IMG/VR virus record: IMGVR_UViG_3300017917_001030 | Span: 1 to 64,000 of that record | Origin: a virus | Reading direction: 5' to 3' (one strand) | DNA: 64,000 nucleotides | Shown: positions 1 through 64,000 of the stretch, one piece after another | Layout: each line of letters starts with the position of its first letter | Position numbering within the stretch: the first letter of the stretch is position 1 | The notes under the pieces: model-generated | Told to the model about the DNA's origin: nothing | What the model saw: only the letters and a program-made list of their open reading frames with translations | The model's database searches: none | Translations under genes and position numbers: made by a program

Positions 1-3000
1 ACTAATGTTGTAAGTACACTTGCTGCAAACACACCCCCAAAGGTGGGAATCGTATCTAATCTATCTGCTAACGGTACAGTAGTAGGACAACAAGTATTAA
101 ATTCTGCAGATAATGGTTTGTATGTATGGAGCGGCAACGCTTGGTTAAGCCCTCAGGCAGCATATACCCCAACAGCTAACTCAATTTCTGCCATTGAAAT
201 ATGGACTACCTCTCCTTTACCTAACACAAATTTATTTAACGGTAGACAGCTATTCTGGAACGTAGATTCTAATTTGTACATCAATATAGGCGGGGCTTGG
301 AATAATTACAATGCATATATTAGAGCAACTGCCGGAGGAAATGTTAGTTTAGGTGCTAACTCTATCTCAAGTGCGATGCTGCAAAATGGTATTGTTACTG
401 CAGATAAGATCGTTTCCGGTGCAATTATTGCAGGTAAGATTGCTGCAGCAGCTATTAATTCCACAGAAATAGCAGCTAACGCAATTACATCTAGTTTAAT
501 TGCTGCAAATTCTATTATTGCAGGTAAAGTTGCAGCAGGCGCTATTAGTGCTACTGAAATTGCGGCAAACGCTATTGTTGCTTCAAAACTAGCAGCAAAC
601 TCTGTTTATGCAGATGCATTACAAGCAGAAGCGATTACAGCTAATAAGATTGCAGCAAATGCAATTACAGCTGTTAAGTTAGCTGCTAATGCTGTTTATG
701 CAAATGCAATTCAAGCAAATGCGATTGAAGCAGATAAGATTGCAGCAAACGCTATTACGGCAGTTAAATTAGCAGCTAACGCAATATTTGCATATCACTT
801 GACTGCTAACTCAATTACTGCAAATGCAATTGCAACCAATGCTATTGAAGCAAACAAAATTGCAGCAAACGCTATTACGGCAGTTAAATTAGCAGCTAAT
901 GCTATTTTTGCTTACCACCTAACTGCTAACTCTATTTCAGCAAACGCTATTCAAGCGAATGCGATTGAAGCGGATAAGATTGCAGCGAATGCTATTACAG
1001 CAGTTAAATTGGCAGCTAATGCTATTTTTGCTTATCACCTAACTGCAAATTCAATTACAGCCAATGCGATTGCGACTAACGCAATTACAACAGATAAAAT
1101 TGCTGCTAACGCTATTACTGCTGCAAAAATTGATAGCCGAGGGTTGACGATTAGAGATGCAAACGGTAATGTTATTTTCGGCGCAGGTATTATTTCTAAC
1201 GCTGTTCAAGTTCAGCTATCAAATGGCACATTAACAACGATTGATGCAATTGGTTCCAATGCAGGAACACCTCCAATCACCTTTATTGGCAATTTTGCAA
1301 GTAATACTCAAGCTGACGCTGCAGGCGCTGTTCAAAATTCTGTTTATAAGAATACAGGCGATAATAATAGCTATATTAAGAAAGCTGACGGAACTTGGAT
1401 ATTGTTTGTCCCTGCAGGCGCTACGGGTGCAACAGGTGCTACTGGTGCAACAGGCCCAGCAGGCCCCCAAGGCGCACAAGGTCTAACTGGTCTTCCTGGT
1501 GCAGCAGGTCAGCGAGGAACATTGGCTATTGCTAAAGGTGTTGCTGGATTAACATCTTGGAACGATGCTTTTGCAGTACAGGCTATTACAGAATTGGGTG
1601 CTGCTTATGCTCCTGTAAGCAGAGACACCGTAACGTTATATAATTCATCTAACCCAGCCTCCTTCTCTGAAGGTAGATATTTCGTTCAAGGTACAGGCGG
1701 AGGCGCAAACAGTTGGGTTAGCGTACAAGCATACATTAATGGTAATATGCTTGTTACTGGAACAATCGGAGCAGATAAACTTGTAGCAGGCTCTATTACA
1801 ACTAACCAACTTGCAGCCGGCGCAGTTACAGCGGATGATATTGCGGCGGGAGCTATTACAGCTGGCAAGATTGCAGCAGGTGCGGTTACTGCAGATTTAA
1901 TTACTGCGGGTACATCAACAGTTGCTTCGGGTTTAACATTTGCTTTAGGTAAATTAGCAACTATTGGTACAAGTACAGGATCAGCCACTGCTGCCGTATA
2001 TGGTTCGACTACAACTAAGAGTTATGTAGGCGGAATATTCCAAAACGAAGCTGGAGGTATGGCATTAGCATTGGGCAATTATTCTGCAACTAGAACAACA
2101 GGTTCTGGCCAAGAAGTGCTGGGTGTTTACAGGGGCAAAAACTCATTATATTCAGGTAGACATTGGCAATCCGCTGTTATTGGTAGCGCCGGATCAATGA
2201 TGTATGGTTGGATATCATCGCCATTCTCTATTCTAGCTTCTTATACGGGCGACGCCAAAGAACCTTCAGACCAAGAAGTAGGATTAGCTACAGATTGGGA
2301 AAATACTGGAACTATTAATACGCATGCTACAGTAGGTGGCGTATTCTCAACATATTCTAGAGATAGCGTTGCGTATCAAAGAGCCCAATCTTTGGGTGCA
2401 AGCGCTCCTATTGCCCCAGTTGTTACACGAACGTTAAAGAACCTATACTATGGACGTGGCGCAAAGGATAACAATTATTGCTGGGGCGAATACATTGTAA
2501 CATGGTGTTCTAACACTGACAAATATTCTTCGACTTCAACTGCTCCAGCATATGGTGCTCCAATCGTCGCAGACCTTAAGTTAGGTGTTGATTTATCATA
2601 TTCAACAGCAGCATCTCCTATAGGTAGAGCAATTTGGGTATCTAAAGGCGAAACATTATGGGACAATAATGCAGGTACAATTAAATATGGTAATAACTCT
2701 ATTGGCCCATTTACAGGATCGCACGAAGGATTAGTTGATCCTACAGAAACTTTTGAAATTGGCGATATTGTTGTAGACGTAGAAATTTTGGCTAGATCTA
2801 GTGTAAGTGACGCTTTAGCAAAAGTTACAAAATCTACAGCACCTAATCAGAAATCAGCTGTCGGTGTTTATTCACAACACGATAATCCAGATTGGATCCC
2901 AACATCTATGGTTGATTCTGTAGATGATGGATTAGGTAATGTTAATAGCAAAACATATTTTATTAAACCAGAATATGTAGAAGTAAAAGGCAACCTATTA

Positions 3001-3225
3001 CCAGTTATATTCAATTCGCTAGGTGAAGGTCAAATCAATGTTTGTGGTGAAAACGGAGACATTGAAGCAGGCGACCTAATTACAACATCATCCATTCCTG
3101 GCAAGGGTATGAAACAATCTGATGATCTAATTAGAAATTATACAGTAGCGAAAGCAAGAGAAGCAGTCACATTTAGTTCGCCTACAGAAGTAAAAATGAT
3201 TGCATGTATTTACCACTGCGGTTAA
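1..3225 (+). CDS. Long tail fibre / receptor-binding protein, 5'-truncated; has 10-aa repeats, a collagen segment and a C-terminal intramolecular-chaperone (peptidase G2/IMC-like) domain
   Basis: Frame is open from base 1 (TNVVSTLAANTPPKV...). Contains AITAxKIAAN repeats and a GXY run. C-terminus FTGSHEG...NSLGEGQINVCGENGDIEAGDLITTS...GKGMKQ...YTVAK...IACIYHCG is typical of fibre autocleaving chaperones. Lies upstream of the neck genes. Confidence 0.8.
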   Translation, partial: TNVVSTLAANTPPKVGIVSNLSANGTVVGQQVLNSADNGLYVWSGNAWLSPQAAYTPTANSISAIEIWTTSPLPNTNLFNGRQLFWNVDSNLYINIGGAWNNYNAYIRATAGGNVSLGANSISSAMLQNGIVTADKIVSGAIIAGKIAAAAINSTEIAANAITSSLIAANSIIAGKVAAGAISATEIAANAIVASKLAANSVYADALQAEAITANKIAANAITAVKLAANAVYANAIQANAIEADKIAANAITAVKLAANAIFAYHLTANSITANAIATNAIEANKIAANAITAVKLAANAIFAYHLTANSISANAIQANAIEADKIAANAITAVKLAANAIFAYHLTANSITANAIATNAITTDKIAANAITAAKIDSRGLTIRDANGNVIFGAGIISNAVQVQLSNGTLTTIDAIGSNAGTPPITFIGNFASNTQADAAGAVQNSVYKNTGDNNSYIKKADGTWILFVPAGATGATGATGATGPAGPQGAQGLTGLPGAAGQRGTLAIAKGVAGLTSWNDAFAVQAITELGAAYAPVSRDTVTLYNSSNPASFSEGRYFVQGTGGGANSWVSVQAYINGNMLVTGTIGADKLVAGSITTNQLAAGAVTADDIAAGAITAGKIAAGAVTADLITAGTSTVASGLTFALGKLATIGTSTGSATAAVYGSTTTKSYVGGIFQNEAGGMALALGNYSATRTTGSGQEVLGVYRGKNSLYSGRHWQSAVIGSAGSMMYGWISSPFSILASYTGDAKEPSDQEVGLATDWENTGTINTHATVGGVFSTYSRDSVAYQRAQSLGASAPIAPVVTRTLKNLYYGRGAKDNNYCWGEYIVTWCSNTDKYSSTSTAPAYGAPIVADLKLGVDLSYSTAASPIGRAIWVSKGETLWDNNAGTIKYGNNSIGPFTGSHEGLVDPTETFEIGDIVVDVEILARSSVSDALAKVTKSTAPNQKSAVGVYSQHDNPDWIPTSMVDSVDDGLGNVNSKTYFIKPEYVEVKGNLLPVIFNSLGEGQINVCGENGDIEAGDLITTSSIPGKGMKQSDDLIRNYTVAKAREAVTFSSPTEVKMIACIYHCG
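361..1130 (+). repeat. Coding tandem repeat: 30-bp (10-aa) units organised into three 120-bp (40-aa) higher-order copies at 721, 841 and 961
   Basis: AIEADKIAANAITAVKLAANAIFAYHLTANSITANAIATN is repeated. The DNA copies differ mostly at third codon positions. Confidence 0.9.
1417..1518 (+). repeat. Collagen-like Gly-X-Y repeat inside the tail fibre
   Basis: GATGATGATGATGPAGPQGAQGLTGLPGAAGQRG. Confidence 0.85.
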
Positions 3226-3229
3226 TTAA

Positions 3230-4180
3230 ATGGCAAAAACTAAAAATTTAGTAATAGATCAGGGTACATCATTTTATGCGAATGTACAGTACCTTGACGA
3301 CAACAAACACCCTATATCTTTAGTAGGCTACGATGTCCGCAGTAAAATGCGTAAATCGTATAATAGTTCTAATTCAGCATCAATAGGAGTAAATGTAACA
3401 AACGCTGCTACAGGCAATGTTCAGTTGTATTTGTCGCCAACACAAACTGCAGGTATTAAATCTGGTAGATATGTGTATGATGTAGAAGCCAATATTGGTT
3501 CGGATGTTGTTAGAATTGTAGAAGGTATTGTAACTGTTTATCCTACTGCATCTGGTGTATCCACAGGTTCTTTATTTACTTCACCGCAACTTGTTTCTGT
3601 TAGTGACGATGATTTCACAACTGCAAATATTAGAGAGCTAACAAATTTATTCTACACTAACGCAAGAGTTTATTCCAACGTTGTTACTGCTCTAAATGCA
3701 TATTCTGGTAATATTTCTGTTACCGGAGGCATCACAAAGACACGTTTTAATAGCGGCGAAACTATAAAAACAGTTATGTATTCTGCAGCAGAACTTACTA
3801 TACTAGCAACAGTAAACGCAAATACAAATAACTTTACAGATGTTGTAGAAATTTCTTATCCGCCAGCAAGTTCTAATAGTTATCTAATGATTGATTTTAC
3901 AACAAAGTATACTGCTAGTGGAGCTGGGCATGATAGTTTTACTAGCCAAATTGCTGTAGATGGAACACAAATAGCGTACAATAGTGTTGATTACGTCGAT
4001 GGTTCAGATGGTAGACATCATAGATTCGGTGTTCTATTTCCATTAATGGGCAAATATACAAACGCAAATACTGATTCAAAATTAATAACTATATCAATGA
4101 AACGTGATTCTGCAGACGATAATATCACAATTTATCCTGACAATAGTATGTGGCTGCGTGTGACAGAGGTCGCAGTTTAA
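3230..4180 (+). CDS. Virion structural protein with a BppU-like N-terminal (baseplate/tail-fibre attachment) domain
   Basis: N-terminus NLVIDQGTSF...GRYVYDVE...RIVEGIVTVYP is a common T4-like structural module. Sits between the fibre and gp13. Confidence 0.6.
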   Translation: MAKTKNLVIDQGTSFYANVQYLDDNKHPISLVGYDVRSKMRKSYNSSNSASIGVNVTNAATGNVQLYLSPTQTAGIKSGRYVYDVEANIGSDVVRIVEGIVTVYPTASGVSTGSLFTSPQLVSVSDDDFTTANIRELTNLFYTNARVYSNVVTALNAYSGNISVTGGITKTRFNSGETIKTVMYSAAELTILATVNANTNNFTDVVEISYPPASSNSYLMIDFTTKYTASGAGHDSFTSQIAVDGTQIAYNSVDYVDGSDGRHHRFGVLFPLMGKYTNANTDSKLITISMKRDSADDNITIYPDNSMWLRVTEVAV

Positions 4181-4208
4181 CAAATAAATATTGTAAAAGG
4201 ATTTTAAA

Positions 4209-4952
4209 ATGGCAGCCGTAACCTCAAGAGAACAATTAAAAGATTATTGCTTACGTAAGTTAGGTTCACCTGTTATTGAAATAAACGTAGACGACGATCA
4301 AATTGAAGATCGTATAGATGACGCTTTTCAATTTTACAGAGAATACCATTACGATGCTGTAGAAAAGATCTATCTACAATATCAATTTACAGCAGAAGAT
4401 ATTGTAAATCGTTATATCCCATTACCCGACGCAGTGGTAGGGGTTGAACGTATTCTTCCATTCTCACACCGAACAACAGGTATCAATATTTTTGATATCA
4501 GATACCAGATTCTTATTAATGACCTTTATAGTTTAATGTCTACCGATATTATTTACTATGCTCAGGTCAGACAACAGCTTGAATTAATCAATCAGGTTTT
4601 AGTAGGCACAAAACCAGTTAGATTCAATAGACACATGAATAGATTGTATATTGATATGGACTGGTCTGCAAATGCTCGAGCAGGAGATTTCGTTATTGTA
4701 GAAGCGTGGAGAATTTTAGATCCGTCTACATATACCGATGTATATAATGATATGTTCTTGAAGAAATATGCAACTGCTTTAATTAAACGCCAATGGGGCG
4801 CTAATATCAAGAAGTTTAATGGAGTACAACTTCCTGGTGGTGTAACCTTAAATGGAGACACAATATATCAAGAAGCTGAAGAAGAAATAAAACAGATTGA
4901 ATCTGAAATACAATCTAAATTCGAATTGCCGGTAGATTTCTTTACAGGATAA
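4209..4952 (+). CDS. gp13: Neck protein gp13
   Basis: SREQLKDYCLRKLGSPVIEINVDDDQIEDRID...KRQWGANIKKFNGVQLPGGVTLNG; T4-like synteny. Confidence 0.93.
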   Translation: MAAVTSREQLKDYCLRKLGSPVIEINVDDDQIEDRIDDAFQFYREYHYDAVEKIYLQYQFTAEDIVNRYIPLPDAVVGVERILPFSHRTTGINIFDIRYQILINDLYSLMSTDIIYYAQVRQQLELINQVLVGTKPVRFNRHMNRLYIDMDWSANARAGDFVIVEAWRILDPSTYTDVYNDMFLKKYATALIKRQWGANIKKFNGVQLPGGVTLNGDTIYQEAEEEIKQIESEIQSKFELPVDFFTG

Positions 4953-5017
4953 TTATTTCTATCACCCAGGCTCATAGCAAATACTAACACCTACGTCAAT
5001 AGAAGTCTATAGCAATT

Positions 5018-5773
5018 ATGGCTACAGTAAACCATTATTTTCAATCCGGCGTCCCGATGGGAAGAGCTACGGAGCAGAACCTCTATGAGGATTTAATAAT
5101 AGAGTGTCTGCGAATTTATGGTTTCGAGATAATCTATATCCCACGTAAGGCGGTTAACGAAGACCTTATTTTGGGTGAAGATCCTTTGAGCAGATTCGAG
5201 CACGCCTATCCAATTGAGATGTATATGGAAAACGTTCAAGGTATGGACGGCGAAGGCGAACTTCTATCTAAGTTTGGTGTCGAGACAAGAGAGTCAGCGA
5301 CCTTTGTTGTCTCACGCCGTAGATGGTTAGAAACGGTTGGCAGAACAGGTAATACTATTTTGGATATACGACCTGCAGAAGGTGACGTTCTATTTTTCCC
5401 ATTAACTAAATCTTATTTTGAAATAAGAAAGGTTGAAGGCGATCAACCGTTTTATCAGGTAGGTAAACTGTACGTATTTAGATTACAATGTGAATTGATG
5501 CAGATGTCTAGTGAGGAGTTTAATACAGGTGAAGAACTTATAGACGATACGTATAATAATTTGAGTGAAGATATCACACAATTCATGTTATTGAATGAAG
5601 ATGGAACAGACGGTATCTATTTAGAATATACTACAAATACACCTATGATAACGGAAGATTATGTTCTTGCTAACCTAACCGACGGCGGCGCAAGAAACGA
5701 AGACTTCAACACTAATATAGAAGAGATTCTAGATTTTACCGAAAGAAATCCTTTCGGTGAGGTATTCAAATAA
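5018..5773 (+). CDS. gp14: Neck protein gp14
   Basis: EQNLYEDLIIE...YIPR...GEGELLSKFG...RPAEGD...PFYQVGK...DFTERNPFG; synteny. Confidence 0.93.
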   Translation: MATVNHYFQSGVPMGRATEQNLYEDLIIECLRIYGFEIIYIPRKAVNEDLILGEDPLSRFEHAYPIEMYMENVQGMDGEGELLSKFGVETRESATFVVSRRRWLETVGRTGNTILDIRPAEGDVLFFPLTKSYFEIRKVEGDQPFYQVGKLYVFRLQCELMQMSSEEFNTGEELIDDTYNNLSEDITQFMLLNEDGTDGIYLEYTTNTPMITEDYVLANLTDGGARNEDFNTNIEEILDFTERNPFGEVFK

Positions 5774-6525
5774 TGTTAGATCAAAGATTTTACTGGGGAA
5801 CTATTAGAAAGGCTATCGTAGCTTTTGGTAATATGTTCAATCAGATTACTATAGAGCGCAAAGCTGCGGATGGCACTGTAGAACAAATTCTACGTGTACC
5901 TTTAGCATATGCACCTAAGCAAAAGTTTCTAGCTAGAATACAACAGCGTCCTAACATTGACGATCGTAACGTTCAGGTTATTTTGCCTAGAATGTCCTTT
6001 GAGATGATTTCTTTGAACTATGACTTTAATAGAAAAATAAGTCCGTTACAACAGACTAGAAATATTAATACATCTACAACTACATTAGATACACAGTATG
6101 CACCCACACCCTATAACATACAGATGTATCTTTATATCTATGCTAAGAACCAAGATGATGGTTTACAGATTATAGAACAAATTTTACCTTACTTCAACCC
6201 AGATTACAACCTAACTATGAAGACGGTTCCTGAGTTGAACATTAAAAACGACTTACCTATTATTTTAGATTCTGTTACCTTTGAAGATGACTATGAGGGC
6301 GACTTCTCGACAAGAAGAGCTATTATTTGGACATTGACATTTACAATGAAACTAAATTTCTATGGTCCTGTTAATAAGCAGGGTGTTATTCGTAAGGTTA
6401 TTGCTAGCACATTTAATGATACAAGTTTGACTAGCAAGCAGACTGAGTATACTGTTCAACCCGATCCAACGACTGCTAAACCTGGCGATGATATAGGGTT
6501 TATTGAAAACTTTGAAGATTTCTAA
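5773..6525 (+). CDS. gp15: Tail sheath stabiliser/terminator gp15
   Basis: FYWGTIRKAIVAFGNMFN...VPLAYAPKQKFL...LPRMSFE...QIIEQILPYFNP. Confidence 0.93.
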   Translation: MLDQRFYWGTIRKAIVAFGNMFNQITIERKAADGTVEQILRVPLAYAPKQKFLARIQQRPNIDDRNVQVILPRMSFEMISLNYDFNRKISPLQQTRNINTSTTTLDTQYAPTPYNIQMYLYIYAKNQDDGLQIIEQILPYFNPDYNLTMKTVPELNIKNDLPIILDSVTFEDDYEGDFSTRRAIIWTLTFTMKLNFYGPVNKQGVIRKVIASTFNDTSLTSKQTEYTVQPDPTTAKPGDDIGFIENFEDF

Positions 6526-6968
6526 TGAAAAATATTCCTGAACTAGATAAATTGTTTAATATTGATCCTGCGACAGACAGCGGGACAGAAAACTTACCTG
6601 CTTTACCGGAATCAAGTACACGCAAGTTAGACCAACAAGATGATTATGAACTTGCTCGAAGCACCTTGAGAAATTTAATAGTTAAAAGTGAATCAACGTT
6701 AGATCAAATGATTGATCTAGCAAAAAATTCTGAGCATCCAAGAACATATGAGGTCGCAGGGCAACTTATTAAAACAGTGTCGGATGTTGCAAAAGATTTA
6801 TTAGAGTTGCAGAAGAAAGCTAAAGATTTGGAAAAGGATGAGGCTGGTGGTAACGACGGACCTAAAAATATTACAAACAACAATGTAGTATTTGCTGGGT
6901 CCACTGCCGATCTATTTAAAATGATTAAGCAACAAAATAATAACGACGGTAAGACAATTGAGCAATAA
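6525..6968 (+). CDS. gp16: Terminase small subunit gp16
   Basis: DDYELAR...SEHPRTYEVAGQLIK...NNNVVFAGSTADL; immediately upstream of gp17. Confidence 0.9.
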   Translation: MKNIPELDKLFNIDPATDSGTENLPALPESSTRKLDQQDDYELARSTLRNLIVKSESTLDQMIDLAKNSEHPRTYEVAGQLIKTVSDVAKDLLELQKKAKDLEKDEAGGNDGPKNITNNNVVFAGSTADLFKMIKQQNNNDGKTIEQ

Positions 6969-8661
6969 GCAAATTTCTTATAATGGCAATCCCAATTTAA
7001 AACCAATCGGGATTGTAGAAAACTACACCGCAGATCAAGTTAAAGAACTAATGCGGTGCATGGCCGATCCAATCTATTTTATTGAGAATTACTGTAAGAT
7101 AGTTTCTTTGGATAAGGGCTTAATTAATTTTAAACTTTACGATTGCCAGAAAGAAAAGGTAAACGTAATTTTAAATAATCGTAAAGTTATACTGATGGAA
7201 GGTAGACAGCAGGGCAAGACAATTACGTCTGCTGCTTGTATACTTTGGTATACGTTGTTTCAGGAAAATAAGACAGTTGCTATTCTAGCCAACAAATCTT
7301 CAGCTGCTCGAGAAGTTTTATCTAGATACGAATTAATGTATGAGATGTTGCCCATGTGGATGCAACAGGGTGTAAAAACATTTAACAAGGGCGACATTGA
7401 ACTTGAGAATGGTTCAAAGGTATTTACAGCAGCTACTAGCGCATCTGGTATTCGAGGTAAGTCTGTTAACTGGTTGTATATTGACGAAGCGGCTATTATC
7501 CCAAACAACGTCGCAGAAGAATTCTTTACATCTGTTTATCCGACAATTTCTTCGGGTCAAACAACAAAGATTCTTCTTACATCTACGCCTCTTGGTTACA
7601 ATCACTTCTGGAAATTCTGGAACGAAGCAGAACAAGGTCTAAACGGTTTCGTTCCGTTGTTTATTCCGTATAACAAGATTCCTGGCAGAGATGCTAAGTG
7701 GGCTGAAGAACAAAAGGCCATGCTTGGTGAATTGAAGTTTAACCAGGAAGTTCTATGTAAGTTCCTTGGTTCTTCTAATACACTAATTAACCCAGATACC
7801 ATTTCTCAGATGTCCACAAAACAGTTCGTCTACTCAAAAGATGGGTTGGACGTTTTAGAAGCTCCTATTAGAGCAACTAAAAAGGATACTGGAGAACTAG
7901 AGGGTGAGAATCACGTATACACGTTAGTAGCAGATACTTCTCGCGGTGTAGAGGGCGACTATTCTGCATTTACTGTAATTGACATAACTAGATATCCATA
8001 TAAGGTTGTAGCTAAGTACAGAAGTAATAAAATCAGCCCGTTGATGTTCCCAAACATCATATATAAAGTAGCAAAAGATTATAATAACGCTTACTGTTTG
8101 GTTGAAATCAATGATAACGGTCAACAGGTAGCGGATTCGTTATACATGGACTTGGAATACGAAAACGTATTCTTTGTTGGAAATAATAGTAAATCTGGAC
8201 AATATCTATCTGGCGGATTTACTCAAGGTGCGACTCTTGGTATAAGAACCACTAAACAGGTTAAGCGCCTGGGTTGTACCTCTTTTAAGAGCTTGGTTGA
8301 GGGAACAAAGCTTCTAATCCATGACCCTGAAATAATTGAGGAGATTTCTACATTTATTGAGGTTAGAGGAACACACAAAGCAGATGAAGGATATCATGAT
8401 GATCTTGTTATGTGCTTGGTATTATTCTCATGGGCTACGAACGAACCGTTCTTTAAGGACCTAACAGATACGAACTTGAGAAAAGTTCTATATGAAGATC
8501 AGTTCAAACAGATAGAAGAGCATCTAACACCATTTGGTTTTATTAATGACGGGTTGCCAGAAACGCCTCAACCTGAATCTGACGGAGGAGATGTATGGTT
8601 TTCCAAGGATCCTACTAAGGAAATGGAAAAACTTAAAAGAAATTGGCTTGAGGCAGTCTAA
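6958..8661 (+). CDS. gp17: Terminase large subunit gp17
   Basis: YNGNPNLK, Walker A RQQGKT, Walker B LYIDEAA, TSTPLG, nuclease motif HDDLVM. Confidence 0.97.
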   Translation: MSNKQISYNGNPNLKPIGIVENYTADQVKELMRCMADPIYFIENYCKIVSLDKGLINFKLYDCQKEKVNVILNNRKVILMEGRQQGKTITSAACILWYTLFQENKTVAILANKSSAAREVLSRYELMYEMLPMWMQQGVKTFNKGDIELENGSKVFTAATSASGIRGKSVNWLYIDEAAIIPNNVAEEFFTSVYPTISSGQTTKILLTSTPLGYNHFWKFWNEAEQGLNGFVPLFIPYNKIPGRDAKWAEEQKAMLGELKFNQEVLCKFLGSSNTLINPDTISQMSTKQFVYSKDGLDVLEAPIRATKKDTGELEGENHVYTLVADTSRGVEGDYSAFTVIDITRYPYKVVAKYRSNKISPLMFPNIIYKVAKDYNNAYCLVEINDNGQQVADSLYMDLEYENVFFVGNNSKSGQYLSGGFTQGATLGIRTTKQVKRLGCTSFKSLVEGTKLLIHDPEIIEEISTFIEVRGTHKADEGYHDDLVMCLVLFSWATNEPFFKDLTDTNLRKVLYEDQFKQIEEHLTPFGFINDGLPETPQPESDGGDVWFSKDPTKEMEKLKRNWLEAV

Positions 8662-8672
8662 AAAGATAGTAT

Positions 8673-8680
8673 TATAAATA
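8673..8680 (+). promoter_or_regulatory. T4-type late promoter (TATAAATA) for gp18
   Basis: Exact TATAAATA in the intergenic region upstream of the sheath gene. The window encodes gp55. Confidence 0.8.
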
Positions 8681-8731
8681 AATAGTAATCAATAGTTATT
8701 TGGACTATTTATAAATCTTAAGGAGAATAAG

Positions 8732-10717
8732 ATGGCATTTCAGCTTTCACCTGGCGTACAAGTACAGGAACGAGATCTAACAACGATTGTTCCGTCTGTT
8801 GCTACTTCCGCAGGAGGTTTTGCTGGCGCCTTTCAATGGGGACCTGTTGACGAAGTTACCACTGTCGATTCTGAGAATAATTTAGTAACTTATTTCGGTG
8901 CACCTAACGATGACACTTTTGAGTCGTTTTTCACCGCAGCAAATTTTTTATCTTATGGTAACAATTTAAAACTTGTTCGTGTTGTCAATGAGGATCTAGC
9001 AAGAAACGCAACCGCAGCAACTAGTAATGTTGTTCTAAGATCGTCAGTTACCAATGCGGGATCTGATTATCTATCAAATGTTGTAGCTAATACTACTGTA
9101 ACGATTTCAACCTCTGGTACAGCACAACCTACTACAAACGCAACCGCAATTCCTACATTTGTTAATGGAAGCCTAACAGGTATTACTATTACTAATAGAG
9201 GTAGCGGTTATACTGCAGATGTAATTGCAAATACAACAATTGCCGTTGTAACTACTGGTACAGCACAACCAAACGTTACAGCAACTGCAAACCTAGCATT
9301 TACTGGCTCTGGTCCAGTATTAATCAAGAATTATACAGACTATGAAGGCAATTGGGCAGCAGGTGGTAACTATGCTGGCGAATTTGCAGCAAAGTATCCC
9401 GGTGTTCTAGGCAATTCATTAAAAGTTGTAATGACTGATGGTGCTACCTGGTCTACTGGCTGGGGTGGCGGCACATATGCTAATCAGTTTAATGGTGCTC
9501 CTGGTACTTCTGCATATGCTGCTGGCTTAGGTGGTTCTAACGACGAAATGCACGTTTTGGTCATTGATGCTACAGGTGCATGGACAGGTACTGCTAATAC
9601 AGTTCTAGAAAAATTCGCATATGTTTCCAAAGCAAAAGATGCATTGAACAGCGATGGTTCTACAAACTACTATAAAGAAGTAATTAACAGAACATCTAAT
9701 TACGTCTATGTATTAGATCACAACGTAGCTGGAACAAACTGGGGATCTTCAGCAAAGAATGTTTCTTTTGCTAATTTGAGATCCGCTCTTTCTGTTCAGT
9801 TAGAAGGCGGTGTTTCTGCAGATTCTTCCGCAAGTCTATCATCGGCCGCTGTAGTTGCCGGTTTTGATCTATTAAGAAATGATGAATTGATCGACGTAAG
9901 TTTACTAGTAGCTGGCCCATGGTCAAATACAACAATCGTAGACAACATCACTAACATTGCAGAATCCAGAAAAGATTGTGTTGCGTTTATTTCTCCCCCA
10001 CAAACAAGCGTGGTAAATATAACAAACACATCGACTCAAACAACAAACGTTATTAATTACAGAAATTCGTTAACATCTTCGAATTATGCTGTAATTGATT
10101 CTGGATGGAAGTATTTGTATGACCGTTACAACGACAAGTATCGTTGGGTTCCATTAAATGCTGATATCGCTGGTTTGTGTGCAAGAACAGACTTTGTAGC
10201 AGACCCATGGTTCTCTCCTGGTGGATTGAATAGAGGTCAGATCAAAGGTGTTGTTAAGTTGGCGTTCAATCCTACTAAGACAAACAGAGACGAATTATAC
10301 AAGAATGGTGTTAACCCTGTTGTAACATTCCCTGGTCAAGGTACAGTATTGTTCGGCGACAAGACTATGCAGGTCAAGCCAAGTGCATTTGATAGAATTA
10401 ACGTTCGTAGATTGTTTATTGTTCTAGAAAAATCAATTGCAACTGCTGCTAAGTTCCAGTTGTTTGAATTTAACGATGCGTTTACTCGTGCTCAATTTAG
10501 AAATATTGTTGAGCCATTCTTGAGAGACGTTCAAGGTCGTCGCGGTATTACAGATTTCAGAGTAGTTTGCGATGAAACAAATAATACTGGTGATGTAATT
10601 GATAGAAATGAATTTAGAGCTGACATTTATATTAAGCCTGCTCGTTCTATTAATTTCATTTCGTTGACATTCATTGCTTCAAGAACAGGCATTTCGTTTG
10701 AAGAAATTGGCGCTTAA
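8732..10717 (+). CDS. gp18: Tail sheath protein gp18
   Basis: MAFQLSPGV, FQWGP, PWFSPGG, SAFDRINVRRLF, IKPARSINFI. Confidence 0.97.
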   Translation: MAFQLSPGVQVQERDLTTIVPSVATSAGGFAGAFQWGPVDEVTTVDSENNLVTYFGAPNDDTFESFFTAANFLSYGNNLKLVRVVNEDLARNATAATSNVVLRSSVTNAGSDYLSNVVANTTVTISTSGTAQPTTNATAIPTFVNGSLTGITITNRGSGYTADVIANTTIAVVTTGTAQPNVTATANLAFTGSGPVLIKNYTDYEGNWAAGGNYAGEFAAKYPGVLGNSLKVVMTDGATWSTGWGGGTYANQFNGAPGTSAYAAGLGGSNDEMHVLVIDATGAWTGTANTVLEKFAYVSKAKDALNSDGSTNYYKEVINRTSNYVYVLDHNVAGTNWGSSAKNVSFANLRSALSVQLEGGVSADSSASLSSAAVVAGFDLLRNDELIDVSLLVAGPWSNTTIVDNITNIAESRKDCVAFISPPQTSVVNITNTSTQTTNVINYRNSLTSSNYAVIDSGWKYLYDRYNDKYRWVPLNADIAGLCARTDFVADPWFSPGGLNRGQIKGVVKLAFNPTKTNRDELYKNGVNPVVTFPGQGTVLFGDKTMQVKPSAFDRINVRRLFIVLEKSIATAAKFQLFEFNDAFTRAQFRNIVEPFLRDVQGRRGITDFRVVCDETNNTGDVIDRNEFRADIYIKPARSINFISLTFIASRTGISFEEIGA

Positions 10718-10732
10718 TAACGGAGAGGTAGA

Positions 10733-11308
10733 ATGGCAACCGAATTTAATTTAAATCAGTTTAGAACACAGCTAAAGAATGGCGGTGCTCGACCTAACCA
10801 ATTCCAGGTAAGAATTACTTTCCCGGAATATGTAGGTGAATACAAACGTAACCTTGAAGCTAGTAGCTTCTTGGTTAACGTTGCAGAACTACCAGGACAG
10901 ACTATCGGTGTTGCTCCTGTATTTTACAGAGGCAGAGAGTTTAAGCTTCCTGGCGACAAGGTATTTGCACCGTTCACATGCACAATTCTTAATGACTCAG
11001 ATATGACATTGAGAAAAGCAATAGAGCAGTGGATGAATGGTATTGAAAACGTAGAAAACAAGGTAGGTTTAACTAATCCTAGAGCTTACATGAAGCCTAT
11101 CGAAGTTCTACAGTTAGACAGAAACGGACGTGTTTTGAGAAGTTATAAATTAATTGATGCGTTCCCATCAGACATCTCTCCTGTGGGGTTAGATTTCTCT
11201 GCTAACGATACGCTTTCAACATTCTCGGTATCTTTCCAATATCAACATTTTGAATACTTTGGAATTGATGGAACTAAAGAATCTACACAATTCTTTACTG
11301 GTGTTTAA
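10733..11308 (+). CDS. gp19: Tail tube protein gp19
   Basis: GGARPNQFQV, LPGQTIG, YRGREFKLPGDK, QLDRNG; synteny. Confidence 0.95.
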   Translation: MATEFNLNQFRTQLKNGGARPNQFQVRITFPEYVGEYKRNLEASSFLVNVAELPGQTIGVAPVFYRGREFKLPGDKVFAPFTCTILNDSDMTLRKAIEQWMNGIENVENKVGLTNPRAYMKPIEVLQLDRNGRVLRSYKLIDAFPSDISPVGLDFSANDTLSTFSVSFQYQHFEYFGIDGTKESTQFFTGV

Positions 11309-11325
11309 TACAATATTTTTAAATT

Positions 11326-12867
11326 ATGGCTATTAATTTATTTGGTTATACTATATCAAAAGATAATGATATAAGTAAAGTAGCGGGGAAACAATCTTTT
11401 GTTCCCCCTACTAGTGACGATGGAACAGCAACGATTCAGGGTGGTGCTTATTATGGCACCTACCTTGATATGGATGCTACGGCGAAATCCGAAGCTGAGT
11501 TGATTACACGTTATAGAGAAGCATCTATGTATGCTGATTGTTCTAGTGCTATTGATGAAATAATTACTGAAGCAATCGCAGCAGTTGACGATGAAGATCC
11601 TGTTACTATTAATTTAGATGGTATTGATTTACCAGATACAATTAAACAACGTATCAATGACGAATTTAGAACAATCGTAAGATTACTAGATTTCAACCTT
11701 AAGGGTTTTGATATTTTCCGTCGTTGGTATATTGACGGTAGAATTTATTATCAAAAGATTATAGATCAAAAGAATCCAAAGCGTGGTATTCTTGAGCTAA
11801 GACAGATTGATCCTAGAAAAATTAGAAAAGTAAGAGAAGTAAAAAAGGAAAAGGATCAAGCTACTGGCGTAGAGATTATTAAATCTATAGATGAGTTTTT
11901 CATCTATAATGAAAAAGGCTTAATCTGGAATCCAGGTTATACAAGTCCTACTTCTGGTAGCCATCAGGGTATAAGAATTCCTGTTGATGCTATTACATAT
12001 GTTCCTTCCGGTCTAAATGACCTGGAGAAGAATACGGTATTGAGTTACCTACATAAGGCACTCAAGCCAACGAATCAGTTAAAGATGATGGAAGACTCGT
12101 TAGTGATTTATAGAATCGCTAGAGCACCTGAAAGAAGAATATTTTATATTGATGTAGGTAATTTACCTAAGTTGAAAGCGGAGCAATATTTAAAAGATAT
12201 TATGGCTCGCTATAGAAATAAGATTGTTTATGATTCTGCTACAGGCGAGATCAGAGACGATCGTAAATTTATGTCTACATTAGAAGATTTCTGGTTACCT
12301 AGACGTGAAGGTGGTAAGGGTACAGAAATTACTACATTGCCCGGCGGCGAAAATCTTGGACAGATTGAGGATATAAATTATTTTCAGAATAAGTTATATC
12401 AGGCATTAAATGTGCCAATCTCAAGAATGCAACCGCAACAGGGCATTTCTTTTGGTAGAGCAACAGAAATTACTCGTGATGAATTAAAGTTTGCTAAGTT
12501 TGTTGGTAGACTACGTAAAAAATTTAATGGATTATTTCTTGACTTGTTAAGAACCCAATTAATTTTAACTGGTGTTATTGTAGACCAGGATTGGGATGAG
12601 CTTAAAGAGCGTATAAATTTTAAATATGCACAAGATCAGTATTTCGAAGAAATGAAAGATACTGAGAATATGAGAAATAAAATTGATATTGTAAATCAGA
12701 TGCAACCATATGTTGGTACATACTTCAGTCGTAAATATGTTATGAAAAACATATTAAAGATGTCAGAAGAAGAGATCAAACAAATGGATGATGAAATTAG
12801 TCAGGAGCCAGCACCTACATTAGGTGCAGATGGTGCTCCTTTAGATCAACAGCAAGCGCAGGGGTAA
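11326..12867 (+). CDS. gp20: Portal vertex protein gp20
   Basis: RRWYIDGR, YRIARAPERRIFYIDVGNLP, EDFWLPRREGGKGTEITTLPGG, ITRDELKF. Confidence 0.97.
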   Translation: MAINLFGYTISKDNDISKVAGKQSFVPPTSDDGTATIQGGAYYGTYLDMDATAKSEAELITRYREASMYADCSSAIDEIITEAIAAVDDEDPVTINLDGIDLPDTIKQRINDEFRTIVRLLDFNLKGFDIFRRWYIDGRIYYQKIIDQKNPKRGILELRQIDPRKIRKVREVKKEKDQATGVEIIKSIDEFFIYNEKGLIWNPGYTSPTSGSHQGIRIPVDAITYVPSGLNDLEKNTVLSYLHKALKPTNQLKMMEDSLVIYRIARAPERRIFYIDVGNLPKLKAEQYLKDIMARYRNKIVYDSATGEIRDDRKFMSTLEDFWLPRREGGKGTEITTLPGGENLGQIEDINYFQNKLYQALNVPISRMQPQQGISFGRATEITRDELKFAKFVGRLRKKFNGLFLDLLRTQLILTGVIVDQDWDELKERINFKYAQDQYFEEMKDTENMRNKIDIVNQMQPYVGTYFSRKYVMKNILKMSEEEIKQMDDEISQEPAPTLGADGAPLDQQQAQG

Positions 12868-12870
12868 ATT

Positions 12871-13050
12871 ATGGATACTTCAGAAGTAATTAGATCAATG
12901 GTAGATGATATTTTAGCTGATCGTGGAAGCGATGCGCTGGAAAAATTTAATATCAGTATCAGTACAAAGTTATCAGATGCAATCGACGATAGAAAAGTAG
13001 AGATTGCATCTAGCATAGGCAAACCGCAGGTAGAAGATGAAACTGTTTAA
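12871..13050 (+). CDS. Small prohead core protein (gp67-like), 59 aa, not in the supplied ORF track
   Basis: Translated by hand: MDTSEVIRSMVDDILADRGSDALEKFNISISTKLSDAIDDRKVEIASSIGKPQVEDETV. Acidic and located directly after the portal gene. Confidence 0.65.
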   Translation: MDTSEVIRSMVDDILADRGSDALEKFNISISTKLSDAIDDRKVEIASSIGKPQVEDETV

Positions 13051-13417
13051 TACACTTAGAGAAGAAACTTTAGAAGAAAAGCTAAAGGCATCTGACCCAA
13101 CAGGCAAATGGATTTCTGATTTCGTACATTCAGACAATCCTAAGTTTGCAGGTAAATCTAAGAAAGAGCGTATTCGTATGGCGCTAGGTGCAGCCTATGC
13201 TGCAAAGCGCGCGAACGAAGAGCTTGAAATTGAAGAAGAAGTTGAACAAGTTGACGAAGTTTCTACAGAGCTTTTAGGTAGATACAAAACCGCAGCTTCT
13301 CAACAAGCTTCTGCCGCAGATAAAGCCGGCGATATTCAAAAAGCAAATAAGCGTTTTAGTGGTATTGTAAAAGCCACAAACAAGCAGTTTGCAAACGATG
13401 CAAAACAGAGCAAATAA
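13037..13417 (+). CDS. Hypothetical head-module protein (possible prohead core/internal protein)
   Basis: Sits between gp67-like and gp21. Has a Glu-rich tract (EELEIEEEVEQVDE) typical of gp21-processed internal proteins. Confidence 0.55.
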   Translation: MKLFNTLREETLEEKLKASDPTGKWISDFVHSDNPKFAGKSKKERIRMALGAAYAAKRANEELEIEEEVEQVDEVSTELLGRYKTAASQQASAADKAGDIQKANKRFSGIVKATNKQFANDAKQSK

Positions 13418-13428
13418 GAGAGGCGTAA

Positions 13429-13827
13429 ATGGCTGTCACTAAAACTATTGTCAAGCGAGTAAGACAACAGGCAGTAATCAAGTTTGTTGGCTCAGGTCAA
13501 GCCAACGTAGATTTAAATGCTGATCTAAAGACTTCTGACGAAACATTCCTTGGCTATGCTAATGCCAACGTAATGATTACGGGTATGATCTGGACTTCGA
13601 ATCCTGGTCCTATTCTAATTAAGCGTCCAGACACTGGTGCGAATGTTATGATATTATACGGCAACGATAACTGGTCTTTAAATCAGAGTTTTGGTTTCTA
13701 TGATACAAACAATACAAATGCAAATATAAATATAACTATGCCGAATGAAGGTGGTATGTTGTATTTGACTGTATCTAAGAAGTCAGGCTACAAAGAACCA
13801 GATTTGAATTTGACTGCACCTAATTAA
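13429..13827 (+). CDS. Hypothetical virion protein
   Basis: 132-aa ORF with a good RBS (GAGG) inside the head operon. Confidence 0.55.
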   Translation: MAVTKTIVKRVRQQAVIKFVGSGQANVDLNADLKTSDETFLGYANANVMITGMIWTSNPGPILIKRPDTGANVMILYGNDNWSLNQSFGFYDTNNTNANINITMPNEGGMLYLTVSKKSGYKEPDLNLTAPN

Positions 13828-13839
13828 TAAGGACAACAA

Positions 13840-14490
13840 ATGCGTTTAATTACAGAAGTAACACAAGATTTAAATTATCTTGTGGAAAATAAAAAAGGCG
13901 GCGGCAAGGATGTTTACATCGAAGGCATTTTTGCTCAAGCTGATACACCTAATCGCAATGGTAGAATCTATCCAATGTCGATTATGGAAAAGGAAATTGA
14001 AAGATACCAAAAGATCATTTCAGAAAAAAGATCTTTGGGTGAGTTAGGTCACCCACCAAATCCAACAGTTAATTTGGATAAGGTATCACACCTAATTACA
14101 TCACTTCGTTTTGAAGGAACAAATGTAATTGGTAAAGCTAAAATCCTTGATACACCAATGGGCGTTATTGCTAAGAATCTTATTGAGAACGGCGTATGCT
14201 TGGGTGTATCTACAAGAGGTTTAGGTTCCTTGAAACTAAACAAGGAAGGTGTTAACGAAGTTCAAGATGATTTCCATCTAGCAACTGTTGACATCGTAGC
14301 AGATCCTTCGGCCCCAGATGCTTTCGTGCAAGGCATTTATGAATCCGCAGAATGGATTTGCGAAAATGGCGTTTGGAAAGCTGTTGATATTGAAAAAGCC
14401 CAACAAACTTTAAATAAGGCATCGAAAGCTGAGTTAGAAGAAACTAAGCTGAAGATATTTGAAGCGTTTATGTCTAGATTGTCTAGATAA
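13840..14490 (+). CDS. gp21: Prohead protease gp21
   Basis: YIEGIF.Q, NRNGRIY, GELGHP, GVSTRGLGSL, DIVADPSAPDAFV. Confidence 0.96.
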   Translation: MRLITEVTQDLNYLVENKKGGGKDVYIEGIFAQADTPNRNGRIYPMSIMEKEIERYQKIISEKRSLGELGHPPNPTVNLDKVSHLITSLRFEGTNVIGKAKILDTPMGVIAKNLIENGVCLGVSTRGLGSLKLNKEGVNEVQDDFHLATVDIVADPSAPDAFVQGIYESAEWICENGVWKAVDIEKAQQTLNKASKAELEETKLKIFEAFMSRLSR

Positions 14491-14497
14491 TCAAACT

Positions 14498-14505
14498 TAT
14501 AAATA
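14498..14505 (+). promoter_or_regulatory. T4-type late promoter (TATAAATA) for gp22/gp23
   Basis: Exact TATAAATA 30 nt upstream of the gp22 start. Confidence 0.8.
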
Positions 14506-14534
14506 ATTAGAAACAATCCAATTAGGAGACACTA

Positions 14535-15659
14535 ATGTCAGTAGAAAGCAAAATTAAAGAACTGCTAGGGCGTGTAGATGCTAAAGCAAGTCTTGAAGAG
14601 GCTGACCAAATGGGCGCAGGTAGCGTCAATAAAGACAGCTCTATCAAACCTGCTAACAGCGGAGACGCTACTAATCCAAAGCAGGGCGACTCACAAGACG
14701 CTACTTACGAAACTCGTGAAGAAACAGAAGAGAACCAAGGTGCTAAGGCCGCTTCTTCAATTAAGAAGAATGACCTACAAGCAAAAGGCCCTGGTGCTGC
14801 TCCTAATTTCACTACAGTTGCAGATCTTTCTAGTATTCCTCAGAATACTGGTATTGTCGCTAAGGAAGAGGAAGAAGTTACAGCTGAAGACGGTCAAGAG
14901 CAAATTACAGCAGACGCTGCTAACATTGACTTGACACCAATCTTCGGTGAAGATCTATCCGAAGAATTCAAGCAAAAAGCAACATCCATTTTCGAAGCTG
15001 CAGTTATTGCACGTGTTAATTCCGAAATGGAAAAGGTTGTTACTTCTCTAGAAGAAAAGTATGCAGCTGACGTTGCAGACTACAAAGAAGGCATTGTAGA
15101 GAAGATTGATTCCTATCTTAACTACGTAGTTGAGAACTGGATGAAAGAAAATGAATTGGCTCTTGAGAACGGTCTACGCACTGAGATTGCGGAAGACTTC
15201 ATGGCCGGTTTGAAGAATCTATTTAAGGAACACTATATTGAAGTTCCTGAAGAAAAATACGATGTAATCGGTGAACTACAGGCTAAGGCAGAAACACTAG
15301 AATCTAAACTAGACGAAGCTATTAGCAGCAATGTAGAACTAAACAAAGAAGTTATTTCTTTAAAGCGTCAAGCAATTATTGAAGAAATGTCAAAAGACCT
15401 AGCAGATACCGAATCTGTTAAGTTGACTAAGCTTCTAGAAGGTGTTGACTTTGAGAACGAAGATCTTTATAGAGAGAAGATCGCTGTTATTAAGGAAAAT
15501 TATTTCCCTAAGAACACTGTTAGCGAATCCGTGAAGGGAGTTCAAACTCAACAGGCTCTAGTAGAAGATGTAGAAACACAACAAAGCAATTTTGTTGCTG
15601 ATGATACTACAGTTTCTAAATATGCCCAAGCGCTTTCAAGATCCATTAAGAGAGCTTAA
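14535..15659 (+). CDS. gp22: Prohead scaffolding protein gp22
   Basis: LSEEFKQKATSIFEAAV, YLNYVVENWMKEN, LKNLFKEHYIEVPEEK; acidic coiled coil located before the major capsid gene. Confidence 0.93.
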   Translation: MSVESKIKELLGRVDAKASLEEADQMGAGSVNKDSSIKPANSGDATNPKQGDSQDATYETREETEENQGAKAASSIKKNDLQAKGPGAAPNFTTVADLSSIPQNTGIVAKEEEEVTAEDGQEQITADAANIDLTPIFGEDLSEEFKQKATSIFEAAVIARVNSEMEKVVTSLEEKYAADVADYKEGIVEKIDSYLNYVVENWMKENELALENGLRTEIAEDFMAGLKNLFKEHYIEVPEEKYDVIGELQAKAETLESKLDEAISSNVELNKEVISLKRQAIIEEMSKDLADTESVKLTKLLEGVDFENEDLYREKIAVIKENYFPKNTVSESVKGVQTQQALVEDVETQQSNFVADDTTVSKYAQALSRSIKRA

Positions 15660-15687
15660 TAAGAGCTAATAAACAAGGAGACATTAA

Positions 15688-16998
15688 ATGTTTTTATCTG
15701 AGAATCTACAACAAAAGTGGTCTGCTATTCTAGAGCACCAAGATCTTCCTGAGATCAAGGACAGCTACAAGAAGGCAGTTACTGCTGTTCTATTGGAGAA
15801 CCAAGAAAAGTCTTTACGTGAAGAGCGTAATGCATTGTTCGAGGCAGCTCCTACAAACAACATTTCTGCTACTGGCGGTATTGACAAGTATGACCCAATT
15901 CTTATTGGTCTAGTACGTCGTGCAATGCCTAACCTAATGGCATATGACATTTGCGGCGTTCAGCCAATGACAGGACCTACAGGTTTGATCTTCGCAATGA
16001 GATCTACTTATGGTGCTGAGCGTGCTAACGTTGGCGCAGGTGGCGGTACAGCTCGTGTTGAAGCATTGTTCAACGAAGCTAATACTTCCTTCTCTGGCAA
16101 TGCTGGTGGTCACTCTGGTACAGATCCAACAAGCAGCATGACAACAGGTACAGGCGTTGCTACAGCAACAGCTGAAGCAATGGGCACTTCTGGTGGTCAG
16201 CCATTTAACGAAATGTCCTTCGCTATCGACAAGACAACAGTTACTGCTAAGAGCCGTGCATTGAAGGCTGAGTACACTGTTGAATTGGCACAAGACTTGA
16301 AGGCTATTCACGGTCTTGACGCTGAGGCAGAATTGTCTAACATTCTTTCACAAGAATTCATGTTTGAAATCAACCGTGAAATCGTTAGAACAATTTACAA
16401 GGTTGCTAAGCCAGGTTCTCCTGCAACAGCATCCGCAGGTACATTCGACTTAGACGTTGACTCTAACGGCCGCTGGTCTGTTGAGCGCTTCAAGGGTCTA
16501 TTGTTCAACATCGAACGTGATGCTAACCACATTGCACAAGATACACGTCGTGGTAAGGGTAACTTCATTGTTTGCTCTGCAGACGTAGCTTCTGCATTGG
16601 CAATGTCTGGCGTTCTAGACTATGCTCCAGCATTGAGCACAGGTCTAAATGTTGACGACACTGGCAACACATTCGCAGGTGTATTGAACGGTAGATATCG
16701 TGTTTACATTGACCCATATTCCAGCAACCTAGGCGCTGCTAACCAGTTCTATGTTGTAGGCTATAAGGGAACATCTCCATACGATGCAGGTATGTTCTAC
16801 TGCCCATACGTTCCTCTACAGATGGTTCGTGCAGTTGATCCTAACAGCTTCCAGCCAAAGATTGGCTTCAAGACACGTTATGGTTTGATTGCTAACCCAT
16901 ACGTAACAACTACAGCTGGTGGTGCTAACGATGCAGATACATTTACTGCAGATCGTAACCAGTACTACAGACGTACTCGTGTTCTAAACCTAATGTAA
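15688..16998 (+). CDS. gp23: Major capsid protein gp23
   Basis: GVQPMTGPTGLIFAMR, KSRALKAEYTVELAQDLKAIHGLDAEAELSNIL, FYCPYVPL, FQPKIGFKTRYG. Confidence 0.98.
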   Translation: MFLSENLQQKWSAILEHQDLPEIKDSYKKAVTAVLLENQEKSLREERNALFEAAPTNNISATGGIDKYDPILIGLVRRAMPNLMAYDICGVQPMTGPTGLIFAMRSTYGAERANVGAGGGTARVEALFNEANTSFSGNAGGHSGTDPTSSMTTGTGVATATAEAMGTSGGQPFNEMSFAIDKTTVTAKSRALKAEYTVELAQDLKAIHGLDAEAELSNILSQEFMFEINREIVRTIYKVAKPGSPATASAGTFDLDVDSNGRWSVERFKGLLFNIERDANHIAQDTRRGKGNFIVCSADVASALAMSGVLDYAPALSTGLNVDDTGNTFAGVLNGRYRVYIDPYSSNLGAANQFYVVGYKGTSPYDAGMFYCPYVPLQMVRAVDPNSFQPKIGFKTRYGLIANPYVTTTAGGANDADTFTADRNQYYRRTRVLNLM

Positions 16999-17039
16999 TT
17001 TTTAGGTTACCGACTAAGCCGGCGAAGATCGGCAATTCT

Positions 17040-17066
17040 AAAGGGGGAAGAAATTCCCCCTTTTTT
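17040..17066 (+). terminator. Rho-independent terminator after gp23
   Basis: AAAGGGGGAA-GAAA-TTCCCCCTTT followed by a T run. Confidence 0.9.
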
Positions 17067-17070
17067 GCCT

Positions 17071-17078
17071 TATAAATA
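17071..17078 (+). promoter_or_regulatory. T4-type late promoter (TATAAATA) for gp3
   Basis: Exact TATAAATA directly after the terminator. Confidence 0.8.
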
Positions 17079-17104
17079 TTGTATATGAACAGACAGAGGT
17101 TTAA

Positions 17105-17692
17105 ATGTATACAGCTAATATAAACGTTATCAAAGAAAACTATGTAAATAGTCTACCGAAAACGTATGATTACCTAAGACCGAACGCATTTAAGTTTACG
17201 GTTAAGGATATGCCAAATACATCTTTTACTTGTCAGTCTGCAAATATCCCAAGTCTTCAAATTGGTTCGGCAACACAGCCAACACCTTTTGTAGACATTC
17301 CTCGTATTGGTGACAAGATTAATTTTGGTGATTTTACTATCCGATTCATTATTTCGGAAGATATGTCAAATTACATAGAATTATATAACTGGATTATAGC
17401 ATTAGGGTTCCCAGAAAGTTATAATCAGTTCTCGGACCTTTTAAAGAATAGACCAGGTAGATTTCCGTTTAAAACAAACCAGAAAGGTGAAAATGAAGTT
17501 TTGGCTTACTCGGATGGAACTTTATCTATTTTAGACTCGACAAACAATCCGATAACCAATATAATATATAAGAATATATTTCCCGTGTCCTTAGAAGCTT
17601 TGGATTTTGATATCGCTTCGGCGAGTGTAGAGTATTTTACAGCAATCGCTTCATTTAAATATTCGGTATTTGAAGTGGAGCAACTTAAATAA
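17105..17692 (+). CDS. gp3: Tail completion / tube terminator gp3
   Basis: YLRPNAFKF, FTCQSANIP, IRFIISEDMSNY.ELYNWI, SDGTL.IL, FPVSL; located after gp23 as in aquatic T4-likes. Confidence 0.85.
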   Translation: MYTANINVIKENYVNSLPKTYDYLRPNAFKFTVKDMPNTSFTCQSANIPSLQIGSATQPTPFVDIPRIGDKINFGDFTIRFIISEDMSNYIELYNWIIALGFPESYNQFSDLLKNRPGRFPFKTNQKGENEVLAYSDGTLSILDSTNNPITNIIYKNIFPVSLEALDFDIASASVEYFTAIASFKYSVFEVEQLK

Positions 17693-17704
17693 AATGGAGA
17701 TTTT

Positions 17705-18619
17705 ATGCAAAATGAAAACAACGGAAAAGTTATCAACACTGTTCCAAAAATAAAGGTACCTAAGTTTAACGCAGCCGCAGTCCCTCAGCCGCCTGTTGCT
17801 CCGCCCCAACAACAAGACGGCAGACTACAGATCAATATTGATGATCTGAGAAAAGAAAAGATCTTTATTGCTACTCCTTGTTATGGTGGTATGCTTACTG
17901 AGGCATACTTCCGTTCGATGGTTCGAACCTTGACCTTTTTCAATCAACATCAAATTACTATCGCATTCGGTACTATTGCAAACGAATCTCTAGTTACACG
18001 GGCACGTAACGTTCTTGTTGCATACTTCTTGCAAAGCAACTTTACACGATTGCTGTTTATTGATGCAGACATCGAATTCCAAGTTGAAGATGTTCTTAAG
18101 TTGATTGCTCATAACAAAGATGTTTGTGTTGGCGCATATCCTAAGAAGGGTGTTAACTGGCAGCGTATCAAAGATATGATTCTCACACGTGAGAGCAAAG
18201 ACATGTCTGATAGAGAAATCGCAGCAGCAGGTAGCGACTATGCAATTAACTTTAAATTTGTAAATCGCGAATTGAAGCAGATTGCTATTGAAAGCGGTGT
18301 AATTAAATTGCACGACGGAGCTACAGGATTCATGATGATTAAGCGTGAAGCTATCGACAAGATGATCGCAGCATATCCTGAGTTGAAGTACAACAATGAC
18401 TTGAATACACCTCCAGAATTGCAAGATTATTTCTATGCATTCTTCGATACAATGATTGATCCTAAAGACAAGCGTTACCTATCTGAAGACTACACCTTTA
18501 GTCGCAGATGGCAAGATATCGGCGGAGATATTTGGCTTGATCCAACCATCTCGTTGAATCACTTCGGTTCTTTCAACTTCCAAGGTAATCCATCGCAGAT
18601 TATTCAAATTAATAGATAA
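17705..18619 (+). CDS. GT-A-fold glycosyltransferase-like protein
   Basis: IFIATPCYGG, ESLVTRARN, LLFIDADI (DxD), GAYPKK, TGFMMIKR, YLSEDYTF. Confidence 0.65.
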   Translation: MQNENNGKVINTVPKIKVPKFNAAAVPQPPVAPPQQQDGRLQINIDDLRKEKIFIATPCYGGMLTEAYFRSMVRTLTFFNQHQITIAFGTIANESLVTRARNVLVAYFLQSNFTRLLFIDADIEFQVEDVLKLIAHNKDVCVGAYPKKGVNWQRIKDMILTRESKDMSDREIAAAGSDYAINFKFVNRELKQIAIESGVIKLHDGATGFMMIKREAIDKMIAAYPELKYNNDLNTPPELQDYFYAFFDTMIDPKDKRYLSEDYTFSRRWQDIGGDIWLDPTISLNHFGSFNFQGNPSQIIQINR

Positions 18620-19059
18620 TGAAACTTAGTGAGCTACAGGAGCAGTGGGCTAAGGACTGCAAGATTGATGAAACTAATCTAGGTCATGAATCAGCCCGCA
18701 CTCCTCTTTTACATTCTAAATATCTTAATTACCTCAGCTCTACAAGATTGAATCTTCGTAAAGCTGAGTCTGATTATCTCAATATGCGACGCAAAAAGTA
18801 TCGCTACTATAGAGGTGAAATGACTCAGGCTGAACTTGACGAAGAAGAATGGAGCCAATGGCAAGGAAACAAACCATTAAAAAATGAAATGGATGAATTC
18901 TTGCAGGTTGATACTGATCTTGTAGCGCTTCAGGATAAGATAGAATATTTTAAAACAGTACTTTATCAACTAGAGCAAATCATCAGATCGCTAAATAGTA
19001 GAACTTGGGACATAAAGAATAGTATCGAATGGACAAAGTTTACTAACGGTATGATGTAA
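18619..19059 (+). CDS. uvsY: Recombination mediator UvsY
   Basis: W.KDCKID, LHSKYL, KYRYYRGE, RTWDIKNSIEW.KF; upstream of uvsW. Confidence 0.9.
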   Translation: MKLSELQEQWAKDCKIDETNLGHESARTPLLHSKYLNYLSSTRLNLRKAESDYLNMRRKKYRYYRGEMTQAELDEEEWSQWQGNKPLKNEMDEFLQVDTDLVALQDKIEYFKTVLYQLEQIIRSLNSRTWDIKNSIEWTKFTNGMM

Positions 19060-19066
19060 TCGAAAA

Positions 19067-20548
19067 ATGACAACAATAAAAATAATAAGTCATGATTCAA
19101 TCCATTTTAAGATTGACACTGACCCCGGAACAATGATGGAAATCTGCGACCATTTTAGCTTTGATGCGCCTGGTGCAAAGTTCCATCCTCTTTATAGATC
19201 CAGAATGTGGGATGGTAAGATTCGTCTTGTGTCTGCATTTACTAAAGAGTTGTATGTTGGGCTAAAAGGATATCTTGAGCATTTTGCTAAAGAACGTGAT
19301 TATATTATTGATACATCCGAATATACTAAAGTTGCAGATCCTGTAACCTTAGAGGATGTTACAGCGTTTATAGAATCTCTTAATGTTAGTTTGCCTGAAG
19401 ATGGTAAGGCCAGAGACTACCAAATAGATGCAGTTTATAAAGCTATTAGTGATGGTAGACGCCTGTTGTTATCGCCTACTGGTTCGGGTAAATCTTTAAT
19501 TATTTACTGCGTAATTAGATGGCATCTACAATTTAACAGACGTGTTCTTGTTCTAGTTCCCACCACATCGTTGGTTGAACAGATGTATTCTGATTTCCAA
19601 TCTTATTCACAAAAGAATAATTGGAAAACATCTGAGAATTGTCATCGTATTTACGGCGGACATGAAAAGTCTAACGACTACAATGTTGTTATTAGTACAT
19701 GGCAATCTTTATATAAATTGCCAAAGAGCTTTTTTGCTAATTTCCAAACTGTTGTAGGTGACGAAGCCCATAACTTCAAGGCAAAATCGTTAACCGGTAT
19801 TCTAAACAAAATGCCAACAGCACCGTATCGTATAGGTACTACTGGTACTCTTGACGGAACACAAACACATAAGTTAGTTCTTGAAGGTTTATTTGGGCCA
19901 GTATATAAGGTGACTACTACACGCAGCCTGATTGAAAATAAGGCATTGGCAGACCTTAAGATTTTCAATATAATATTAGAATACCCTGACGAAGTAAGAA
20001 AAGCTATGAAGGGCAAAACATATCCAGAAGAAATGGATTTCCTTTGTGGGTATGAAAATAGAAATAAGTTTATTCGTAATTTGGCTATTACACAAAAGGG
20101 CAATACACTTGTTCTTTTCCAATATGTCGAGAAGCATGGAAAAATTCTACATGACATGATTAAAGCAAAAACGGATAATCGAAAAATATTTTTTGTTTAC
20201 GGCGGTACAGATACAGAACAACGAGAGAACATTAGACGTATTACAGAAAAAGAATCTGATGCTATTATTGTTGCATCCTATGGAACATTTTCGACGGGGA
20301 TAAATATTAAAAACCTGCATAATATTATTTTTGCTTCTCCGTCAAAATCTAGAATTAGAAATCTTCAGTCTATCGGTAGAGGTTTAAGAACTAGTGCGAC
20401 AAAAGACAAGTGTAATTTATATGATATTGGCGATGATCTAACGTGGAAGAATAAAAAGAACTTTACGTTATTGCATATGGTTGAGAGAATTAAAATTTAT
20501 AATGACGAACAATTTGATTACAAGCTTGTAAAGGTACCACTTCAATGA
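19067..20548 (+). CDS. uvsW: DNA helicase UvsW
   Basis: WDGKIRL, RDYQ, SPTGSGKS, DEAH, TGT, FSTGINI, QSIGRGLR. Confidence 0.96.
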   Translation: MTTIKIISHDSIHFKIDTDPGTMMEICDHFSFDAPGAKFHPLYRSRMWDGKIRLVSAFTKELYVGLKGYLEHFAKERDYIIDTSEYTKVADPVTLEDVTAFIESLNVSLPEDGKARDYQIDAVYKAISDGRRLLLSPTGSGKSLIIYCVIRWHLQFNRRVLVLVPTTSLVEQMYSDFQSYSQKNNWKTSENCHRIYGGHEKSNDYNVVISTWQSLYKLPKSFFANFQTVVGDEAHNFKAKSLTGILNKMPTAPYRIGTTGTLDGTQTHKLVLEGLFGPVYKVTTTRSLIENKALADLKIFNIILEYPDEVRKAMKGKTYPEEMDFLCGYENRNKFIRNLAITQKGNTLVLFQYVEKHGKILHDMIKAKTDNRKIFFVYGGTDTEQRENIRRITEKESDAIIVASYGTFSTGINIKNLHNIIFASPSKSRIRNLQSIGRGLRTSATKDKCNLYDIGDDLTWKNKKNFTLLHMVERIKIYNDEQFDYKLVKVPLQ

Positions 20549-20991
20549 ACAATTTCAAAATTCTAAAATTGGTTAGTGGTGAAGATATTGTATGCACGAT
20601 TGAGAATTATTCTAAAAATATTAGACAGCGAGAATATATTGTTGTAAAAAATCCGGTTCTTTTAAATCAGGTTAGAATACCTAGAGGACCTGTTATTGTA
20701 GAGTCCTATATTCTTTCACCTTGGGTTGCACTATCACCTAATGAAGAATTTGAAATTCCTACTCAGCATATAATTATTGTGTCTGATGCTAAAGAAACAT
20801 TGCAGTCAAATTATAATACATTTATTGAATCGAGAAAACAAAATATAGAGTCCGGCGTCGATGATGATGATTCTGACTTTGATATAAATGAAACTATTGA
20901 TAATTTTTTAAAAAGAAATGAGAGTGAAGACGATGGCGAAGACGAAAGCGACAACTACAGTGGATTCGGAAGTGGAAGAACTATCCACTGA
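20545..20991 (+). CDS. Conserved T4-like hypothetical protein (Sm-like N-terminus, acidic tail)
   Basis: KILKLVSGEDIV motif; occupies the usual uvsW-gp55 slot. Confidence 0.6.
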   Translation: MNNFKILKLVSGEDIVCTIENYSKNIRQREYIVVKNPVLLNQVRIPRGPVIVESYILSPWVALSPNEEFEIPTQHIIIVSDAKETLQSNYNTFIESRKQNIESGVDDDDSDFDINETIDNFLKRNESEDDGEDESDNYSGFGSGRTIH

Positions 20992-21538
20992 AGTTTCTAT
21001 CCCTGCATCATCGCATTATGTAGATAATAAGAAATTTCTACAGGCATTGATTGATTATAGAGCAAGTGTTTTAGAAGCTGCTGCGGCCGGCAAAGAACAA
21101 CCTATTGTTCCTAAATATATAGGTGAATGTTTTATTAAAATTGCTACGCACCTTTCTTATAAATCAAACTTTATTAATTACAGTTTTAAAGACGATATGA
21201 TTTCGGATGGAATCGAAAATTGTCTTACAGCTGTAGCAAAATTTGATCCAAGCAAATCATCCAATCCATTCGCATATTACACTCAAATTATTTACTTTGC
21301 TTTTATTCGCAGGATCCAAAAAGAAAAGAAGCAACAGGCAACGAAATATAAACTGATTGAGAATATGGATATCGATGAAATCATTTCTCAAGATGAAACG
21401 GGTGAGGTCAGCACCCAATTCTTAGATTACCTCAGACGTCAAATGGATACCGTTGATATCGAGAAACGGGTAATCACGCCTCCTAAAAAGAACAAACCAA
21501 CCTTAGAAGACTCAAATAATCCACTTGATTTAGATTGA
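20918..21538 (+). CDS. gp55: Late-transcription sigma factor gp55 (true start may be 20933)
   Basis: HYVDNKKF, YIGECFIKIA.HLS, NFINY, DMISDGIENC, NPFAYYTQI.YFAFIRRIQKEKKQ. Confidence 0.95.
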   Translation: MRVKTMAKTKATTTVDSEVEELSTEVSIPASSHYVDNKKFLQALIDYRASVLEAAAAGKEQPIVPKYIGECFIKIATHLSYKSNFINYSFKDDMISDGIENCLTAVAKFDPSKSSNPFAYYTQIIYFAFIRRIQKEKKQQATKYKLIENMDIDEIISQDETGEVSTQFLDYLRRQMDTVDIEKRVITPPKKNKPTLEDSNNPLDLD

Positions 21539-21553
21539 GGAACACTATATAAT
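21525..21553 (+). promoter_or_regulatory. Sigma70-type (early/middle) promoter for the 7-deazaguanine island
   Basis: TTGATT-17 nt-TATAAT upstream of the queE RBS (GGAG at 21571). Confidence 0.65.
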
Positions 21554-21579
21554 ATGTGTATCAGTATGACGGAGTCTTT

Positions 21580-22449
21580 ATGGCAAAACTAAAAGTAAGC
21601 GAATTATTCTATAGTATTCAGGGCGAAGGCCGCTATATGGGCGTACCTTCAGTGTTTCTTCGTACCTTCGGATGTAACTTTACGTGCGATGGTTTCGGTA
21701 TGAATAAAGGTGAGAAGAGCAATGAAAGAAATGTTATTGCGATTAAAGCAGAAGAGTATTCTAATTACAGAGACCTTCCTCTTGTCCATACAGGTTGCGA
21801 TTCGTATGCTAGTTGGGATCCTCGTTTTAAGCATCTTAGCCCTGTTGTGGACACTGACAGCCTTGCCAATTCGATTGTGGATTTACTTCCGAACAAGGGG
21901 TGGCAAGACGAACATCTTGTAATTACGGGCGGCGAACCATTGCTTGGTTGGCAACGACAATTTCCCGAATTGCTTGAGCATGAGGTTATGAAACCTCTTA
22001 AAGAACTAACTTTTGAGACAAACGGTACTCAAGAGTTGACGGAAGAATTTACCAAGTATCTAGATGGTTGGACAGGTAGATTCTTATTGGGTGGAGGCAA
22101 ACGAGGAAAGAATAAACTTACATTCTCGGTTTCACCAAAGCTTTCTGTTTCCGGAGAGAAATGGGAAGATGCTATTAAGCCAGAAGTTATTTTGCAATAT
22201 TCCTGCGTTGGTTATGTTTATCTAAAATTTGTTGTAGCAACTCAACAAGATTTTGAAGAAGCAGAACAAGCAGTTAAAGAATATACTGCAGGCGGGTTTA
22301 ATGGGCCAGTATATTTGATGCCGTGTGGTGGCACGGAACAACTTTATAATATGAATAATCGAACCGTTGCAGAAATGGCAATGAAGAAGGGTTGGCGATA
22401 CTCAGATAGATTGCAAATTCCATTGTTCAAGAATGCATGGGGCACTTAA
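21580..22449 (+). CDS. queE: 7-carboxy-7-deazaguanine synthase QueE (radical SAM)
   Basis: SELFYSIQGEG, SVFLRTFGCNFTC...GCDS, VITGGEPLL, ETNGT, SVSPKL, RLQIPLF. ATG at 21580 has a GGAG RBS. Confidence 0.9.
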   Translation: MAKLKVSELFYSIQGEGRYMGVPSVFLRTFGCNFTCDGFGMNKGEKSNERNVIAIKAEEYSNYRDLPLVHTGCDSYASWDPRFKHLSPVVDTDSLANSIVDLLPNKGWQDEHLVITGGEPLLGWQRQFPELLEHEVMKPLKELTFETNGTQELTEEFTKYLDGWTGRFLLGGGKRGKNKLTFSVSPKLSVSGEKWEDAIKPEVILQYSCVGYVYLKFVVATQQDFEEAEQAVKEYTAGGFNGPVYLMPCGGTEQLYNMNNRTVAEMAMKKGWRYSDRLQIPLFKNAWGT

Positions 22450-22465
22450 CTAAAAGGAAAAATAT

Positions 22466-22657
22466 ATGAGCGCACACGACGATATTAAAAACATTCTTGC
22501 TTCTTATGAGGCAGAAAATACAAAATTTGAAGCAGGTAATAGCGCTGCTGGTACTCGAGCTAGAAAGGCATTGGCTGAATTGGCCAAGGCGGTCAAAGCA
22601 CGCCGCAATGAAATTACAGAAACCAAAGCTGCAAGAAAAGAAGCAAAGGGAGCTTGA
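22466..22657 (+). CDS. Histone H1-like (Hc1-type) small basic protein
   Basis: KFEAGNSAAGTRARKAL.EL.K..KARR motif resembles the Hc1 family. Confidence 0.65.
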   Translation: MSAHDDIKNILASYEAENTKFEAGNSAAGTRARKALAELAKAVKARRNEITETKAARKEAKGA

Positions 22658-22658
22658 T

Positions 22659-22850
22659 ATGAGCGCATTCAGCACTTTAACTAAAGTTAACGATAGTATC
22701 ACTATTAATCGTTATGACAATGGTTGGATGGTCGAGGTCTCGGGTCGAACTGAAGATGACGATTGGACAACTGTTAAGCTTGTATGCACTTCAGAAGAAG
22801 GCTTGCATGCTTTGATCCATGAATACAACAATATGGAAATTAATAAATAA
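22659..22850 (+). CDS. Small hypothetical protein (63 aa)
   Basis: ATG 2 nt after the upstream stop with a GGAG RBS; MSAFSTLTKVNDSITINRYDNGWMVEVSGR... Confidence 0.6.
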   Translation: MSAFSTLTKVNDSITINRYDNGWMVEVSGRTEDDDWTTVKLVCTSEEGLHALIHEYNNMEINK

Positions 22851-22854
22851 AAGT

Positions 22855-22927
22855 GTCACACAACGGTGACCAAACAAAACCAGTGCTACAGAAATGTAGC
22901 ACATTTCACATCCGTGTAAGGAAGGAT
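22855..22927 (+). promoter_or_regulatory. Structured 5' leader of folE (candidate cis-regulatory RNA)
   Basis: Hairpins GTCAC/GTGAC and GTGCTACA-GAAA-TGTAGCAC, plus ATCC/GGAT enclosing the SD region. Confidence 0.4.
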
Positions 22928-22931
22928 TAAA

Positions 22932-23624
22932 ATGTCATTTAACAAAACTAAGTGTGACCCTGAATTGGGTCGTAAGGTTCACGAACATCTAGTGGCAATG
23001 GGTGTAGAAACTCCCCTGACGCCAAACACATCTGCAATCGACCGCAAAGAGCGTATCAGTTTAATTGAAGGTCATTTTAAAGAAATCATGCAATTGCTTA
23101 ATCTTGATTTGACTGATGACAGTCTTATCGAGACACCTAAGCGTGTTGCTAAGATGTATGTTAATGAAATCTTCTGGGGACTCGACTATGACGCATTTCC
23201 GAAGTGTACGACAGTGGATAACAAAATGCACTATAATGAAATGGTTGTCGAAAGAAATGTCTCCGTACAGTCTAATTGTGAGCATCATTTTGTGGTCATT
23301 GATGGTTTCGCTACTGTGGCATATGTACCTAAGAATAAAGTATTGGGTCTAAGTAAAATTAATCGTATCGTTGAATATTTCAGTAAGCGTCCTCAGATTC
23401 AAGAGCGACTAACAGAACAGATCTTCCACACTTTGCAATTTATTCTAGGTACAGAGGATGTTGCAGTTATGATTGACGCACAACACTATTGTGTCAAGAG
23501 TCGAGGTGTCGAAGATGTTAATAGCTCTACAGTTACAGTAAGACTCGGCGGCGGATTTAAAACAGACCCTGCAGCACGTAATGAATTCTTGAGTATCGCT
23601 AGAATGGGCAAAGTATGTCAGTAA
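22932..23624 (+). CDS. folE: GTP cyclohydrolase I
   Basis: [39 protein letters not shown]. Confidence 0.96.
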
Positions 23625-24124
23625 ATGTAATGGTCGACCTTGAGACAATGTCCACAAGGTCTTATGCTGCCATTTGTTCAATTGGTGCAGTAAAATGGGA
23701 AGGTACTAAAATTATTGATACCTTTTATTGCACTGTTGATCTTAAATCTTGTAAAGATGCAGGTATGCATATTTCAAAAGATACTGTTAAATGGTGGTCA
23801 GAACAGAACAAAGAAGCTCTTCGCGAACTAACTAAAAACAATATCCCAATCAAAGAAGCATTGGATAAGTTTAGAGACTGGTTTGGAAGTAAGAGCCTTT
23901 GTGTCTGGGGCAACGGTGCAGTGTTTGACAATGTTATTCTAGCTAACGCATATTTTGTTCACGGAGAAGAACCTCCTTGGAAATGCTGGGATGATCGTTG
24001 CTACAGAACACTAAAGAATCTATTCCACTGGATTCCTGCTGACGAACGAGAAGGCGTTTACCACAACGCTTTAGACGACGCAATCTTTCAAACAAAACAC
24101 GCTATTAAAATACTAGGTGAATAA
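23615..24124 (+). CDS. DEDDh 3'-5' exonuclease (DexA/Rv2179c-like)
   Basis: [22 protein letters not shown]. Confidence 0.85.
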
Positions 24125-25488
24125 TGAACCTTTATAATAAAAGGATCGCTTTCTGTTTGAGCGATCAGCACACTATACCTCATGGTGGTCTTGGACAGTT
24201 TGCTAAAAGTTTTATTGAAACATTCACACCCCTTGGCTACAAGATTGATATTATTCTGGATAAGCCTGTCTCCAATTTAGAGTTCAAGGAATATCTAGAG
24301 TCAATCGGCGCACGCTTTGTCTGTAACGACAATCCTATTAGCTATTCTCGCCATTCTAAAATTTTTATGTTTGATGATTCTATTAATTACGAAAAGGTAA
24401 TTAACTTCAGAGAATCTATGATGAAGGCTCTAAGCGAAAACATCTACGATATCGTTATTTGTAACACGCTAGAATCTTTCCCTGCAGTTTATGCATTGTC
24501 CATTCAAAGGTCTGTACAAGTAATTTACTATACTCATAATGAGAGTATGGTGTTTCTGAACGATAGAACCTGGCGCAATGAATTTACAGAATCATTCAAC
24601 GAAACTTTTAATTCGTTAATGAGCGTGGCTGGCATTACAATCGCGACTCAGACTACACGAAATCTTATTGAGTTGTATGGTAAGAAGTTGCATAACGCCA
24701 AGCATCTTCCTATTCCTATGACCGAAAAGTCTTTGTTAGAACCGCATTACAAAAAGCGTGAAGGTGTGCTTTGGATCGGTCGTTGGGAACCTAGAAAAAA
24801 TCCCGAAGAGTTTATTCGTGTTATTAAAGAAACAGGATTGCCCGCAAAAGTTATTACCAATGCTAACGGTGCTAAGAAGTTTGAAGCAGCATTAAAAGAG
24901 ATTAATGCTACATACGAAATTAAGGCAGGGGTCTACGGAAAAGAGAAAGTGGATTTCCTAACATCCGCGCGGGTAGCATATAACCCTGCAATCAGAGAAA
25001 GTTTTGGTCTTGCATTTTATGAATGTATGGGGCATATGCCAACGGTTGCACTAAAAGGAATGTCCTGGTTAGAAAACTTTAATAGTAATTATTACTACAG
25101 CGCAGACCGTAAGGGTATATCTGACCTTGTAACTAAACTATATAATGAATTTGATACTGCTGAAAAATGGTACCAACTTATGACGGTTAATGGTCTCGTT
25201 GATGAAAATGAAAAGGGTATTCAGGCTTGGTTGGATTGTTTCAATAGTTTCGCACCTGCTGAATCCAATTCGGAAAAGGCAAAGATCAATGAATATGATA
25301 CAATCAAATATTCTGAATTCATTTCAATTCTAAATAGAAAAGAATTATCAATCGACGATGTTCGTTCTGTATTGACGAACAAGTATAAGTATAATATAAT
25401 CTATACTGATAGCAATACGTATCTATCTAAAGATCCTAATTTTAAACCACAAGAAGAAGCGCAAGGCTTAGAGGCATTATTTGCATGA
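24124..25488 (+). CDS. GT-B (GT4-like) glycosyltransferase in the DNA-modification island
   Basis: PHGGLGQF N-terminal motif, WIGRWEPRKNP, ESFGLAFYE (E-x7-E). Confidence 0.75.
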   Translation: MNLYNKRIAFCLSDQHTIPHGGLGQFAKSFIETFTPLGYKIDIILDKPVSNLEFKEYLESIGARFVCNDNPISYSRHSKIFMFDDSINYEKVINFRESMMKALSENIYDIVICNTLESFPAVYALSIQRSVQVIYYTHNESMVFLNDRTWRNEFTESFNETFNSLMSVAGITIATQTTRNLIELYGKKLHNAKHLPIPMTEKSLLEPHYKKREGVLWIGRWEPRKNPEEFIRVIKETGLPAKVITNANGAKKFEAALKEINATYEIKAGVYGKEKVDFLTSARVAYNPAIRESFGLAFYECMGHMPTVALKGMSWLENFNSNYYYSADRKGISDLVTKLYNEFDTAEKWYQLMTVNGLVDENEKGIQAWLDCFNSFAPAESNSEKAKINEYDTIKYSEFISILNRKELSIDDVRSVLTNKYKYNIIYTDSNTYLSKDPNFKPQEEAQGLEALFA

Positions 25489-26768
25489 AGACATTTGAAT
25501 ACGTTATTTCTGGACCAGCATATCTGCGTCTAGGTTCGGAGCAATGTAACGATCCCGAAACACTACAGATGATCTTGGATATGATGAATAACGTATGTCA
25601 TAACCAAAATAATCATACATTCTCTCTACTGTATAATGGTTTTACCGAAAAGAACTTTGGGCCAAAACTACAGAAGTTTAGACCAGCTATTAAGAACATT
25701 CATGCAGACTCAGGTGGTCTACAGATTGTTACTCGTGGTCTTAAGAATACACCTGAAGTTAGAGAAAAGGTTTATACTAATCAGGCAACGCATGCTGACA
25801 TTGGTATGGCTTTTGATGAAATTCCCGTAAAGGCAACTTCTACATCTGGTACATCTTCAAAGATTGATACCAAGCGTCGTTTTGCTGATATGGAAAATTT
25901 TGAGGAATATGCGAGGCAAACAGGTAAGAACGTTAGAGCGCAGATTGAAAAGTTTAACGAACTGAATAGTCAGTGCAGGCCTTTCGTTATTATGCATGGC
26001 TCGTCATTCGAGACATATCAGCTTTGGGCTAATACTATTCTTGAAGAAGTGGGTGATCTAAAGCATCGCATCGGCGGTGTTGCTATGGGATCTGCTGCTC
26101 TTGGTATGGGTCAGCTTGAGGATGTTAAGCGAGCATTTTATGTAACGGGTATGCCCTTTGAACGACCATTTCATCTTCACGTTCTAGGTGTTGGCGCACT
26201 TCGTCGTATGTTGCCTTATCTGTTGTTTAGCCAAACTGGTCTATATGACGGTATTGATATTTCGTATGACTCGACAACACATTCTATGTCATTGGACAAT
26301 GGACTATTTTATTTCTCACACTATAAAAAGTCTCCGGGCTCTATTTACGGCGGAACGTCTGTAAAGATGGGTAGAGAGTATTCTAATATTTACAGAACAG
26401 TGACTGAAGAAATTAATACAGTATGTGGAACAGACTATACGCCAGAGCAATATCATAAATTGATGAATACAGGTGTTGGCAAATACCTTGAAGAAGGTGG
26501 AACCTTTAAAGATATTATGCAAGCCCGACTAGGATTTATTCTTACAAACGTGCATAATTTTACAAAAGATGTTTCAGAACTTACAAAGTCGAAAGATCAA
26601 TTCTTAAAATTCTGCAGAGAAAAAGATTGCGAAAACGAATACGCTACATTGTTTGAAGTTAAGACACCCGATGACTTTAGACATTGGGAAACACACGTAG
26701 GCAAATATATGGATTCTGATCCAGTTAACACACAAGCACCAGTATCACTTGAGGACCTATTCACATGA
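25485..26768 (+). CDS. dpdA: TGT/DpdA-like guanine transglycosylase (probable DNA 7-deazaguanine insertion enzyme)
   Basis: TGT-fold motifs HADSGG, AFDEIP, GGVAMG, HLHVLGVG, SYDST; clustered with folE/queD/queE. Confidence 0.75.
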   Translation: MKTFEYVISGPAYLRLGSEQCNDPETLQMILDMMNNVCHNQNNHTFSLLYNGFTEKNFGPKLQKFRPAIKNIHADSGGLQIVTRGLKNTPEVREKVYTNQATHADIGMAFDEIPVKATSTSGTSSKIDTKRRFADMENFEEYARQTGKNVRAQIEKFNELNSQCRPFVIMHGSSFETYQLWANTILEEVGDLKHRIGGVAMGSAALGMGQLEDVKRAFYVTGMPFERPFHLHVLGVGALRRMLPYLLFSQTGLYDGIDISYDSTTHSMSLDNGLFYFSHYKKSPGSIYGGTSVKMGREYSNIYRTVTEEINTVCGTDYTPEQYHKLMNTGVGKYLEEGGTFKDIMQARLGFILTNVHNFTKDVSELTKSKDQFLKFCREKDCENEYATLFEVKTPDDFRHWETHVGKYMDSDPVNTQAPVSLEDLFT

Positions 26769-27211
26769 CAACCGGAACAACAAATACTCTTAAACTTGAT
26801 GAATTCAAACCACCAGCTGCATACTTGAAAAAGCGCAGCTTTATCTGGGTCACCTTCCAAAAAGAAGGCATTCACAAATATCCTGCTGCTGCAACTGATC
26901 CTAAACTAGCAACAGGTGATTGGCTCGATGTATCATTCTTAGGTACGCCTCATAGACATATCTTCCATTTTAAAGTTCAAATGGAAGTATTCCACAACGA
27001 TCGAGATGTAGAGTTTATCCAAGCTAAACGTATCATGGAGCGTTGGTACAGCGATGGCACGTTGCAGCTTGACTATAAGTCTTGTGAAATGATGGCAAAT
27101 GATTTGTATATGAAATGTATTTCTATGTGGCCTGATCGAGATTATGTTATTGAAGTTTCTGAAGATGGTGAGAATGGCTGCAAAATTTATTTTGAAAGGA
27201 TCGCTGTATAA
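26765..27211 (+). CDS. QueD/PTPS-like T-fold protein
   Basis: FQKEGIHKYP, HRHIFHFKV, DRDVEFI, SCEMMA, EVSEDGENG; located in the deazaguanine cluster. Confidence 0.6.
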   Translation: MTTGTTNTLKLDEFKPPAAYLKKRSFIWVTFQKEGIHKYPAAATDPKLATGDWLDVSFLGTPHRHIFHFKVQMEVFHNDRDVEFIQAKRIMERWYSDGTLQLDYKSCEMMANDLYMKCISMWPDRDYVIEVSEDGENGCKIYFERIAV

Positions 27212-28410
27212 TGGGTAAGTTATTTTATATGGGTCTAGAACCCTATGAAGGTCGTTATACTTTGCAGCTTCAGCAATGGAGTGAAGAAGTATTTAAGCGA
27301 CGTGGCATTGACTATGAAATCATTACTGGCGACACACTTGATTCGTCTAAAGCTATTGTAACAGGCCAAGTTCTTGATGCACATGGCCGAAGCTATTATT
27401 CTTTGACTCAGATGGCTAACCTTGTTAAGAAAATGAAACAAGGTGAGATTACATACGAGGATACTATTTTCTTTGAAGATATGTTTACGCCTGGTATTGA
27501 ATCATTGCCTTATATCATGGATCAACTAGGTTATGAACATCGACCAAGTGTTTTTATTCGTTGTCTTGCTCAGACCATCGACCCCGATGATTTTGTCCAC
27601 GTATGGGATATGCAAGACTGGATGGGACATTATGAAAAGATGTGTGATGTATGGGTAACAGGTGTACTTGCATCTAATGAAGAAATGGTCGCCCATATGA
27701 AGATCGCTGGCTGGAAGGCCCCGATCTATAATATTAGTGGACTTGCTTTCGGTAAGAATGAAGTTCGTTCTAGAGTTCCCGTAATTAAACCTTTCAACGA
27801 ACGTAAACAACGAGTCGTGTTTGCTGCAAGATTCGATCAGGAAAAGCAGCCAGACTTTTATATGGATATTGTTGAGCGTTATCAGAACTTTTTCCCCGAT
27901 GTGGAATTTGCTGTTCTATCTGGCGGCCCACTAAGAAGTAATGATCCTAAGTATCTAGAACGTGCTCGCGCATTAGAAAAGACACATAACTTTAAGATTT
28001 ACGAGAATCTTAAAAAAGATGAATACTATGAAATTCTAGCTGATTCGCGAGTATTGTTTAATTGTGCATTGCAGGATTGGGTAAGTAATACAGCATCGGA
28101 AGCAGATGCGCTAGGAACGAATTGTTTGTATCCTGCTTATAGATCTTTCCCTGAAACATTCGCGAATGATAATAAGTGTCTTTACATCCCATGGTCACAA
28201 GATGACGCAATTAATAAATTGATTTATCTAATGAACCATGAAAGACCCAATCTAGGCAAGCTGTCTGATTGGACAGATAAAACTATTGATCGCTGTCTCG
28301 ATATTATGGGTCTAGGTACAAGTGGCCCTGAAGAGAATATGAAACATCATCACAAATGGTATCGTGGATTGAAGGATTATAGAAACCATGCAGCAGAAAC
28401 AAAATACTAA
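27211..28410 (+). CDS. GT-B glycosyltransferase in the DNA-modification island
   Basis: VFAARFDQEKQP, LKKDEYYEILADSRVLFNCALQDWVSNTASEA...YPAYRSFPE. Confidence 0.75.
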   Translation: MGKLFYMGLEPYEGRYTLQLQQWSEEVFKRRGIDYEIITGDTLDSSKAIVTGQVLDAHGRSYYSLTQMANLVKKMKQGEITYEDTIFFEDMFTPGIESLPYIMDQLGYEHRPSVFIRCLAQTIDPDDFVHVWDMQDWMGHYEKMCDVWVTGVLASNEEMVAHMKIAGWKAPIYNISGLAFGKNEVRSRVPVIKPFNERKQRVVFAARFDQEKQPDFYMDIVERYQNFFPDVEFAVLSGGPLRSNDPKYLERARALEKTHNFKIYENLKKDEYYEILADSRVLFNCALQDWVSNTASEADALGTNCLYPAYRSFPETFANDNKCLYIPWSQDDAINKLIYLMNHERPNLGKLSDWTDKTIDRCLDIMGLGTSGPEENMKHHHKWYRGLKDYRNHAAETKY

Positions 28411-29401
28411 AGCGGTTGTAGTTACGGGCTATGCAGGATACATCGGAGGACAAACCTGCATAGAACTAAAGAAGCAAGGTTACGAAGTATTTGGTATTGA
28501 TCGTCGCCTTGTTGAGCATACTACTCATTTTGTAGATGAGTTTGTTACTTCTGATTTTTGCGATCACGATTCATTGTCATTGATTAAAAAGGTCAAGCCC
28601 GTTGCTATTATACATTGTGCTGGTACTAGCCTAGTTGGCCCTAGCATGGTAATGCCTGAGGTATACTTTGAAAATAATGTGGCAAGAACAAATAGACTGT
28701 TGGAATTTGTTTCACGCTATGCTAAAGATGCAAAAATTATTTTTAGTAGTAGCGCTGCGGTATATGGTGATCCCGGTAATCAATCTAGCATAATTGAGGG
28801 AATGGATACCAATCCAATTTCACCATATGGTGAGTCTAAGTTGATGGTTGAAAAACTATTGCGTTGGTATAAGCAATGTCATGGTATTGATTATGTTTCA
28901 TTTAGATATTTCAATGCTGCTGGAGCTGACCCCGAAGGCAAGCATGGGCAAGAACCAAACGCAACACATATTATTGCCAAATTATTTGAAGCGGCATTGA
29001 ATAACACCGAATTCAATATGTATGGTTCGACTTATCCTACAAAGGATGGAACTTGTATTCGTGATTATATTCACGTAGCAGATATTGCACGTGCCCATGT
29101 TGCTGCTATAGACAAATATATTTCTGGGATATATAATTTAGGATCATTAACAGGCACATCTAATTTAGAGATGCAAATGCTTGTTGAAAAAACTATTGGA
29201 AAAGAAATTGTAACAGTATTCCAACATATGCGAGCAGGTGATCCTGCTAGATTAGTAGCGGATAGCTCAAAATTTAGATCGCTTGCAGACTGGACACCTC
29301 ATTATAGTAATGAGGATATTGTTAAAGATGCATACAAATGGTATACAAGTGACACGTACAAAACATTACAGAGGCCTTTGCGACGTTCATTCCCTCTATA
29401 A
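28388..29401 (+). CDS. galE: UDP-glucose 4-epimerase
   Basis: VTGYAGYIG, FSSSAAVYG, YGESK, RYFNAAGA, DGTCIRDYIHV.DIA.AH, R.GDP. Confidence 0.88.
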   Translation: MQQKQNTKAVVVTGYAGYIGGQTCIELKKQGYEVFGIDRRLVEHTTHFVDEFVTSDFCDHDSLSLIKKVKPVAIIHCAGTSLVGPSMVMPEVYFENNVARTNRLLEFVSRYAKDAKIIFSSSAAVYGDPGNQSSIIEGMDTNPISPYGESKLMVEKLLRWYKQCHGIDYVSFRYFNAAGADPEGKHGQEPNATHIIAKLFEAALNNTEFNMYGSTYPTKDGTCIRDYIHVADIARAHVAAIDKYISGIYNLGSLTGTSNLEMQMLVEKTIGKEIVTVFQHMRAGDPARLVADSSKFRSLADWTPHYSNEDIVKDAYKWYTSDTYKTLQRPLRRSFPL

Positions 29402-29443
29402 ACATTCTGCACGTCTTTAAACTTGCTACCTTTAAAGGAGACT
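29370..29443 (+). ncRNA. Candidate preQ1-I-like riboswitch / H-type pseudoknot in the queD leader
   Basis: P1 AGAGG(29370-74)/CCTCT(29393-97) is preceded by C and followed by ATAAA. P2 is GACGT(29382-86)/ACGTC(29411-15). A competing hairpin covers the AGGAG SD. Confidence 0.5.
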
Positions 29444-29447
29444 AGAG

Positions 29448-29978
29448 ATGGATAATCAAAATGATGTAGGACATATTTGGCGTTCTGCAAGACAATACAA
29501 ATACACAAGTACAAAAGAATATCACGATGCATTTCCGTGTGCATATCGTCAATGGCGCGCTGATAGCCATTGTAATTTAATCCACGGTTATAGTTTCAGT
29601 ATGAAGTTTTATTTTGGCACCGATAATTTAGATGCACGAAACTGGGCTGCTGATTATGGTGGTCTAAAAGACCTTAAGAAAGTTCTTGAAGATCAATTTG
29701 ACCATACATTGATTGTGGCGCAAGATGATCCTGAGCTTGAGACATTTATGATGTTGCAAGAAAAGAATATGGCTAAGATAATTGTATTACCCGCTGTCGG
29801 TTGCGAAATGCTGGCGGATCAATTATACAAGTATGTTAATGGAGTTTATATTCCTGAATACTGGGGCCCTGGAGAAGCAGAACGCCTATGGTGTTATCGA
29901 GTAGAAGTTCGTGAGACACAATCTAACATGGCTTTTAGAGAAGGTCATCGTGAATGGAATGAGGACTTATTCGCATGA
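29448..29978 (+). CDS. queD: 6-carboxy-5,6,7,8-tetrahydropterin synthase QueD (PTPS family)
   Basis: SHCNLIHGY, DYGGLK, FDHT, GCEMLA, VEVRET..N. Confidence 0.85.
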   Translation: MDNQNDVGHIWRSARQYKYTSTKEYHDAFPCAYRQWRADSHCNLIHGYSFSMKFYFGTDNLDARNWAADYGGLKDLKKVLEDQFDHTLIVAQDDPELETFMMLQEKNMAKIIVLPAVGCEMLADQLYKYVNGVYIPEYWGPGEAERLWCYRVEVRETQSNMAFREGHREWNEDLFA

Positions 29979-30307
29979 AATATAATATCTATGATATCGG
30001 CGGCGAAGTTGTTAAGGACAACGAAACGTATGTTCTTAAAGACAACAAAGCTTTAAATAATCTTGTACTTAGTTCCACTGATCTAAAGCCCGGACAAAGT
30101 ACACGTGGGCATAGTCATCCCGGGCAGGAAGAAGTTTATTACTTTGTTTCTGGTACGGGTGAAATGGAACTGGATGACAAGAAATTTAATGTCCAGGGTG
30201 GGGATGTTGTTCTAATACCGGACGGTGCCTTCCATCGTGTTCACAACAGTTCAAAAGTTAACCCATTGTATTTTGTTTGTGTATTTGACGGCAAGCGAAA
30301 TCACTAA
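29975..30307 (+). CDS. Cupin-domain protein (mannose-6-P isomerase-like)
   Basis: GHSH..QEEVYYF..G.G.M and GDVVLIPDGAFHRVHN cupin motifs. Confidence 0.8.
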   Translation: MKYNIYDIGGEVVKDNETYVLKDNKALNNLVLSSTDLKPGQSTRGHSHPGQEEVYYFVSGTGEMELDDKKFNVQGGDVVLIPDGAFHRVHNSSKVNPLYFVCVFDGKRNH

Positions 30308-30308
30308 T

Positions 30309-31367
30309 ATGAAATTATGCTTATTGGGCGACACACATTTTGGTGTCAGAAATGATTCGAGAGCTTTTCATCAGTATTATGAGAAATTCTATAGTGAGAT
30401 ATTTTTCCCATATCTAGAAGAACATAATATTGATACTGTTATTCAATTGGGCGACTTGTTTGATCGTAGAAAGTATATTAACTTTCTTTCCTTGGCTGAA
30501 TCTAGAAGATACTTCTTTGATGAACTAGCAAAAAGAAATATTAAACTTATTGCCTTAATTGGTAACCACGATATCTTCTGGAAAGAAAGTCTTTCTGTAA
30601 ATTCCCCGAGATTGCTTCTTAAAGATTACACTAATATTACATTGGTGGAAAATCCCACGGCTATGATGTTTGATACTATGAAGATGGACATTATTCCTTG
30701 GATTTGTAAAGAGAACGAAAAAGAGATAGCGTCGTTTATTACAGAGAGCAATGCCGACTATTGTCTTGGACATTTTGAATTGTCTGGATTTCAGATGATG
30801 AAAGGTATTGAAAGCCATGATGGTATGGATAGATCATTATTGTCATCTTATAATCATGTCTTTAGCGGACACTATCACACTAAGTCTACTCAGGATAACA
30901 TTACGTATCTAGGTACACCATATGAACTTGCATGGAACGACGAAGGCGACGTAAAAGGTTTCTATGTTCTTGATACTGATAAGCCGGAGGATGTACAGTT
31001 TGTAGTAAATACAAACCAAATGTTTGTTAAGTATTACTATGATGACGAAAAGGAAGATCCTCGTTCTATAGATACATCCTACTTTGCTAGCAAATATGTA
31101 AAGCTTGTGGTCGTCAATAAGAAAGACTTTTTGAAATTCGATAAATTTATTGAATCAATTTATAACAAAAGTCCTATTGAATTAAAAATCATCGAAGACT
31201 TTTCGGAGTTCGAAGCCGACGCCTTAGATGAATCTATTGACTTAGAAGATACTATGACATTATTATCAGAGTATGTCGATAATATTGAAACAGATGTAGA
31301 CAAAGAGAAACTAAAAACACTATTGAAAACTCTTTATGTCGAAGCTCAGCATTATGAGGAAGCATGA
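30309..31367 (+). CDS. gp47: Recombination endonuclease subunit gp47 (Mre11/SbcD-like)
   Basis: GDTHFG, LGDLFDRR, GNHD, GHFE, SGHYH; ATG at 30309. Confidence 0.95.
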   Translation: MKLCLLGDTHFGVRNDSRAFHQYYEKFYSEIFFPYLEEHNIDTVIQLGDLFDRRKYINFLSLAESRRYFFDELAKRNIKLIALIGNHDIFWKESLSVNSPRLLLKDYTNITLVENPTAMMFDTMKMDIIPWICKENEKEIASFITESNADYCLGHFELSGFQMMKGIESHDGMDRSLLSSYNHVFSGHYHTKSTQDNITYLGTPYELAWNDEGDVKGFYVLDTDKPEDVQFVVNTNQMFVKYYYDDEKEDPRSIDTSYFASKYVKLVVVNKKDFLKFDKFIESIYNKSPIELKIIEDFSEFEADALDESIDLEDTMTLLSEYVDNIETDVDKEKLKTLLKTLYVEAQHYEEA

Positions 31368-33079
31368 TAAGATTTACTAAAATTCGATGGAAGAACTTTC
31401 TTTCTACGGGTGGACAATTTACAGAGATTGAATTTACAAAGCATCCATCTACTCTTATTGTGGGGGAAAACGGTGCGGGTAAAAGTACTATTCTAGATGC
31501 TATTTGTTTTGCCCTATTCAACAAACCATTTAGAAATATCAATAAGCCTCAGCTTATGAATAGCATTAACGGCAAGCATCTTGTCGTTGAGGTTGAGTTT
31601 ACTATTGGCAAAAAAGATTATAAAATCATTCGAGGAATGAAGCCAGGTATATTTGAAATATACTGCGACGACAATCTAATGAACCAGGATGCTGCAGCAA
31701 GAGATTACCAAAAGTATCTTGAGGAAAGTATTCTTAAGTTAAACTATAAGTCTTTTACTCAGATTGTTATTCTCGGTTCAGCATCCTTTACGCCGTTCAT
31801 GCAGTTATCACTTGGACATAGACGTGAGATCATCGAGGATATTCTAGATATTCAAATCTTTACCGTCATGAATAGTTTGTTAAAGGACAAAGCTAATGAC
31901 ATTAAAGCCTCAATTACGGAGATTGAGAATAGTATTACTTTGGGTAAAGACAGAGTAAAGGTGCAACAACAGTATGTTGCTACACTCGAAACAGATAAAC
32001 AGAAAAAGATTGATGACACAAAGAGTCGTATTGAAGAAGTTAAGGCAGAAATCGCAGGCCTAAATGCAACCGTTGAAGAAGAAAAGAATATTTGTGATAC
32101 TTTGGAGCAATCTATAAATGATGCTGACGACAAGAGGACAAAGCGATCAGAACTTTCTAGTTTATTGAAGAAGCTAGGCGAAAAGATTAAGACGCAGGAA
32201 ACAAGCATTACGTTCTATGAGGAACACGATGTATGTCCTACATGCAATCAAAATATGGATGATGACCTTCGTACAACAGCTAAGGAAACACATAAGCATA
32301 AGATTGACGAAATCCAAACTGCTATACAAACTCTGACCGAAAAAATAACTGAGATTGATAATCGTTTAACAGAAATTTCTGATATAGAAGACAATATTAC
32401 AGACCATAAGAATAATGTAGTTCAATTACAATCTAAGGTAATTGCATCCCACACATATCTGCAGAAGCTTCAAAATGAGCTTGATTCTAATAATACAGAT
32501 ACTGCAAATATAGACGAAGAAAAGACAAAGCTAAAAACACTTGCTAAACAAGTTTTATCGCTTGCAGAAGACAAAAGTAAAATTACAGAACAAAAACATT
32601 ACCTGGATATTGCATCTGTACTACTAAAAGATACCGGTATTAAAACTAAGATTATTAAACAGTATCTACCTGTTATTAATAAATTAGTAAATAAATACTT
32701 GGCGGCAATGGATTTCTTTGTTCACTTTGAATTAGATGAGTCCTTTAATGAGACAATTAAATCTAGACATAGAGATGAATTTAGTTATGCCTCATTTAGT
32801 GAGGGTGAAAAGCAAAGAATTGATTTAGCATTATTGTTTACCTGGAGAACGATTGCTAAAATGAAGAATAGTGCAAGTACAAATCTATTGTTATTGGATG
32901 AAGTATTTGATTCTTCACTAGATGCCAACGGAACAGATTATGTTATGAATTTATTAGATACTATTGGTAATGACACTAACGTGTTTGTTATCTCGCATAA
33001 AGGCGACCAGTTATTTGATAAATTTAAGTCTGTTATTAAATTCCAAAAATATCAAAATTATAGTAGAATATCAACATGA
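31364..33079 (+). CDS. gp46: Recombination endonuclease ATPase subunit gp46 (Rad50/SbcC-like)
   Basis: GENGAGKS, CPTC zinc hook, FSEGEK signature, LLDEVFD, ISH. Confidence 0.96.
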   Translation: MIRFTKIRWKNFLSTGGQFTEIEFTKHPSTLIVGENGAGKSTILDAICFALFNKPFRNINKPQLMNSINGKHLVVEVEFTIGKKDYKIIRGMKPGIFEIYCDDNLMNQDAAARDYQKYLEESILKLNYKSFTQIVILGSASFTPFMQLSLGHRREIIEDILDIQIFTVMNSLLKDKANDIKASITEIENSITLGKDRVKVQQQYVATLETDKQKKIDDTKSRIEEVKAEIAGLNATVEEEKNICDTLEQSINDADDKRTKRSELSSLLKKLGEKIKTQETSITFYEEHDVCPTCNQNMDDDLRTTAKETHKHKIDEIQTAIQTLTEKITEIDNRLTEISDIEDNITDHKNNVVQLQSKVIASHTYLQKLQNELDSNNTDTANIDEEKTKLKTLAKQVLSLAEDKSKITEQKHYLDIASVLLKDTGIKTKIIKQYLPVINKLVNKYLAAMDFFVHFELDESFNETIKSRHRDEFSYASFSEGEKQRIDLALLFTWRTIAKMKNSASTNLLLLDEVFDSSLDANGTDYVMNLLDTIGNDTNVFVISHKGDQLFDKFKSVIKFQKYQNYSRIST

Positions 33080-33645
33080 TTATTAGAAAAGACCAGCTTA
33101 ATTTAATTGAACCTGAAAGTGAATTATTGCAGCGTCCGCCTGCACTGTTTGACTTCGAAAAGGACGGTGCAGATGCCGAAATGATTTCGAATCTATTATT
33201 TGAGAAAATGAAACAACTAGGCGGGGCTGGGTTAAGTGCTAACCAAGTTGGTCTTGATATTAGAATGTTTGTTATGGGATTGGATAATATTAAAATTGCA
33301 GTATTTAATCCTGAGATTATTTCTTATTCAGAAGATACAGATCATTTTGATGAAGGTTGTTTATCTTATCCAGGATTAATGCTTAGAATTAAACGCCCTA
33401 AATCTATTAATGTTAGATATTATAATCAAAATAATGAGTTAATAGAAACTCCTGTAGAAGGATTAACTGCTAGAATATTCCAACATGAATATGACCACAT
33501 GATGGGACATAATTTTACAGAACGAGTTTCTAAATTAAAATTAGATTTTGCTAAAAAGAAATTTGAAAATAAAAAGAAAAAGATTATTAAAAAATACGCA
33601 GCTAAAACAATGATCGAGGCTTTAAATGACCATACAAATTCCTAA
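33076..33645 (+). CDS. def: Peptide deformylase
   Basis: GAGLSANQVG, EGCLS, QHEYDH. Confidence 0.93.
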   Translation: MIIRKDQLNLIEPESELLQRPPALFDFEKDGADAEMISNLLFEKMKQLGGAGLSANQVGLDIRMFVMGLDNIKIAVFNPEIISYSEDTDHFDEGCLSYPGLMLRIKRPKSINVRYYNQNNELIETPVEGLTARIFQHEYDHMMGHNFTERVSKLKLDFAKKKFENKKKKIIKKYAAKTMIEALNDHTNS

Positions 33646-34033
33646 AGAATATGATGATGGATATGACTTCGGATTTACCGCAGTAGATTCTGAAGAAACA
33701 GTTATTGAAAAACCCGTAGTAAATACCGAACCAATTAATCAAAATCTATCTAGTTTAGATGATAAGGTTTCTGATATATTATCTAAAATAGATGCATTAG
33801 AAGAAATTATTAAAGCAAGTGCTGGTGCAGGTAAAGAGTTTGATATAGATTCATATCGCCAGTTAGTTGAAAAAGATGTAAAGGAAAAATTAATTAAATT
33901 AGAAGGATTAATTCTTCCATTATTAATTAATTTAAAAAAGAATCCTGATAAAGATATTATCAAGTGGCCTAATCGAGTACCCGTCATTGACTCACAAATA
34001 CAAAAAATTCTAGCCATAACAAGAGCAACTTAA
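33626..34033 (+). CDS. Conserved T4-like hypothetical protein
   Basis: DFGFTAVD N-terminus and LILPLL.NLKKNPDKD.I.WPNR C-terminus. Confidence 0.6.
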   Translation: MTIQIPKEYDDGYDFGFTAVDSEETVIEKPVVNTEPINQNLSSLDDKVSDILSKIDALEEIIKASAGAGKEFDIDSYRQLVEKDVKEKLIKLEGLILPLLINLKKNPDKDIIKWPNRVPVIDSQIQKILAITRAT

Positions 34034-34056
34034 TAAAAAGGTTTTACCTTTTAGGA

Positions 34057-34085
34057 TTGACACCGTTGTCGCCAGGTGTTATAAT
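34057..34085 (+). promoter_or_regulatory. Consensus sigma70 early promoter
   Basis: TTGACA-17 nt-TATAAT with an extended -10 TG. Confidence 0.88.
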
Positions 34086-34106
34086 TAGACATAGTAAGGA
34101 GCAACT

Positions 34107-36176
34107 ATGTCAATTGAACAATCTAAATCTATTCTGGCAAAACTTCTAGCTCAAGAGAACATCTCAGTCGAGCACCGCAAAACCACAACTGCATACTTTG
34201 ACCCGAAGAATCGGGTGCTGACGCTTCCTATTTGGAAGAACATGAGCAACAACGTTTATGACTTGCTTGTAGGTCACGAAGTAGGTCACGCATGGGCAAC
34301 CCCGCCCGAAGGTTGGCACGATCAAGTTACAGGCAATTCTCCGGGTTTCAAGACTTATCTTAACGTTGTCGAAGATGCTCGTATCGAGCGCAAGATCAAG
34401 AGCATGTATCCTGGTCTCAAGTCTTCTTTCTATGCTGGCTATCGAGAACTAGTCGAACAAGACTTTTTCGGTATCACAAAATATAACCTTAAAGTCAACA
34501 AGCTTTCTTTGATCGATCGTTTGAATTTGCACTTTAAGATCGGTCCCTTCATGGCAGTCGAATTCAAACCCTCTGAACAGGTCTATGTTGAGCGTATGGA
34601 GAAGCTTGAGACCTGGGCCGAGGTTGTGGCTCTTGCTAAAGAACTTTATAAGAAACGCATCGAAGAACTTGAAGACATCACCGAGGGCGATGTTGAGCTT
34701 GTAGAGTCTGACGAAATGGATAAGGACGATGACGGTGACGGCGATTCGACCGGCGAAACTACTTATGAGTCTACGTATGATCCTGAATCTGTAACAGATG
34801 CAGAATTTCGTCGACGTGAGAAAGAACTAATCGACCCAACGATTCTTCCTTATCGTTATGCTAACCTACCTACAGTTGATATTGATAAGTGTATTATTGA
34901 TTACAAGACTTTGTACTCAAAAACAGAATGGCCCGCTCCTCGGCCGGATGTAAAATCTGACAAGACACTGCACGATGAATATAAGAGCCATAATTCTCGA
35001 TTCATTCAGTATCTTGTTAAAGAATTTGAACTTCGTCGAAATGCGGCCCAAATGGCACGTGCAACAGTAGCACGCACCGGCGAGCTTGATATTAACAAAG
35101 CATTCTCATACAAGATCAAGGATGATCTGTTCAAACGTGTAACTAATATCCCCGGTGGAAAGAATCACGGAATGGTAATGTTTGTTGATTGGTCTGGCTC
35201 TATGGGTGATGTTCTAAAAGCTACTATCGAGCAAACACTGGTGCTTGCAGATTTTTGCCGAAAGGTCAACATTCCTTTCCGTGTATTTGCATTTTCAGAT
35301 CATCCAGAGGCTTCGGTTTACGCACATCATAAAAATATCTATACTCAGAAACCCGATGCAAAATTCTCAATGCGTGACGGTGATATGTATATCGGATATT
35401 CTACGTTCTATGCTCTTGAAATTTTGTCTAGTCGTATGAGTATTGCAGATTACAATTTTGCTCAGCAAAAACTATTGTTTATTGGCGATTGTAATCAACG
35501 ACGTCATGGGTATCTTCAACGTCCCTTTGACGTTCCAGATACACTTCGCTTGAATGGTACGCCTTTGAATGAGAGTATTATTTTTGCGACAAAGTTTGTG
35601 CCTGCATTCAAAGAACAACACCGTCTGGATGTGGTGAATACTATTTTCTTGACTGACGGTGAATCTAACGAAATGGATTCAATCTGTAATAATGGAACTC
35701 GTCAAAGTCTGAATACCAAGTATGGTCTGCCATATCGGTCACGTTCTAATACGATCATTAAAGATCGAGCAACAGGTCACGAAGGTCATGCTAAACCCGA
35801 CCAGCCCATTACAATCGCATTTCTAGAATTGTTCCGTAAAATTACAGGTACAAATGCTATTGGTTATTATCTAATTAATTCATCTAATAAAAATACAATT
35901 ATTAATACTGCACACCGTGCAGGTATTAATGCTAATCCAGATAAGATTATCAGCGATATTAAAGAAAATAAATTCTTTATGGTTTCTGATTATGGATATA
36001 GTAAATATTTTATTGTTAAATCAAGTGATATTGAAATTACCGATGATATTATTAATATCTCTACAGATGAAGCAAAATCTTCACCGAAGAAACTAGCCAA
36101 AGCATTCACAGAAATGCAAAAGAAAAAGTTGGTCAATCGTGTTCTTTTGAATCGATTTGTTGCAGAAATTGCTTGA
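34107..36176 (+). CDS. HExxH metallopeptidase-like plus vWA-domain protein (CobT-like partner of a MoxR ATPase)
   Basis: HEVGH...NVVEDARIE N-terminal domain; MIDAS DWSGSM, GTPL, FLTDGE. Confidence 0.8.
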   Translation: MSIEQSKSILAKLLAQENISVEHRKTTTAYFDPKNRVLTLPIWKNMSNNVYDLLVGHEVGHAWATPPEGWHDQVTGNSPGFKTYLNVVEDARIERKIKSMYPGLKSSFYAGYRELVEQDFFGITKYNLKVNKLSLIDRLNLHFKIGPFMAVEFKPSEQVYVERMEKLETWAEVVALAKELYKKRIEELEDITEGDVELVESDEMDKDDDGDGDSTGETTYESTYDPESVTDAEFRRREKELIDPTILPYRYANLPTVDIDKCIIDYKTLYSKTEWPAPRPDVKSDKTLHDEYKSHNSRFIQYLVKEFELRRNAAQMARATVARTGELDINKAFSYKIKDDLFKRVTNIPGGKNHGMVMFVDWSGSMGDVLKATIEQTLVLADFCRKVNIPFRVFAFSDHPEASVYAHHKNIYTQKPDAKFSMRDGDMYIGYSTFYALEILSSRMSIADYNFAQQKLLFIGDCNQRRHGYLQRPFDVPDTLRLNGTPLNESIIFATKFVPAFKEQHRLDVVNTIFLTDGESNEMDSICNNGTRQSLNTKYGLPYRSRSNTIIKDRATGHEGHAKPDQPITIAFLELFRKITGTNAIGYYLINSSNKNTIINTAHRAGINANPDKIISDIKENKFFMVSDYGYSKYFIVKSSDIEITDDIINISTDEAKSSPKKLAKAFTEMQKKKLVNRVLLNRFVAEIA

Positions 36177-36201
36177 CACCTGCATCAAACGGCTTTATAA
36201 T
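36173..36201 (+). promoter_or_regulatory. Consensus sigma70 early promoter
   Basis: TTGACA-17 nt-TATAAT overlapping the upstream stop codon. Confidence 0.88.
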
Positions 36202-36234
36202 TAATTTGTTCACACACCCACAGGAGTTTACATT

Positions 36235-37389
36235 ATGAAATCGACTATTGACAAAGCAGCTCTGATCGCCACTCTTAAAGACAAGTTTGGCACATCTGTT
36301 AAACGTAAAGATGTTCTGACCTATGTTAAAGAAAAGAACATGCCGATTCCCAATTGGCTAATTAATGGTGCAGAGTATAAATCTGGTATTCGTGGTATTA
36401 TTAATCTTGGAAGTACAGTTATGCCTACAGAAGAAACACCTGCGCCCGTAATCAATGCCCAGGTATTGCAGATTGAGCCGCTTCGTCAAAAGAAACTTCT
36501 TGCAGAAGTCGGTGATCTAATTCCGGCGAAAGATGCACATTATGTTCCTTTCGGGTTTTACCGTGATCTGGAATCTATTATCAACTCGAAAGTGTTCTAC
36601 CCGGTGTTTATCACTGGTCTTACGGGTAACGGTAAGACTACAATGGTCGAACAAGTTTGCGCTAAACTGAAGCGAGAATGTATTCGTGTGAACGTTTCTA
36701 TTGAAACTGACGAAGACGATTTGGTCGGCGGTCGAACTCTGATTGATGGCAACATCACATTCCAAGAAGGCCCAGTCCTTTTGGCAATGCGTCGAGGTGC
36801 TGTTCTGCTGATTGACGAGATCGATCGTGGTAGCAACAAACTAATGTGTATTCAAGGTATTCTTGAAGGCAAGCCTTTCTTCAATAAAAAGACAGGCGAC
36901 GTTATCAACCCCGCTCCTGGTTTTACTGTTATTGCTACAGCAAACACTAAAGGTCAAGGTTCGGATAGCGGCAAGTATATTGCAGCACAAATTTTGGATG
37001 AGGCGTTCCTTGAGCGTTTCCCAATTACTGTTGAACAAGAATATCCCACATCTAAGATCGAGCGCAAGATTGTTATCAATAACATGAAAGCTCATAACTG
37101 CGTGGATGAGGATTTTGCAGACAAGCTTGTTAAATGGGCAGAGGTTATTCGCAAGACCTATATGGAAGAAGCGATCGATGAAATGATCTCGACTCGACGT
37201 CTTGTTCATATTGTTCGAGCATTTGCTATGTTCAAAGATCAAAAGAAAGCTATTGAACTTTGTATTAACCGCTTTGATGCAGATACAAAGAACGCATTCC
37301 TTGATCTTTACAAGAAGCTGGAAGAACCTGCTCCGACTCAGGATACAGTACAGCCTTCACCGAATGAAGACAAAGAAATCGAATTCTAA
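36235..37389 (+). CDS. cobS: MoxR-family AAA+ ATPase (phage CobS-like)
   Basis: GLTGNGKT, LLIDEID, ATANTKGQG, LDEAFLERF, STRRL. Confidence 0.88.
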   Translation: MKSTIDKAALIATLKDKFGTSVKRKDVLTYVKEKNMPIPNWLINGAEYKSGIRGIINLGSTVMPTEETPAPVINAQVLQIEPLRQKKLLAEVGDLIPAKDAHYVPFGFYRDLESIINSKVFYPVFITGLTGNGKTTMVEQVCAKLKRECIRVNVSIETDEDDLVGGRTLIDGNITFQEGPVLLAMRRGAVLLIDEIDRGSNKLMCIQGILEGKPFFNKKTGDVINPAPGFTVIATANTKGQGSDSGKYIAAQILDEAFLERFPITVEQEYPTSKIERKIVINNMKAHNCVDEDFADKLVKWAEVIRKTYMEEAIDEMISTRRLVHIVRAFAMFKDQKKAIELCINRFDADTKNAFLDLYKKLEEPAPTQDTVQPSPNEDKEIEF

Positions 37390-37405
37390 ATTTTTTATTT
37401 TATTC

Positions 37406-37428
37406 AAAGGGCGCCCAGCGCCCTTTTT
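37406..37428 (+). terminator. Rho-independent terminator
   Basis: AAAGGGCGC-CCA-GCGCCCTTT-TT. Confidence 0.85.
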
Positions 37429-37443
37429 CCTGTTTCTATAGGC

Positions 37444-37451
37444 TATAAATA
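37444..37451 (+). promoter_or_regulatory. T4-type late promoter heading the glycan island
   Basis: Exact TATAAATA between the terminator and the gmd RBS. Confidence 0.75.
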
Positions 37452-37486
37452 ATTTAGATATTATAATTACATAATAAGGAACTGAA

Positions 37487-38494
37487 ATGAAAACAGCATT
37501 AATTACTGGTATCACTGGACAAGATGGTTCTTATCTAGCAGAACTATTATTGGAAAAAGGTTATAAGGTACATGGTATTATTCGAAGAAGCTCTTCAATC
37601 AATACCAAGCGCATTGACCACATCTACAACAATCCAAATCTAAAACTACATTATGGCGATGTGACCGACTCTTTATCACTAATGAATGTGATAAAGAAAC
37701 ATAAACCCGACGAAATCTATAACCTTGCGGCGCAAAGTCACGTTGCTGTTTCTTTTGAAACGCCTGAGTACACTGCTATGGTTGATGCTTTAGGCACGCT
37801 AAAAATTCTAGAAGCAGTTAGACTTTTGGATATGCAGGATAGTGTTAAAATTTATCAAGCATCTACTTCGGAACTATATGGACTCGTACAAGAAATTCCT
37901 CAAAAAGAAACAACACCATTTTATCCTCGATCTCCTTATGGTGTGGCTAAATTATATGGCTATTGGATCGTCAAGAACTATCGTGAAGCCTACAATATGT
38001 TTGCTTGCTCTGGTATTCTTTTTAACCACGAGTCCCCTCGCCGCGGACATAACTTTGTTACAAAGAAAATTGTAAATGGTTTAGAGGCAGTCAGCGCTGG
38101 TCGTCAAGATGTTCTTTTGCTAGGCAATCTTAACGCAAAGCGCGATTGGGGTCATGCTAAAGACTATGTCGAGGCAATGTGGTTAATCCTACAGCAGGAC
38201 ACTCCTGATGATTATGTGATTGCAACGGGCGAACAATATTCGGTTAAAGAGTTTGTTGAACGTTGCGCTCCTTATTATGGTTTAAAGATTCGCTGGGAAG
38301 GCGAAGGTGAAAACGAAATCGGTATCAACGAATATAACGGCAAAGTTGTTGTTCGAGTTGATAAGAAATACTTCCGACCAGCAGAAGTAGAAACATTGTT
38401 GGGCGATTCTACAAAGGCTAGAACTGTATTGGGTTGGACACCTAAATATGATTTCGACGCATTGGTTAAGGATATGTGCCTGAACTTTGAGTGA
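37487..38494 (+). CDS. gmd: GDP-mannose 4,6-dehydratase
   Basis: [57 protein letters not shown]. Confidence 0.96.
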
Positions 38495-38501
38495 GGTTTT
38501 T

Positions 38502-39437
38502 ATGGAAAAGAATAGTAAAATATTTGTTGCGGGGCATCGAGGTTTGGTCGGCTCTGCGATTGTTAAAAAGCTACAAGAAGAAGGTTATACGAATCTAGTT
38601 CTACGTACACGCAATGAATTAGATTTGCGTGACCAACGAGCAGTTAAAAACTTCTTTAGTACAGAACGTCCCGAATATGTTTTTCTAGCAGCGGCAAAAG
38701 TGGGCGGCATTAATTATAATGCAACACATTCTGCAGACTTCATCTATGATAATTTAGCTATTCAGACTAATGTCATTGATGCAGCATATCGCAATGGTTG
38801 TCAGAAACTTCTTTTTCTCGGTTCGGCGTGTATCTATCCTAAGGTAACACCGCAACCTATTAAGGAAGAATATTTGTTAACTGCTCCCCTTGAACCTACG
38901 AATGAAGGTTATGCACTAGCAAAGATTGCCGGCTTGCGTATGTGCGAATACTACAGAAAACAATATGGGTTTAATGCCATTAGCTGTATGCCCGCAAACT
39001 TGTATGGCCCAAATGATAATTTTATCCCAGAACAAGGTCACGTTATTCCCGGTATTATTACTAAAATGTACCATGCAATTGCTGGCGGCCAAGACAGTAT
39101 TGAATGTTGGGGCGACGGTACACCTACTCGAGAATTCCTATATGTAGATGATCTTGCAGATGCATGCTTTTGGTTAATGCAGAATTATAACGAAAGCCAA
39201 TTTGTTAATGTTGGAAGCGATGAAGAATATACCATTAAAGATCTAGTAGAACTTCTTAAGAAAGAAATGTGCTTCAAGGGAGACATCGTTTGGAACACTA
39301 GTAAACCTAACGGAACTCCTAGACGTAAAATGGATAACAGCAAACTAAAGGCGCTTGGTTGGTCTCCTAAAGTAAAATTTGAGGAAGGTATCAAACGTAC
39401 TATTCAGTCATTTAAGAAAGAAAAGGGGATGCTATGA
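38502..39437 (+). CDS. fcl: GDP-L-fucose synthase / GDP-colitose synthase (Fcl/WcaG/ColC-like)
   Basis: VAGHRGLVGSA, AAAKVGGI, LGSACIYP, YALAK, NLYGPNDNF, REFLYVDD; ATG at 38502. Confidence 0.92.
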   Translation: MEKNSKIFVAGHRGLVGSAIVKKLQEEGYTNLVLRTRNELDLRDQRAVKNFFSTERPEYVFLAAAKVGGINYNATHSADFIYDNLAIQTNVIDAAYRNGCQKLLFLGSACIYPKVTPQPIKEEYLLTAPLEPTNEGYALAKIAGLRMCEYYRKQYGFNAISCMPANLYGPNDNFIPEQGHVIPGIITKMYHAIAGGQDSIECWGDGTPTREFLYVDDLADACFWLMQNYNESQFVNVGSDEEYTIKDLVELLKKEMCFKGDIVWNTSKPNGTPRRKMDNSKLKALGWSPKVKFEEGIKRTIQSFKKEKGML

Positions 39438-40594
39438 GATGGCCTTTGATGGGTGAGACTATCACCTTTACCGACCGCCTAAAGATGGCGCATTTTGTTT
39501 TAACTGCAAAGCGATTCACGTATGGCGAGAAGGTAAAACAGTTTGAGGATGATTGGAATAAGTGGCTAGGTTCTTCCTATTCATTGTATGTCTCATCTGG
39601 TAGTACAGCAAACTTTTTACTTGTTGCTGCAGTTATGGAAATGTATGGTCTTAAGCCTGGCGATAAAGTATTGTTGCCCGCTTGCACTTGGATGACCAAC
39701 GTAGCACCTATTATTCAACTTGGGTTAACTCCTATTTTCTGCGATGTTAATATGCAGAATTATAGTTTTGATCTAGAAGATGCTAAGTACATTAGTACAA
39801 AGCATAAGGATATTAAACTTATTTTTGTATCGCATCTATTAGGTTTTTCCGGCGACAATGAAAAGCTAAGAGAAATTTTCCCTCACGCTTATGTCATAGA
39901 TGATGTATGCGAGTCTCATGGCTGTACTGATAGAGATAATGTTAAGCGTGGCGCACATAGTCTAGGTGCAACATTTAGCTTCTATTTTGGTCATCATATG
40001 TCTACGGTTGAAGGTGGTATGGTTTCTACATACAGCCCAGAACTGTATGATCTAATGCGAATGAAGCGTAGTCATGGCCTTGCCCGTGAGTCTATGAAGT
40101 ACGACAAATATGCAGCAACATATCCTGCTATTGATAAACAATTCTTGTTTGTTACAGATGGCTATAATTTTAGAAACCATGAAATCCCAGCGGTGCTAGG
40201 TATATCGCAGTTGAAACGTTTGGATGATATGATTTTCCAACGTCGTAGAAATTATGACAAATACGTCGAGATCGTAAATTCGAGACCTGATTTATTCTAT
40301 GGTCATCAGCATGACGTTTATAATAGTAGTTTCTGTTTTCCCTTCATCTGCAAGTCCAGAGAAACTATGTTAAGAATGAAAACTGCATTTTACGATAACG
40401 GTATCGAATATAGACCAGTTGTTAGCGGTAACCTATTGGCTCAGCCATTCTTAAATGGTTATAAAATGGTAACGAAGAAAGATGTAACTAACGCAGACAT
40501 TATCCATAGTCAAGGTGTTTACATTGGTAATAATCATTTCATTAATGATAAAGATATGGAATTCTTGAAAGAAGTTGTAAAGGAAATAAAATGA
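39434..40594 (+). CDS. PLP-dependent DegT-family enzyme, ColD-like GDP-4-keto-6-deoxymannose 3-dehydratase
   Basis: SSGSTAN, DVCES.G, SFYFGHHMSTVEGG (His in place of the Schiff-base Lys); no Fe-S Cys cluster; adjacent to gmd/fcl. Confidence 0.75.
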   Translation: MRWPLMGETITFTDRLKMAHFVLTAKRFTYGEKVKQFEDDWNKWLGSSYSLYVSSGSTANFLLVAAVMEMYGLKPGDKVLLPACTWMTNVAPIIQLGLTPIFCDVNMQNYSFDLEDAKYISTKHKDIKLIFVSHLLGFSGDNEKLREIFPHAYVIDDVCESHGCTDRDNVKRGAHSLGATFSFYFGHHMSTVEGGMVSTYSPELYDLMRMKRSHGLARESMKYDKYAATYPAIDKQFLFVTDGYNFRNHEIPAVLGISQLKRLDDMIFQRRRNYDKYVEIVNSRPDLFYGHQHDVYNSSFCFPFICKSRETMLRMKTAFYDNGIEYRPVVSGNLLAQPFLNGYKMVTKKDVTNADIIHSQGVYIGNNHFINDKDMEFLKEVVKEIK

Positions 40595-40938
40595 GTCTAG
40601 GACAAAGTATTGAAGATATTATTAAACAAACAGTTGATACAGTATTGAGTAAAGGCGAAATGCCTGATACTGAATATATTGCTACAGATAACCTAGGCGA
40701 GATTATTGAGAAGCTTGCTATCATTCATATTCGTATGTGGATGTTAGAAGACGCTATTCAAGCAGCTACTTCAGATGAACAGATCGCAGAACTAAAGCGT
40801 AAATGTGATATTTGCTTCAAGGTTAAGCGTCCCAAGTTTGTTCAAGCTATTAATGTTCTTGTAGATGATGCTATTGCAAATAACAAATCTTTGAGAGAAG
40901 ATTCAGTTAAATTGTATAAGGGAATTGACAATGCCTAA
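40591..40938 (+). CDS. Hypothetical helical protein (DUF4254-like)
   Basis: IEKLAIIHIRMWMLED...R...IN pattern; translationally coupled within the island. Confidence 0.5.
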   Translation: MSLGQSIEDIIKQTVDTVLSKGEMPDTEYIATDNLGEIIEKLAIIHIRMWMLEDAIQAATSDEQIAELKRKCDICFKVKRPKFVQAINVLVDDAIANNKSLREDSVKLYKGIDNA

Positions 40939-41857
40939 GATTGTATTCTGGAATAATTTCCATAAGGGTGATATGCACACCCAAAAAGAATTTATCAGAC
41001 AAATTGTAACTGAGCTTGAAGGATATGAGTTTGGTTACATGCATGATAATCCAGAAAAACTTCTATTAGGTCTAGGTGTACCTACACTAGGTAGCCCATC
41101 TTCGCTAAGCCCACGTGAACCTTTCTACAAAGATGAGAACGATACTTTGTATGTTAATACTTGGGTGGGGTGTTTCTGGGACATATTCTGCGAGAATGGC
41201 GGAATCAATATGAATACCTTTATCGTACAATGGACAAAGATATTCGATTTCATTAATCAGGAGTGTGGTACTAATCTTAAAATTAAGAATAGAGAAGATT
41301 ATCTACCTCGTGTTGACTATGAACAGTTTGACGTAAACAATATCAATGAGTTTTTAGCAAACAATAAAAATAAAAAAGTCTTGGTCTGCAACAACGTTCC
41401 TCAGTCGGGACAATCATTTGCCTCATCTATGGGTGAGTACATTTTGCCTTTGGCGGAAGCAGATCAAGACACCCTATTCATCTGCACGAATAAAATAGAT
41501 ACCAACGGGCTATCTAATGTGCTATTTACTGATGACATTATCAAGTGTAAGGATGGGTGTGACCTGCCTGAGATATCTTATCTAAGCAGACATTGTGATG
41601 TTATTATTGGTAAGAACTCTGGCCCATATGTATTTTGTGAGACATATGATAACTTTATGGATGAGACAAAAACATTCGTCTCGTTGAATAAGAAGCATCC
41701 AGACTTTGATACTATTAAAGAGACAATGTCTAACGGTGTAGACTATAAGTGTTCATATACTACAGTTCCTATTTTTAATATCGAATCACCTTCTGCTGAT
41801 GACTGCGAACGTGTTTATAATGCTATTGTGAAGGCACTAGGTTATGAAGAAGCTTAA
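40925..41857 (+). CDS. Hypothetical glycan-island protein (possible GT-B transferase)
   Basis: HKGD N-terminus and EISYLS..CDVIIGKNSGP C-terminal motif, reminiscent of GT9-like folds. Confidence 0.45.
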   Translation: MTMPKIVFWNNFHKGDMHTQKEFIRQIVTELEGYEFGYMHDNPEKLLLGLGVPTLGSPSSLSPREPFYKDENDTLYVNTWVGCFWDIFCENGGINMNTFIVQWTKIFDFINQECGTNLKIKNREDYLPRVDYEQFDVNNINEFLANNKNKKVLVCNNVPQSGQSFASSMGEYILPLAEADQDTLFICTNKIDTNGLSNVLFTDDIIKCKDGCDLPEISYLSRHCDVIIGKNSGPYVFCETYDNFMDETKTFVSLNKKHPDFDTIKETMSNGVDYKCSYTTVPIFNIESPSADDCERVYNAIVKALGYEEA

Positions 41858-42713
41858 GCTAGGATTTACAGATACACATCCGCATCTTGCTCAATTCTTT
41901 TATTCTATTCTTAGTTCAAGATATGATGTAGAAGTTGTTACAGAAAATTTCGACTTTCTGATTTTTGGAGATGATAATTTTGGTAACAATAATTTAAATT
42001 ATTCCAAAGATGATTGCGTAAAGATCTTCTTTACTGGTGAGAATAGACGACCAGAAAATTTTGATTGCCATTACGCGATTTCCTTCGATCATAACTTTGA
42101 ACCGTGGCATTATAGATTGCCATTATTTGTCGTTTATATGTGGGCATGGGAACATATCCATAAGATGAAGTATGACTATAACTACATCTTCAATCCCGAA
42201 ATAAAAGACAAAACAGGATTCGCTTCTTTTGTTGTCTCGAACCCTGGGTGTAAAGAACGAAATGAGTTTTTTAATATTCTAAATTCTAGAAAACCTGTTG
42301 ACAGTGGAGGCAAACTGTTTAATAATATAGGTATGACTCTAGATGGGGAACAGGCAAAGATTGATTTTCTGTCATCCAGAAAGTTTAATATTTGTTTTGA
42401 ACCCTACGCCCATCCTGGTTATGTAACAGAGAAAATCCTTCACGCATTCTATGCAGGCACTGTTCCTATTTACTGGGGTAGCGAAACTATTGCATCGGAT
42501 TTTAATCCAAACGCATTTATTAATGCATACGATTTTAGTACACTTGAAGAACTTGCCGACTATGTAATGGAAGTAGATAGTGATGATCGCTTGTATAACG
42601 AAATGGTAACACAACCTAAGTTTACATCAAATATCCCTCCCTCCTATATGTTGTTGGACAATTTTTTAAATTGGTTTGACGCCGTAGTCTATAACAAAAT
42701 TTTACAACGATGA
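41844..42713 (+). CDS. Alpha-1,3-fucosyltransferase (GT10)
   Basis: FFTGENRRP, FVVSN, K.DFLSSRKFNICFE...GYVTEKI.HAF.AGTVPIYWG. Confidence 0.88.
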   Translation: MKKLKLGFTDTHPHLAQFFYSILSSRYDVEVVTENFDFLIFGDDNFGNNNLNYSKDDCVKIFFTGENRRPENFDCHYAISFDHNFEPWHYRLPLFVVYMWAWEHIHKMKYDYNYIFNPEIKDKTGFASFVVSNPGCKERNEFFNILNSRKPVDSGGKLFNNIGMTLDGEQAKIDFLSSRKFNICFEPYAHPGYVTEKILHAFYAGTVPIYWGSETIASDFNPNAFINAYDFSTLEELADYVMEVDSDDRLYNEMVTQPKFTSNIPPSYMLLDNFLNWFDAVVYNKILQR

Positions 42714-43423
42714 AAATACATACATTTATTTTTAATTGGCGTGGCCAATATGATAAGACTAAACAAAAAGAACAACAACTAAAAGACCTTAACATTCCTT
42801 TTACCGTTATTAATAGTGATGAAGAACACGAAGAAGATGGTTGGGAAAATATAGGCGAAGAAAGTTATTTTACTGCCCAGTTCTTAAAGGCAGTTGAAAT
42901 ATTTTCTAAAACAGATGCAGATGCACTGTTCCATATTCAAGCCGATGCCAGTTTCGATAATTGGGGCGGATTGATCTACGATGCAGAAAAATACTTTGAA
43001 GAATATAATTGGGGCATTTATGCACCCAATGTAGATTACACATGGTATGATTCTAGTCGTGTTGATCTTAATGCGCTTGAACTAGAATATCCTAACCTTA
43101 AAATGGTATCCAACACTGATTGTACTTGTTGGTTCATTCATCGAGACATTATTAAAATGGCTTACGATAGAGGCGTAGACTTCTCGCCTTATAAGATGGG
43201 TTGGAGTTTTGATATTGTTTATACTGCTTTGGCTTACATGAGTCAAAGACCAGTTCTAAGAGATTATAACTATACTATTGACCATCCGAAAGGAACCAAT
43301 TATAATACAGAACAGGCTGAAAAAGAAATGCAGGATCTTTTCTTCTCATTGCCTAACGATATTCAAATTGCATTCGCATCTATAAAAGGCGATAAGAATA
43401 ACCTATACAATTACTACAAATAA
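42710..43423 (+). CDS. Hypothetical glycosyltransferase-like protein
   Basis: HIQADA motif, GWSFD, HPKGTNY; coupled within the island. Confidence 0.45.
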   Translation: MKIHTFIFNWRGQYDKTKQKEQQLKDLNIPFTVINSDEEHEEDGWENIGEESYFTAQFLKAVEIFSKTDADALFHIQADASFDNWGGLIYDAEKYFEEYNWGIYAPNVDYTWYDSSRVDLNALELEYPNLKMVSNTDCTCWFIHRDIIKMAYDRGVDFSPYKMGWSFDIVYTALAYMSQRPVLRDYNYTIDHPKGTNYNTEQAEKEMQDLFFSLPNDIQIAFASIKGDKNNLYNYYK

Positions 43424-43424
43424 T

Positions 43425-44348
43425 ATGCGATATGACTTTTTCCAATTAAACGATTTACTGTCTCAGAAGTTGCAGAGCGGTGAACCGTTTTCCTGCCTGC
43501 GTATAGATAATACTGCCGGCTATGTTATGGATTGTCTGTATAAAGGAGAGCTGCCATCTAAAGAGTTCTATAATGAAAACACTTTAGTAGAGGGTGGCGT
43601 ATATCCTAACATTATGGAGTATGCGTATAATACTGTTATACCCATGACACATGCTGCAATGAAGAAATGTGATATCCTTGGCTTTGTGGATATGTCTGAA
43701 AGCATTGCACGTAATACACAATTTGTTTCTGAGTTTGGTGAGAAGCCAAACTTCTTTGGTCACAATGATATGTTGATTATGGATCCTGGTGCATTGTTAA
43801 ATGTTACGGGTCATCACTATGTTAAAACACCTTGGCCTACATATCTAAAAGGCAAAAAGGTTCTCGTCATTAGTACCCATGCAGAAACAATACAACACCA
43901 ATGGAATAATATAGATAAGATTTGGGGCGATAAGAAAGACTCCATCGTTCCATTTGACCTTGTAGGTATTATTAAATCCCCGTATCATCCTGCAATGGAC
44001 GCACGGCAATATCCTGGTTGTGATACATGGGATAAGACTGTAGACTATATTATGCAGGAAATTAGACAATATGATTTCGATGTATTGTTAACTAGTTCTA
44101 CAACATCCTCTCCTATCTATGCAGTATTAGCTGCTGAAATGGGTAAGGTTGGTATACAAACCGGAGGTGTGCTGCAACTATGGTTTGGTATTCTAGGTTA
44201 TCGTTGGTCTGTGGAAGCAAACAACGGTTATAAACCATGGGCAACAATGTATAACGAACATTGGATGTACCCTCTTGAACAAGATGAGCCGGCGAATAGA
44301 AATAAGTACGCCTTTTTAGAAACAAACTATGCTTATTGGAAACGATGA
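43425..44348 (+). CDS. Hypothetical glycan-island protein (possible GT-D-like)
   Basis: RIDNT, PW..YLKGKKVLVIS, DFDVLL, GKVGIQTGGVLQLWFGILGYRW. Confidence 0.5.
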   Translation: MRYDFFQLNDLLSQKLQSGEPFSCLRIDNTAGYVMDCLYKGELPSKEFYNENTLVEGGVYPNIMEYAYNTVIPMTHAAMKKCDILGFVDMSESIARNTQFVSEFGEKPNFFGHNDMLIMDPGALLNVTGHHYVKTPWPTYLKGKKVLVISTHAETIQHQWNNIDKIWGDKKDSIVPFDLVGIIKSPYHPAMDARQYPGCDTWDKTVDYIMQEIRQYDFDVLLTSSTTSSPIYAVLAAEMGKVGIQTGGVLQLWFGILGYRWSVEANNGYKPWATMYNEHWMYPLEQDEPANRNKYAFLETNYAYWKR

Positions 44349-45670
44349 ATAAACAAGATATTATTAACGGCGTAGCCGAGTATATTAGAAATAAACAACA
44401 AAATAAAACCTGGGAAGCAGGAAAAGATTTTGTTAACTATGCTGGCCCACATTTTGATGAACGTGAGATTACAGATGCAGTTTCTGTTCTTCTAGATGGT
44501 TGGTTGGTTATGGGAGATAAGTCTCTTAAATTCGAGAAAGAATTTCCTAAACAGTTTGGAAAGAATCATGGCATTCTAACTAATTCAGGATCAAGCTCTA
44601 ACCTTTTGATGATGGCTACTCTGACATCTAAGAGAGGTTATAACCTTCCTAAGGGAACAAAGGTGTTGATGCCTATTGCAGGATTCCCTACAACACTTAA
44701 TCCAACTCTACAATTAGGGTTCACACCTGTTTTTGTAGATATTGAAATTGATACACTAAATTTAAATCTGGAACAAGCAGAAGCAGCGTTAAAGCAACAT
44801 CCAGATATTAGAGTAATTACCTTTGCTCACGTATTAGGCAATCCTCCTAATATGGATAAGGTAATGGAGTTGGTTCAACGATACAATCTTATCTTTTTAG
44901 AAGATTGTTGTGATGCTTTGGGATCCACATATGACGGAAAACCTTTGGGCAGTTTTGGTGATATGGCTTCTTGTTCTTTTTATCCTGCACATCACATGAC
45001 TATGGGTGAAGGTGGCTTCGTTGCGTGTAAAGACTATGAGACAGAAGTCATTGCTAGATCTTTCAGAGAATGGGGACGTGGTTGTTATTGCGTAGGCCCA
45101 GAAGCAAATAAACTACAATGCGGATCTTGTGGTAAACGATTCAGCGAATGGATTCCTTCCATGCCGGGTGAGGTGTTCGATCATAAATATGTCTATGATG
45201 AGATCGGTTATAATCTTAAGCCTATCGAACTGCAAGGTGCGATGGGACTTGTACAATTAGAAAAATTAGAGGAAATTCATGCCTATCGTCGCCGTAATTA
45301 TCAGTTGCTATATGCTTTTTACTCTAAGTATGAGCAATTCTTCCACCTACCTAGAGCAACAGAGAAATCTGATCCTAGTTGGTTCGCCTTCCCGTTGACT
45401 CTTCGTAAGGATGCTCCTTTTACAAGAGACGAATATGTTCAATGGCTAGAACAGAATAGAATTCAGACTAGACCTTACTTTGCAGGTAACATTATGCTAC
45501 AACCTGCATATTCACATATTATGGATCAAAATGTTGCAAAGAATAATTTCCCTGTTGCAACATATGTAATGACACATACTTTCTTCCATGGAACAAGTCC
45601 TGTTATTACCCCAGAACAAATTGAATATATCGGCAAAACAGCAAGTGCATTCTTGGATTTATATGTATGA
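44345..45670 (+). CDS. rfbH: NDP-4-keto-6-deoxyglucose 3-dehydratase (RfbH/DdhC, E1)
   Basis: NSGSSSNL, EDCCDALG, SFYPAHHMTMGEGG, WGRGCYC...CGSCGKRF Fe-S cysteines, DHKYVY..IGYNLK. Confidence 0.9.
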   Translation: MNKQDIINGVAEYIRNKQQNKTWEAGKDFVNYAGPHFDEREITDAVSVLLDGWLVMGDKSLKFEKEFPKQFGKNHGILTNSGSSSNLLMMATLTSKRGYNLPKGTKVLMPIAGFPTTLNPTLQLGFTPVFVDIEIDTLNLNLEQAEAALKQHPDIRVITFAHVLGNPPNMDKVMELVQRYNLIFLEDCCDALGSTYDGKPLGSFGDMASCSFYPAHHMTMGEGGFVACKDYETEVIARSFREWGRGCYCVGPEANKLQCGSCGKRFSEWIPSMPGEVFDHKYVYDEIGYNLKPIELQGAMGLVQLEKLEEIHAYRRRNYQLLYAFYSKYEQFFHLPRATEKSDPSWFAFPLTLRKDAPFTRDEYVQWLEQNRIQTRPYFAGNIMLQPAYSHIMDQNVAKNNFPVATYVMTHTFFHGTSPVITPEQIEYIGKTASAFLDLYV

Positions 45671-46836
45671 AAAAGCTAAGTGACGCTGCATTAAACATAG
45701 ATGGACAGCCCATGTTCAAGTACTTGGACAGGGCTAGGAAGTTGGAACAACAGGGTCGTTCAATGATTCATATGGAAATCGGTGACCCTGATTTCTCCAC
45801 GCCTCATAATATTACTATGGCAGCGTTTAAAGCTTTGGCTGAGGGCAAAACACATTATACAAGTAGCTGGGGTGATCTAGAATTTAGAGAAGCAATAAGA
45901 GATGCTACATTAAGCAGCCGAGGGTTTTATCCTGATCTTAATCAAGTTCTAGTATTGCCTGGCGCAAACATTGGCATATTTTATGCGGTGTTTTGTTTAT
46001 GTGATCCTGGTACAGAAGTTCTTGTACCAGACCCAGGGTTTGCGACATACTACAGTTCAATAAAGATGTGTGGTGTAAATGCAGTTCGTGTTCATTTGAA
46101 AGAGGAGCATGGATTTAGAATGCAAGCCGAGGATGTAAGAAAACTAATTACAGACAAAACAAGATTGCTTATTCTTAATAGTCCAAACAATCCGACAGGT
46201 GCAGTTATGACTAAAGAAGAATTAAAAGCAATATATGATCTATGCGTTGAGAAAGACATTTATCTCTACAGCGATGAAATCTATAGTCGAATGATTTATG
46301 ACGACTATGAATTCACTAGCCCTAGCCAATATGACAAGTGCATGACCCATGTTATTTTAAGTAATGGTTTTAGCAAAGCATTTGCAATGACTGGATGGAG
46401 ACTCGGTTGCTTGATTGGTCCTGCAGAAGTTATGGAAAGAATGGCTGCGTTGTTACAGACAACAAGTAGTTGCGTTAGTTCTTTCATACAAAGTGCAGGC
46501 ACTGAGGCGATTCGAGGCCCACAAGATGCAGTATATAAGATGATGTTTGAATATAAACAACGCCGTGATCTATTGGTATCTGGTCTAAATACAATAAAGG
46601 GATTTAATTGTCAGACACCAGGCGGCGCATTTTATGTGTTTCCTAATATTACAGAAACGGGCCTAACAGATGTTGAGGTGTGTGAACAGCTAATGGATAA
46701 AGCAGGTGTTGTAACTGTACCGGGTAGTTGTTTTGGTGAACACGGTGCTGGGCATATTCGGTTATGTTATGCAACAGATATGTATAGTATCAAGTCTGCA
46801 TTAAATCGAATTAACAAATGGGCGGAGAATCTATGA
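45667..46836 (+). CDS. PLP-dependent class I/II aminotransferase
   Basis: IGDPDF, NSPNNPTG, SDEIY, GFSKAFAMTGWRLG, GAFYVF. Confidence 0.9.
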   Translation: MKKLSDAALNIDGQPMFKYLDRARKLEQQGRSMIHMEIGDPDFSTPHNITMAAFKALAEGKTHYTSSWGDLEFREAIRDATLSSRGFYPDLNQVLVLPGANIGIFYAVFCLCDPGTEVLVPDPGFATYYSSIKMCGVNAVRVHLKEEHGFRMQAEDVRKLITDKTRLLILNSPNNPTGAVMTKEELKAIYDLCVEKDIYLYSDEIYSRMIYDDYEFTSPSQYDKCMTHVILSNGFSKAFAMTGWRLGCLIGPAEVMERMAALLQTTSSCVSSFIQSAGTEAIRGPQDAVYKMMFEYKQRRDLLVSGLNTIKGFNCQTPGGAFYVFPNITETGLTDVEVCEQLMDKAGVVTVPGSCFGEHGAGHIRLCYATDMYSIKSALNRINKWAENL

Positions 46837-47846
46837 GAGTAAGTGATTGGATTGCTAATTATTTAAAATCTATTGGAGTGGAACGTGTTCATGGTCTAAT
46901 GGGTGGCGGTGCTGCTGGTCTTAATGATGGTTTTATTAAGCAAGGTATGCCATATATTTGTTACCATCATGAACAAGGTGCAGGCCATGCTGCAATCGGT
47001 GAAAGTAAATTTACCGGAAAAGTCTCTGTTGTTAATCCAACGACTGGGTGTGCTGGAACAAATTGTGCAACATCTGTTCTTAATGCCTGGCAAGATAGCG
47101 TGCCTGTTGTTTTTATTAGCGGTAATGTTCGTAAAAATACTTGTAGCAGATACATTAATAAACAGCGTAAAACAAACATCAGAAAATATGGCATTCAAGA
47201 ACATGATGTAGTTGAGACCTACAAGTCGATGACAAAATACTCTGTGTTTATTGAAAGCCCCGAGGATGTTTGTTACGAACTACAAAAAGCAATATTTATT
47301 GCAACCTCTGATCGTAAGGGCCCTGTTTGGCTAGATATTCCTAGTGATGTTCAAAGTGCGTCTATGCCTGAAAATCCAAGAACATACAATGATCTATCTA
47401 TTAATATAGAGGGCAATTCTGAAATTTTTGAAACTTATAAAGACCTAATTAATAAGGCAGAAAGGCCTGTTGTTCTTGCAGGTTACGGTATTAGACAAAG
47501 TGATACTGTAGAAAATTTTGTAGAGTTTATTGAGCAATACAATATTCCCTATGTTAGTACATATGGTGCTCGAGATTATACAGAGTTCAATCATCCTCTT
47601 AATATTGGCGCAGTGGGTATTAAAGGAAGTAGAGCAGGTAATTTTGCGATGCAGAATGCTGATCTATTATTAATTCTAGGATGTAGTTTAAATAGTAGCG
47701 TAATTGGTTATGATCCTGCGCAGTTTAGTCCAAAGAGTTATAAAATACTAGTAGATATAGATTCCAATGAAATGGAAAAAGATATTATTAAAGTGGACAA
47801 AAAGTTCTGTTCCTCATTAGACAAATTTTTCGCGGGGATGAAATGA
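46833..47846 (+). CDS. ThDP-dependent acetolactate-synthase-like (YerE-like) enzyme, N-terminal and central domains
   Basis: HHEQGAGHAA, TTGCAGTN, AWQDSVP, GPVWLDIP.DVQ, RAGNFAMQNADLLLILG. Confidence 0.85.
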   Translation: MRVSDWIANYLKSIGVERVHGLMGGGAAGLNDGFIKQGMPYICYHHEQGAGHAAIGESKFTGKVSVVNPTTGCAGTNCATSVLNAWQDSVPVVFISGNVRKNTCSRYINKQRKTNIRKYGIQEHDVVETYKSMTKYSVFIESPEDVCYELQKAIFIATSDRKGPVWLDIPSDVQSASMPENPRTYNDLSINIEGNSEIFETYKDLINKAERPVVLAGYGIRQSDTVENFVEFIEQYNIPYVSTYGARDYTEFNHPLNIGAVGIKGSRAGNFAMQNADLLLILGCSLNSSVIGYDPAQFSPKSYKILVDIDSNEMEKDIIKVDKKFCSSLDKFFAGMK

Positions 47847-48583
47847 ATAGACAAGAATGGATTGCAAAATGTAATGACTGGAAAAATAAGTGGCCTACAA
47901 TTATTCCAGAATATAAAGCAAACAACGAAGACTATGTCTTTAATCTATATGCTGTTTTAGATGCTATTAACAAATATAGCAGACCCGAAGATATTTTAAT
48001 GGGTGATGCTGGTAGCATTAGTTATGCTGGCCCTGTTGCTCTTGAGACTAAGCCGGGGCAACGAATGATCTTCAGTCCAGCTCAAGCGGATATGGGATGG
48101 GCAGTTCCCGCAGCAGTGGGTGTAGCCATGGCTAGTAAACAACCTGTAATTGCTATTGTAGGTGACGGCAGTTTTATGAGTAACGTGCAAGAACTTGCGG
48201 TCATCAAGCAACACAATCTAAATATTAAGTTCTTTATTCTTAACAATGATGGTTATCTTAGTATCAAGAATACACAAAGTAAATACTATGATGGTCGAGT
48301 ATATGGTACAAGTACAGAAACGGGTATTTGGTTCCCTAGCTTTCACAACATTGCTATGACATTTGGTCTACGTTATGTTGATATGAGATTAGCACATGAT
48401 CTGTTACAGATACCTTTACTTCTAGAAAGTCCAGAACCTATGATTATAGATTGTAAGTGTCTATCATCACAAGAAATTCTACCTGCTCAGGCATTGCGTG
48501 ATGGCAAGCAAGTAGGCTTACATGATATGACGCCCTTCTTACCTGATGATGTTCTAAAACAAGAAATGATAGTGGAGCTATAA
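47843..48583 (+). CDS. ThDP-dependent enzyme, C-terminal ThDP-binding domain (second half of the split gene)
   Basis: MGWAVPAAVG, GDGSFMSNVQEL...LNNDGY (GDG-x24-27-NN motif). Confidence 0.85.
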   Translation: MNRQEWIAKCNDWKNKWPTIIPEYKANNEDYVFNLYAVLDAINKYSRPEDILMGDAGSISYAGPVALETKPGQRMIFSPAQADMGWAVPAAVGVAMASKQPVIAIVGDGSFMSNVQELAVIKQHNLNIKFFILNNDGYLSIKNTQSKYYDGRVYGTSTETGIWFPSFHNIAMTFGLRYVDMRLAHDLLQIPLLLESPEPMIIDCKCLSSQEILPAQALRDGKQVGLHDMTPFLPDDVLKQEMIVEL

Positions 48584-48585
48584 TA

Positions 48586-49356
48586 ATGAAAGTAGTTGTT
48601 ATCGGTGCCGCGGGATTTATCGGCTCATACTTAACAAAACGTCTTACAGAAAAACATCAAGTGTTGCCAGTATACAGAGATACATTTGATGTGTTCGACA
48701 ACCAAACAGTAAAAACTATTCTCGAAACTATTAAACCTGACTACGTGATAAATTGCCTATCGCATGGAGGATACGACTTATCTAGTAATAATTCAGAATA
48801 CTTTTCTAAGAACATGACTTTGTTCTGGAACTTTTATTCTAATCAAGAACATTTTGGTAAGTATATTAATATAGGATCAGGTATTGAAAAAGTAGTAACG
48901 CCTAATTATAATAATGCATATGCTTTCTCAAAGAGAGAGATTTCTAAAATAATTAGAACAAACAATAAGTTTCTAAATTTCTACCTATATGGATGTTTCG
49001 GTAGCCACGAAAAAGATACAAGGTTACTAAAGAGATTTCTTGCAAGCGAAGAGCCGTTCGTTCTAAAGAATGATAGACGCTTTGATTATATCTCGATACA
49101 AGATTTCTATAAGTTTATAGAATATGAATTGGATGGCAAACTTGCAACCGAAACAACATTTACAGAAATAGATTGTGTCTATAATAACAAGATGCTCATT
49201 AGTGAGTTTCTAACTATGTTCTGTGATATAAATAATATTAGAAAGAACTTTATTATTGAATCGACAAGTGATGATGATTACATTGGCCGAAATCCTAACT
49301 TGCATGGGTTGCACCTTTACGGTATTGGACACGGCCTTAAAGAATATATGGCATGA
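48586..49356 (+). CDS. NAD-dependent epimerase/dehydratase/reductase (SDR)
   Basis: IGAAGFIG, GSG, YAFSK. Confidence 0.8.
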   Translation: MKVVVIGAAGFIGSYLTKRLTEKHQVLPVYRDTFDVFDNQTVKTILETIKPDYVINCLSHGGYDLSSNNSEYFSKNMTLFWNFYSNQEHFGKYINIGSGIEKVVTPNYNNAYAFSKREISKIIRTNNKFLNFYLYGCFGSHEKDTRLLKRFLASEEPFVLKNDRRFDYISIQDFYKFIEYELDGKLATETTFTEIDCVYNNKMLISEFLTMFCDINNIRKNFIIESTSDDDYIGRNPNLHGLHLYGIGHGLKEYMA

Positions 49357-50300
49357 AAAATAAAATTGTTTACATTACAGGATGCTTAGGTTTCATTGGA
49401 TACCATGTGACCAAAAAATGTTTAGATGCAGGCTTTTATGTTTTTGGTATAGATAAAAAGACATATGCCAGCAATCTAAATTTTCTCCCAGAACTTCTCA
49501 AATACCCACACTTTAAATTCTTAGAATCCGATATCAACGATATCGAGCGAATTTTAGATTGTGACTACTTTATTAATACTGCCGCAGAAACTCATGTGGA
49601 TAACAGTATTGTAAGTTCTGACGTTTTTCTAAAAAGCAACATTAACGGTGTTCATAAAATACTTGAGCTTATAAAGGTAATGCCTAAAGCTCGTAGACCG
49701 ACACTATTGCATTTTAGTACGGACGAAGTCTATGGAGATATCGCGTCTGGTTTCCATACAGAAACAGATCTACTAAAGCCTAGCAATCCTTATTCTGCAT
49801 CCAAAGCAGCCGCTGATATGTTGGTGCTTGCGTGGGCCAGAACATTTGATATTCCATACGTAATTGTTCGACCAACAAATAATTATGGTATAGGTCAGTA
49901 TGTTGAGAAGTTTATTCCTAAAGCAATTAAGAATCTCACACTAGGTAAACCTATAATGATGCATGACCATGGTACTCCTAGACGAACATGGTTACACGTT
50001 TCAGATACGGCATCTGCAATTATGACAATAGTTAATTCGGGTGTCAAAAATGAGATCTATAATATCTCTGGAAATTACGAAGAACAAAATATTGCTGTCG
50101 CACGAAAAATAATTGACGAATTTTACATTACAACAGAGTATGAATCTTTTATGGACTTTACAGAAAAGAGACAAGGCCAAGATGTAAGATACGCTATAGA
50201 TGACTCTAAATTAAAAGCATTGGGATGGGCACCTGTTGCTGATTTTGATACTGAGCTAAAAGCTATTGTAGATTATTATAAAGAAAATTTTATATGGTAA
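49353..50300 (+). CDS. rfbB: dTDP-glucose 4,6-dehydratase (RmlB/RfbB-like)
   Basis: TGCLGFIG, AAETHVDNS, STDEVYG, PSNPYSASKA, NNYG..Q..EKFIP, R.WLHV.D. Confidence 0.85.
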   Translation: MKNKIVYITGCLGFIGYHVTKKCLDAGFYVFGIDKKTYASNLNFLPELLKYPHFKFLESDINDIERILDCDYFINTAAETHVDNSIVSSDVFLKSNINGVHKILELIKVMPKARRPTLLHFSTDEVYGDIASGFHTETDLLKPSNPYSASKAAADMLVLAWARTFDIPYVIVRPTNNYGIGQYVEKFIPKAIKNLTLGKPIMMHDHGTPRRTWLHVSDTASAIMTIVNSGVKNEIYNISGNYEEQNIAVARKIIDEFYITTEYESFMDFTEKRQGQDVRYAIDDSKLKALGWAPVADFDTELKAIVDYYKENFIW

Positions 50301-50992
50301 AGAAAATTATATCAATTAGCGTATGGGGAAATGATCCTCGCTATATTAAAGGTGCTGAAAGACAGTACGAATTAGCTAAAGAATTCTATCCCGATTGGAA
50401 GTTTAGAATCTATACTGACGATAGAAACAAATTTACGCATCTCAAGGATGCCATGATTGTAGAAGTCACTGACGGTAGTTATGGTATGTACTGGAGATTC
50501 GGCGCAATGTTTGAGGACAGCGAGAACATTGTTATTGTCAGAGATTCTGATAGTAGAATAACTGAGCGAGAAGCGAGAGCTGTTAACGAATGGTTGGAAT
50601 CAGATAAAAAGTTTCATACATTCAGAGATCACGATGCACATTATGAATTTCCTATCATAGGTTGTGCATTTGGTTATAAAGGACGCTTTGATCTTGATAC
50701 GTTTTATCGTATGTTAGATTATAGAAAACGCCTGGACAAATATCTCGGAGATCAACTATTCTTAAGGGATATAATTTATCCTTTGGTTGAAAATAATATG
50801 TTGGTACATTCGATGCATGAAGGATGGTTCGGGGAGACACGAAAACAATTAGTCAATCCTTATGACTTCTGCGGCAACGGATATGATGAGAATGATATGC
50901 CTTTGTATCCACCCACACTTGCAGAATGTAACGGATTCGAACCAAGCAAAGTTTCACCTGAGTTTAAGTTCAACAAAGGTGCACTTAAATGA
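50294..50992 (+). CDS. Hypothetical glycosyltransferase-like protein
   Basis: ISISVWG..PRY..GA, GMYWRF, VRDSDSR, FH..RDH, DQLFL. Confidence 0.5.
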   Translation: MVKKIISISVWGNDPRYIKGAERQYELAKEFYPDWKFRIYTDDRNKFTHLKDAMIVEVTDGSYGMYWRFGAMFEDSENIVIVRDSDSRITEREARAVNEWLESDKKFHTFRDHDAHYEFPIIGCAFGYKGRFDLDTFYRMLDYRKRLDKYLGDQLFLRDIIYPLVENNMLVHSMHEGWFGETRKQLVNPYDFCGNGYDENDMPLYPPTLAECNGFEPSKVSPEFKFNKGALK

Positions 50993-51789
50993 AAAGCTAT
51001 TTTATCGTACCTGTATTCAATAAAGAATTTTTAATTGCAGATGTTTATCTAGGAATTGTTAATTCTGTTACACCCGGTTCCGACTACAAAATAATTTTTA
51101 TTATAGATGGATGTACAGACAATAGTGAGAACATCATTAGAAGTTATAATAATGAAAATGTAATTATATTGCGCGCCGATGATGTACATGAGATACTAAG
51201 TTTGAATATGGGTCTTAACTATATCAAAGACAATCTTGACCCACAATCTGGCGATTTAGTATTTACAGTGCAAGATGACGTTGTCTTGCAGCAACCTAGT
51301 ATTGATAAAGCATTTGAAGGTCTATTCAAAGAATATCCAGACTTAGGTTATGTCAGTATGCGACTTGGTGCTACAATACACGGAAACGCTGACGGCATAT
51401 TTGAATCTGATTTAGTCGAATCTGAATTCGGTCATTGGAAACAACTTGGTATGAATCATTATAGTATGGTTCCATACAGCGCAATAGTAATTAAAGATAT
51501 TGCAGTAAGAAGTCCTACTTGTATGTTATGGGATAGATATGCAGAAGCCGGATTCTATGATGAGAATTTGGCTCCATGTGGTTATGATTGTCATGATATG
51601 AGTATTCGCATGAATAAGCTAGGTTATCGTAATGCAGTATTCGGTCTTAGATACAGAAGTGATGTTGAATGGGGTGGCATGAGAATGAATCCAGATACAA
51701 AGATTAATTCTAGATTCGGTGATATCTACGATAGGAATCGAAAATATCTTGTTACAAAGCATAGTGATTATTTTGAAGGTAAACGATGA
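50989..51789 (+). CDS. Glycosyltransferase family 2
   Basis: IVPVFN, IIDGCTDNS, QDD. Confidence 0.75.
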   Translation: MKSYFIVPVFNKEFLIADVYLGIVNSVTPGSDYKIIFIIDGCTDNSENIIRSYNNENVIILRADDVHEILSLNMGLNYIKDNLDPQSGDLVFTVQDDVVLQQPSIDKAFEGLFKEYPDLGYVSMRLGATIHGNADGIFESDLVESEFGHWKQLGMNHYSMVPYSAIVIKDIAVRSPTCMLWDRYAEAGFYDENLAPCGYDCHDMSIRMNKLGYRNAVFGLRYRSDVEWGGMRMNPDTKINSRFGDIYDRNRKYLVTKHSDYFEGKR

Positions 51790-52523
51790 AATATGAAGAT
51801 ATGACAATAGATCAACTAAGTAAAGAAGAAGTTGAATCTATTAAGGATAGAAATGTTCTTTATAACTTATTTAAGAACTCCTATCAAAATTTACCAGATG
51901 AAGTTAAACAACATCGAGAATATTTTACCCAAGAAGGTAGAGGCTTCGGTGAAGATGCATTTCACGCAATGTGGTATTACATTTTCAAACACTATCAACC
52001 TAAACAAATTTTAGAGATTGGTGTGTTTAGAGGACAAACTCTATCATTGTTTCAGTTGCTAGGGAATCTGTTTAATATAGATGTTAATGTAGTTGGTATT
52101 TCTCCAATGGCATCTATTGGCGATTCTAAATCTAATTATGTTGATATAGATTACGAAGCAGACATACTACAGAACTTTGACCAATTTAATCTAAAGCATC
52201 CTAAACTTGTTCGCGCATTTTCTGCAGATGCTAATGCGAGATATGAGATTAAAACAAATAATTGGGATCTAATTTACATAGATGGAAATCACGATTATAT
52301 TAATGTGTTGATTGACTACTTTAATTGTGTGGATACTCTAAACCAAACAGGTATTATTGTGTTAGATGATTCTAGTCTTTATACAGACTTTAATGTCGAA
52401 GGTGCATTTAGAGGCCATGAGGGTCCATCGACTGTAGTACGAGATATTGTTAGCAAAGAGCTTGATAATTTTATTTCGGTTGGTCATAATAATTGTTTTA
52501 GAATTCCTCCGTATGAAGAATAA
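51786..52523 (+). CDS. Class I SAM-dependent methyltransferase (Methyltransf_24-like)
   Basis: ILEIGVFRGQT, DLIYIDGNHDY, GIIVLDD. Confidence 0.8.
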   Translation: MKYEDMTIDQLSKEEVESIKDRNVLYNLFKNSYQNLPDEVKQHREYFTQEGRGFGEDAFHAMWYYIFKHYQPKQILEIGVFRGQTLSLFQLLGNLFNIDVNVVGISPMASIGDSKSNYVDIDYEADILQNFDQFNLKHPKLVRAFSADANARYEIKTNNWDLIYIDGNHDYINVLIDYFNCVDTLNQTGIIVLDDSSLYTDFNVEGAFRGHEGPSTVVRDIVSKELDNFISVGHNNCFRIPPYEE

Positions 52524-53232
52524 AGTAACAGTAATTACAGCAACAACAGGTTCTCCGTATCTAAGAAAAAATTTAGAATCTGTTGCTGCTCAAACATATG
52601 GCGACGTTCAACATCTTGTTTTTGTTGACGGTGAACACCATATGGATAAAGTTAAACCGCAGTTGGATGGAATAAATGCATCGGTTATAGTTTTACCATA
52701 CGCAACAGGCATTGAACAATACAACGGGCATAAGATGTATGCTGCGGGAACATATCTTGCGAAAGGTGATTACATCTGCTATTTGGATGAGGATAATTGG
52801 ATCGATCCGAACCATGTGGAAAGTCTAATGGCAGTAGCTGACGAAAATAGTTATGCCTGCTCGCTTAGAAAGATAGTAGATTCTGATGGCAAATATATTT
52901 GCAACGATGATTGCGAAAGTCTTGGAAATTGGATTTCGGTTATCAACGACTACTTTGTTGATGTAAACTGTTTCTTTTTTCCTAAACGACTTGCACTACA
53001 ACTAACACCATTATGGTATAGACGTGCAAGACACCCTGATGATCAACCTGAGGTCGATCGTCTATTGACATATACTCTGAGAGAAAATAAAATAGAGTGT
53101 AAGGTAAGTGGTCTGTATACTGTAAACTACAGAGCAGGCAACAGATCAGATTCGGTTCAAGCCCGGTTTTTCTTACAGGGCAATGAAATTATGAAACAAC
53201 GATATAATGGAGTTTTACCATGGGCGAAATAG
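52513..53232 (+). CDS. Glycosyltransferase family 2
   Basis: VTVITAT, SVAAQTY, VFVDG, YLDEDN; ATG at 52513. Confidence 0.75.
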   Translation: MKNKVTVITATTGSPYLRKNLESVAAQTYGDVQHLVFVDGEHHMDKVKPQLDGINASVIVLPYATGIEQYNGHKMYAAGTYLAKGDYICYLDEDNWIDPNHVESLMAVADENSYACSLRKIVDSDGKYICNDDCESLGNWISVINDYFVDVNCFFFPKRLALQLTPLWYRRARHPDDQPEVDRLLTYTLRENKIECKVSGLYTVNYRAGNRSDSVQARFFLQGNEIMKQRYNGVLPWAK

Positions 53233-53552
53233 ATTACAAATACAATGAAGGTGAGCTAATTAGAGAATTGAAAGAATACATTGATTCTACATACGGCCAA
53301 CATTATTCATTGTCCAAATATCAAGCATCTGAATTTATTATTGATAACGGTCACGGTGTCGGCTTTTGTGCTGGCAATGTTATGAAATATGTTCAACGTT
53401 ATGGAAAGAAAGCAGGAAGGAATAGACAAGACCTATTAAAGGTGTTACACTATGCTTTAATGCTGTTGTATGTTCACGATGCAGAAACAGGCGAAGGCGT
53501 TGAAAACGATGAGCCGCAATATAAAGAACCAATCCAATTTCACCCAGTTTAA
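53220..53552 (+). CDS. DUF3310 (SaV-like) phage protein
   Basis: YIDSTYGQHY, GFCAGNVMKYVQRYGKKAG...DLLKVLHYA. Confidence 0.75.
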   Translation: MGEIDYKYNEGELIRELKEYIDSTYGQHYSLSKYQASEFIIDNGHGVGFCAGNVMKYVQRYGKKAGRNRQDLLKVLHYALMLLYVHDAETGEGVENDEPQYKEPIQFHPV

Positions 53553-53567
53553 TACAAAGGATATATT

Positions 53568-54224
53568 ATGCAATTTAGTAATGAAACGATTCAACTATTG
53601 AAGAACTTTGCTGCAATTAACAGCAACATTCTTATTCGCAAGGGTAAGACACTGTCTACAATTAGTACAGCAAAGAATATCTTTGCTAAGGTAACAGTTA
53701 CAGAAGACTTTCCGGTCGAGGTACCTGTTTATGATTTGAACTCTTTGTTGGCGTTGTTGACTTTGATGGAAAATCAAAATGTTGAGTTTGGTGATAAGTC
53801 GTTGACTATCTCTAAAGATAATGGCAAGTTTGAGTATTTCTATTCTAACGCCAGCGTCATTGTTGCAGCACCAGATAAGACGATTGAGATTGATGAACAT
53901 TTCAAGTTCAACCTTTCCTCTGAAGATGTTAATATGCTTATCAAGGCAGCAAATATTACAGCTGCTCCTACAATCTCTGTTATCGCAAAAGATGGCAAGG
54001 TTACATTGGCAGTAGGCGACAAGAAAAACGATACAGCAAATACCTATAAAAAGACTATCGGTGATAGCTCAGAAACATTTGAGTGCCATATGTCTGTAGA
54101 TAACTTCAAGATTGTTCCTGACGCATATGAAGTCACTATCTCTAAGAAGAAGTTGTTCCACTTCAAGCACGCCACAAAACCGCTTGAATACTTTATCGCA
54201 ATGGAGCCGGATTCTGTAGTATGA
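53568..54224 (+). CDS. gp45: Sliding clamp gp45
   Basis: LLKNFAAINSNI, YDLNSLL, YFIAME; synteny with gp44/gp62. Confidence 0.92.
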   Translation: MQFSNETIQLLKNFAAINSNILIRKGKTLSTISTAKNIFAKVTVTEDFPVEVPVYDLNSLLALLTLMENQNVEFGDKSLTISKDNGKFEYFYSNASVIVAAPDKTIEIDEHFKFNLSSEDVNMLIKAANITAAPTISVIAKDGKVTLAVGDKKNDTANTYKKTIGDSSETFECHMSVDNFKIVPDAYEVTISKKKLFHFKHATKPLEYFIAMEPDSVV

Positions 54225-54550
54225 ACACGGCCACTCGCAGATCATTTGCAAAGACCCTAGGTCTTGTTGGTTTGGTTGCAGTAGGAATCGAAGGATATAA
54301 ACAAGCAAAAGAACGCATCGTTTATAAACAAGATGAGATTCCTTCTGCAGAACTTGAACAACAACTTGAAGGCAAGCCGGTTCTTCAGTTGGCAGCAACA
54401 TACGGAAAACCGAAATACAGAAATTCTTTTTATCTTGTTGGAATGGAAGATTATGAAGAAGGTACTCGTAAAGATGTTAAAGTGCAAATAGTACCTGGGC
54501 CTGATGGCAAACTGTATGTCAAGGAAAATGATTCCTGGCGTAAAATTTAA
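54221..54550 (+). CDS. Hypothetical protein with a twin-arginine-like N-terminus
   Basis: TRRSFAK followed by hydrophobic LGLVGLVAVG; ATGA overlap with gp45. Confidence 0.55.
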   Translation: MNTATRRSFAKTLGLVGLVAVGIEGYKQAKERIVYKQDEIPSAELEQQLEGKPVLQLAATYGKPKYRNSFYLVGMEDYEEGTRKDVKVQIVPGPDGKLYVKENDSWRKI

Positions 54551-54565
54551 TATTATGGAGTTGTT

Positions 54566-55507
54566 ATGGAAGTTCGTGAAGATCAATTTTTGTGGGTTGA
54601 AAAGTATCGCCCTCGTAAGCTAGATGAATGTATTCTGCCCGCCGAACAGAAGAAGGTATTCGATGAAATGCTTTCTAAAGGCGAGATTCAGAATATGCTA
54701 TTGTGTGGTGGTGCGGGCATGGGTAAGACCACTATTGCCCGAGCATTGTGTGAAGAACTAGGAACAGATTATATCATCATTAACGGTTCTGAAGAATCTG
54801 GTATTGATGTTCTTCGTAGCAAGATTAAACAGTTTGCGTCTACTGTTTCCTTTAGTGGTAAGACCAAAGTTGTTATTCTTGACGAAGCAGATTATTTGAA
54901 TCCTAATTCTACTCAGCCTGCCCTCCGAGCATTCATTGAAGAATTCTCGGCAAACTGCCGATTCATTTTTACTTGTAACTTTAAAAATCGTATTATTCAA
55001 CCTCTGCATTCTCGATGTGCGGTTATTGAATTTAAGATTGCTAAAGCAGACAAGCCGAAAATTGCAGCATCATTCTTCCAAAGAGTTATTGAAATTCTTA
55101 AGCATGAGCAAATCGAAGCTGACCCTAAGGTCGTTGCTAAGGTAATTGAAAAGCATTTCCCTGACTATCGTCGAATTCTAAACGAACTTCAGCGTTACAG
55201 TTCTTCGGGTAAAATTGACGAAGGTATCTTAGTCAATATGGGCGAAGTTAATATGAAAGAACTTACCCTGGCTCTGAAGGAAAAAGACTGGAAGCGTATG
55301 CGTTCGTGGGTCGTTAATAATATTGACAATGACCCACAAACATTGTTTAGAAAGTTCTACGATACTTTGGCTGACGATGTTGTCCAAGTCCCGCAGCTTG
55401 TTCTGTTGCTTGCAGATTACCAATATAAGTCTGCATTCTGCGCAGACCAGGAAATTAACCTGGTTGCATGTCTAACCGAAATTATGGCTTCGGTACAGTT
55501 CAAATGA
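54566..55507 (+). CDS. gp44: Clamp loader large subunit gp44
   Basis: LWVEKYRP, GGAGMGKT, ILDEAD, SRC, FPDYRR. Confidence 0.96.
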   Translation: MEVREDQFLWVEKYRPRKLDECILPAEQKKVFDEMLSKGEIQNMLLCGGAGMGKTTIARALCEELGTDYIIINGSEESGIDVLRSKIKQFASTVSFSGKTKVVILDEADYLNPNSTQPALRAFIEEFSANCRFIFTCNFKNRIIQPLHSRCAVIEFKIAKADKPKIAASFFQRVIEILKHEQIEADPKVVAKVIEKHFPDYRRILNELQRYSSSGKIDEGILVNMGEVNMKELTLALKEKDWKRMRSWVVNNIDNDPQTLFRKFYDTLADDVVQVPQLVLLLADYQYKSAFCADQEINLVACLTEIMASVQFK

Positions 55508-55770
55508 GAATTTCGGGTATAATTTACGATGTAGAATACCTCGAGCCAGACCAGCTTGGGGGTAATCTGGGCACCGCTGATTTTGATAAACAACGAATTT
55601 GTATCTCAAATCGAGCAACATTTCAAACTAAGCGTATTGCCCTGTTACATGAGACTATACATATATTAGACAGGACATATGGGATTGGTCTGGATGAAAA
55701 ACAAGTAGTTCTTCTTACCCATGCTTTAATTGCGTTAAAAGAGGATAATCCAGATGCAAATATTATTTAA
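55504..55770 (+). CDS. Small HExxH-motif hypothetical protein
   Basis: LLHETIH; ATGA overlap with the gp44 stop. Confidence 0.55.
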   Translation: MRISGIIYDVEYLEPDQLGGNLGTADFDKQRICISNRATFQTKRIALLHETIHILDRTYGIGLDEKQVVLLTHALIALKEDNPDANII

Positions 55771-56053
55771 TACTTTTTCTAATACTATCCAATGGATAAA
55801 GGATGATTGGTCATCTAACCGTTTACGTTTTATTGTTGAGTTGCTTGCTTGGGGTATATCTATCGGATGTTCTATCACCATGGCGCTCACAGTACCCGAA
55901 CCTCCACTTCTCACTTTGTATCCTATTTGGATCAGTGGTTGTGCTATGTACGCTTGGGCTGCTTGGAGTCGTAAATCTTTTGGGATGTTGGCTAATTACA
56001 TTCTGCTCACCACCATTGATAGTATTGGGTTGGTGAGGATGTTGTTATCATGA
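55754..56053 (+). CDS. Small membrane protein (about 3 TM helices)
   Basis: Hydrophobic segments; translationally coupled on both sides. Confidence 0.55.
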   Translation: MQILFNTFSNTIQWIKDDWSSNRLRFIVELLAWGISIGCSITMALTVPEPPLLTLYPIWISGCAMYAWAAWSRKSFGMLANYILLTTIDSIGLVRMLLS

Positions 56054-56493
56054 GTATTTTCGGTGAACCTAAAAAAGAGATCAAAGTAGAGCCCTATAAG
56101 GCGCCTTCGATTTCCCCTTTCGATTTTATAAACTCTATCCATTATACTAAGGAACAGCTAATTGTCGACGATTGGTCTGAGAAACAGTATAATCCATTCA
56201 TTATTAATAAAGGACTTTCCTACGGTGCAGATACGGTAATCCCTGCCAATGAAATGAATTCACGTCCCCACCTGGACAAAAAACTACAATTTTCGTTCTT
56301 AATAAATAATATTAAGCCTCGTAAGAGATTCAATAAATGGATCAAGGCTGAGAAAATTGAAGCGATAGAAGTAATCAAGGAATACTATGGATATAGCACA
56401 GAAAAAGCCCGCCAAGTACTCCCACTTCTTGATGATTCAAAAATTGATTATTTGAGAACAAAACTAATAAAAGGTGGCAGTAATGGCAGATGA
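56050..56493 (+). CDS. gp62: Clamp loader small subunit gp62
   Basis: PFDFINSI, YNPFIINKGLS, ANEMN, RKRFNKW.K, EYYGYS.EKA. Confidence 0.92.
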   Translation: MSIFGEPKKEIKVEPYKAPSISPFDFINSIHYTKEQLIVDDWSEKQYNPFIINKGLSYGADTVIPANEMNSRPHLDKKLQFSFLINNIKPRKRFNKWIKAEKIEAIEVIKEYYGYSTEKARQVLPLLDDSKIDYLRTKLIKGGSNGR

Positions 56494-56914
56494 GATTTTC
56501 CACATTGATTACCCAGGCTACAAGCCGTTGGAGGTAACTTTGGTTCAACCTGACGATTTTTTGAAGGTCAGGGAAACGCTTACCCGTATCGGGGTAGCAT
56601 CACGTAAAGACAAGATTTTATACCAATCGTGTCATATCCTACATAAACAAGGTCGTTATTTTATCGTACATTTCAAAGAGCTTTTTGCGCTAGACGGAAA
56701 AGTTGCAGACTTGACAGATAATGATCTACAGAGACGAAACACTATTGCTAAGTTGCTTGTTGATTGGGGCTTAGTCCAGGTCGTAAATGCAGAGGCATTT
56801 AAGGATATGGCACCGCTTTCGCAGATTAAAGTTATTGCTTTTAAAGATAAGAATGACTGGAATCTACAGACCAAATATAATATTGGCAAGAAAAGACAAG
56901 GTACAGAGCAGTAA
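56483..56914 (+). CDS. regA: Translational repressor RegA
   Basis: DDFLKVRETLTRIGVAS, LYQSCHILHKQGRYFIVHFKELFALDG, RRNTIA.LL.DWGL. Confidence 0.96.
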   Translation: MADEIFHIDYPGYKPLEVTLVQPDDFLKVRETLTRIGVASRKDKILYQSCHILHKQGRYFIVHFKELFALDGKVADLTDNDLQRRNTIAKLLVDWGLVQVVNAEAFKDMAPLSQIKVIAFKDKNDWNLQTKYNIGKKRQGTEQ

Positions 56915-56918
56915 TCTA

Positions 56919-56926
56919 TATAAATA
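56919..56926 (+). promoter_or_regulatory. T4-type late promoter
   Basis: Exact TATAAATA directly after the regA stop. Confidence 0.75.
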
Positions 56927-56930
56927 ATTA

Positions 56931-57138
56931 TATCCCCGGGATGGGAACTAGCAGTCCGAGGTTAAGGCTAGTAAATAATTTCTCGGGCCAATAAACCCTT
57001 ACCTTAGGGCTGTTAGATGTTACAGTAAAAATATCCGTGTAATTACACCTCCGACACGAAAGTTCGGACCAGTATAAGGTAAGCTGGGATTCTATGCCGT
57101 TAGGGTAGAATATTTTTAAACTCGCTTATTTAAGGAGA
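56931..57138 (+). ncRNA. Candidate structured ncRNA / long 5' leader with pseudoknots and kissing loops
   Basis: Longest non-coding gap in the window. At least eight complementary segment pairs found by eye (detailed in findings). Confidence 0.55.
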
Positions 57139-57143
57139 CTATT

Positions 57144-57362
57144 ATGAGCACAATGTACGCAGACATGGCTATTGACGCTGTTCAAAACGCCAAATTAGAA
57201 GTTGTTCGTCATCTTGTTAAGGATGAACAAATCAAGAAACCCCTAGAGCATTTTGTAGAAGCCCAGCGCGTCTATACCAAAGCTGTTACTAAGTCTGTAA
57301 TGGACGTTGCAACAGTTGTAGTTGAGACAACAAATCGCTTCTTTTTCGGTTCTGCAAAATAA
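57144..57362 (+). CDS. Small helical hypothetical protein
   Basis: Strong AAGGAG RBS; 72 aa, amphipathic helical pattern. Confidence 0.65.
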   Translation: MSTMYADMAIDAVQNAKLEVVRHLVKDEQIKKPLEHFVEAQRVYTKAVTKSVMDVATVVVETTNRFFFGSAK

Positions 57363-57374
57363 TAGGAGGTTAAT

Positions 57375-57875
57375 ATGCAATTAGGTAATATTACTTTCGG
57401 TCCTCAATTTAAGGACATGGATAAGTTCTTCGTTGGTTTTGAAGATCAGTTCAACCGTATTGCAAAGATGCATGATGATCTAACAAAGAACATTCCTAAC
57501 TATCCTCCATATAATATTAAGAAAACTGGGGATAACACTTATGTTATAGAATTGGCTGTTGCTGGTTTCGGTAAACAGGATATTGAAATTGAATTGGCTG
57601 ACGGCAAAATGGTTGTTAAGGGTAATATCAGTTCTCAAGAACAAGAAGAAAACTTCTTATTCAAGGGAATCGCAAACAGAGCATTTACTCGTACGTTTGC
57701 TCTTGACGATCATATTGAAGTTAAAAACGCCGAGATGTTCAATGGTATGCTAAAAGTGTTTTTGGAAAAGATTATTCCTGAGCACAAGAAGCCAAAGAAG
57801 ATCGAGGTTACAGATAAATCTGAAGGTACTTCTAAAAGAAAGCAGCAATTGCTGACAGAAGAATCTAAGGATTAA
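57375..57875 (+). CDS. Small heat-shock protein Hsp20 (IbpA-like)
   Basis: NYPPYNI, IELAVAGF, FLFKGIANRAFTRTF.L, NGML...L...IPE.KKP. Confidence 0.93.
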   Translation: MQLGNITFGPQFKDMDKFFVGFEDQFNRIAKMHDDLTKNIPNYPPYNIKKTGDNTYVIELAVAGFGKQDIEIELADGKMVVKGNISSQEQEENFLFKGIANRAFTRTFALDDHIEVKNAEMFNGMLKVFLEKIIPEHKKPKKIEVTDKSEGTSKRKQQLLTEESKD

Positions 57876-57881
57876 ACAAAA

Positions 57882-57901
57882 GAAGAGGGGCGACCCTCTT
57901 C
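57882..57901 (+). terminator. GNRA-capped hairpin after hsp20 (terminator or stability element)
   Basis: GAAGAGGG-GCGA-CCCTCTTC; the U-tract is weak on the + strand. Confidence 0.55.
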
Positions 57902-57920
57902 GTCATTATGGGATTGACAT

Positions 57921-58202
57921 ATGAATATAAAGTTGTTACAATTTACGAATGGTGATGTTATTATAGGGGAGTATAATTATGATGTTGTTAAAAATCCCTT
58001 TTTGTTAACATATCATGTCCATAAAGAGGAAGATGGTCCTGTTCTATCAATGGTGCCCTATGCGTTATTTGCAGTAAATCATAGTATAAATGTTAACCCC
58101 AGTAACGTGATATGGAAAGCAGACCCTAATATTTACATGATAGAGGATTATAAAGTAGCAGTAGATCGTGTACATAATCCCCCTAGTGAGACTACAGAAT
58201 GA
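57921..58202 (+). CDS. Hypothetical Sm-like protein
   Basis: IKLLQFTNGDVIIG...VKNPF...PY pattern, common after hsp20 in T4-likes. Confidence 0.55.
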   Translation: MNIKLLQFTNGDVIIGEYNYDVVKNPFLLTYHVHKEEDGPVLSMVPYALFAVNHSINVNPSNVIWKADPNIYMIEDYKVAVDRVHNPPSETTE

Positions 58203-58498
58203 AAAAGAATGCTCCTGGACCAGTAATTTATCTTGACCCTAAAACAGGTCAGCCTGTATGTGATTCAGTAAAGTGTAAAGATAAATTCAATACAAGAAAA
58301 TATGATGTTAAAGAAACAAATTATAAATGGTCAGGTGGCCCAGTAACACATAAATTTTATTATTCGTTATGTGATGAATGTGGAAGGCAAAATATCACAA
58401 ATAAAGATAAAGCCCTTACAGGACAAAGCTTTAGGCGTGGTACTTTAAACAAAGGCGTAGATCCAGAAATTGAGGTAAATGATGGCAAAGAAAATTAA
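58199..58498 (+). CDS. Hypothetical protein with a possible zinc ribbon
   Basis: CDSVKC...CDECG. Confidence 0.5.
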   Translation: MKKNAPGPVIYLDPKTGQPVCDSVKCKDKFNTRKYDVKETNYKWSGGPVTHKFYYSLCDECGRQNITNKDKALTGQSFRRGTLNKGVDPEIEVNDGKEN

Positions 58499-58601
58499 AT
58501 CAGTTGTTAAACGTTCTAAACAGGGCGGCAACGCAAAGACATCTACAATGTCTAAGACAGAAAAACGATCCTACAAGAAATATCGAGGTCAAGGACGGTA
58601 A
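58482..58601 (+). CDS. 39-aa very basic peptide ending in YRGQGR (not in the ORF track)
   Basis: MAKKIKSVVKRSKQGGNAKTSTMSKTEKRSYKKYRGQGR; GAGG RBS at 58472. Confidence 0.65.
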   Translation: MAKKIKSVVKRSKQGGNAKTSTMSKTEKRSYKKYRGQGR

Positions 58602-58613
58602 TATATAATAAGC

Positions 58614-58688
58614 CGCGGGGTAGCGCAGAAGTAGAGCGCCGGGCTCATAATCCGGAGGTCGGAGGTGCGATTCCTTCCCCCGCAACCA
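58614..58688 (+). tRNA. tRNA-Met(CAT), initiator-like, with encoded CCA
   Basis: Acceptor CGCGGGG/CCCCGCA with a C1:A72 mismatch, D stem GCGC/GCGC, anticodon arm CCGGG-CTCATAA-TCCGG, T arm GGAGG-TGCGATT-CCTTC, ACCA end. Confidence 0.9.
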
Positions 58689-58694
58689 GTTAAA

Positions 58695-59411
58695 ATGAAG
58701 AAAATACTATTTACCCTTTTGGCGTTGTTCTATATGAGCAACGCCTTTTCTTTTAAGGTTACCGCTGAGAGTTGGCTTGTGGCTGACGGCGACGGTAAGA
58801 TTATTCAGAGCGAAAACGCAACTGAAGTGAGAGCCATTGCCAGTATAACTAAGCTTATGAATGCTATAGTTGTATTAGATGCAGAATTACCATTAGAAGA
58901 AAAGATTGGGCAGTTCACACGATTACAGTTGTTACAAATGTCGTTAGTACATTCAGATAACAATGCCGCGAAAAAGTTATGCGAAAGTTATCCTGGTGGC
59001 AATTATGCTTGTATTCGAGACATGAATAGAAAAGCACAAGCGTTAGGTATGGAAGATACTAAGTTTGTAGAAGCATCTGGACTAAGCCATATGAATGTTA
59101 GTACAGGGCAAGACTTAGTTAAATTAGTTCTAGCTGCTAAAGAATATCCGCTTATTGTAGAAGCGTCAAGAACATCGCAAATAAAAATCAAGACAAAGAA
59201 AAGTCTTCTTGTCTATAATAATACCAATCCTATAATTGGTAAAAGACATGAAGACTTTCTTGTTAGCAAAACTGGTTATAATAGAGCATCAGGTGGCAGT
59301 ATAGTTATGATGCTCGCAAAATCTAATGAACAACGAATTGTTGTGGTTCTTGGTAGTAAGACTACGAGAACTCGTATCCCAGAAGCAGAATTTATTGCGG
59401 CTGCCTATTAA
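58695..59411 (+). CDS. D-alanyl-D-alanine carboxy/endopeptidase (peptidase S11, PBP7-like) with a signal peptide
   Basis: SxxK (ASITK), SxN (SDN) and KTG motifs; N-terminal MKKILFTLLALFYMSNAFS. Confidence 0.88.
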   Translation: MKKILFTLLALFYMSNAFSFKVTAESWLVADGDGKIIQSENATEVRAIASITKLMNAIVVLDAELPLEEKIGQFTRLQLLQMSLVHSDNNAAKKLCESYPGGNYACIRDMNRKAQALGMEDTKFVEASGLSHMNVSTGQDLVKLVLAAKEYPLIVEASRTSQIKIKTKKSLLVYNNTNPIIGKRHEDFLVSKTGYNRASGGSIVMMLAKSNEQRIVVVLGSKTTRTRIPEAEFIAAAY

Positions 59412-60105
59412 GTTTTAATAGATGTAGTTTCTCAAAGAGCTTGATATACATCCACCCTATATCAATCTCAAACCAGCGCTTACTCAATCTAGAATTGCCT
59501 GGTTCTACGTGATGGTTATTGTGAAGTTCCTCACCACCAATAAGAATACCAAAAGGTATAATATTCCTTGAACTATCTTTAGTATCCTTATTACGGTACC
59601 CCAACCAGTGTCCGACTCCATTTATAACTCCTGCTGCCCAGAACGGTATCCAAGCTATTTGTACTAACCATACCAATAGTCCAATTGGTCCGAACAATAA
59701 TAAGTCGATGGCTAATAAACAATAAACGCCTAGCTTAGAATACTTACTGTATAGATTTTTCTCAAGCCAATCGTCAGGTGTACCTACACCATATGCATTG
59801 ACCATATCTTTATCTTTACTTGCTTTGGTATAAAGCAAAACACCTTTAAGTAAAACTGTCCAGTTGCCAAATACTTTTGGGCTATGTGGGTCGCCTTCAA
59901 CGTCTGTAAATCTATGGTGTTTACGATGTATGGCGACCCATTCTTTTGTAACCATTCCAGTAGTTAACCAAAGCCAGAATCGCATAAAGTGGGATAAAGC
60001 AGAACTAAACTCTATTCCTTTATGTGCCTGGCCTCGGTGTAAAAATACTGTTACGCAAATAATTGTTATGTGTGTAGTTATGAGTGTGTATAAAAGTTCT
60101 AGCAT
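59392..60105 (-). CDS. Membrane fatty-acid (acyl-CoA delta-9-like) desaturase
   Basis: His boxes HRGQAH, HRKHH, HNNHH; DPHSP; WFEIDIGW. Confidence 0.92.
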   Translation of the reverse strand: MLELLYTLITTHITIICVTVFLHRGQAHKGIEFSSALSHFMRFWLWLTTGMVTKEWVAIHRKHHRFTDVEGDPHSPKVFGNWTVLLKGVLLYTKASKDKDMVNAYGVGTPDDWLEKNLYSKYSKLGVYCLLAIDLLLFGPIGLLVWLVQIAWIPFWAAGVINGVGHWLGYRNKDTKDSSRNIIPFGILIGGEELHNNHHVEPGNSRLSKRWFEIDIGWMYIKLFEKLHLLKLNRQPQ

Positions 60106-60106
60106 C

Positions 60107-60667
60107 TTAGTCTAACATTTTAGGAACTTGTCCAGGTTCTAGACCAAGATCTTCCTGTGGTTCTATTTGTATCTGTCCCAATCTACCAGGAGTTTGTTGC
60201 AGCCCCTGTACCGGTTGATTAAATGTCGGCGGGGTAAATGAAGGTGCCGCTGATTGATACATCTGCATTGGTTGTGGTCTAGGTGCCATAGGAGGCGCCA
60301 TGGGTGGAGCCATAGAAGGCACTGGCGGTGTAGGGCTTGCTAATCTATTACCGTTATTCATTTGCATACCGGCCATAGCTGCTTCTTTACCTGTACCCGC
60401 AAGCATTATACCTGATAATGTACCACATAGGAATGTAGCTACAGGAATAATTAGTTCAAAGAACTTTGAATCTATTGGGCTGATTGCGCCGAGAGGTTGT
60501 GTCACAAAAATAATAGAATAAAGAACAACAAACACGATACCTATAAGTGTTACGGCTAAGCAACCACCTATGAATACCTTTAAACGAACCATCAGTTCTT
60601 CAGATGTGTATCTTTCTCCAGGCTTGCTAGAATGTTCTATCGGCTTTTTGTCATCTGTCATTTGCAA
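60107..60667 (-). CDS. Two-TM membrane protein with a Pro/Gln-rich tail
   Basis: Two hydrophobic segments followed by PPMAPPMAP repeats. Confidence 0.6.
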   Translation of the reverse strand: MQMTDDKKPIEHSSKPGERYTSEELMVRLKVFIGGCLAVTLIGIVFVVLYSIIFVTQPLGAISPIDSKFFELIIPVATFLCGTLSGIMLAGTGKEAAMAGMQMNNGNRLASPTPPVPSMAPPMAPPMAPRPQPMQMYQSAAPSFTPPTFNQPVQGLQQTPGRLGQIQIEPQEDLGLEPGQVPKMLD

Positions 60668-60873
60668 CCTCCTTGTGGTTGTGTAGTATTATTACGATCT
60701 ACTTTCACTTCAGGTTGCTTTTTAAAAATATACTCAGGGCAATCTTTGTTTACTTCGCAACGAGGAGCTTTGCAGAAATCTTTATCCCAGTTGTCAGGGT
60801 CCTGACAAGGATATCTATAATGTGCTTCGCACCCAACTAACAATAATAAAGATAAAGTTATGAAATATCTCAT
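60658..60873 (-). CDS. Small Cys-rich lipoprotein
   Basis: MRYFITLSLLLLVGC lipobox; YRYPCQDPDNW...C..P.C.....C. Confidence 0.6.
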   Translation of the reverse strand: MRYFITLSLLLLVGCEAHYRYPCQDPDNWDKDFCKAPRCEVNKDCPEYIFKKQPEVKVDRNNTTQPQGGCK

Positions 60874-60889
60874 AAGTATCTCCAATTAA

Positions 60890-61051
60890 TTATTTAACAT
60901 TCTTACGAACATTCTTTTTTCTGTTGTCTTTCCATTCAACACAAACGACTTTAAAACTAGTAAAGTCAATGTATCTCCATTTTACGCATTCTGTGTCGGG
61001 CTTGTCGTATAACGGGCCCTGCAACAAAAAGGACATTATTATTGTCACCAT
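60890..61051 (-). CDS. Small hypothetical protein (53 aa, not in the ORF track)
   Basis: MVTIIMSFLLQGPLYDKPDTECVKWRYIDFTSFKVVCVEWKDNRKKNVRKNVK; fills the gap in the minus-strand operon. Confidence 0.5.
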   Translation of the reverse strand: MVTIIMSFLLQGPLYDKPDTECVKWRYIDFTSFKVVCVEWKDNRKKNVRKNVK

Positions 61052-61536
61052 CTTCCGGCGGTTACACCGATCTGATAAATTAAGTAAACTAAGAAACCAG
61101 CAATAACTAAAACAGCACTTAGTATTGAATACCAGAATGCTTGTTCAATCGCCTCTTTTCTTTTTCTTATTCTTTCTCGTTCTGCTCTTTCTTTTTCTTC
61201 TCTAATTCTTCTTCTAATTAGCACGAACTCATTATAACCTGATAATCCTAGATGTTGTAATTCGCCGTATATAAACATATGACGAATTTCATTTTCCATC
61301 TGAATCAATTTAGATTTTGCTGCAATTAAATGCAACGCCTCTTGTGTATCATTTCCTTCTAAGGACCCACCTGATTTCTTTTCTGCTTTCTTTATGAAAT
61401 CATGCAGGTCGCTTGCGTGCCTTGCCCATTTACCTAACTGACCAAATATATCCTGGGCTTCTTTGCCCATGTCGACAGCTTTTTTAATGCCCGAGTATGC
61501 GGCCGACAATGCGGCGAAGATTGTAATCGGATCCAT
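61045..61536 (-). CDS. Hypothetical protein with a C-terminal TM anchor
   Basis: MDPITIFAA N-terminus, charged coiled coil, C-terminal hydrophobic helix. Confidence 0.65.
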   Translation of the reverse strand: MDPITIFAALSAAYSGIKKAVDMGKEAQDIFGQLGKWARHASDLHDFIKKAEKKSGGSLEGNDTQEALHLIAAKSKLIQMENEIRHMFIYGELQHLGLSGYNEFVLIRRRIREEKERAERERIRKRKEAIEQAFWYSILSAVLVIAGFLVYLIYQIGVTAGRW

Positions 61537-62099
61537 TATTTATTGGCTAGAGGATTATCAATAGCCTTTTGAATTTTGTTATCAGTTTCTCTACGAACAC
61601 GCTCCAATTCAATCGCAACATCTCTTTTTAGCTTATCCATATCGTCACGAGTTTTATCTAAATTAGCACGTAGATCTCTTTGCATTGCCTTTAAGTCTTG
61701 ATCTGTTTCACGCTGTGCTTGTTTAACATAGCGCTCTACCTGCTCTGTCACTGACTCGTTACGACGAATATCGCCTTTTAGATCAGTCTTAATATCTCTG
61801 GTATAGTCAGAAGTCTTTTGGCTATTTTCTTCAATAACCGCAAGACGCTTATCATACTCTGATAAATCTGGCGCTGTATACTCAGCAATCTTTTTCTTCA
61901 TACTCATATAATCTTTGTACGTTTCAAATGCTCCATACAATGCACCTAATGCAGAAGATACGATAGTGAATGCTACCATAAGTTTTGCAGGTGTAAATTC
62001 ATACCCACCTATACTAATAACGGTATCTTTACTAGCATACTTTTTAGCTGCCGCTTCTAATTTGTCTACTTCCTTGTTAAGGTCCTTGCCCTCAGACAT
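61536..62099 (-). CDS. Single-TM coiled-coil protein
   Basis: Likely start MSEGKD (AAGGA RBS); one TM then a long coiled coil ending IDNPLANK. Confidence 0.65.
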   Translation of the reverse strand: MSEGKDLNKEVDKLEAAAKKYASKDTVISIGGYEFTPAKLMVAFTIVSSALGALYGAFETYKDYMSMKKKIAEYTAPDLSEYDKRLAVIEENSQKTSDYTRDIKTDLKGDIRRNESVTEQVERYVKQAQRETDQDLKAMQRDLRANLDKTRDDMDKLKRDVAIELERVRRETDNKIQKAIDNPLANK

Positions 62100-62100
62100 T

Positions 62101-63861
62101 TTAATTCCTTTCGTATTGTTGATTAACCATTTGTTGGTGCAGTATATCGCTACCACCCTGAAGGCCTCTCAAAACACGCACGTTGTCTACGGTTCTCTGA
62201 TTTTTATAAATTTCTTCAGTTTTATAAAACATCCCATCTCTTAATGTAAGATTTGTATATGCGCTGAAACCTGCAGGTATAGTTGCTATGGTAGCAATAT
62301 CTACGCTGCCGGCTGCATCATTGTTCTTCACGTCTTTTTTAACACTATCGCCTGATGTTTGCGTTTGTGTTGTTTCAGCTGGTTTATTTGTTTCTTCTAA
62401 TATTGCCTGTATGTCTCTAGGGATAGTACTTGCAACATAGCTTGTTTCTTTTTGTACTGGATCTTCAAATTTAGGTTGCTCGTATTTTGGAAGCTCCTGA
62501 ATTAAAGAAAGAACATTTTGTTGAGTTGTTTGCGATGGTGTAAACAACGAGTAAATAGATTCTTGTGATCTGTTTAAAATAGATGGTGTATATACTTGCT
62601 CTTGTTTGAATTCGGGTTGGATAAAATCGCCAGGCGCTTTTAATATTCCAACCAATCCATTCTGTAATTGATTTGTAGTTTGTAATCCTAAACCCGCACC
62701 ATTGTTTAGATTTGTTGTTGCGGTTTGTGTTTTGGTTTGTTGTGATTCTGCAATACTAGCAGACGTTAAAGTTTTAGCAACATTTTCAGCGTCTCTTACT
62801 GCAGCACCAGATAAACTACTTGCAGTTTCGTTAGCTTGTTGAACAGCAGAAGATTCAACTGCAGAAATTCTTGACTGTTCGTTTTTTACTATATTCAATA
62901 TTGTATTTAATGAAGGTCCACTTGCTTTAGCGTCTTTATTTGCATCTACAGTCGCAACAGGCTGAGCTGTTGAAGTTGAGGAAGGTGTTCCTGATACTGT
63001 AGCAGATGTGGTTGGAGTTGGACTTGAATTTGTTGGCGCGGTTGAAGTATTTTGTACAGGCTGAGTATTTACTGCAAAATTATCCACTATAATTTGTGTA
63101 GGTGTAACTTCAACCGTAGTAGTAGTCGTTGTGGTTGGACTTGCCAATTTACTTAATGCTTCTAAATAACCAGGGCAAGTTGGACTACTTAATACATCCA
63201 CACTACATGGATCAACCGAATATTTTAAACTAAAACTAATATTGTAAATTTCTGGGCCATATGGACCCGCCCATCCATTGTTATCTCTACCTACAAAACC
63301 ATATTGAACACTGCCTAAGTCTTTTGCTGCATAAGGGGTAGTAAAGTTTTCAGAGTAGTTAAATGATGTCCAATTAAATTTATAGTTTAAATCATAGTTT
63401 TTATTGAATACAGTAGAGCCCTTTGGGTCATAAAAACTAACATAAGCAGTTAAGTAATCTACTCTTGCATCATCCCAGCCATTACCATTCTTTGCGGTAA
63501 AACCAAAATTGTAGCCATTGACTCTTAGACCAGAACCAGAATTAGGAAGTATATTTGCCACTGCCTGCATCTGATACAAATTTGTTAGCCCAAATGAAAA
63601 GTTGATATTATTATCTGGTCTAACGATAGCATTAGGTCCGCAATACCCAGGATTGCCCCAAGTCCAGCAAGTTAAACTATCTTGGTAAACACCATTGACC
63701 CAAGACGACGGCCCACCATAGGGAGTGTTTTGTACTACATTCCCTGTGGTGTATACTTGTGTAGGATCTAAAGCTGTTGCGGTTTGCGAATTAGAAACCG
63801 AATAGCTTGTAGATGCTAGCACCAAGCAAAGCGCCGATACCAATTTTCTTATACGTATCAT
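62101..63861 (-). CDS. Large secreted/periplasmic hypothetical protein
   Basis: Signal peptide; aromatic/Asn-rich beta domain; DPC...SPTCPGY; Thr/Ser/Pro linker. Confidence 0.7.
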   Translation of the reverse strand: MIRIRKLVSALCLVLASTSYSVSNSQTATALDPTQVYTTGNVVQNTPYGGPSSWVNGVYQDSLTCWTWGNPGYCGPNAIVRPDNNINFSFGLTNLYQMQAVANILPNSGSGLRVNGYNFGFTAKNGNGWDDARVDYLTAYVSFYDPKGSTVFNKNYDLNYKFNWTSFNYSENFTTPYAAKDLGSVQYGFVGRDNNGWAGPYGPEIYNISFSLKYSVDPCSVDVLSSPTCPGYLEALSKLASPTTTTTTTVEVTPTQIIVDNFAVNTQPVQNTSTAPTNSSPTPTTSATVSGTPSSTSTAQPVATVDANKDAKASGPSLNTILNIVKNEQSRISAVESSAVQQANETASSLSGAAVRDAENVAKTLTSASIAESQQTKTQTATTNLNNGAGLGLQTTNQLQNGLVGILKAPGDFIQPEFKQEQVYTPSILNRSQESIYSLFTPSQTTQQNVLSLIQELPKYEQPKFEDPVQKETSYVASTIPRDIQAILEETNKPAETTQTQTSGDSVKKDVKNNDAAGSVDIATIATIPAGFSAYTNLTLRDGMFYKTEEIYKNQRTVDNVRVLRGLQGGSDILHQQMVNQQYERN

Positions 63862-64000
63862 CTGACTTAGGTTCGTCTAATTGTGGGATTTTATCTGGAT
63901 TGGAATTCCAGTATGATCTAGCTTGTTCACCTATTTTTCCCTCTACTGGGCAAGGAGTTCCTGCTGCCAACATAGCGTCAAAGACACGACGATCTTGACA
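63791..64000 (-). CDS. Hypothetical protein, truncated by the window end, with a C-terminal TM
   Basis: Frame is open to base 64000: CQDRRVFDAMLAAGTPCP...IGIGALLGASIYKLFGF. Confidence 0.6.
   Translation of the reverse strand, partial: CQDRRVFDAMLAAGTPCPVEGKIGEQARSYWNSNPDKIPQLDEPKSDDTYKKIGIGALLGASIYKLFGF

Follow-up and report, generated by a model that had tools for sequence, protein, structure and literature searches.

Results

Organization of the galE–queD junction

The window (the whole 64,000-nucleotide stretch of DNA analyzed here) belongs to the 130,602-base record of a freshwater, T4-like phage that encodes UvsW, UvsY, a gp55-like sigma and gp46/47, and whose nearest cultured relative, as judged by gp46, is Methylophilales phage Melnitz (49% identity). 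A galE-like epimerase ORF is followed here on the same strand by a queD-like gene with its start ATG at 29448 (Table 1); the product is QueD-like by phrog_2389, with a TIGR03367 score below the cut-off. The terminal 32 bases of the galE-like ORF extend into the P1–L3 section of a leader motif that an earlier note had described as a preQ1-I-like pseudoknot. The components on which that description was based (the P1 helix AGAGG/CCUCU, the unpaired C29392, the P2 helix GACGU/ACGUC, the AUAAAC that follows P1 and the AGGAG upstream of queD) are all present in the sequence and, as had also been noted, L1 begins with CC (29375–76) rather than UUC. The pairing of 29370–74 with 29393–97 (P1) and of 29382–86 with 29411–15 (P2) gives an H-type pseudoknot of about 46 nt.

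The motif occurs in a 7-deazaguanine pathway context comprising FolE, a QueE-like protein, QueD and a Tgt/DpdA-like protein. A Pfam search for QueC found none in the whole virus record containing the window, and five large motif-bearing contigs gave only weak partial matches; as the records are 31–72% complete, absence of QueC is not established.

Table 1. Features of the galE–queD region of the window (T in the DNA is given as U in the RNA elements)
Feature	Position	Strand	Basis
galE-like epimerase ORF, stop TAA 29399–29401	28388–29401	+	TIGR01179 galE, 285 bits
Whole aptamer-like motif	29367–29421	+	Covariance model R1 match
P1 5′ strand, AGAGG	29370–29374	+	Sequence reading
L1, CCUUUGC; pyrimidine-rich, second base C invariant in alignment A1	29375–29381	+	Alignment
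P2 5′ strand, GACGU	29382–29386	+	Sequence reading; helix covariation
L2, UCAUUC; 3′ end is C29392, adjoining P1 3′ strand	29387–29392	+	UCA..C invariant in alignments
P1 3′ strand, CCUCU	29393–29397	+	Sequence reading; alignment
L3, AUAAACAUUCUGC; contains the galE-like stop codon	29398–29410	+	Sequence reading; alignment
P2 3′ strand, ACGUC	29411–29415	+	Sequence reading; covariation
Predicted sequestering helix, 5′ arm, CGUCUUUA; 4-nt overlap with P2 3′ strand	29412–29419	+	Pair probability 0.94
Predicted inner anti-SD, CUUGCU, in the platform-B-conserved box AAACUUGCU	29422–29427	+	MFE; conserved columns
Shine–Dalgarno (SD) sequence of queD, AGGAG	29436–29440	+	Sequence reading
Predicted sequestering helix, 3′ arm, UAGAGAUG; includes start codon 29448–29450	29443–29450	+	Fold model
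queD-like gene, PTPS/QueD family, 176 aa; putative regulated gene	29448–29978	+	Pfam PF01242, E = 4e-16

A covarying RNA family upstream of phage queD

The covariance model R1, built from 112 relatives, has one significant match in the 130,602-base record (49.3 bits, E = 4e-14), with next-best matches at E = 0.08 or worse, so that the motif is single-copy in the genome of the window. Pattern scans of viral contigs returned at least 120 matches, and the motif is kept through compensating base changes in more than 100 uncultured phages. From the opposite direction, 80 loci encoding QueD relatives were retrieved and, after leaving out four without upstream DNA, the motif was present at 72 of the 76 evaluable loci; the remaining four have no motif within 3 kb, and in these queE overlaps queD. 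A QueD homologue lies downstream on the same strand at 182 of 187 motif loci. Among 120 pattern matches listed from bacterial and archaeal genomes there was a single real motif (L272, on a 5.9-kb MAG contig). Blastn searches of cultured phages gave no match with the galE–queD region or with a platform-B relative, and a platform-A relative matched only inside the QueD coding part; no isolate in the searched collection was seen to carry the motif. Among the matches listed, it thus appears phage-restricted so far and essentially absent from the sampled bacterial genomes.

The P1 helix was evaluated in regions chosen by their 3′-side pattern alone (n = 144). A perfect 5-bp partner strand was found in 137 of them, versus 46 of 2875 for random 5-mers; the seven failures comprise three real motifs with one mismatch and four chance pattern matches. 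Four helix types were counted (AGCGG/CCGCU, 106; UGCGG/CCGCA, 17; ACCGG/CCGGU, 13; AUCGG/CCGAU, 1), UCCGG also occurs as a 5′ strand among the relatives together with the matching 3′ strand, and AGAGG/CCUCU is the form carried by the window and its subgroup. When regions with a base other than C at position 4 of the P1 3′ strand were selected (89 unique regions, including 21 chance matches), the compensating 5′ change was present in 65 of the 68 real motifs. The equivalent pattern for a non-G at position 3 returned 27 stretches (21 of them unique and with enough flank), all chance matches; the AGAGG/CCUCU subgroup, with its different L3, escapes this pattern.

For P2, a gapless alignment was anchored on the invariant blocks, with no fitting to the structure; its 112 unique rows retain one probable chance match (L337). 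Paired bases occupy 77.3% of the P2 cells, compared with 51.8 ± 1.6% after shuffling (0/500) and 31–46% in slid controls, and the covariation score is 0.623 against 0.238 for shuffled alignments (0/500). All five pairs vary on both sides, including the closing pair (UA 37, AU 25, CG 17, GC 11, GU 3, other 19); in the fixed register 23% of cells are unpaired, and one subgroup has an internal A–A mismatch or bulge. Other comparisons of this helix gave the same trend. These values supersede those of a first MAFFT alignment, A1, in which P2 was 66.8% paired, a figure lowered by the 4-bp and 5-bp P2 types being set in different registers, and P1 99.8% paired, a circular figure because the rows had been selected for a perfect P1. 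As G–U pairs are common in P2, the folding molecule is the + strand RNA. The covariation that the earlier note had proposed looking for in related phage queD leaders is therefore present in both helices, and comparative sequence analysis supports the H-type pseudoknot immediately before phage queD as a genuine and conserved RNA.

Across the family the aptamer is 46–52 nt long, with an L1 of 4–12 nt, an L3 of 13 nt and a highly variable P2 of 4–7 bp. Conservation is concentrated in the loops, where the invariant bases are NC in L1 (which starts N-C-U-U, the second base being the invariant C), UCA..C in L2 and UAYAAAYUCUGC in L3 (consensus nUAYAAAYUCUGC, with UCUG invariant), giving about 16 invariant unpaired bases within an RNA of about 50 nt. 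Every row of A1 and of A4 (112 of 112 in each) has a C directly before the P1 3′ strand, although this invariance is built into the sampling, as the A4 pattern fixes C and the A1 filter requires it. U usually precedes this C (U29391 in the window), with C or A in some rows. By analogy, the C29392 position may be the counterpart of the preQ1-I specificity cytosine.

Genomic setting of the leader

The earlier note had named the C-terminal codons of galE as an explanation that would undo the RNA interpretation. This explanation is contradicted by the relatives: at 57 of 60 loci the upstream ORF ends 4–124 nt before P1, so that the motif is intergenic there, the genes upstream are of many kinds, and a galE-type overlap occurs at only three of the 60. 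As the upstream genes are diverse and the motif mostly intergenic, galE codons do not account for it. Among 152 distinct flanks upstream of the motif, 62 contain a T4-late-like NATAA[AG]TA box, whose end mostly lies 8 or 11 nt upstream of P1, and 30 contain TTGAC-N16-19-TAnnnT; these sequences suggest that the motif is part of a transcribed 5′ leader. In platform A, the hairpin loop reads TGnTAnnnT in 76 of 81 leaders and lies 16–17 nt after a −35-like part of L3. Embedded promoters may explain part of the sequence conservation; the aptamer precedes platforms with the promoter-like loop and platforms without it.

Modelled control of the queD start site

The favoured fold of 29405–29462 (−8.3 kcal/mol) pairs 29412–29419 with 29443–29450, and its inner helix pairs 29422–27 with the SD at 29436–40. 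The hairpin proposed previously to bury the SD (29413–21/29431–42) can be drawn but reaches only −1.0 kcal/mol with a pair probability of 0.006. The accompanying proposal of two mutually exclusive folds survives in modified form, in that the sequestering helix also uses the P2 3′ strand, but in another register and with another partner. Because the P2 3′ strand pairs with the start codon in the favoured fold, formation of the pseudoknot should free the start site; the ON direction suggested earlier is thus reproduced by modelling, through the overlap of the P2 3′ strand with the start-hiding helix. When the P2 3′ strand is blocked, the SD becomes more accessible in the models: in the 88 leaders of platform A the value goes from 0.21 to 0.57 (0.20 in the control), in the 31 leaders of platform B from 0.16 to 0.37 (0.16 in the control) and in the window from 0.18 to 0.38. 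In the other platforms (31 of 150 leaders) blocking barely shifts access (0.58 to 0.62). Platforms A and B together account for 119 of the 150 leaders, and in these the models indicate ON logic. The SD follows the P2 3′ strand at a distance of at least 20 nt.

RNAalifold shows the platform helices to be conserved, but with compensatory pairs at 0/7 and 0/6, and the platform A rows were selected by a regular expression demanding the hairpin. One aptamer is joined to at least three platform types, and the combination of one aptamer with several expression platforms is typical of riboswitches. As read from sequence, the family has the general layout of a riboswitch: a conserved aptamer, varying platforms and a gene of one pathway downstream.

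Comparison with preQ1 and other known RNAs

At the gathering threshold no Rfam family matches, preQ1-I, preQ1-II and preQ1-III included. All 4227 families of Rfam 15 were then run at E ≤ 10 against 29300–29520 and 14 homologous loci and gave only chance matches to eukaryotic snoRNA and miRNA families, with none for preQ1-II (RF01054) or preQ1-III (RF02680). The preQ1-I model RF00522 (gathering threshold 39 bits), run alone at E ≤ 10, has no match in the whole 130.6-kb record, whereas the positive control returned four matches of 45–56 bits in two Bacillota genomes and Bacillus subtilis. The covariance-model check that the earlier note had recommended is thus negative in the window, and of the preQ1-I likeness that it had drawn the layout stands (P1, the adjoining C and UAYAAA), while no Rfam preQ1 model matches at E ≤ 10. 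In the reverse direction, the best match of R1 falls exactly on the RF00522 site in three of four genuine preQ1-I loci, but faintly (6–11 bits, E = 0.013–0.51, model positions 4–37); the genuine examples read ...CAUC-CCUCU-AUAAAAAA....

The preQ1-I aptamer is compact, at about 34 nt, and, as in the genuine examples, nothing separates its A-rich tail from the P2 3′ strand. Ligand-bound preQ1-I riboswitches repress expression, either through a terminator or by occluding the SD within or beside P2. The phage RNA resembles it in being an H-type pseudoknot, with P1 and P2 both covarying, in its 5-bp, G+C-rich P1 followed by an A-rich strand, in its link to a 7-deazaguanine biosynthesis gene and in the faint reciprocal model similarity over P1-L2-P1-L3. 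According to passages of PMC11625349, the preQ1-I specificity cytosine adjoins the P1 3′ strand and is preceded by U in type I and by A in types II and III, types I and III carry a UU motif right after the P1 5′ strand, and the preQ1 riboswitches described there attenuate expression on ligand binding. Measured against that description, the phage L2 likewise ends in C before the P1 3′ strand, mostly as UC as in type I, whereas the phage L1 has an invariant C instead of UU or UUC, the SD lies outside P2 and the modelled logic is apparently ON. The phage RNA also differs in its invariant UCUGC between the A-rich part of L3 and P2, in its greater length and, among the matches listed, in its occurrence so far on phage contigs only.

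Parallels exist outside the preQ1 families. The Vibrio vulnificus add adenine riboswitch is of the two-element translational ON type; as in the fold models of the phage leaders, its aptamer has a helix whose 3′ strand also contributes to the structure hiding the SD or start codon. Ligand-stabilized folding of the add aptamer frees the start site; that aptamer is, however, a three-way junction with no sequence relation to the phage pseudoknot. The T4 gene 32 mRNA leader contains an autoregulatory pseudoknot that is bound by gp32 and serves translational control. It shares with the queD motif its small size, its H-type fold and its place in a T4-type phage 5′ leader, tens of bases ahead of the start codon; the motif described here, however, precedes queD, and its pattern of loop conservation resembles that of metabolite aptamers. 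Riboswitch-type RNAs of aquatic T4-like phages have a precedent in the glutamine riboswitch that, according to passages of PMC9004378, is carried by Methylophilales phage Melnitz and pelagimyophages; that RNA belongs to a family also known from bacteria and represented in Rfam, whereas the queD motif matches no Rfam family.

Discussion

We consider it probable, if far from certain, that the leader pseudoknot is a phage-specific queD RNA family acting as a ligand-stabilized translational ON candidate riboswitch. In the proposed mechanism, positions 29367–29450 of the window would be the queD mRNA leader, carrying one copy of a phage RNA family placed before queD. The P2 3′ strand would double as the 5′ arm of the helix hiding the start codon, and the inner anti-SD hairpin would hide the SD. 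Stabilization of the pseudoknot would withdraw this arm and allow ribosomes to start on queD, a direction of control that we infer from the folds. The likeliest stabilizer would be a small molecule that stacks where P1 meets P2 and pairs with C29392; by analogy, it would be a guanine-faced heterocycle: a compound of the 7-deazaguanine pathway, a pterin (for example the QueD substrate) or a guanine compound. The motif is accordingly described as a candidate riboswitch that is preQ1-I-like in architecture, not a demonstrated preQ1-I member, and it is apparently unpublished, as no report of it was found in the literature accessible without subscription.

More tentatively, this candidate may constitute a new, phage-only riboswitch class, related to preQ1-I but larger, which senses a compound or feedstock of the 7-deazaguanine DNA-modification route and turns queD on; we put this forward as a possibility somewhat short of an even chance. 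Candidate ligands, again by analogy, would be dihydroneopterin triphosphate, CPH4, CDG, preQ0 or a guanine nucleotide, and ON control of a biosynthetic gene by the end-product of its pathway would be odd. To our knowledge, few phage riboswitches have been described, and these are copies of families found in bacteria. The 7-deazaguanine bases in phage DNA are a counter-defence against restriction, and the RNA described here is small, very well conserved, apparently phage-specific and tied to one gene of that pathway. If it binds a metabolite, it offers a handle on the pathway intermediate monitored by the phage, extends the picture of preQ1-type RNAs by a new ligand-binding fold or variant and could serve synthetic biology as a small ON switch, about 50 nt in length; if it does form a new class, it would be the first known riboswitch governing DNA hypermodification and a rare pseudoknot switch of the ON type.

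One alternative is a divergent but true preQ1-I member that binds preQ1 or preQ0 via C29392, with L1 and L3 enlarged. The H-type topology, the 5-bp AGAGG/CCUCU P1 of the window, the (U)C at the end of L2 (as in type I according to PMC11625349), the placement of the R1 best matches, weak as they are, on three of four genuine sites and the 7-deazaguanine gene context all favour it. We nevertheless regard it as unlikely, given that RF00522 at E ≤ 10 matches neither the window nor any other part of the record nor the 14 relatives, the replacement of UU after the P1 5′ strand by N-C, the UCUGC insertion, an aptamer of about 46–52 rather than about 34 nt, a P2 that does not touch the SD and wiring that looks ON, as opposed to the attenuation by the preQ1 riboswitches described in passages of PMC11625349. 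At the other extreme, there may be no RNA element at all, but a product of chance, galE C-terminal codons or DNA-level promoter sequence. L3 does resemble promoter boxes, and the single-sequence fold of 29360–29460 is not above shuffles (MFE −12.6 versus a shuffled mean of −13.94 kcal/mol, z = +0.43; 128 of 200 shuffles fold as well as the window). This explanation is extremely improbable in view of two covarying helices with G–U pairs on the + strand only, the intergenic position behind diverse genes at 57 of 60 loci, and an aptamer shared by platforms with and without the promoter-like loop.

Two further readings keep the pseudoknot and dispense with a small ligand. The knot could be a protein site, at which binding of a phage or host translational regulator, or of QueD itself, tips the equilibrium between pseudoknot and sequestering helix. 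The phage is T4-like and gene 32 of T4 provides the precedent, invariant loop bases suit recognition of a protein as well as of a ligand, and no known riboswitch family matches; yet the layout (5-bp P1, invariant C, A-rich L3) is that of small-molecule pseudoknot aptamers, and no candidate regulator gene was seen to travel with the motif, the neighbouring genes varying widely, which makes a protein site rather improbable in our view. Alternatively, the knot might sense nothing and be a constitutive or kinetic element, such as a 5′-terminal structure protecting the mRNA or a co-transcriptional fold that keeps queD ON briefly until the stable OFF helix has formed. The start of the motif 5–14 nt after promoter-like boxes in most loci, which would place it at the extreme 5′ end of the mRNA, and the platform helices without covariation are in keeping with such an element, but the roughly 16 invariant unpaired bases far exceed the needs of a protective hairpin, and we give the non-sensing knot little credence.

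Compared with either of these, a ligand-stabilized switch remains our preferred reading for the family. In the window itself, a non-sensing variant can also be drawn in which ribosomes ending galE melt P1, reach 29412–19 and open the queD start, the galE stop codon being located within L3 and the sequestering arm 11 nt further on; because the galE overlap occurs at only three of 60 relatives, such coupling cannot be the function of the family. Ribosomes translating galE must nonetheless cross P1 in the window, and the knot would then unfold.

The queD leader and its relatives

The bases and coordinates quoted in the earlier note, which had proposed a preQ1-I-like riboswitch candidate upstream of queD, all match the sequence of 29100-29700 and the ORF list (see the table). 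Taken singly, the window sequence folds unremarkably: 29360-29460 has a minimum free energy of -12.6 kcal/mol, while shuffled versions average -13.94 (z = +0.43), and 128 of 200 shuffles fold equally well.

QueD relatives in cultured phages reach at most 54% identity, and blastn did not detect the leader in cultured phages. IMG/VR holds 599 stretches that encode a QueD relative; among the best 80 of these 599 (81-92% identity), the motif lies upstream of queD in 72, four loci have no upstream DNA, and in the relative loci L023, L037, L065 and L070 a queE-like gene overlaps queD with no motif within 3 kb, making these four a natural leaderless comparison group. Scanning with a pattern for the 3' half of the motif, which left P1 and P2 free, gave at least 120 matches in viral contigs, and 133 distinct motif versions were obtained from 168 of the 201 loci examined. 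A covariance model (R1), built from an alignment (A1) of 112 distinct aptamers, matches the 130,602-base record of the window once, at 29367-29421 (49.3 bits, E = 4e-14). Among the matches listed for bacterial and archaeal genomes, 1 of 120 is a real motif; this locus, a 5.9-kb contig of a Bacteroidetes MAG (L272) in which TTGACC...TATAAT precedes the motif, probably belongs to a phage and was co-binned with the MAG; it might give a clue to a host. Full-text literature searches, which did not extend to subscription-only journals, gave no description of this motif.

Features of the queD leader, the surrounding gene block and promoter-like boxes of relatives
Feature	Position	Strand	Basis or remark
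P1	AGAGG 29370-74 with CCTCT 29393-97	+	sequence reading
P2	GACGT 29382-86 with ACGTC 29411-15	+	sequence reading
Unpaired C	29392	+	sequence reading
ATAAAC	directly 3' of P1	+	sequence reading
galE-like ORF	28388-29401	+	ORF list; stop TAA 29399-401 inside motif
AGGAG (SD)	29436-40	+	sequence reading
queD ATG	29448	+	sequence reading
gp55-like sigma	20918-21538
QueE-like	21556-22449		34% identity to L023 queE-like gene, E 1e-47
FolE	22932-23624
Exonuclease	23615-24124
Glycosyltransferase-like	24124-25488
Tgt/DpdA-like	25485-26768		TIGR00449, E 3e-7
148-aa protein	between Tgt/DpdA-like and second glycosyltransferase		phrog_17812
Second glycosyltransferase	27211-28410
GalE, QueD, cupin	end of block 20918-30307
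Promoter-like boxes, examples from relative loci	L001:2900-2921, L046:930-975		upstream of P1, ending a few bases before it

Covariation of P1 and P2

Covariation in relatives, a check suggested in the earlier note, shows that both helices are real. For P1, test regions were set by the 3'-side pattern only (144 distinct, among the matches listed), and a perfect 5-bp partner lies 3-22 nt upstream of L2 in 137 of them, compared with 46 of 2875 for random 5-mers; the seven failures are four chance pattern matches in coding DNA and three real motifs with one mismatch. The P1 types are AGCGG/CCGCU (106), UGCGG/CCGCA (17), ACCGG/CCGGU (13) and AUCGG/CCGAU (1), and AGAGG/CCUCU is the P1 of the window's subgroup. 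As a prediction test, a scan for a base other than C at position 4 of the P1 3' strand gave 89 distinct regions among the matches listed, 21 of which are chance; the compensating 5'-strand change is present in 65 of the 68 real motifs.

P2 was evaluated in a gapless MAFFT alignment (A4) of 37-nt segments (the invariant 23-nt block with 7 nt on either side; 112 distinct rows, one probable chance row retained), with the register set by invariant flanking bases, independent of pairing. The five pairs adjoining the block are paired in 77.3% of cases versus 51.8 ± 1.6% after shuffling, with a covariation score of 0.623 versus 0.238, values that 0 of 500 shuffles reach; sliding the partner by 1-3 columns leaves 31-46% paired, and script-run partner-permutation tests concur. 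Changes on both sides occur at all five pairs, the closing pair being U-A in 37 rows, A-U in 25, C-G in 17, G-C in 11, G-U in 3 and other in 19. In the rigid register 23% of cells are unpaired; one subgroup combines GGCAU with AAGCC, giving an internal A-A mismatch, and others are bulged. The window conforms to the pattern: compared with GGCAU/AUGUC of the relative locus L025, P2 of the window (GACGU/ACGUC) has one pair doubly changed. The frequent G-U pairs indicate that the folding strand is the + strand RNA.

Comparison with preQ1-I aptamers and other RNA families

The motif is unmatched in Rfam, including by the preQ1 models that the earlier note had suggested running. With Rfam 15 at the gathering threshold, the sole match in the window is the tRNA gene at 58614-58685 (RF00005, 54.4 bits); at E ≤ 10, the segment 29300-29520 gives just chance matches to a Tetrahymena snoRNA and a plant miRNA, and the motif is likewise unmatched in 14 homologous loci. 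RF00522 alone has no match at E ≤ 10 in the whole record, and as a positive control gives 45-56 bits at four sites in two Bacillota genomes.

Invariance, or near-invariance, is seen at the upper two G-C pairs of P1, at the C in second position of L1, at UCA..C in L2 and at nUAYAAAYUCUGC in L3. According to PMC11625349, preQ1 class I aptamers fold as H-type pseudoknots; the P1 3' strand follows UC in type I and AC in types II and III, this C pairs with preQ1, and in types I and III the P1 5' strand is followed by UU. Genuine examples examined here read AGAGG-UUC...CAUC-CCUCU-AUAAAAAA-CUAG. In topology, in the 5-bp P1, in the (U)C and in the UAYAAA that opens L3, the phage motif agrees with these aptamers. 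Distinct from them are its L1 (N-C-U-U, 4-12 nt), an invariant UCUGC insertion ahead of P2, its length (46-52 nt), the placement of the SD and the apparent control logic. The best match of R1 falls exactly on the RF00522 site in three of four genuine preQ1-I loci, with just 6-11 bits (E 0.013-0.51) and covering the P1-L2-P1-L3 part only. On these likenesses, differences and weak matches, the motif is therefore treated as one that may work like a preQ1-I aptamer, though not as an established member of that class.

Gene context and transcription

This uncultured T4-like myovirus of aquatic origin encodes UvsW, UvsY, a gp55-like sigma and gp46/47. By gp46, Methylophilales phage Melnitz (49%) is the closest relative in culture, and the DNA occurs in metagenomes from pond, freshwater, estuary, aquaculture and wastewater samples. 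The stretch 20918-30307 is a probable gene block for 7-deazaguanine DNA modification, and because two glycosyltransferases and a sugar epimerase sit between the transglycosylase and queD, there is a hint of sugar-bearing hypermodification. QueC went undetected in the records searched, which are incomplete; that of the window is 72% complete.

The proteins encoded upstream of the motif are of many unrelated kinds. Where the flank suffices (60 loci), the preceding ORF on the same strand ends 4-124 nt before P1 in 57 cases and overlaps the motif in three; the 32-base galE overlap of the window is therefore an exception, and galE C-terminal codons are ruled out as the source of the pattern.

NATAA[AG]TA, which resembles the T4-type late promoter TATAAAT named in the methods of PMC9004378, occurs upstream of P1 in 62 of 152 distinct flanks, with its end mostly 8 or 11 nt from P1, and TTGAC-N16-19-TAnnnT occurs in 30 of the 152. 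As such boxes end a few bases before P1, the knot would stand at the extreme 5' end of queD transcripts in most phages. None of these boxes lies close to the motif in the window, where the best sigma-70-like site is 29109-29137, a class of site not enriched over shuffles.

A QueD homologue follows on the same strand in 182 of 187 motif loci; of the remaining five, two are cut short, one is a chance match and two have another ORF first. In one of these last two (L140:680-1423), what follows the motif (72 bits) is, instead of queD, an ORF (221 aa or longer) that contains a DLGCG methyltransferase-like motif; the gene upstream carries a phosphoribosyltransferase-like ILIVDDINDSGATL motif and may encode a PRTase.

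Expression platforms and predicted control logic

At least three platforms lie downstream of the same aptamer. Platform A consists of CCUAUG...CAUAGG, a hairpin that opens with the final P2 bases (5' CC) and carries the AGG of the SD in its 3' arm. In platform B, to which the window belongs, the P2 3' strand extended by three bases (UGUCRUC) pairs with GAUGGCA, start codon included, and the helix encloses an anti-SD hairpin from the conserved AAACUUGCU box. The window uses a shifted register, in which 29412-19 (CGUCUUUA) pairs with 29443-50 (UAGAGAUG) and an inner helix joins 29422-27 to the SD; this fold is predicted at -8.3 kcal/mol with a pair probability of 0.94, whereas the SD-burying hairpin of the earlier note reaches -1.0 kcal/mol and 0.006 and is not the favoured structure. 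Its proposal of mutually exclusive folds thus holds in that the P2 3' strand is shared with the sequestering helix, although in another register and with another partner.

In partition-function models, the P2 3' strand was blocked to mimic the knot, with a block in L3 as control. Modelled SD accessibility rises from 0.21 to 0.57 in platform A (88 leaders; L3 control 0.20) and from 0.16 to 0.37 in platform B (31 leaders; control 0.16), and changes little, from 0.58 to 0.62, in the other platforms (31 leaders; control 0.61). These models support ON wiring, a direction already suggested as possible, for most, though not all, of the family. Compensatory changes are lacking in the platform helices, which are themselves conserved, and this step therefore depends on thermodynamic models.

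We lean towards a riboswitch-type leader in which a small molecule would bind and stabilise the knot, which would remove the 5' arm of the sequestering helix; its loss would turn queD translation ON. Because the invariant C adjoins P1, the motif points to a candidate ligand with a guanine-like face, and a substrate or feedstock (dihydroneopterin triphosphate, GTP) would fit the ON logic better than an end-product. It is improbable that the leader is instead a protein-binding operator, and just as improbable that it is a ligand-independent structural or kinetic element, which in the window only would include coupling to galE termination inside L3.

The hairpin loop of platform A carries TGnTAnnnT (extended -10) in 76 of 81 leaders (for example the relative loci L001:2954-3003 and L022:2935-2985), with L3 supplying a -35-like TTACAA/TTTACA 16-17 nt upstream. 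At the variable L3 base, platform A has C in 78 of 81 leaders, but platform B has T or A in 25 of 29. This suggests an embedded sigma-70-type promoter from which an early, shorter queD transcript lacking the aptamer would arise.

What the first reader, a model, noticed from the sequence alone, without database searches (positions are those of the whole stretch)
56931..57138. ~200-nt densely structured non-coding RNA (two pseudoknots plus a kissing-loop pair) behind a late promoter, upstream of the hsp20 operon
Seen, in a genome where genes almost always abut: (a) H-type pseudoknot ACTAGC(56947-52)/GCTAGT(56967-72) with CCGAG(56956-60)/CTCGG(56982-86). (b) Hairpin CCCT-TACCTT-AGGG (56996-57009) and hairpin CCAGT-ATAAGGTAA-GCTGG (57069-87) have complementary loops, or alternatively form a 9-bp helix CTTACCTTA/TAAGGTAAG. 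(c) Second pseudoknot CTGT(57010-13)/ACAG(57022-25) with GATGTT(57016-21)/AATATC(57030-35). (d) GTGT-AATT-ACAC. (e) TCCGA...AC-GAAA-GT...TCGGA. (f) ATTCTA/TAGAAT before the RBS. This is far more structure than a terminator needs, and I cannot match it to a family I know. Inference: a novel ncRNA, ribozyme, RNA thermometer or protein-binding leader; RegA is encoded immediately upstream.
Basis: seen in the sequence. Interest (0 to 1): 0.8.

Follow-up and report, generated by a model that had tools for sequence, protein, structure and literature searches.

The report
Pseudoknotted ROSE-like leader of phage hsp20
The 229-base gap before this T4-like phage's small heat-shock operon encodes a real, conserved folded RNA: a bacterial-type (ROSE-like) temperature-sensing hairpin over the ribosome-binding site, preceded by three pseudoknots of no catalogued family whose job is still unknown.

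Summary
All but the kissing loops are backed by compensatory changes in related phage contigs.

The 3' 60 nt (57089-57137) is a two-hairpin, short ROSE-like RNA thermometer. UCGCU pairs with the Shine-Dalgarno AGGAG around a bulged G. Rfam ROSE_3 gives 29.6 bits, E 4.7e-4, which is below its cut-off of 43. All 70 hsp20-selected relatives that could be assessed carry this hairpin, and so do four named phages: P-SSM4, S-CRM01, Melnitz and HTVC008M.

Upstream lie four elements:
- a late promoter
- a 5' hairpin
- an H-type pseudoknot, PK1

The B/D kissing pair shows no compensatory change. No Rfam family matches the upstream modules. They occur once in this genome, are swapped between relatives, and 5 of 114 assessable domain copies have no ROSE hairpin after them.

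The likely function is temperature-gated translation. The role of the upstream modules is only inferred. This scan has reported the same element on at least 27 other genomes.

The parts
56919..56926 (+). T4-type late promoter motif TATAAATA, 4 nt after the regA stop codon
   Evidence: Read. The motif is not enriched in the window as a whole: 8 matches against 8.85 expected. It is positionally conserved, however. An exact TATAAATA lies within 260 nt upstream of the start codon in 61 of 153 unique related leaders, and the motif or a listed one-mismatch variant in 108 of 153. Use as a transcription start is inferred, not shown.
56933..56946 (+). P1: 5'-terminal hairpin, UCCC (56933-36) / GGGA (56943-46), with loop CGGGAU
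   Evidence: ViennaRNA gives -4.7 kcal/mol. 49 of the 50 unique contexts of the GGGAUGGGA motif fold a hairpin that pairs it with an upstream pyrimidine run, and the stem reaches up to 11 bp in relatives; in L061 the predicted fold does not use the motif. The motif TCCCNGGGATGGGA occurs once in the 130.6-kb genome record.
56947..56988 (+). PK1: H-type pseudoknot. S1 is 56947-52 / 56967-72. S2 is 56954-61 / 56981-88. Loop 3 is A/U-rich.
   Evidence: A pseudoknot search on 56 unique post-P1 segments gave 45 with score >= 9. The observed mean was 9.7 against 2.9 for shuffles. About ten different sequence versions of each stem keep the same topology.
56996..57009 (+). Hairpin B: CCC(U) / (A)GGG, with the conserved loop ACCUU
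   Evidence: Three pairs, 94.3% paired, one of them with two-sided change. The loop residues A, C, C, U, U are invariant in alignment A3.
57010..57035 (+). PK2: H-type pseudoknot. S1 is CUGU 57010-13 / ACAG 57022-25. S2 is GAUGUU 57016-21 / AAUAUC 57030-35. Loop 3 is UAAA.
   Evidence: - S1 is 97.4% paired and S2 96.0% paired on 29 sequences.
- Across 36 unique short and long forms, 19 distinct stem versions flank a loop ACG, with CGU or UGU upstream. For the window and L104 the script picked hairpin e, which has the same build.
- Close relatives in run X8 carry 57020 T>C together with 57031 A>G, 57024 A>G, 57032-33 changes and one inserted G. Every pair is kept.
57036..57058 (+). The mini-hairpin d (57039-40 / 57045-46, loop AAUU) is nested inside it.
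   Evidence: - The third pair reads UA 19, AU 3, GC 3, GU 3, CG 1, so it is paired in 29 of 29 sequences. The rival partner in palindrome d is an invariant A.
- In a wider set, 65 of 65 parsed unique sequences pair here (UA 38, GC 13, GU 7, AU 7); 4 of the 69 unique sequences could not be parsed.
- The inner d pairs covary: UA 19, CG 8, AU 2.
57050..57068 (+). Hairpin e: stem UCCGA 57050-54 / UCGGA 57064-68. Its loop carries the ACG of PK3.
   Evidence: Five stem pairs, all with two-sided changes, 99.2% paired.
57069..57087 (+). Hairpin D: CCAGU / GCUGG, with loop AUAAGGUAA. The loop is complementary to the B loop in this window.
   Evidence: Five pairs, 100% paired, three with two-sided changes, including strand-swapped versions (GCUGG / CCAGC). 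The B-D loop pairing has 0 two-sided changes.
57089..57111 (+). Hairpin E, which is ROSE hairpin I: AUUCUAU-[G bulge]-CC / GG-GUAGAAU, with loop GUUA
   Evidence: It aligns to hairpin 1 of Rfam ROSE_3. 149 of 152 unique leaders fit the core of a Y-G pair, a bulged G, CC/GG and a tetraloop. The four variable pairs are 90-97% canonical and use all four Watson-Crick types. Shuffling partners gives 2.20 of 5 pairs against 4.32 observed.
57121..57137 (+). Hairpin F, the ROSE thermosensing hairpin: CUC-[G57124 bulge]-CUU / AAGGAG. It masks the Shine-Dalgarno sequence (57132-37). The AUG is at 57144.
   Evidence: - Rfam: ROSE_3 29.6 bits, E 4.7e-4; ROSE_2 21.9 bits.
- Folded alone it gives (((.(((....)))))), with dG -6.5 kcal/mol at 10 C falling to -2.1 at 42 C.
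- Across 84 unique F hairpins, the bulged G is predicted in 63 and the SD is fully paired in 64. Median dG is -5.4 at 15 C, -4.1 at 25 C and -2.5 at 37 C.
- It is present in 70 of 70 hsp20-selected loci with enough upstream sequence.
57144..57875 (+). The regulated operon: a 72-aa ORF (57144-57362, no family match) and hsp20 (57375-57875)
   Evidence: Pfam PF00011, E 1.1e-17. PHROG 432 'Hsp20 heat shock protein', E 4.3e-42. The 72-aa ORF has no Pfam or PHROG match, but tblastn finds relatives in most related loci.

Best explanation
The stretch is the 5' untranslated leader of a late-transcribed small heat-shock operon (a 72-aa ORF plus hsp20) of an uncultured aquatic T4-like phage.

Its last two hairpins form a short ROSE-like RNA thermometer. 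At low temperature the motif CUCGCU pairs with the Shine-Dalgarno AGGAG, leaving G57124 bulged, and ribosomes are kept off. The hairpin is only marginally stable. Warming melts it and the sHSP operon is translated. Phage late transcription therefore decides when the mRNA is made, and temperature decides how much protein it yields.

Ahead of the thermometer sit accessory, independently folding modules:
- a 5'-terminal hairpin
- pseudoknot PK1
- a 93-nt domain made of hairpin B, PK2, PK3 and hairpin D

I infer that these act as a compact, nuclease-resistant 5' cap and folding insulator for the message, and possibly as a docking platform for a protein such as the sHSP itself.

Shown: the structure and its conservation, its link to hsp20, and its likeness to ROSE. 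Inferred: the temperature response, the transcription start, and any role of the upstream modules.
For: ROSE likeness:
- The only Rfam signals in 56700-57400 are ROSE_3 (57088-57149, 29.6 bits, E 4.7e-4) and ROSE_2 (21.9 bits, E 0.044).
- A bona fide enterobacterial ibpA leader scores 94.9 bits on its own subfamily, ROSE_2, but only 23.9 bits on ROSE_3. Cross-subfamily scores in the twenties are therefore normal for true ROSE elements.
- The published hallmarks are met: U(U/C)GCU imperfectly paired with the SD in the 3'-proximal hairpin, two to four hairpins, upstream of an sHSP gene (PMC3669281 and PMC4166951, passages).
- Both UCGCU and UUGCU versions occur among relatives: 76, 7 and 1 of 84 unique hairpins read CUCGCU, CUUGCU and UUCGCU.

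Link to hsp20:
- 70 of 70 hsp20-selected loci have the hairpin.
- The exact core pattern is followed by hsp20 at 90 of 112 sites in viral contigs, against 1 of 115 sites in bacterial genomes.
- Four named phages have TATAAATA plus hairpins E and F before hsp20.

Stability: F hairpins keep a narrow, marginal stability, with median dG -4.1 kcal/mol at 25 C and a 10th-90th percentile range of -4.9 to -3.0.

Upstream modules are real:
- Covariation counts support them.
- Natural variants in close relatives keep the pairs.
- Each module occurs once in the genome, at this locus.

Possible protein platform: E. coli IbpA represses its own translation by binding its structured 5' UTR through Arg93 (PMC10474464, passages). 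The phage Hsp20 aligns an Arg at that position, GIANR against GIAER in Salmonella IbpA.
Against: - No leader reaches an Rfam gathering score. The window gets 29.6 bits against a cut-off of 43, and 0 of 20 related loci gave a ROSE hit at gathering thresholds. L229 scores 22 bits and L006 12.7 bits.
- Hairpin F shows no two-sided changes. Its 5' strand is almost invariant, so its pairing rests on conservation and analogy.
- Nearest-neighbour folding of the window leader with 27 nt of coding sequence does not predict temperature-dependent opening. P(unpaired) for the SD stays at 0.52-0.63 from 10 to 50 C. That fold prefers a window-specific alternative hairpin, GCUUAU / AUGAGC, over the start codon.
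- No RNA data exist, so transcription, the 5' end and the temperature response are all untested.
- Five of 114 assessable copies of the B-D domain have no ROSE hairpin after them. Four of these sit directly after the regA stop codon with no late promoter between, and in L513 (less clearly L460) hairpin D is then followed by a U run. In L068 the domain precedes a different ORF. The domain is therefore not an obligatory part of the thermometer, and may serve the upstream message or act on its own.
- The Arg equivalent to IbpA R93 is only permissive evidence.
Confidence: 0.7

Rival explanations
1. The upstream modules, above all the 93-nt B-D domain, form a self-contained portable RNA. It could be a stable non-coding RNA, or a 3'-end or intercistronic stabiliser and terminator for the preceding gene (regA). 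On this view it merely neighbours the thermometer and is not part of hsp20 regulation.
For: - 5 of 114 assessable domain copies have no ROSE hairpin within 330 nt. Four of these abut the regA stop codon with no late promoter between. In L513 (less clearly L460) hairpin D is followed by a U run and then by unrelated genes or tRNA genes.
- In L068 the domain lies after a rubredoxin-like ORF and before a 76-aa ORF, while hsp20 has its own promoter and leader about 270 nt further on.
- A contig in run X8 replaces 56947-57103 with 212 other letters between the same flanks.
- Within the window's clade, hairpin E is often followed by four or more U: 36 of 48 unique leaders.
Against: - 109 of 121 domain sites are followed by ROSE plus hsp20, and another 4 by ROSE before the contig ends.
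- In the window a TATAAATA lies between regA and the modules, and D abuts E with no U run.
- The terminator scan calls nothing on the + strand in 56915-57143.
- The U run after E is not general: only 27 of 87 leaders from the pattern scan have one.
- No read data show a discrete RNA.
Confidence: 0.2
2. The B-D domain, or PK1, is a ligand-binding aptamer. The leader would then be a tandem riboswitch-thermometer.
For: The domain pairs covarying stems with many invariant unpaired residues: 37 invariant columns in the 21-sequence alignment A3, including the B loop, the junctions and the ACG/CGN triplets. Aptamers show this pattern. PK1 and PK2 have the A-rich loop 3 that is typical of compact H-type pseudoknots.
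Against: - No riboswitch family matched at E <= 10.
- The PK1 stems change freely, with no conserved pocket residues.
- The stable hairpin E separates the domain from the SD hairpin, and I found no conserved alternative pairing that links them.
- The modules are optional among close relatives; leaders run from 105 to 229 nt.
- The invariance is inflated by how sequences were gathered: 18 of the 21 came from a pattern inside PK2.
Confidence: 0.07
3. Chance complementarity, or a simple terminator for regA in an AT-rich spacer.
For: The MFE z-score is only -1.90, and 11 of 200 shuffles fold as well. TATAAATA is not enriched in the window.
Against: Compensatory changes are extensive and none of 500 shuffles reaches the observed values. 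Slid-partner controls pair at 28-44%. The CM built from relatives finds the window at 86.4 bits, finds one hit in the genome, and finds none in 85 bacterial loci.
Confidence: 0.01

Closest known systems
Short two-hairpin ROSE-like RNA thermometers of Pseudomonas ibpA (PMC3669281). Rfam ROSE_3, RF02523, is the best-scoring model; that this model derives from the Pseudomonas elements is my recollection, not a call result.
   Same: - Two hairpins directly upstream of an Hsp20-family gene.
- The 3' hairpin pairs U(U/C)GCU imperfectly with the SD.
- The start codon lies outside the hairpin.
- Hairpin I has the same ..AUGCC-loop-GGGU.. core with one unpaired G (alignment).
- The sensing hairpin is marginally stable.
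   Different: - Scores are below the Rfam cut-off (29.6 against 43).
- The element is carried by lytic T4-like phages behind a late promoter, not a sigma-32 promoter.
- The loop and flanks of hairpin F are A/U-rich.
- It is preceded by up to about 155 nt of pseudoknotted modules that no bacterial ROSE element is described as having.
Enterobacterial ibpA leader (Rfam ROSE_2, RF01832) and IbpA self-repression through its 5' UTR (PMC10474464)
   Same: The core CUCGCU-loop-AGGAG is near-identical to the Salmonella ibpA leader fetched here. The protein is 36% identical to IbpA and keeps the Arg that aligns with R93.
   Different: ROSE_2 scores only 21.9 bits. The upstream hairpins are unrelated. 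Autoregulation by the phage protein is untested.
H-type pseudoknot in the 5' leader of the phage T4 gene 32 mRNA (recalled from general knowledge; no call)
   Same: A T4-type phage mRNA whose leader begins with an H-type pseudoknot some distance upstream of the ribosome-binding site.
   Different: A different gene and no sequence likeness tested. In T4 the pseudoknot is a nucleation site for gp32 autoregulation. Here there are three pseudoknots, and nothing links them to an ssDNA-binding protein.
Orphan structured RNA motifs of cyanophage and aquatic metagenomes in Rfam (for example freshwater-2, RF02980)
   Same: A conserved, covarying RNA of unknown function that is widespread in uncultured aquatic phage contigs.
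   Different: There is only a chance-level hit to freshwater-2: 14.2 bits against a cut-off of 49.9, E 5.5, on L006 and overlapping hairpins E and F. No hit appeared at gathering scores on the window or on 20 loci. The paper's main text does not describe that motif, and its supplements were closed.

Membership tests
ROSE-like RNA thermometers | Lies in the 5' UTR directly upstream of a small heat-shock (Hsp20-family) gene | tested here: met
   The hairpin ends 6 nt before the AUG of the first gene of a two-gene operon whose second gene is hsp20 (PF00011). In relatives that lack the 72-aa ORF it directly precedes hsp20. It is present in 70 of 70 related loci.
ROSE-like RNA thermometers | A U(U/C)GCU motif imperfectly paired with the SD in the 3'-proximal hairpin (PMC3669281) | tested here: met
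   CUCGCU 57121-26 pairs with AGGAG 57133-37, leaving G57124 unpaired in the isolated-hairpin MFE. Among 84 unique hairpins the motif reads CUCGCU in 76, CUUGCU in 7 and UUCGCU in 1. The bulged G is predicted in 63 of 84.
ROSE-like RNA thermometers | Two to four stem-loops, with the upstream hairpin(s) conserved in structure | tested here: met
   Hairpin E covaries: 149 of 152 leaders fit, with 104 distinct stems. The window has more elements than any described ROSE leader.
ROSE-like RNA thermometers | Reaches the curated Rfam gathering score of a ROSE family | tested here: not met
   ROSE_3 gives 29.6 bits against 43, and ROSE_2 gives 21.9 against 65. 0 of 20 related loci gave a ROSE hit at gathering thresholds. 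As a control, a true ibpA leader scores 94.9 bits on ROSE_2 but only 23.9 on ROSE_3.
ROSE-like RNA thermometers | Temperature-dependent melting of the SD hairpin and temperature-dependent translation | not testable with these tools
   The energy model gives dG -6.5 kcal/mol at 10 C falling to -2.1 at 42 C for F alone. It predicts no temperature-dependent SD opening in the full leader. Reporter assays and structure probing are needed.
Intrinsic terminator / attenuator | A G+C-rich stem followed directly by a U run, on the + strand | tested here: not met
   The scan calls no + strand site in 56915-57143. Hairpin E is followed by AUAUUUUU, but its stem is bulged and A/U-rich.
Known riboswitch or ribozyme families (Rfam 15) | A covariance-model match | tested here: not met
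   There were no matches other than ROSE at E <= 10 in the window leader, and only chance-level hits in two variant leaders.

The most novel reading that the evidence does not exclude
The pseudoknot modules (P1-PK1 and the 93-nt B / PK2 / PK3 / D domain) are a new class of portable, self-folding phage RNA. Phages place it at the ends of messages. There it would act as an RNase-blocking cap, a bacterial-virus counterpart of the exonuclease-resistant RNAs of eukaryotic viruses. Alternatively it is the operator through which the phage sHSP senses protein aggregation and tunes its own synthesis. Either way the hsp20 leader would be a two-input (temperature plus proteostasis or decay) RNA device.
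Probability: 0.2. Interest if true: 0.8.

Novelty: new variant of a known kind. Interest (0 to 1): 0.6.

Why it matters
hsp20 is widespread in T4-like phages of cyanobacteria, SAR11 and other aquatic bacteria: 497 phage records matched it. What controls the gene has not been described in the literature I could search.

If the hairpin works like bacterial ROSE elements, these lytic phages gate a chaperone by temperature at the RNA level. That would be one of very few RNA thermometers known in phages. It would also be testable directly in E. coli reporters.

The attached triple-pseudoknot leader is strongly supported by covariation and is short (about 155 nt), with no catalogued family. It is a tractable target for structure determination and for asking how phage messages are protected or sensed.

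Tried and rejected
- Rfam at gathering scores on the whole window gave only a tRNA at 58614-58685. On 20 related loci it gave only tRNAs.
- The weak freshwater-2 hit (E 5.5) was followed into PMC5737381. The main text has no mention of it and the supplements are closed. I dropped it as chance.
- The search for related loci with the 72-aa ORF found no relatives.
- The scan of bacterial genomes for the ROSE core pattern returned 120 stretches. Only 1 of the 115 assessable sites had hsp20 downstream, so it gave no clue to host or origin.
- Kissing loops or the 9-bp helix: complementary in the window, but with no compensatory change, and the central pair forms in only 13 of 29 sequences. I searched by eye for another partner for the invariant B loop (the SD region, loop 3 of PK2). 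None held across variants.
- Leader peptide: the AUG inside P1 opens 17 codons in the window. Reading the relatives' sequences by eye, it opens only 2-3 codons in L038 and L006. There is no SD. Rejected as coding.
- Sequencing runs: no RNA holder was listed. The four runs laid were DNA contigs only, so nothing can be said about expression, the 5' end or processing.
- Literature searches found no paper describing a ROSE-like element or RNA thermometer on a phage hsp20 gene. The searches were 'RNA thermometer' + phage + hsp20, 'ROSE-like' + bacteriophage + 'small heat shock protein', cyanophage + 'RNA thermometer', and 'ROSE element' + phage + thermometer + 'heat shock'. For these I saw listings and abstracts only, except PMC10884466, where I read passages. 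The library does not cover most subscription journals.
- L061 was dropped from alignment A3 because MAFFT misaligned its 5' part. It is included in the CM alignment A4.
- Loci L400-L434 were not searched with R1.
Two of the five non-hsp20 copies lie on contigs that carry tRNA genes.
Full report
**What is there.** The window is part of a 130.6-kb viral record of a T4-like phage. The record encodes clamp-loader subunits, RegA, Hsp20 and tRNAs.
- RegA (56474-56914) matches Pfam PF01818 at E 1.1e-47. The next ORF starts at 57144 (72 aa, no family), and hsp20 follows at 57375-57875 (PF00011, E 1.1e-17).
- The 229-nt gap opens with TATAAATA (56919-26).
- No isolated phage is close. RegA DNA is at most about 72% identical to cyanophages in the 40 records listed, and Hsp20 is below 45% identical to any phage record.
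- Near-identical DNA occurs in pond, aquaculture, wastewater, lagoon and estuary metagenomes.

**The 3' end is a ROSE-like thermometer.**
- A permissive Rfam scan of 56700-57400 returned only two families. ROSE_3 matched 57088-57149 at 29.6 bits (E 4.7e-4, cut-off 43). ROSE_2 matched at 21.9 bits (E 0.044, cut-off 65).
- The alignment shows hairpin E (57089-57111: AUUCUAU, bulged G, CC / GG, GUAGAAU) and hairpin F (57121-57137). In F, CUC-G-CUU pairs with AAGGAG and G57124 is bulged.
- This is the published signature of ROSE-like elements: a U(U/C)GCU motif imperfectly paired with the SD in the 3'-proximal hairpin, two to four hairpins, always on small heat-shock genes (PMC3669281 and PMC4166951, passages).
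- As a control I used the Salmonella ibpA leader, taken from a record that the phage-collection search returned. It scores 94.9 bits on ROSE_2 but only 23.9 bits on ROSE_3. A score in the twenties across subfamilies is therefore what a true ROSE element gives.
- Formally, no phage leader passes a gathering score: 0 of 20 loci did. The element is best called a ROSE-like subfamily of its own.

**Conservation and association.**
- The Hsp20 protein retrieved 597 relatives in IMG/VR, of which 80 were kept. All 70 loci with at least 400 nt upstream carry the F motif before the first gene of the operon.
- A scan for the core pattern alone found hsp20 downstream at 90 of 112 assessable viral sites, against 1 of 115 sites in bacterial genomes.
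- The named phages P-SSM4, S-CRM01, Melnitz and HTVC008M all show a late-promoter motif, then E, then F, before hsp20. Both UCGCU and UUGCU versions occur among them.
- Hairpin E covaries heavily. 149 of 152 unique leaders fit its core. The four variable pairs are 90-97% canonical and use all four Watson-Crick types. There are 104 distinct stems. The mean is 4.32 of 5 pairs, against 2.20 +/- 0.09 when partners are shuffled.
- Hairpin F is nearly invariant, so it gives no covariation. Its stability is narrow and marginal across 84 unique versions: median dG is -5.4, -4.1 and -2.5 kcal/mol at 15, 25 and 37 C. The bulged G is predicted in 63 of 84 and a fully paired SD in 64 of 84.

**The upstream modules.** Leaders of relatives range from 105 to 229 nt, and the window's is the longest of 31 unique regA-adjacent leaders. 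They are built from optional modules.
- *P1* (56933-46) is a 5' hairpin that uses the conserved GGGAUGGGA. It forms in 49 of 50 unique contexts (not in L061), with stems of up to 11 bp.
- *PK1* (56947-88) is an H-type pseudoknot with an A/U-rich loop 3. 45 of 56 unique post-P1 segments yield such a knot, with a mean score of 9.7 against 2.9 for shuffles. About ten unrelated sequence versions of each stem keep the topology.
- *The 93-nt domain* (56995-57087) was modelled as a covariance model.
  - It finds the window at 86.4 bits and nothing else in the genome.
  - It finds 29 loci at 47-107 bits, and none in 85 bacterial control loci.

**A third pseudoknot.** The weak spots in that structure were the outer pairs of palindrome d and the apical pairs of hairpin e.
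- These bases instead form a third pseudoknot: CGN just 3' of PK2 (window 57036-38) pairs with N'CG in the e loop (57056-58).
- The variable pair reads UA 19, AU 3, GC 3, GU 3 and CG 1, so it is paired in 29 of 29 sequences. Its rival partner in d is an invariant A.
- In a wider sample, 65 of 65 parsed unique sequences pair here; 4 of the 69 unique sequences could not be parsed.
- With PK3 in place the structure reaches 97.6% paired cells and a covariation score of 0.395, against 0.153 for shuffles. None of 500 shuffles reaches this, and slid partners pair at 31-44%.

**PK2.**
- Nineteen different stem versions, across short and long forms, all flank a loop ACG with CGU or UGU upstream.
- Natural variants in a close relative (run X8) change 57020, 57024 and 57031-33 and insert one base, yet keep every pair.

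**What is not supported.**
- The B-loop/D-loop contact is complementary over 9 nt in the window and over 6 nt in many relatives. It has no two-sided change, and its central pair forms in only 13 of 29 sequences. It remains open.
- The nested MFE alone is unremarkable: z = -1.90.
- No riboswitch, ribozyme or other family matched.
- No RNA data are available, so the promoter, the transcript ends and the temperature response are all inferred.
- Simple folding of the whole leader plus 27 coding nt does not predict temperature-dependent SD exposure. It proposes a window-specific hairpin over the AUG.

**Portability.**
- Of 121 sites with the domain in viral contigs, 109 are followed by ROSE plus hsp20 and 4 by ROSE before the contig ends. 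Three end too early to tell, and 5 have no ROSE hairpin within 330 nt.
- Four of those five abut the regA stop codon without a late promoter. In L513 (less clearly L460) hairpin D is followed by a U run, and the L447 and L513 contigs carry tRNA genes.
- In L068 the domain precedes another small ORF, while hsp20 keeps its own promoter and minimal leader.
- A metagenomic contig replaces 56947-57103 with other sequence between the same flanks.
- The modules therefore fold on their own and are exchanged. That argues against an obligatory mechanistic coupling to hairpin F. It fits a generic role such as protection from decay, insulation of folding, or a protein platform.
- On the last of these, IbpA is known to repress its own translation by binding its structured 5' UTR through Arg93 (PMC10474464, passages). 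The phage Hsp20 keeps the aligned Arg. This makes binding possible but does not demonstrate it.

**Verdict.** The thermometer belongs to a known kind (ROSE-like), here in a phage-specific subfamily. The pseudoknotted 5' modules match no described family and their function is unknown.

After reaching this reading I consulted the scan's earlier notes. The same leader type had already been reported on at least 27 other genomes with the same conclusions. One note's claim that the domain is portable prompted, which bear it out in part.

Noticed in passing
window 57144-57362: The 72-aa ORF between the leader and hsp20 has no Pfam or PHROG match. tblastn finds relatives at 32-53% identity in most related loci, and it is absent from others, where the leader abuts hsp20 directly. 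It is the gene the thermometer hairpin actually masks in this window.
   Followed up: partly
window 57882-57901: A perfect 8-bp G+C-rich hairpin lies just after the hsp20 stop codon. The scan calls it terminator-like only on the minus strand, and no U run follows it on the + strand. A sigma-70-like promoter (TTGACA, 17-nt spacer, TACAAT; 11 of 12 matches) follows at 57914-57942.
   Followed up: no
L023, L037, L041, L043, L046, L067, L071, L068 (upstream of the leader): In several relatives the gene before the hsp20 leader is not regA. It is a roughly 43-aa ORF with two CxxC pairs, which looks rubredoxin-like (read). No family search was run on it.
   Followed up: no
L249, L260, L061 (between PK2 and hairpin d): Three relatives carry an extra inserted hairpin. 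Its loop again reads (A)CGUA(A/U)A, the same build as hairpin e and the PK2 hairpin. This suggests the domain grew by duplicating a 'CGN ... stem-N'CG-A-rich-stem' pseudoknot unit.
   Followed up: partly
window 57125-57149: There is a window-specific alternative hairpin, GCUUAU (57125-30) / AUGAGC (57144-49), which would mask the start codon instead of the SD. It is the predicted MFE when coding sequence is included. The relatives I read begin their first ORF with other codons, so by eye it does not look conserved; I did not test this across the set.
   Followed up: partly
window 58614-58685: A tRNA scores 54.4 bits on the Rfam tRNA model, downstream of the hsp20 block. An earlier first-reader note calls it an initiator-like tRNA-Met. 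I did not examine it.
   Followed up: no
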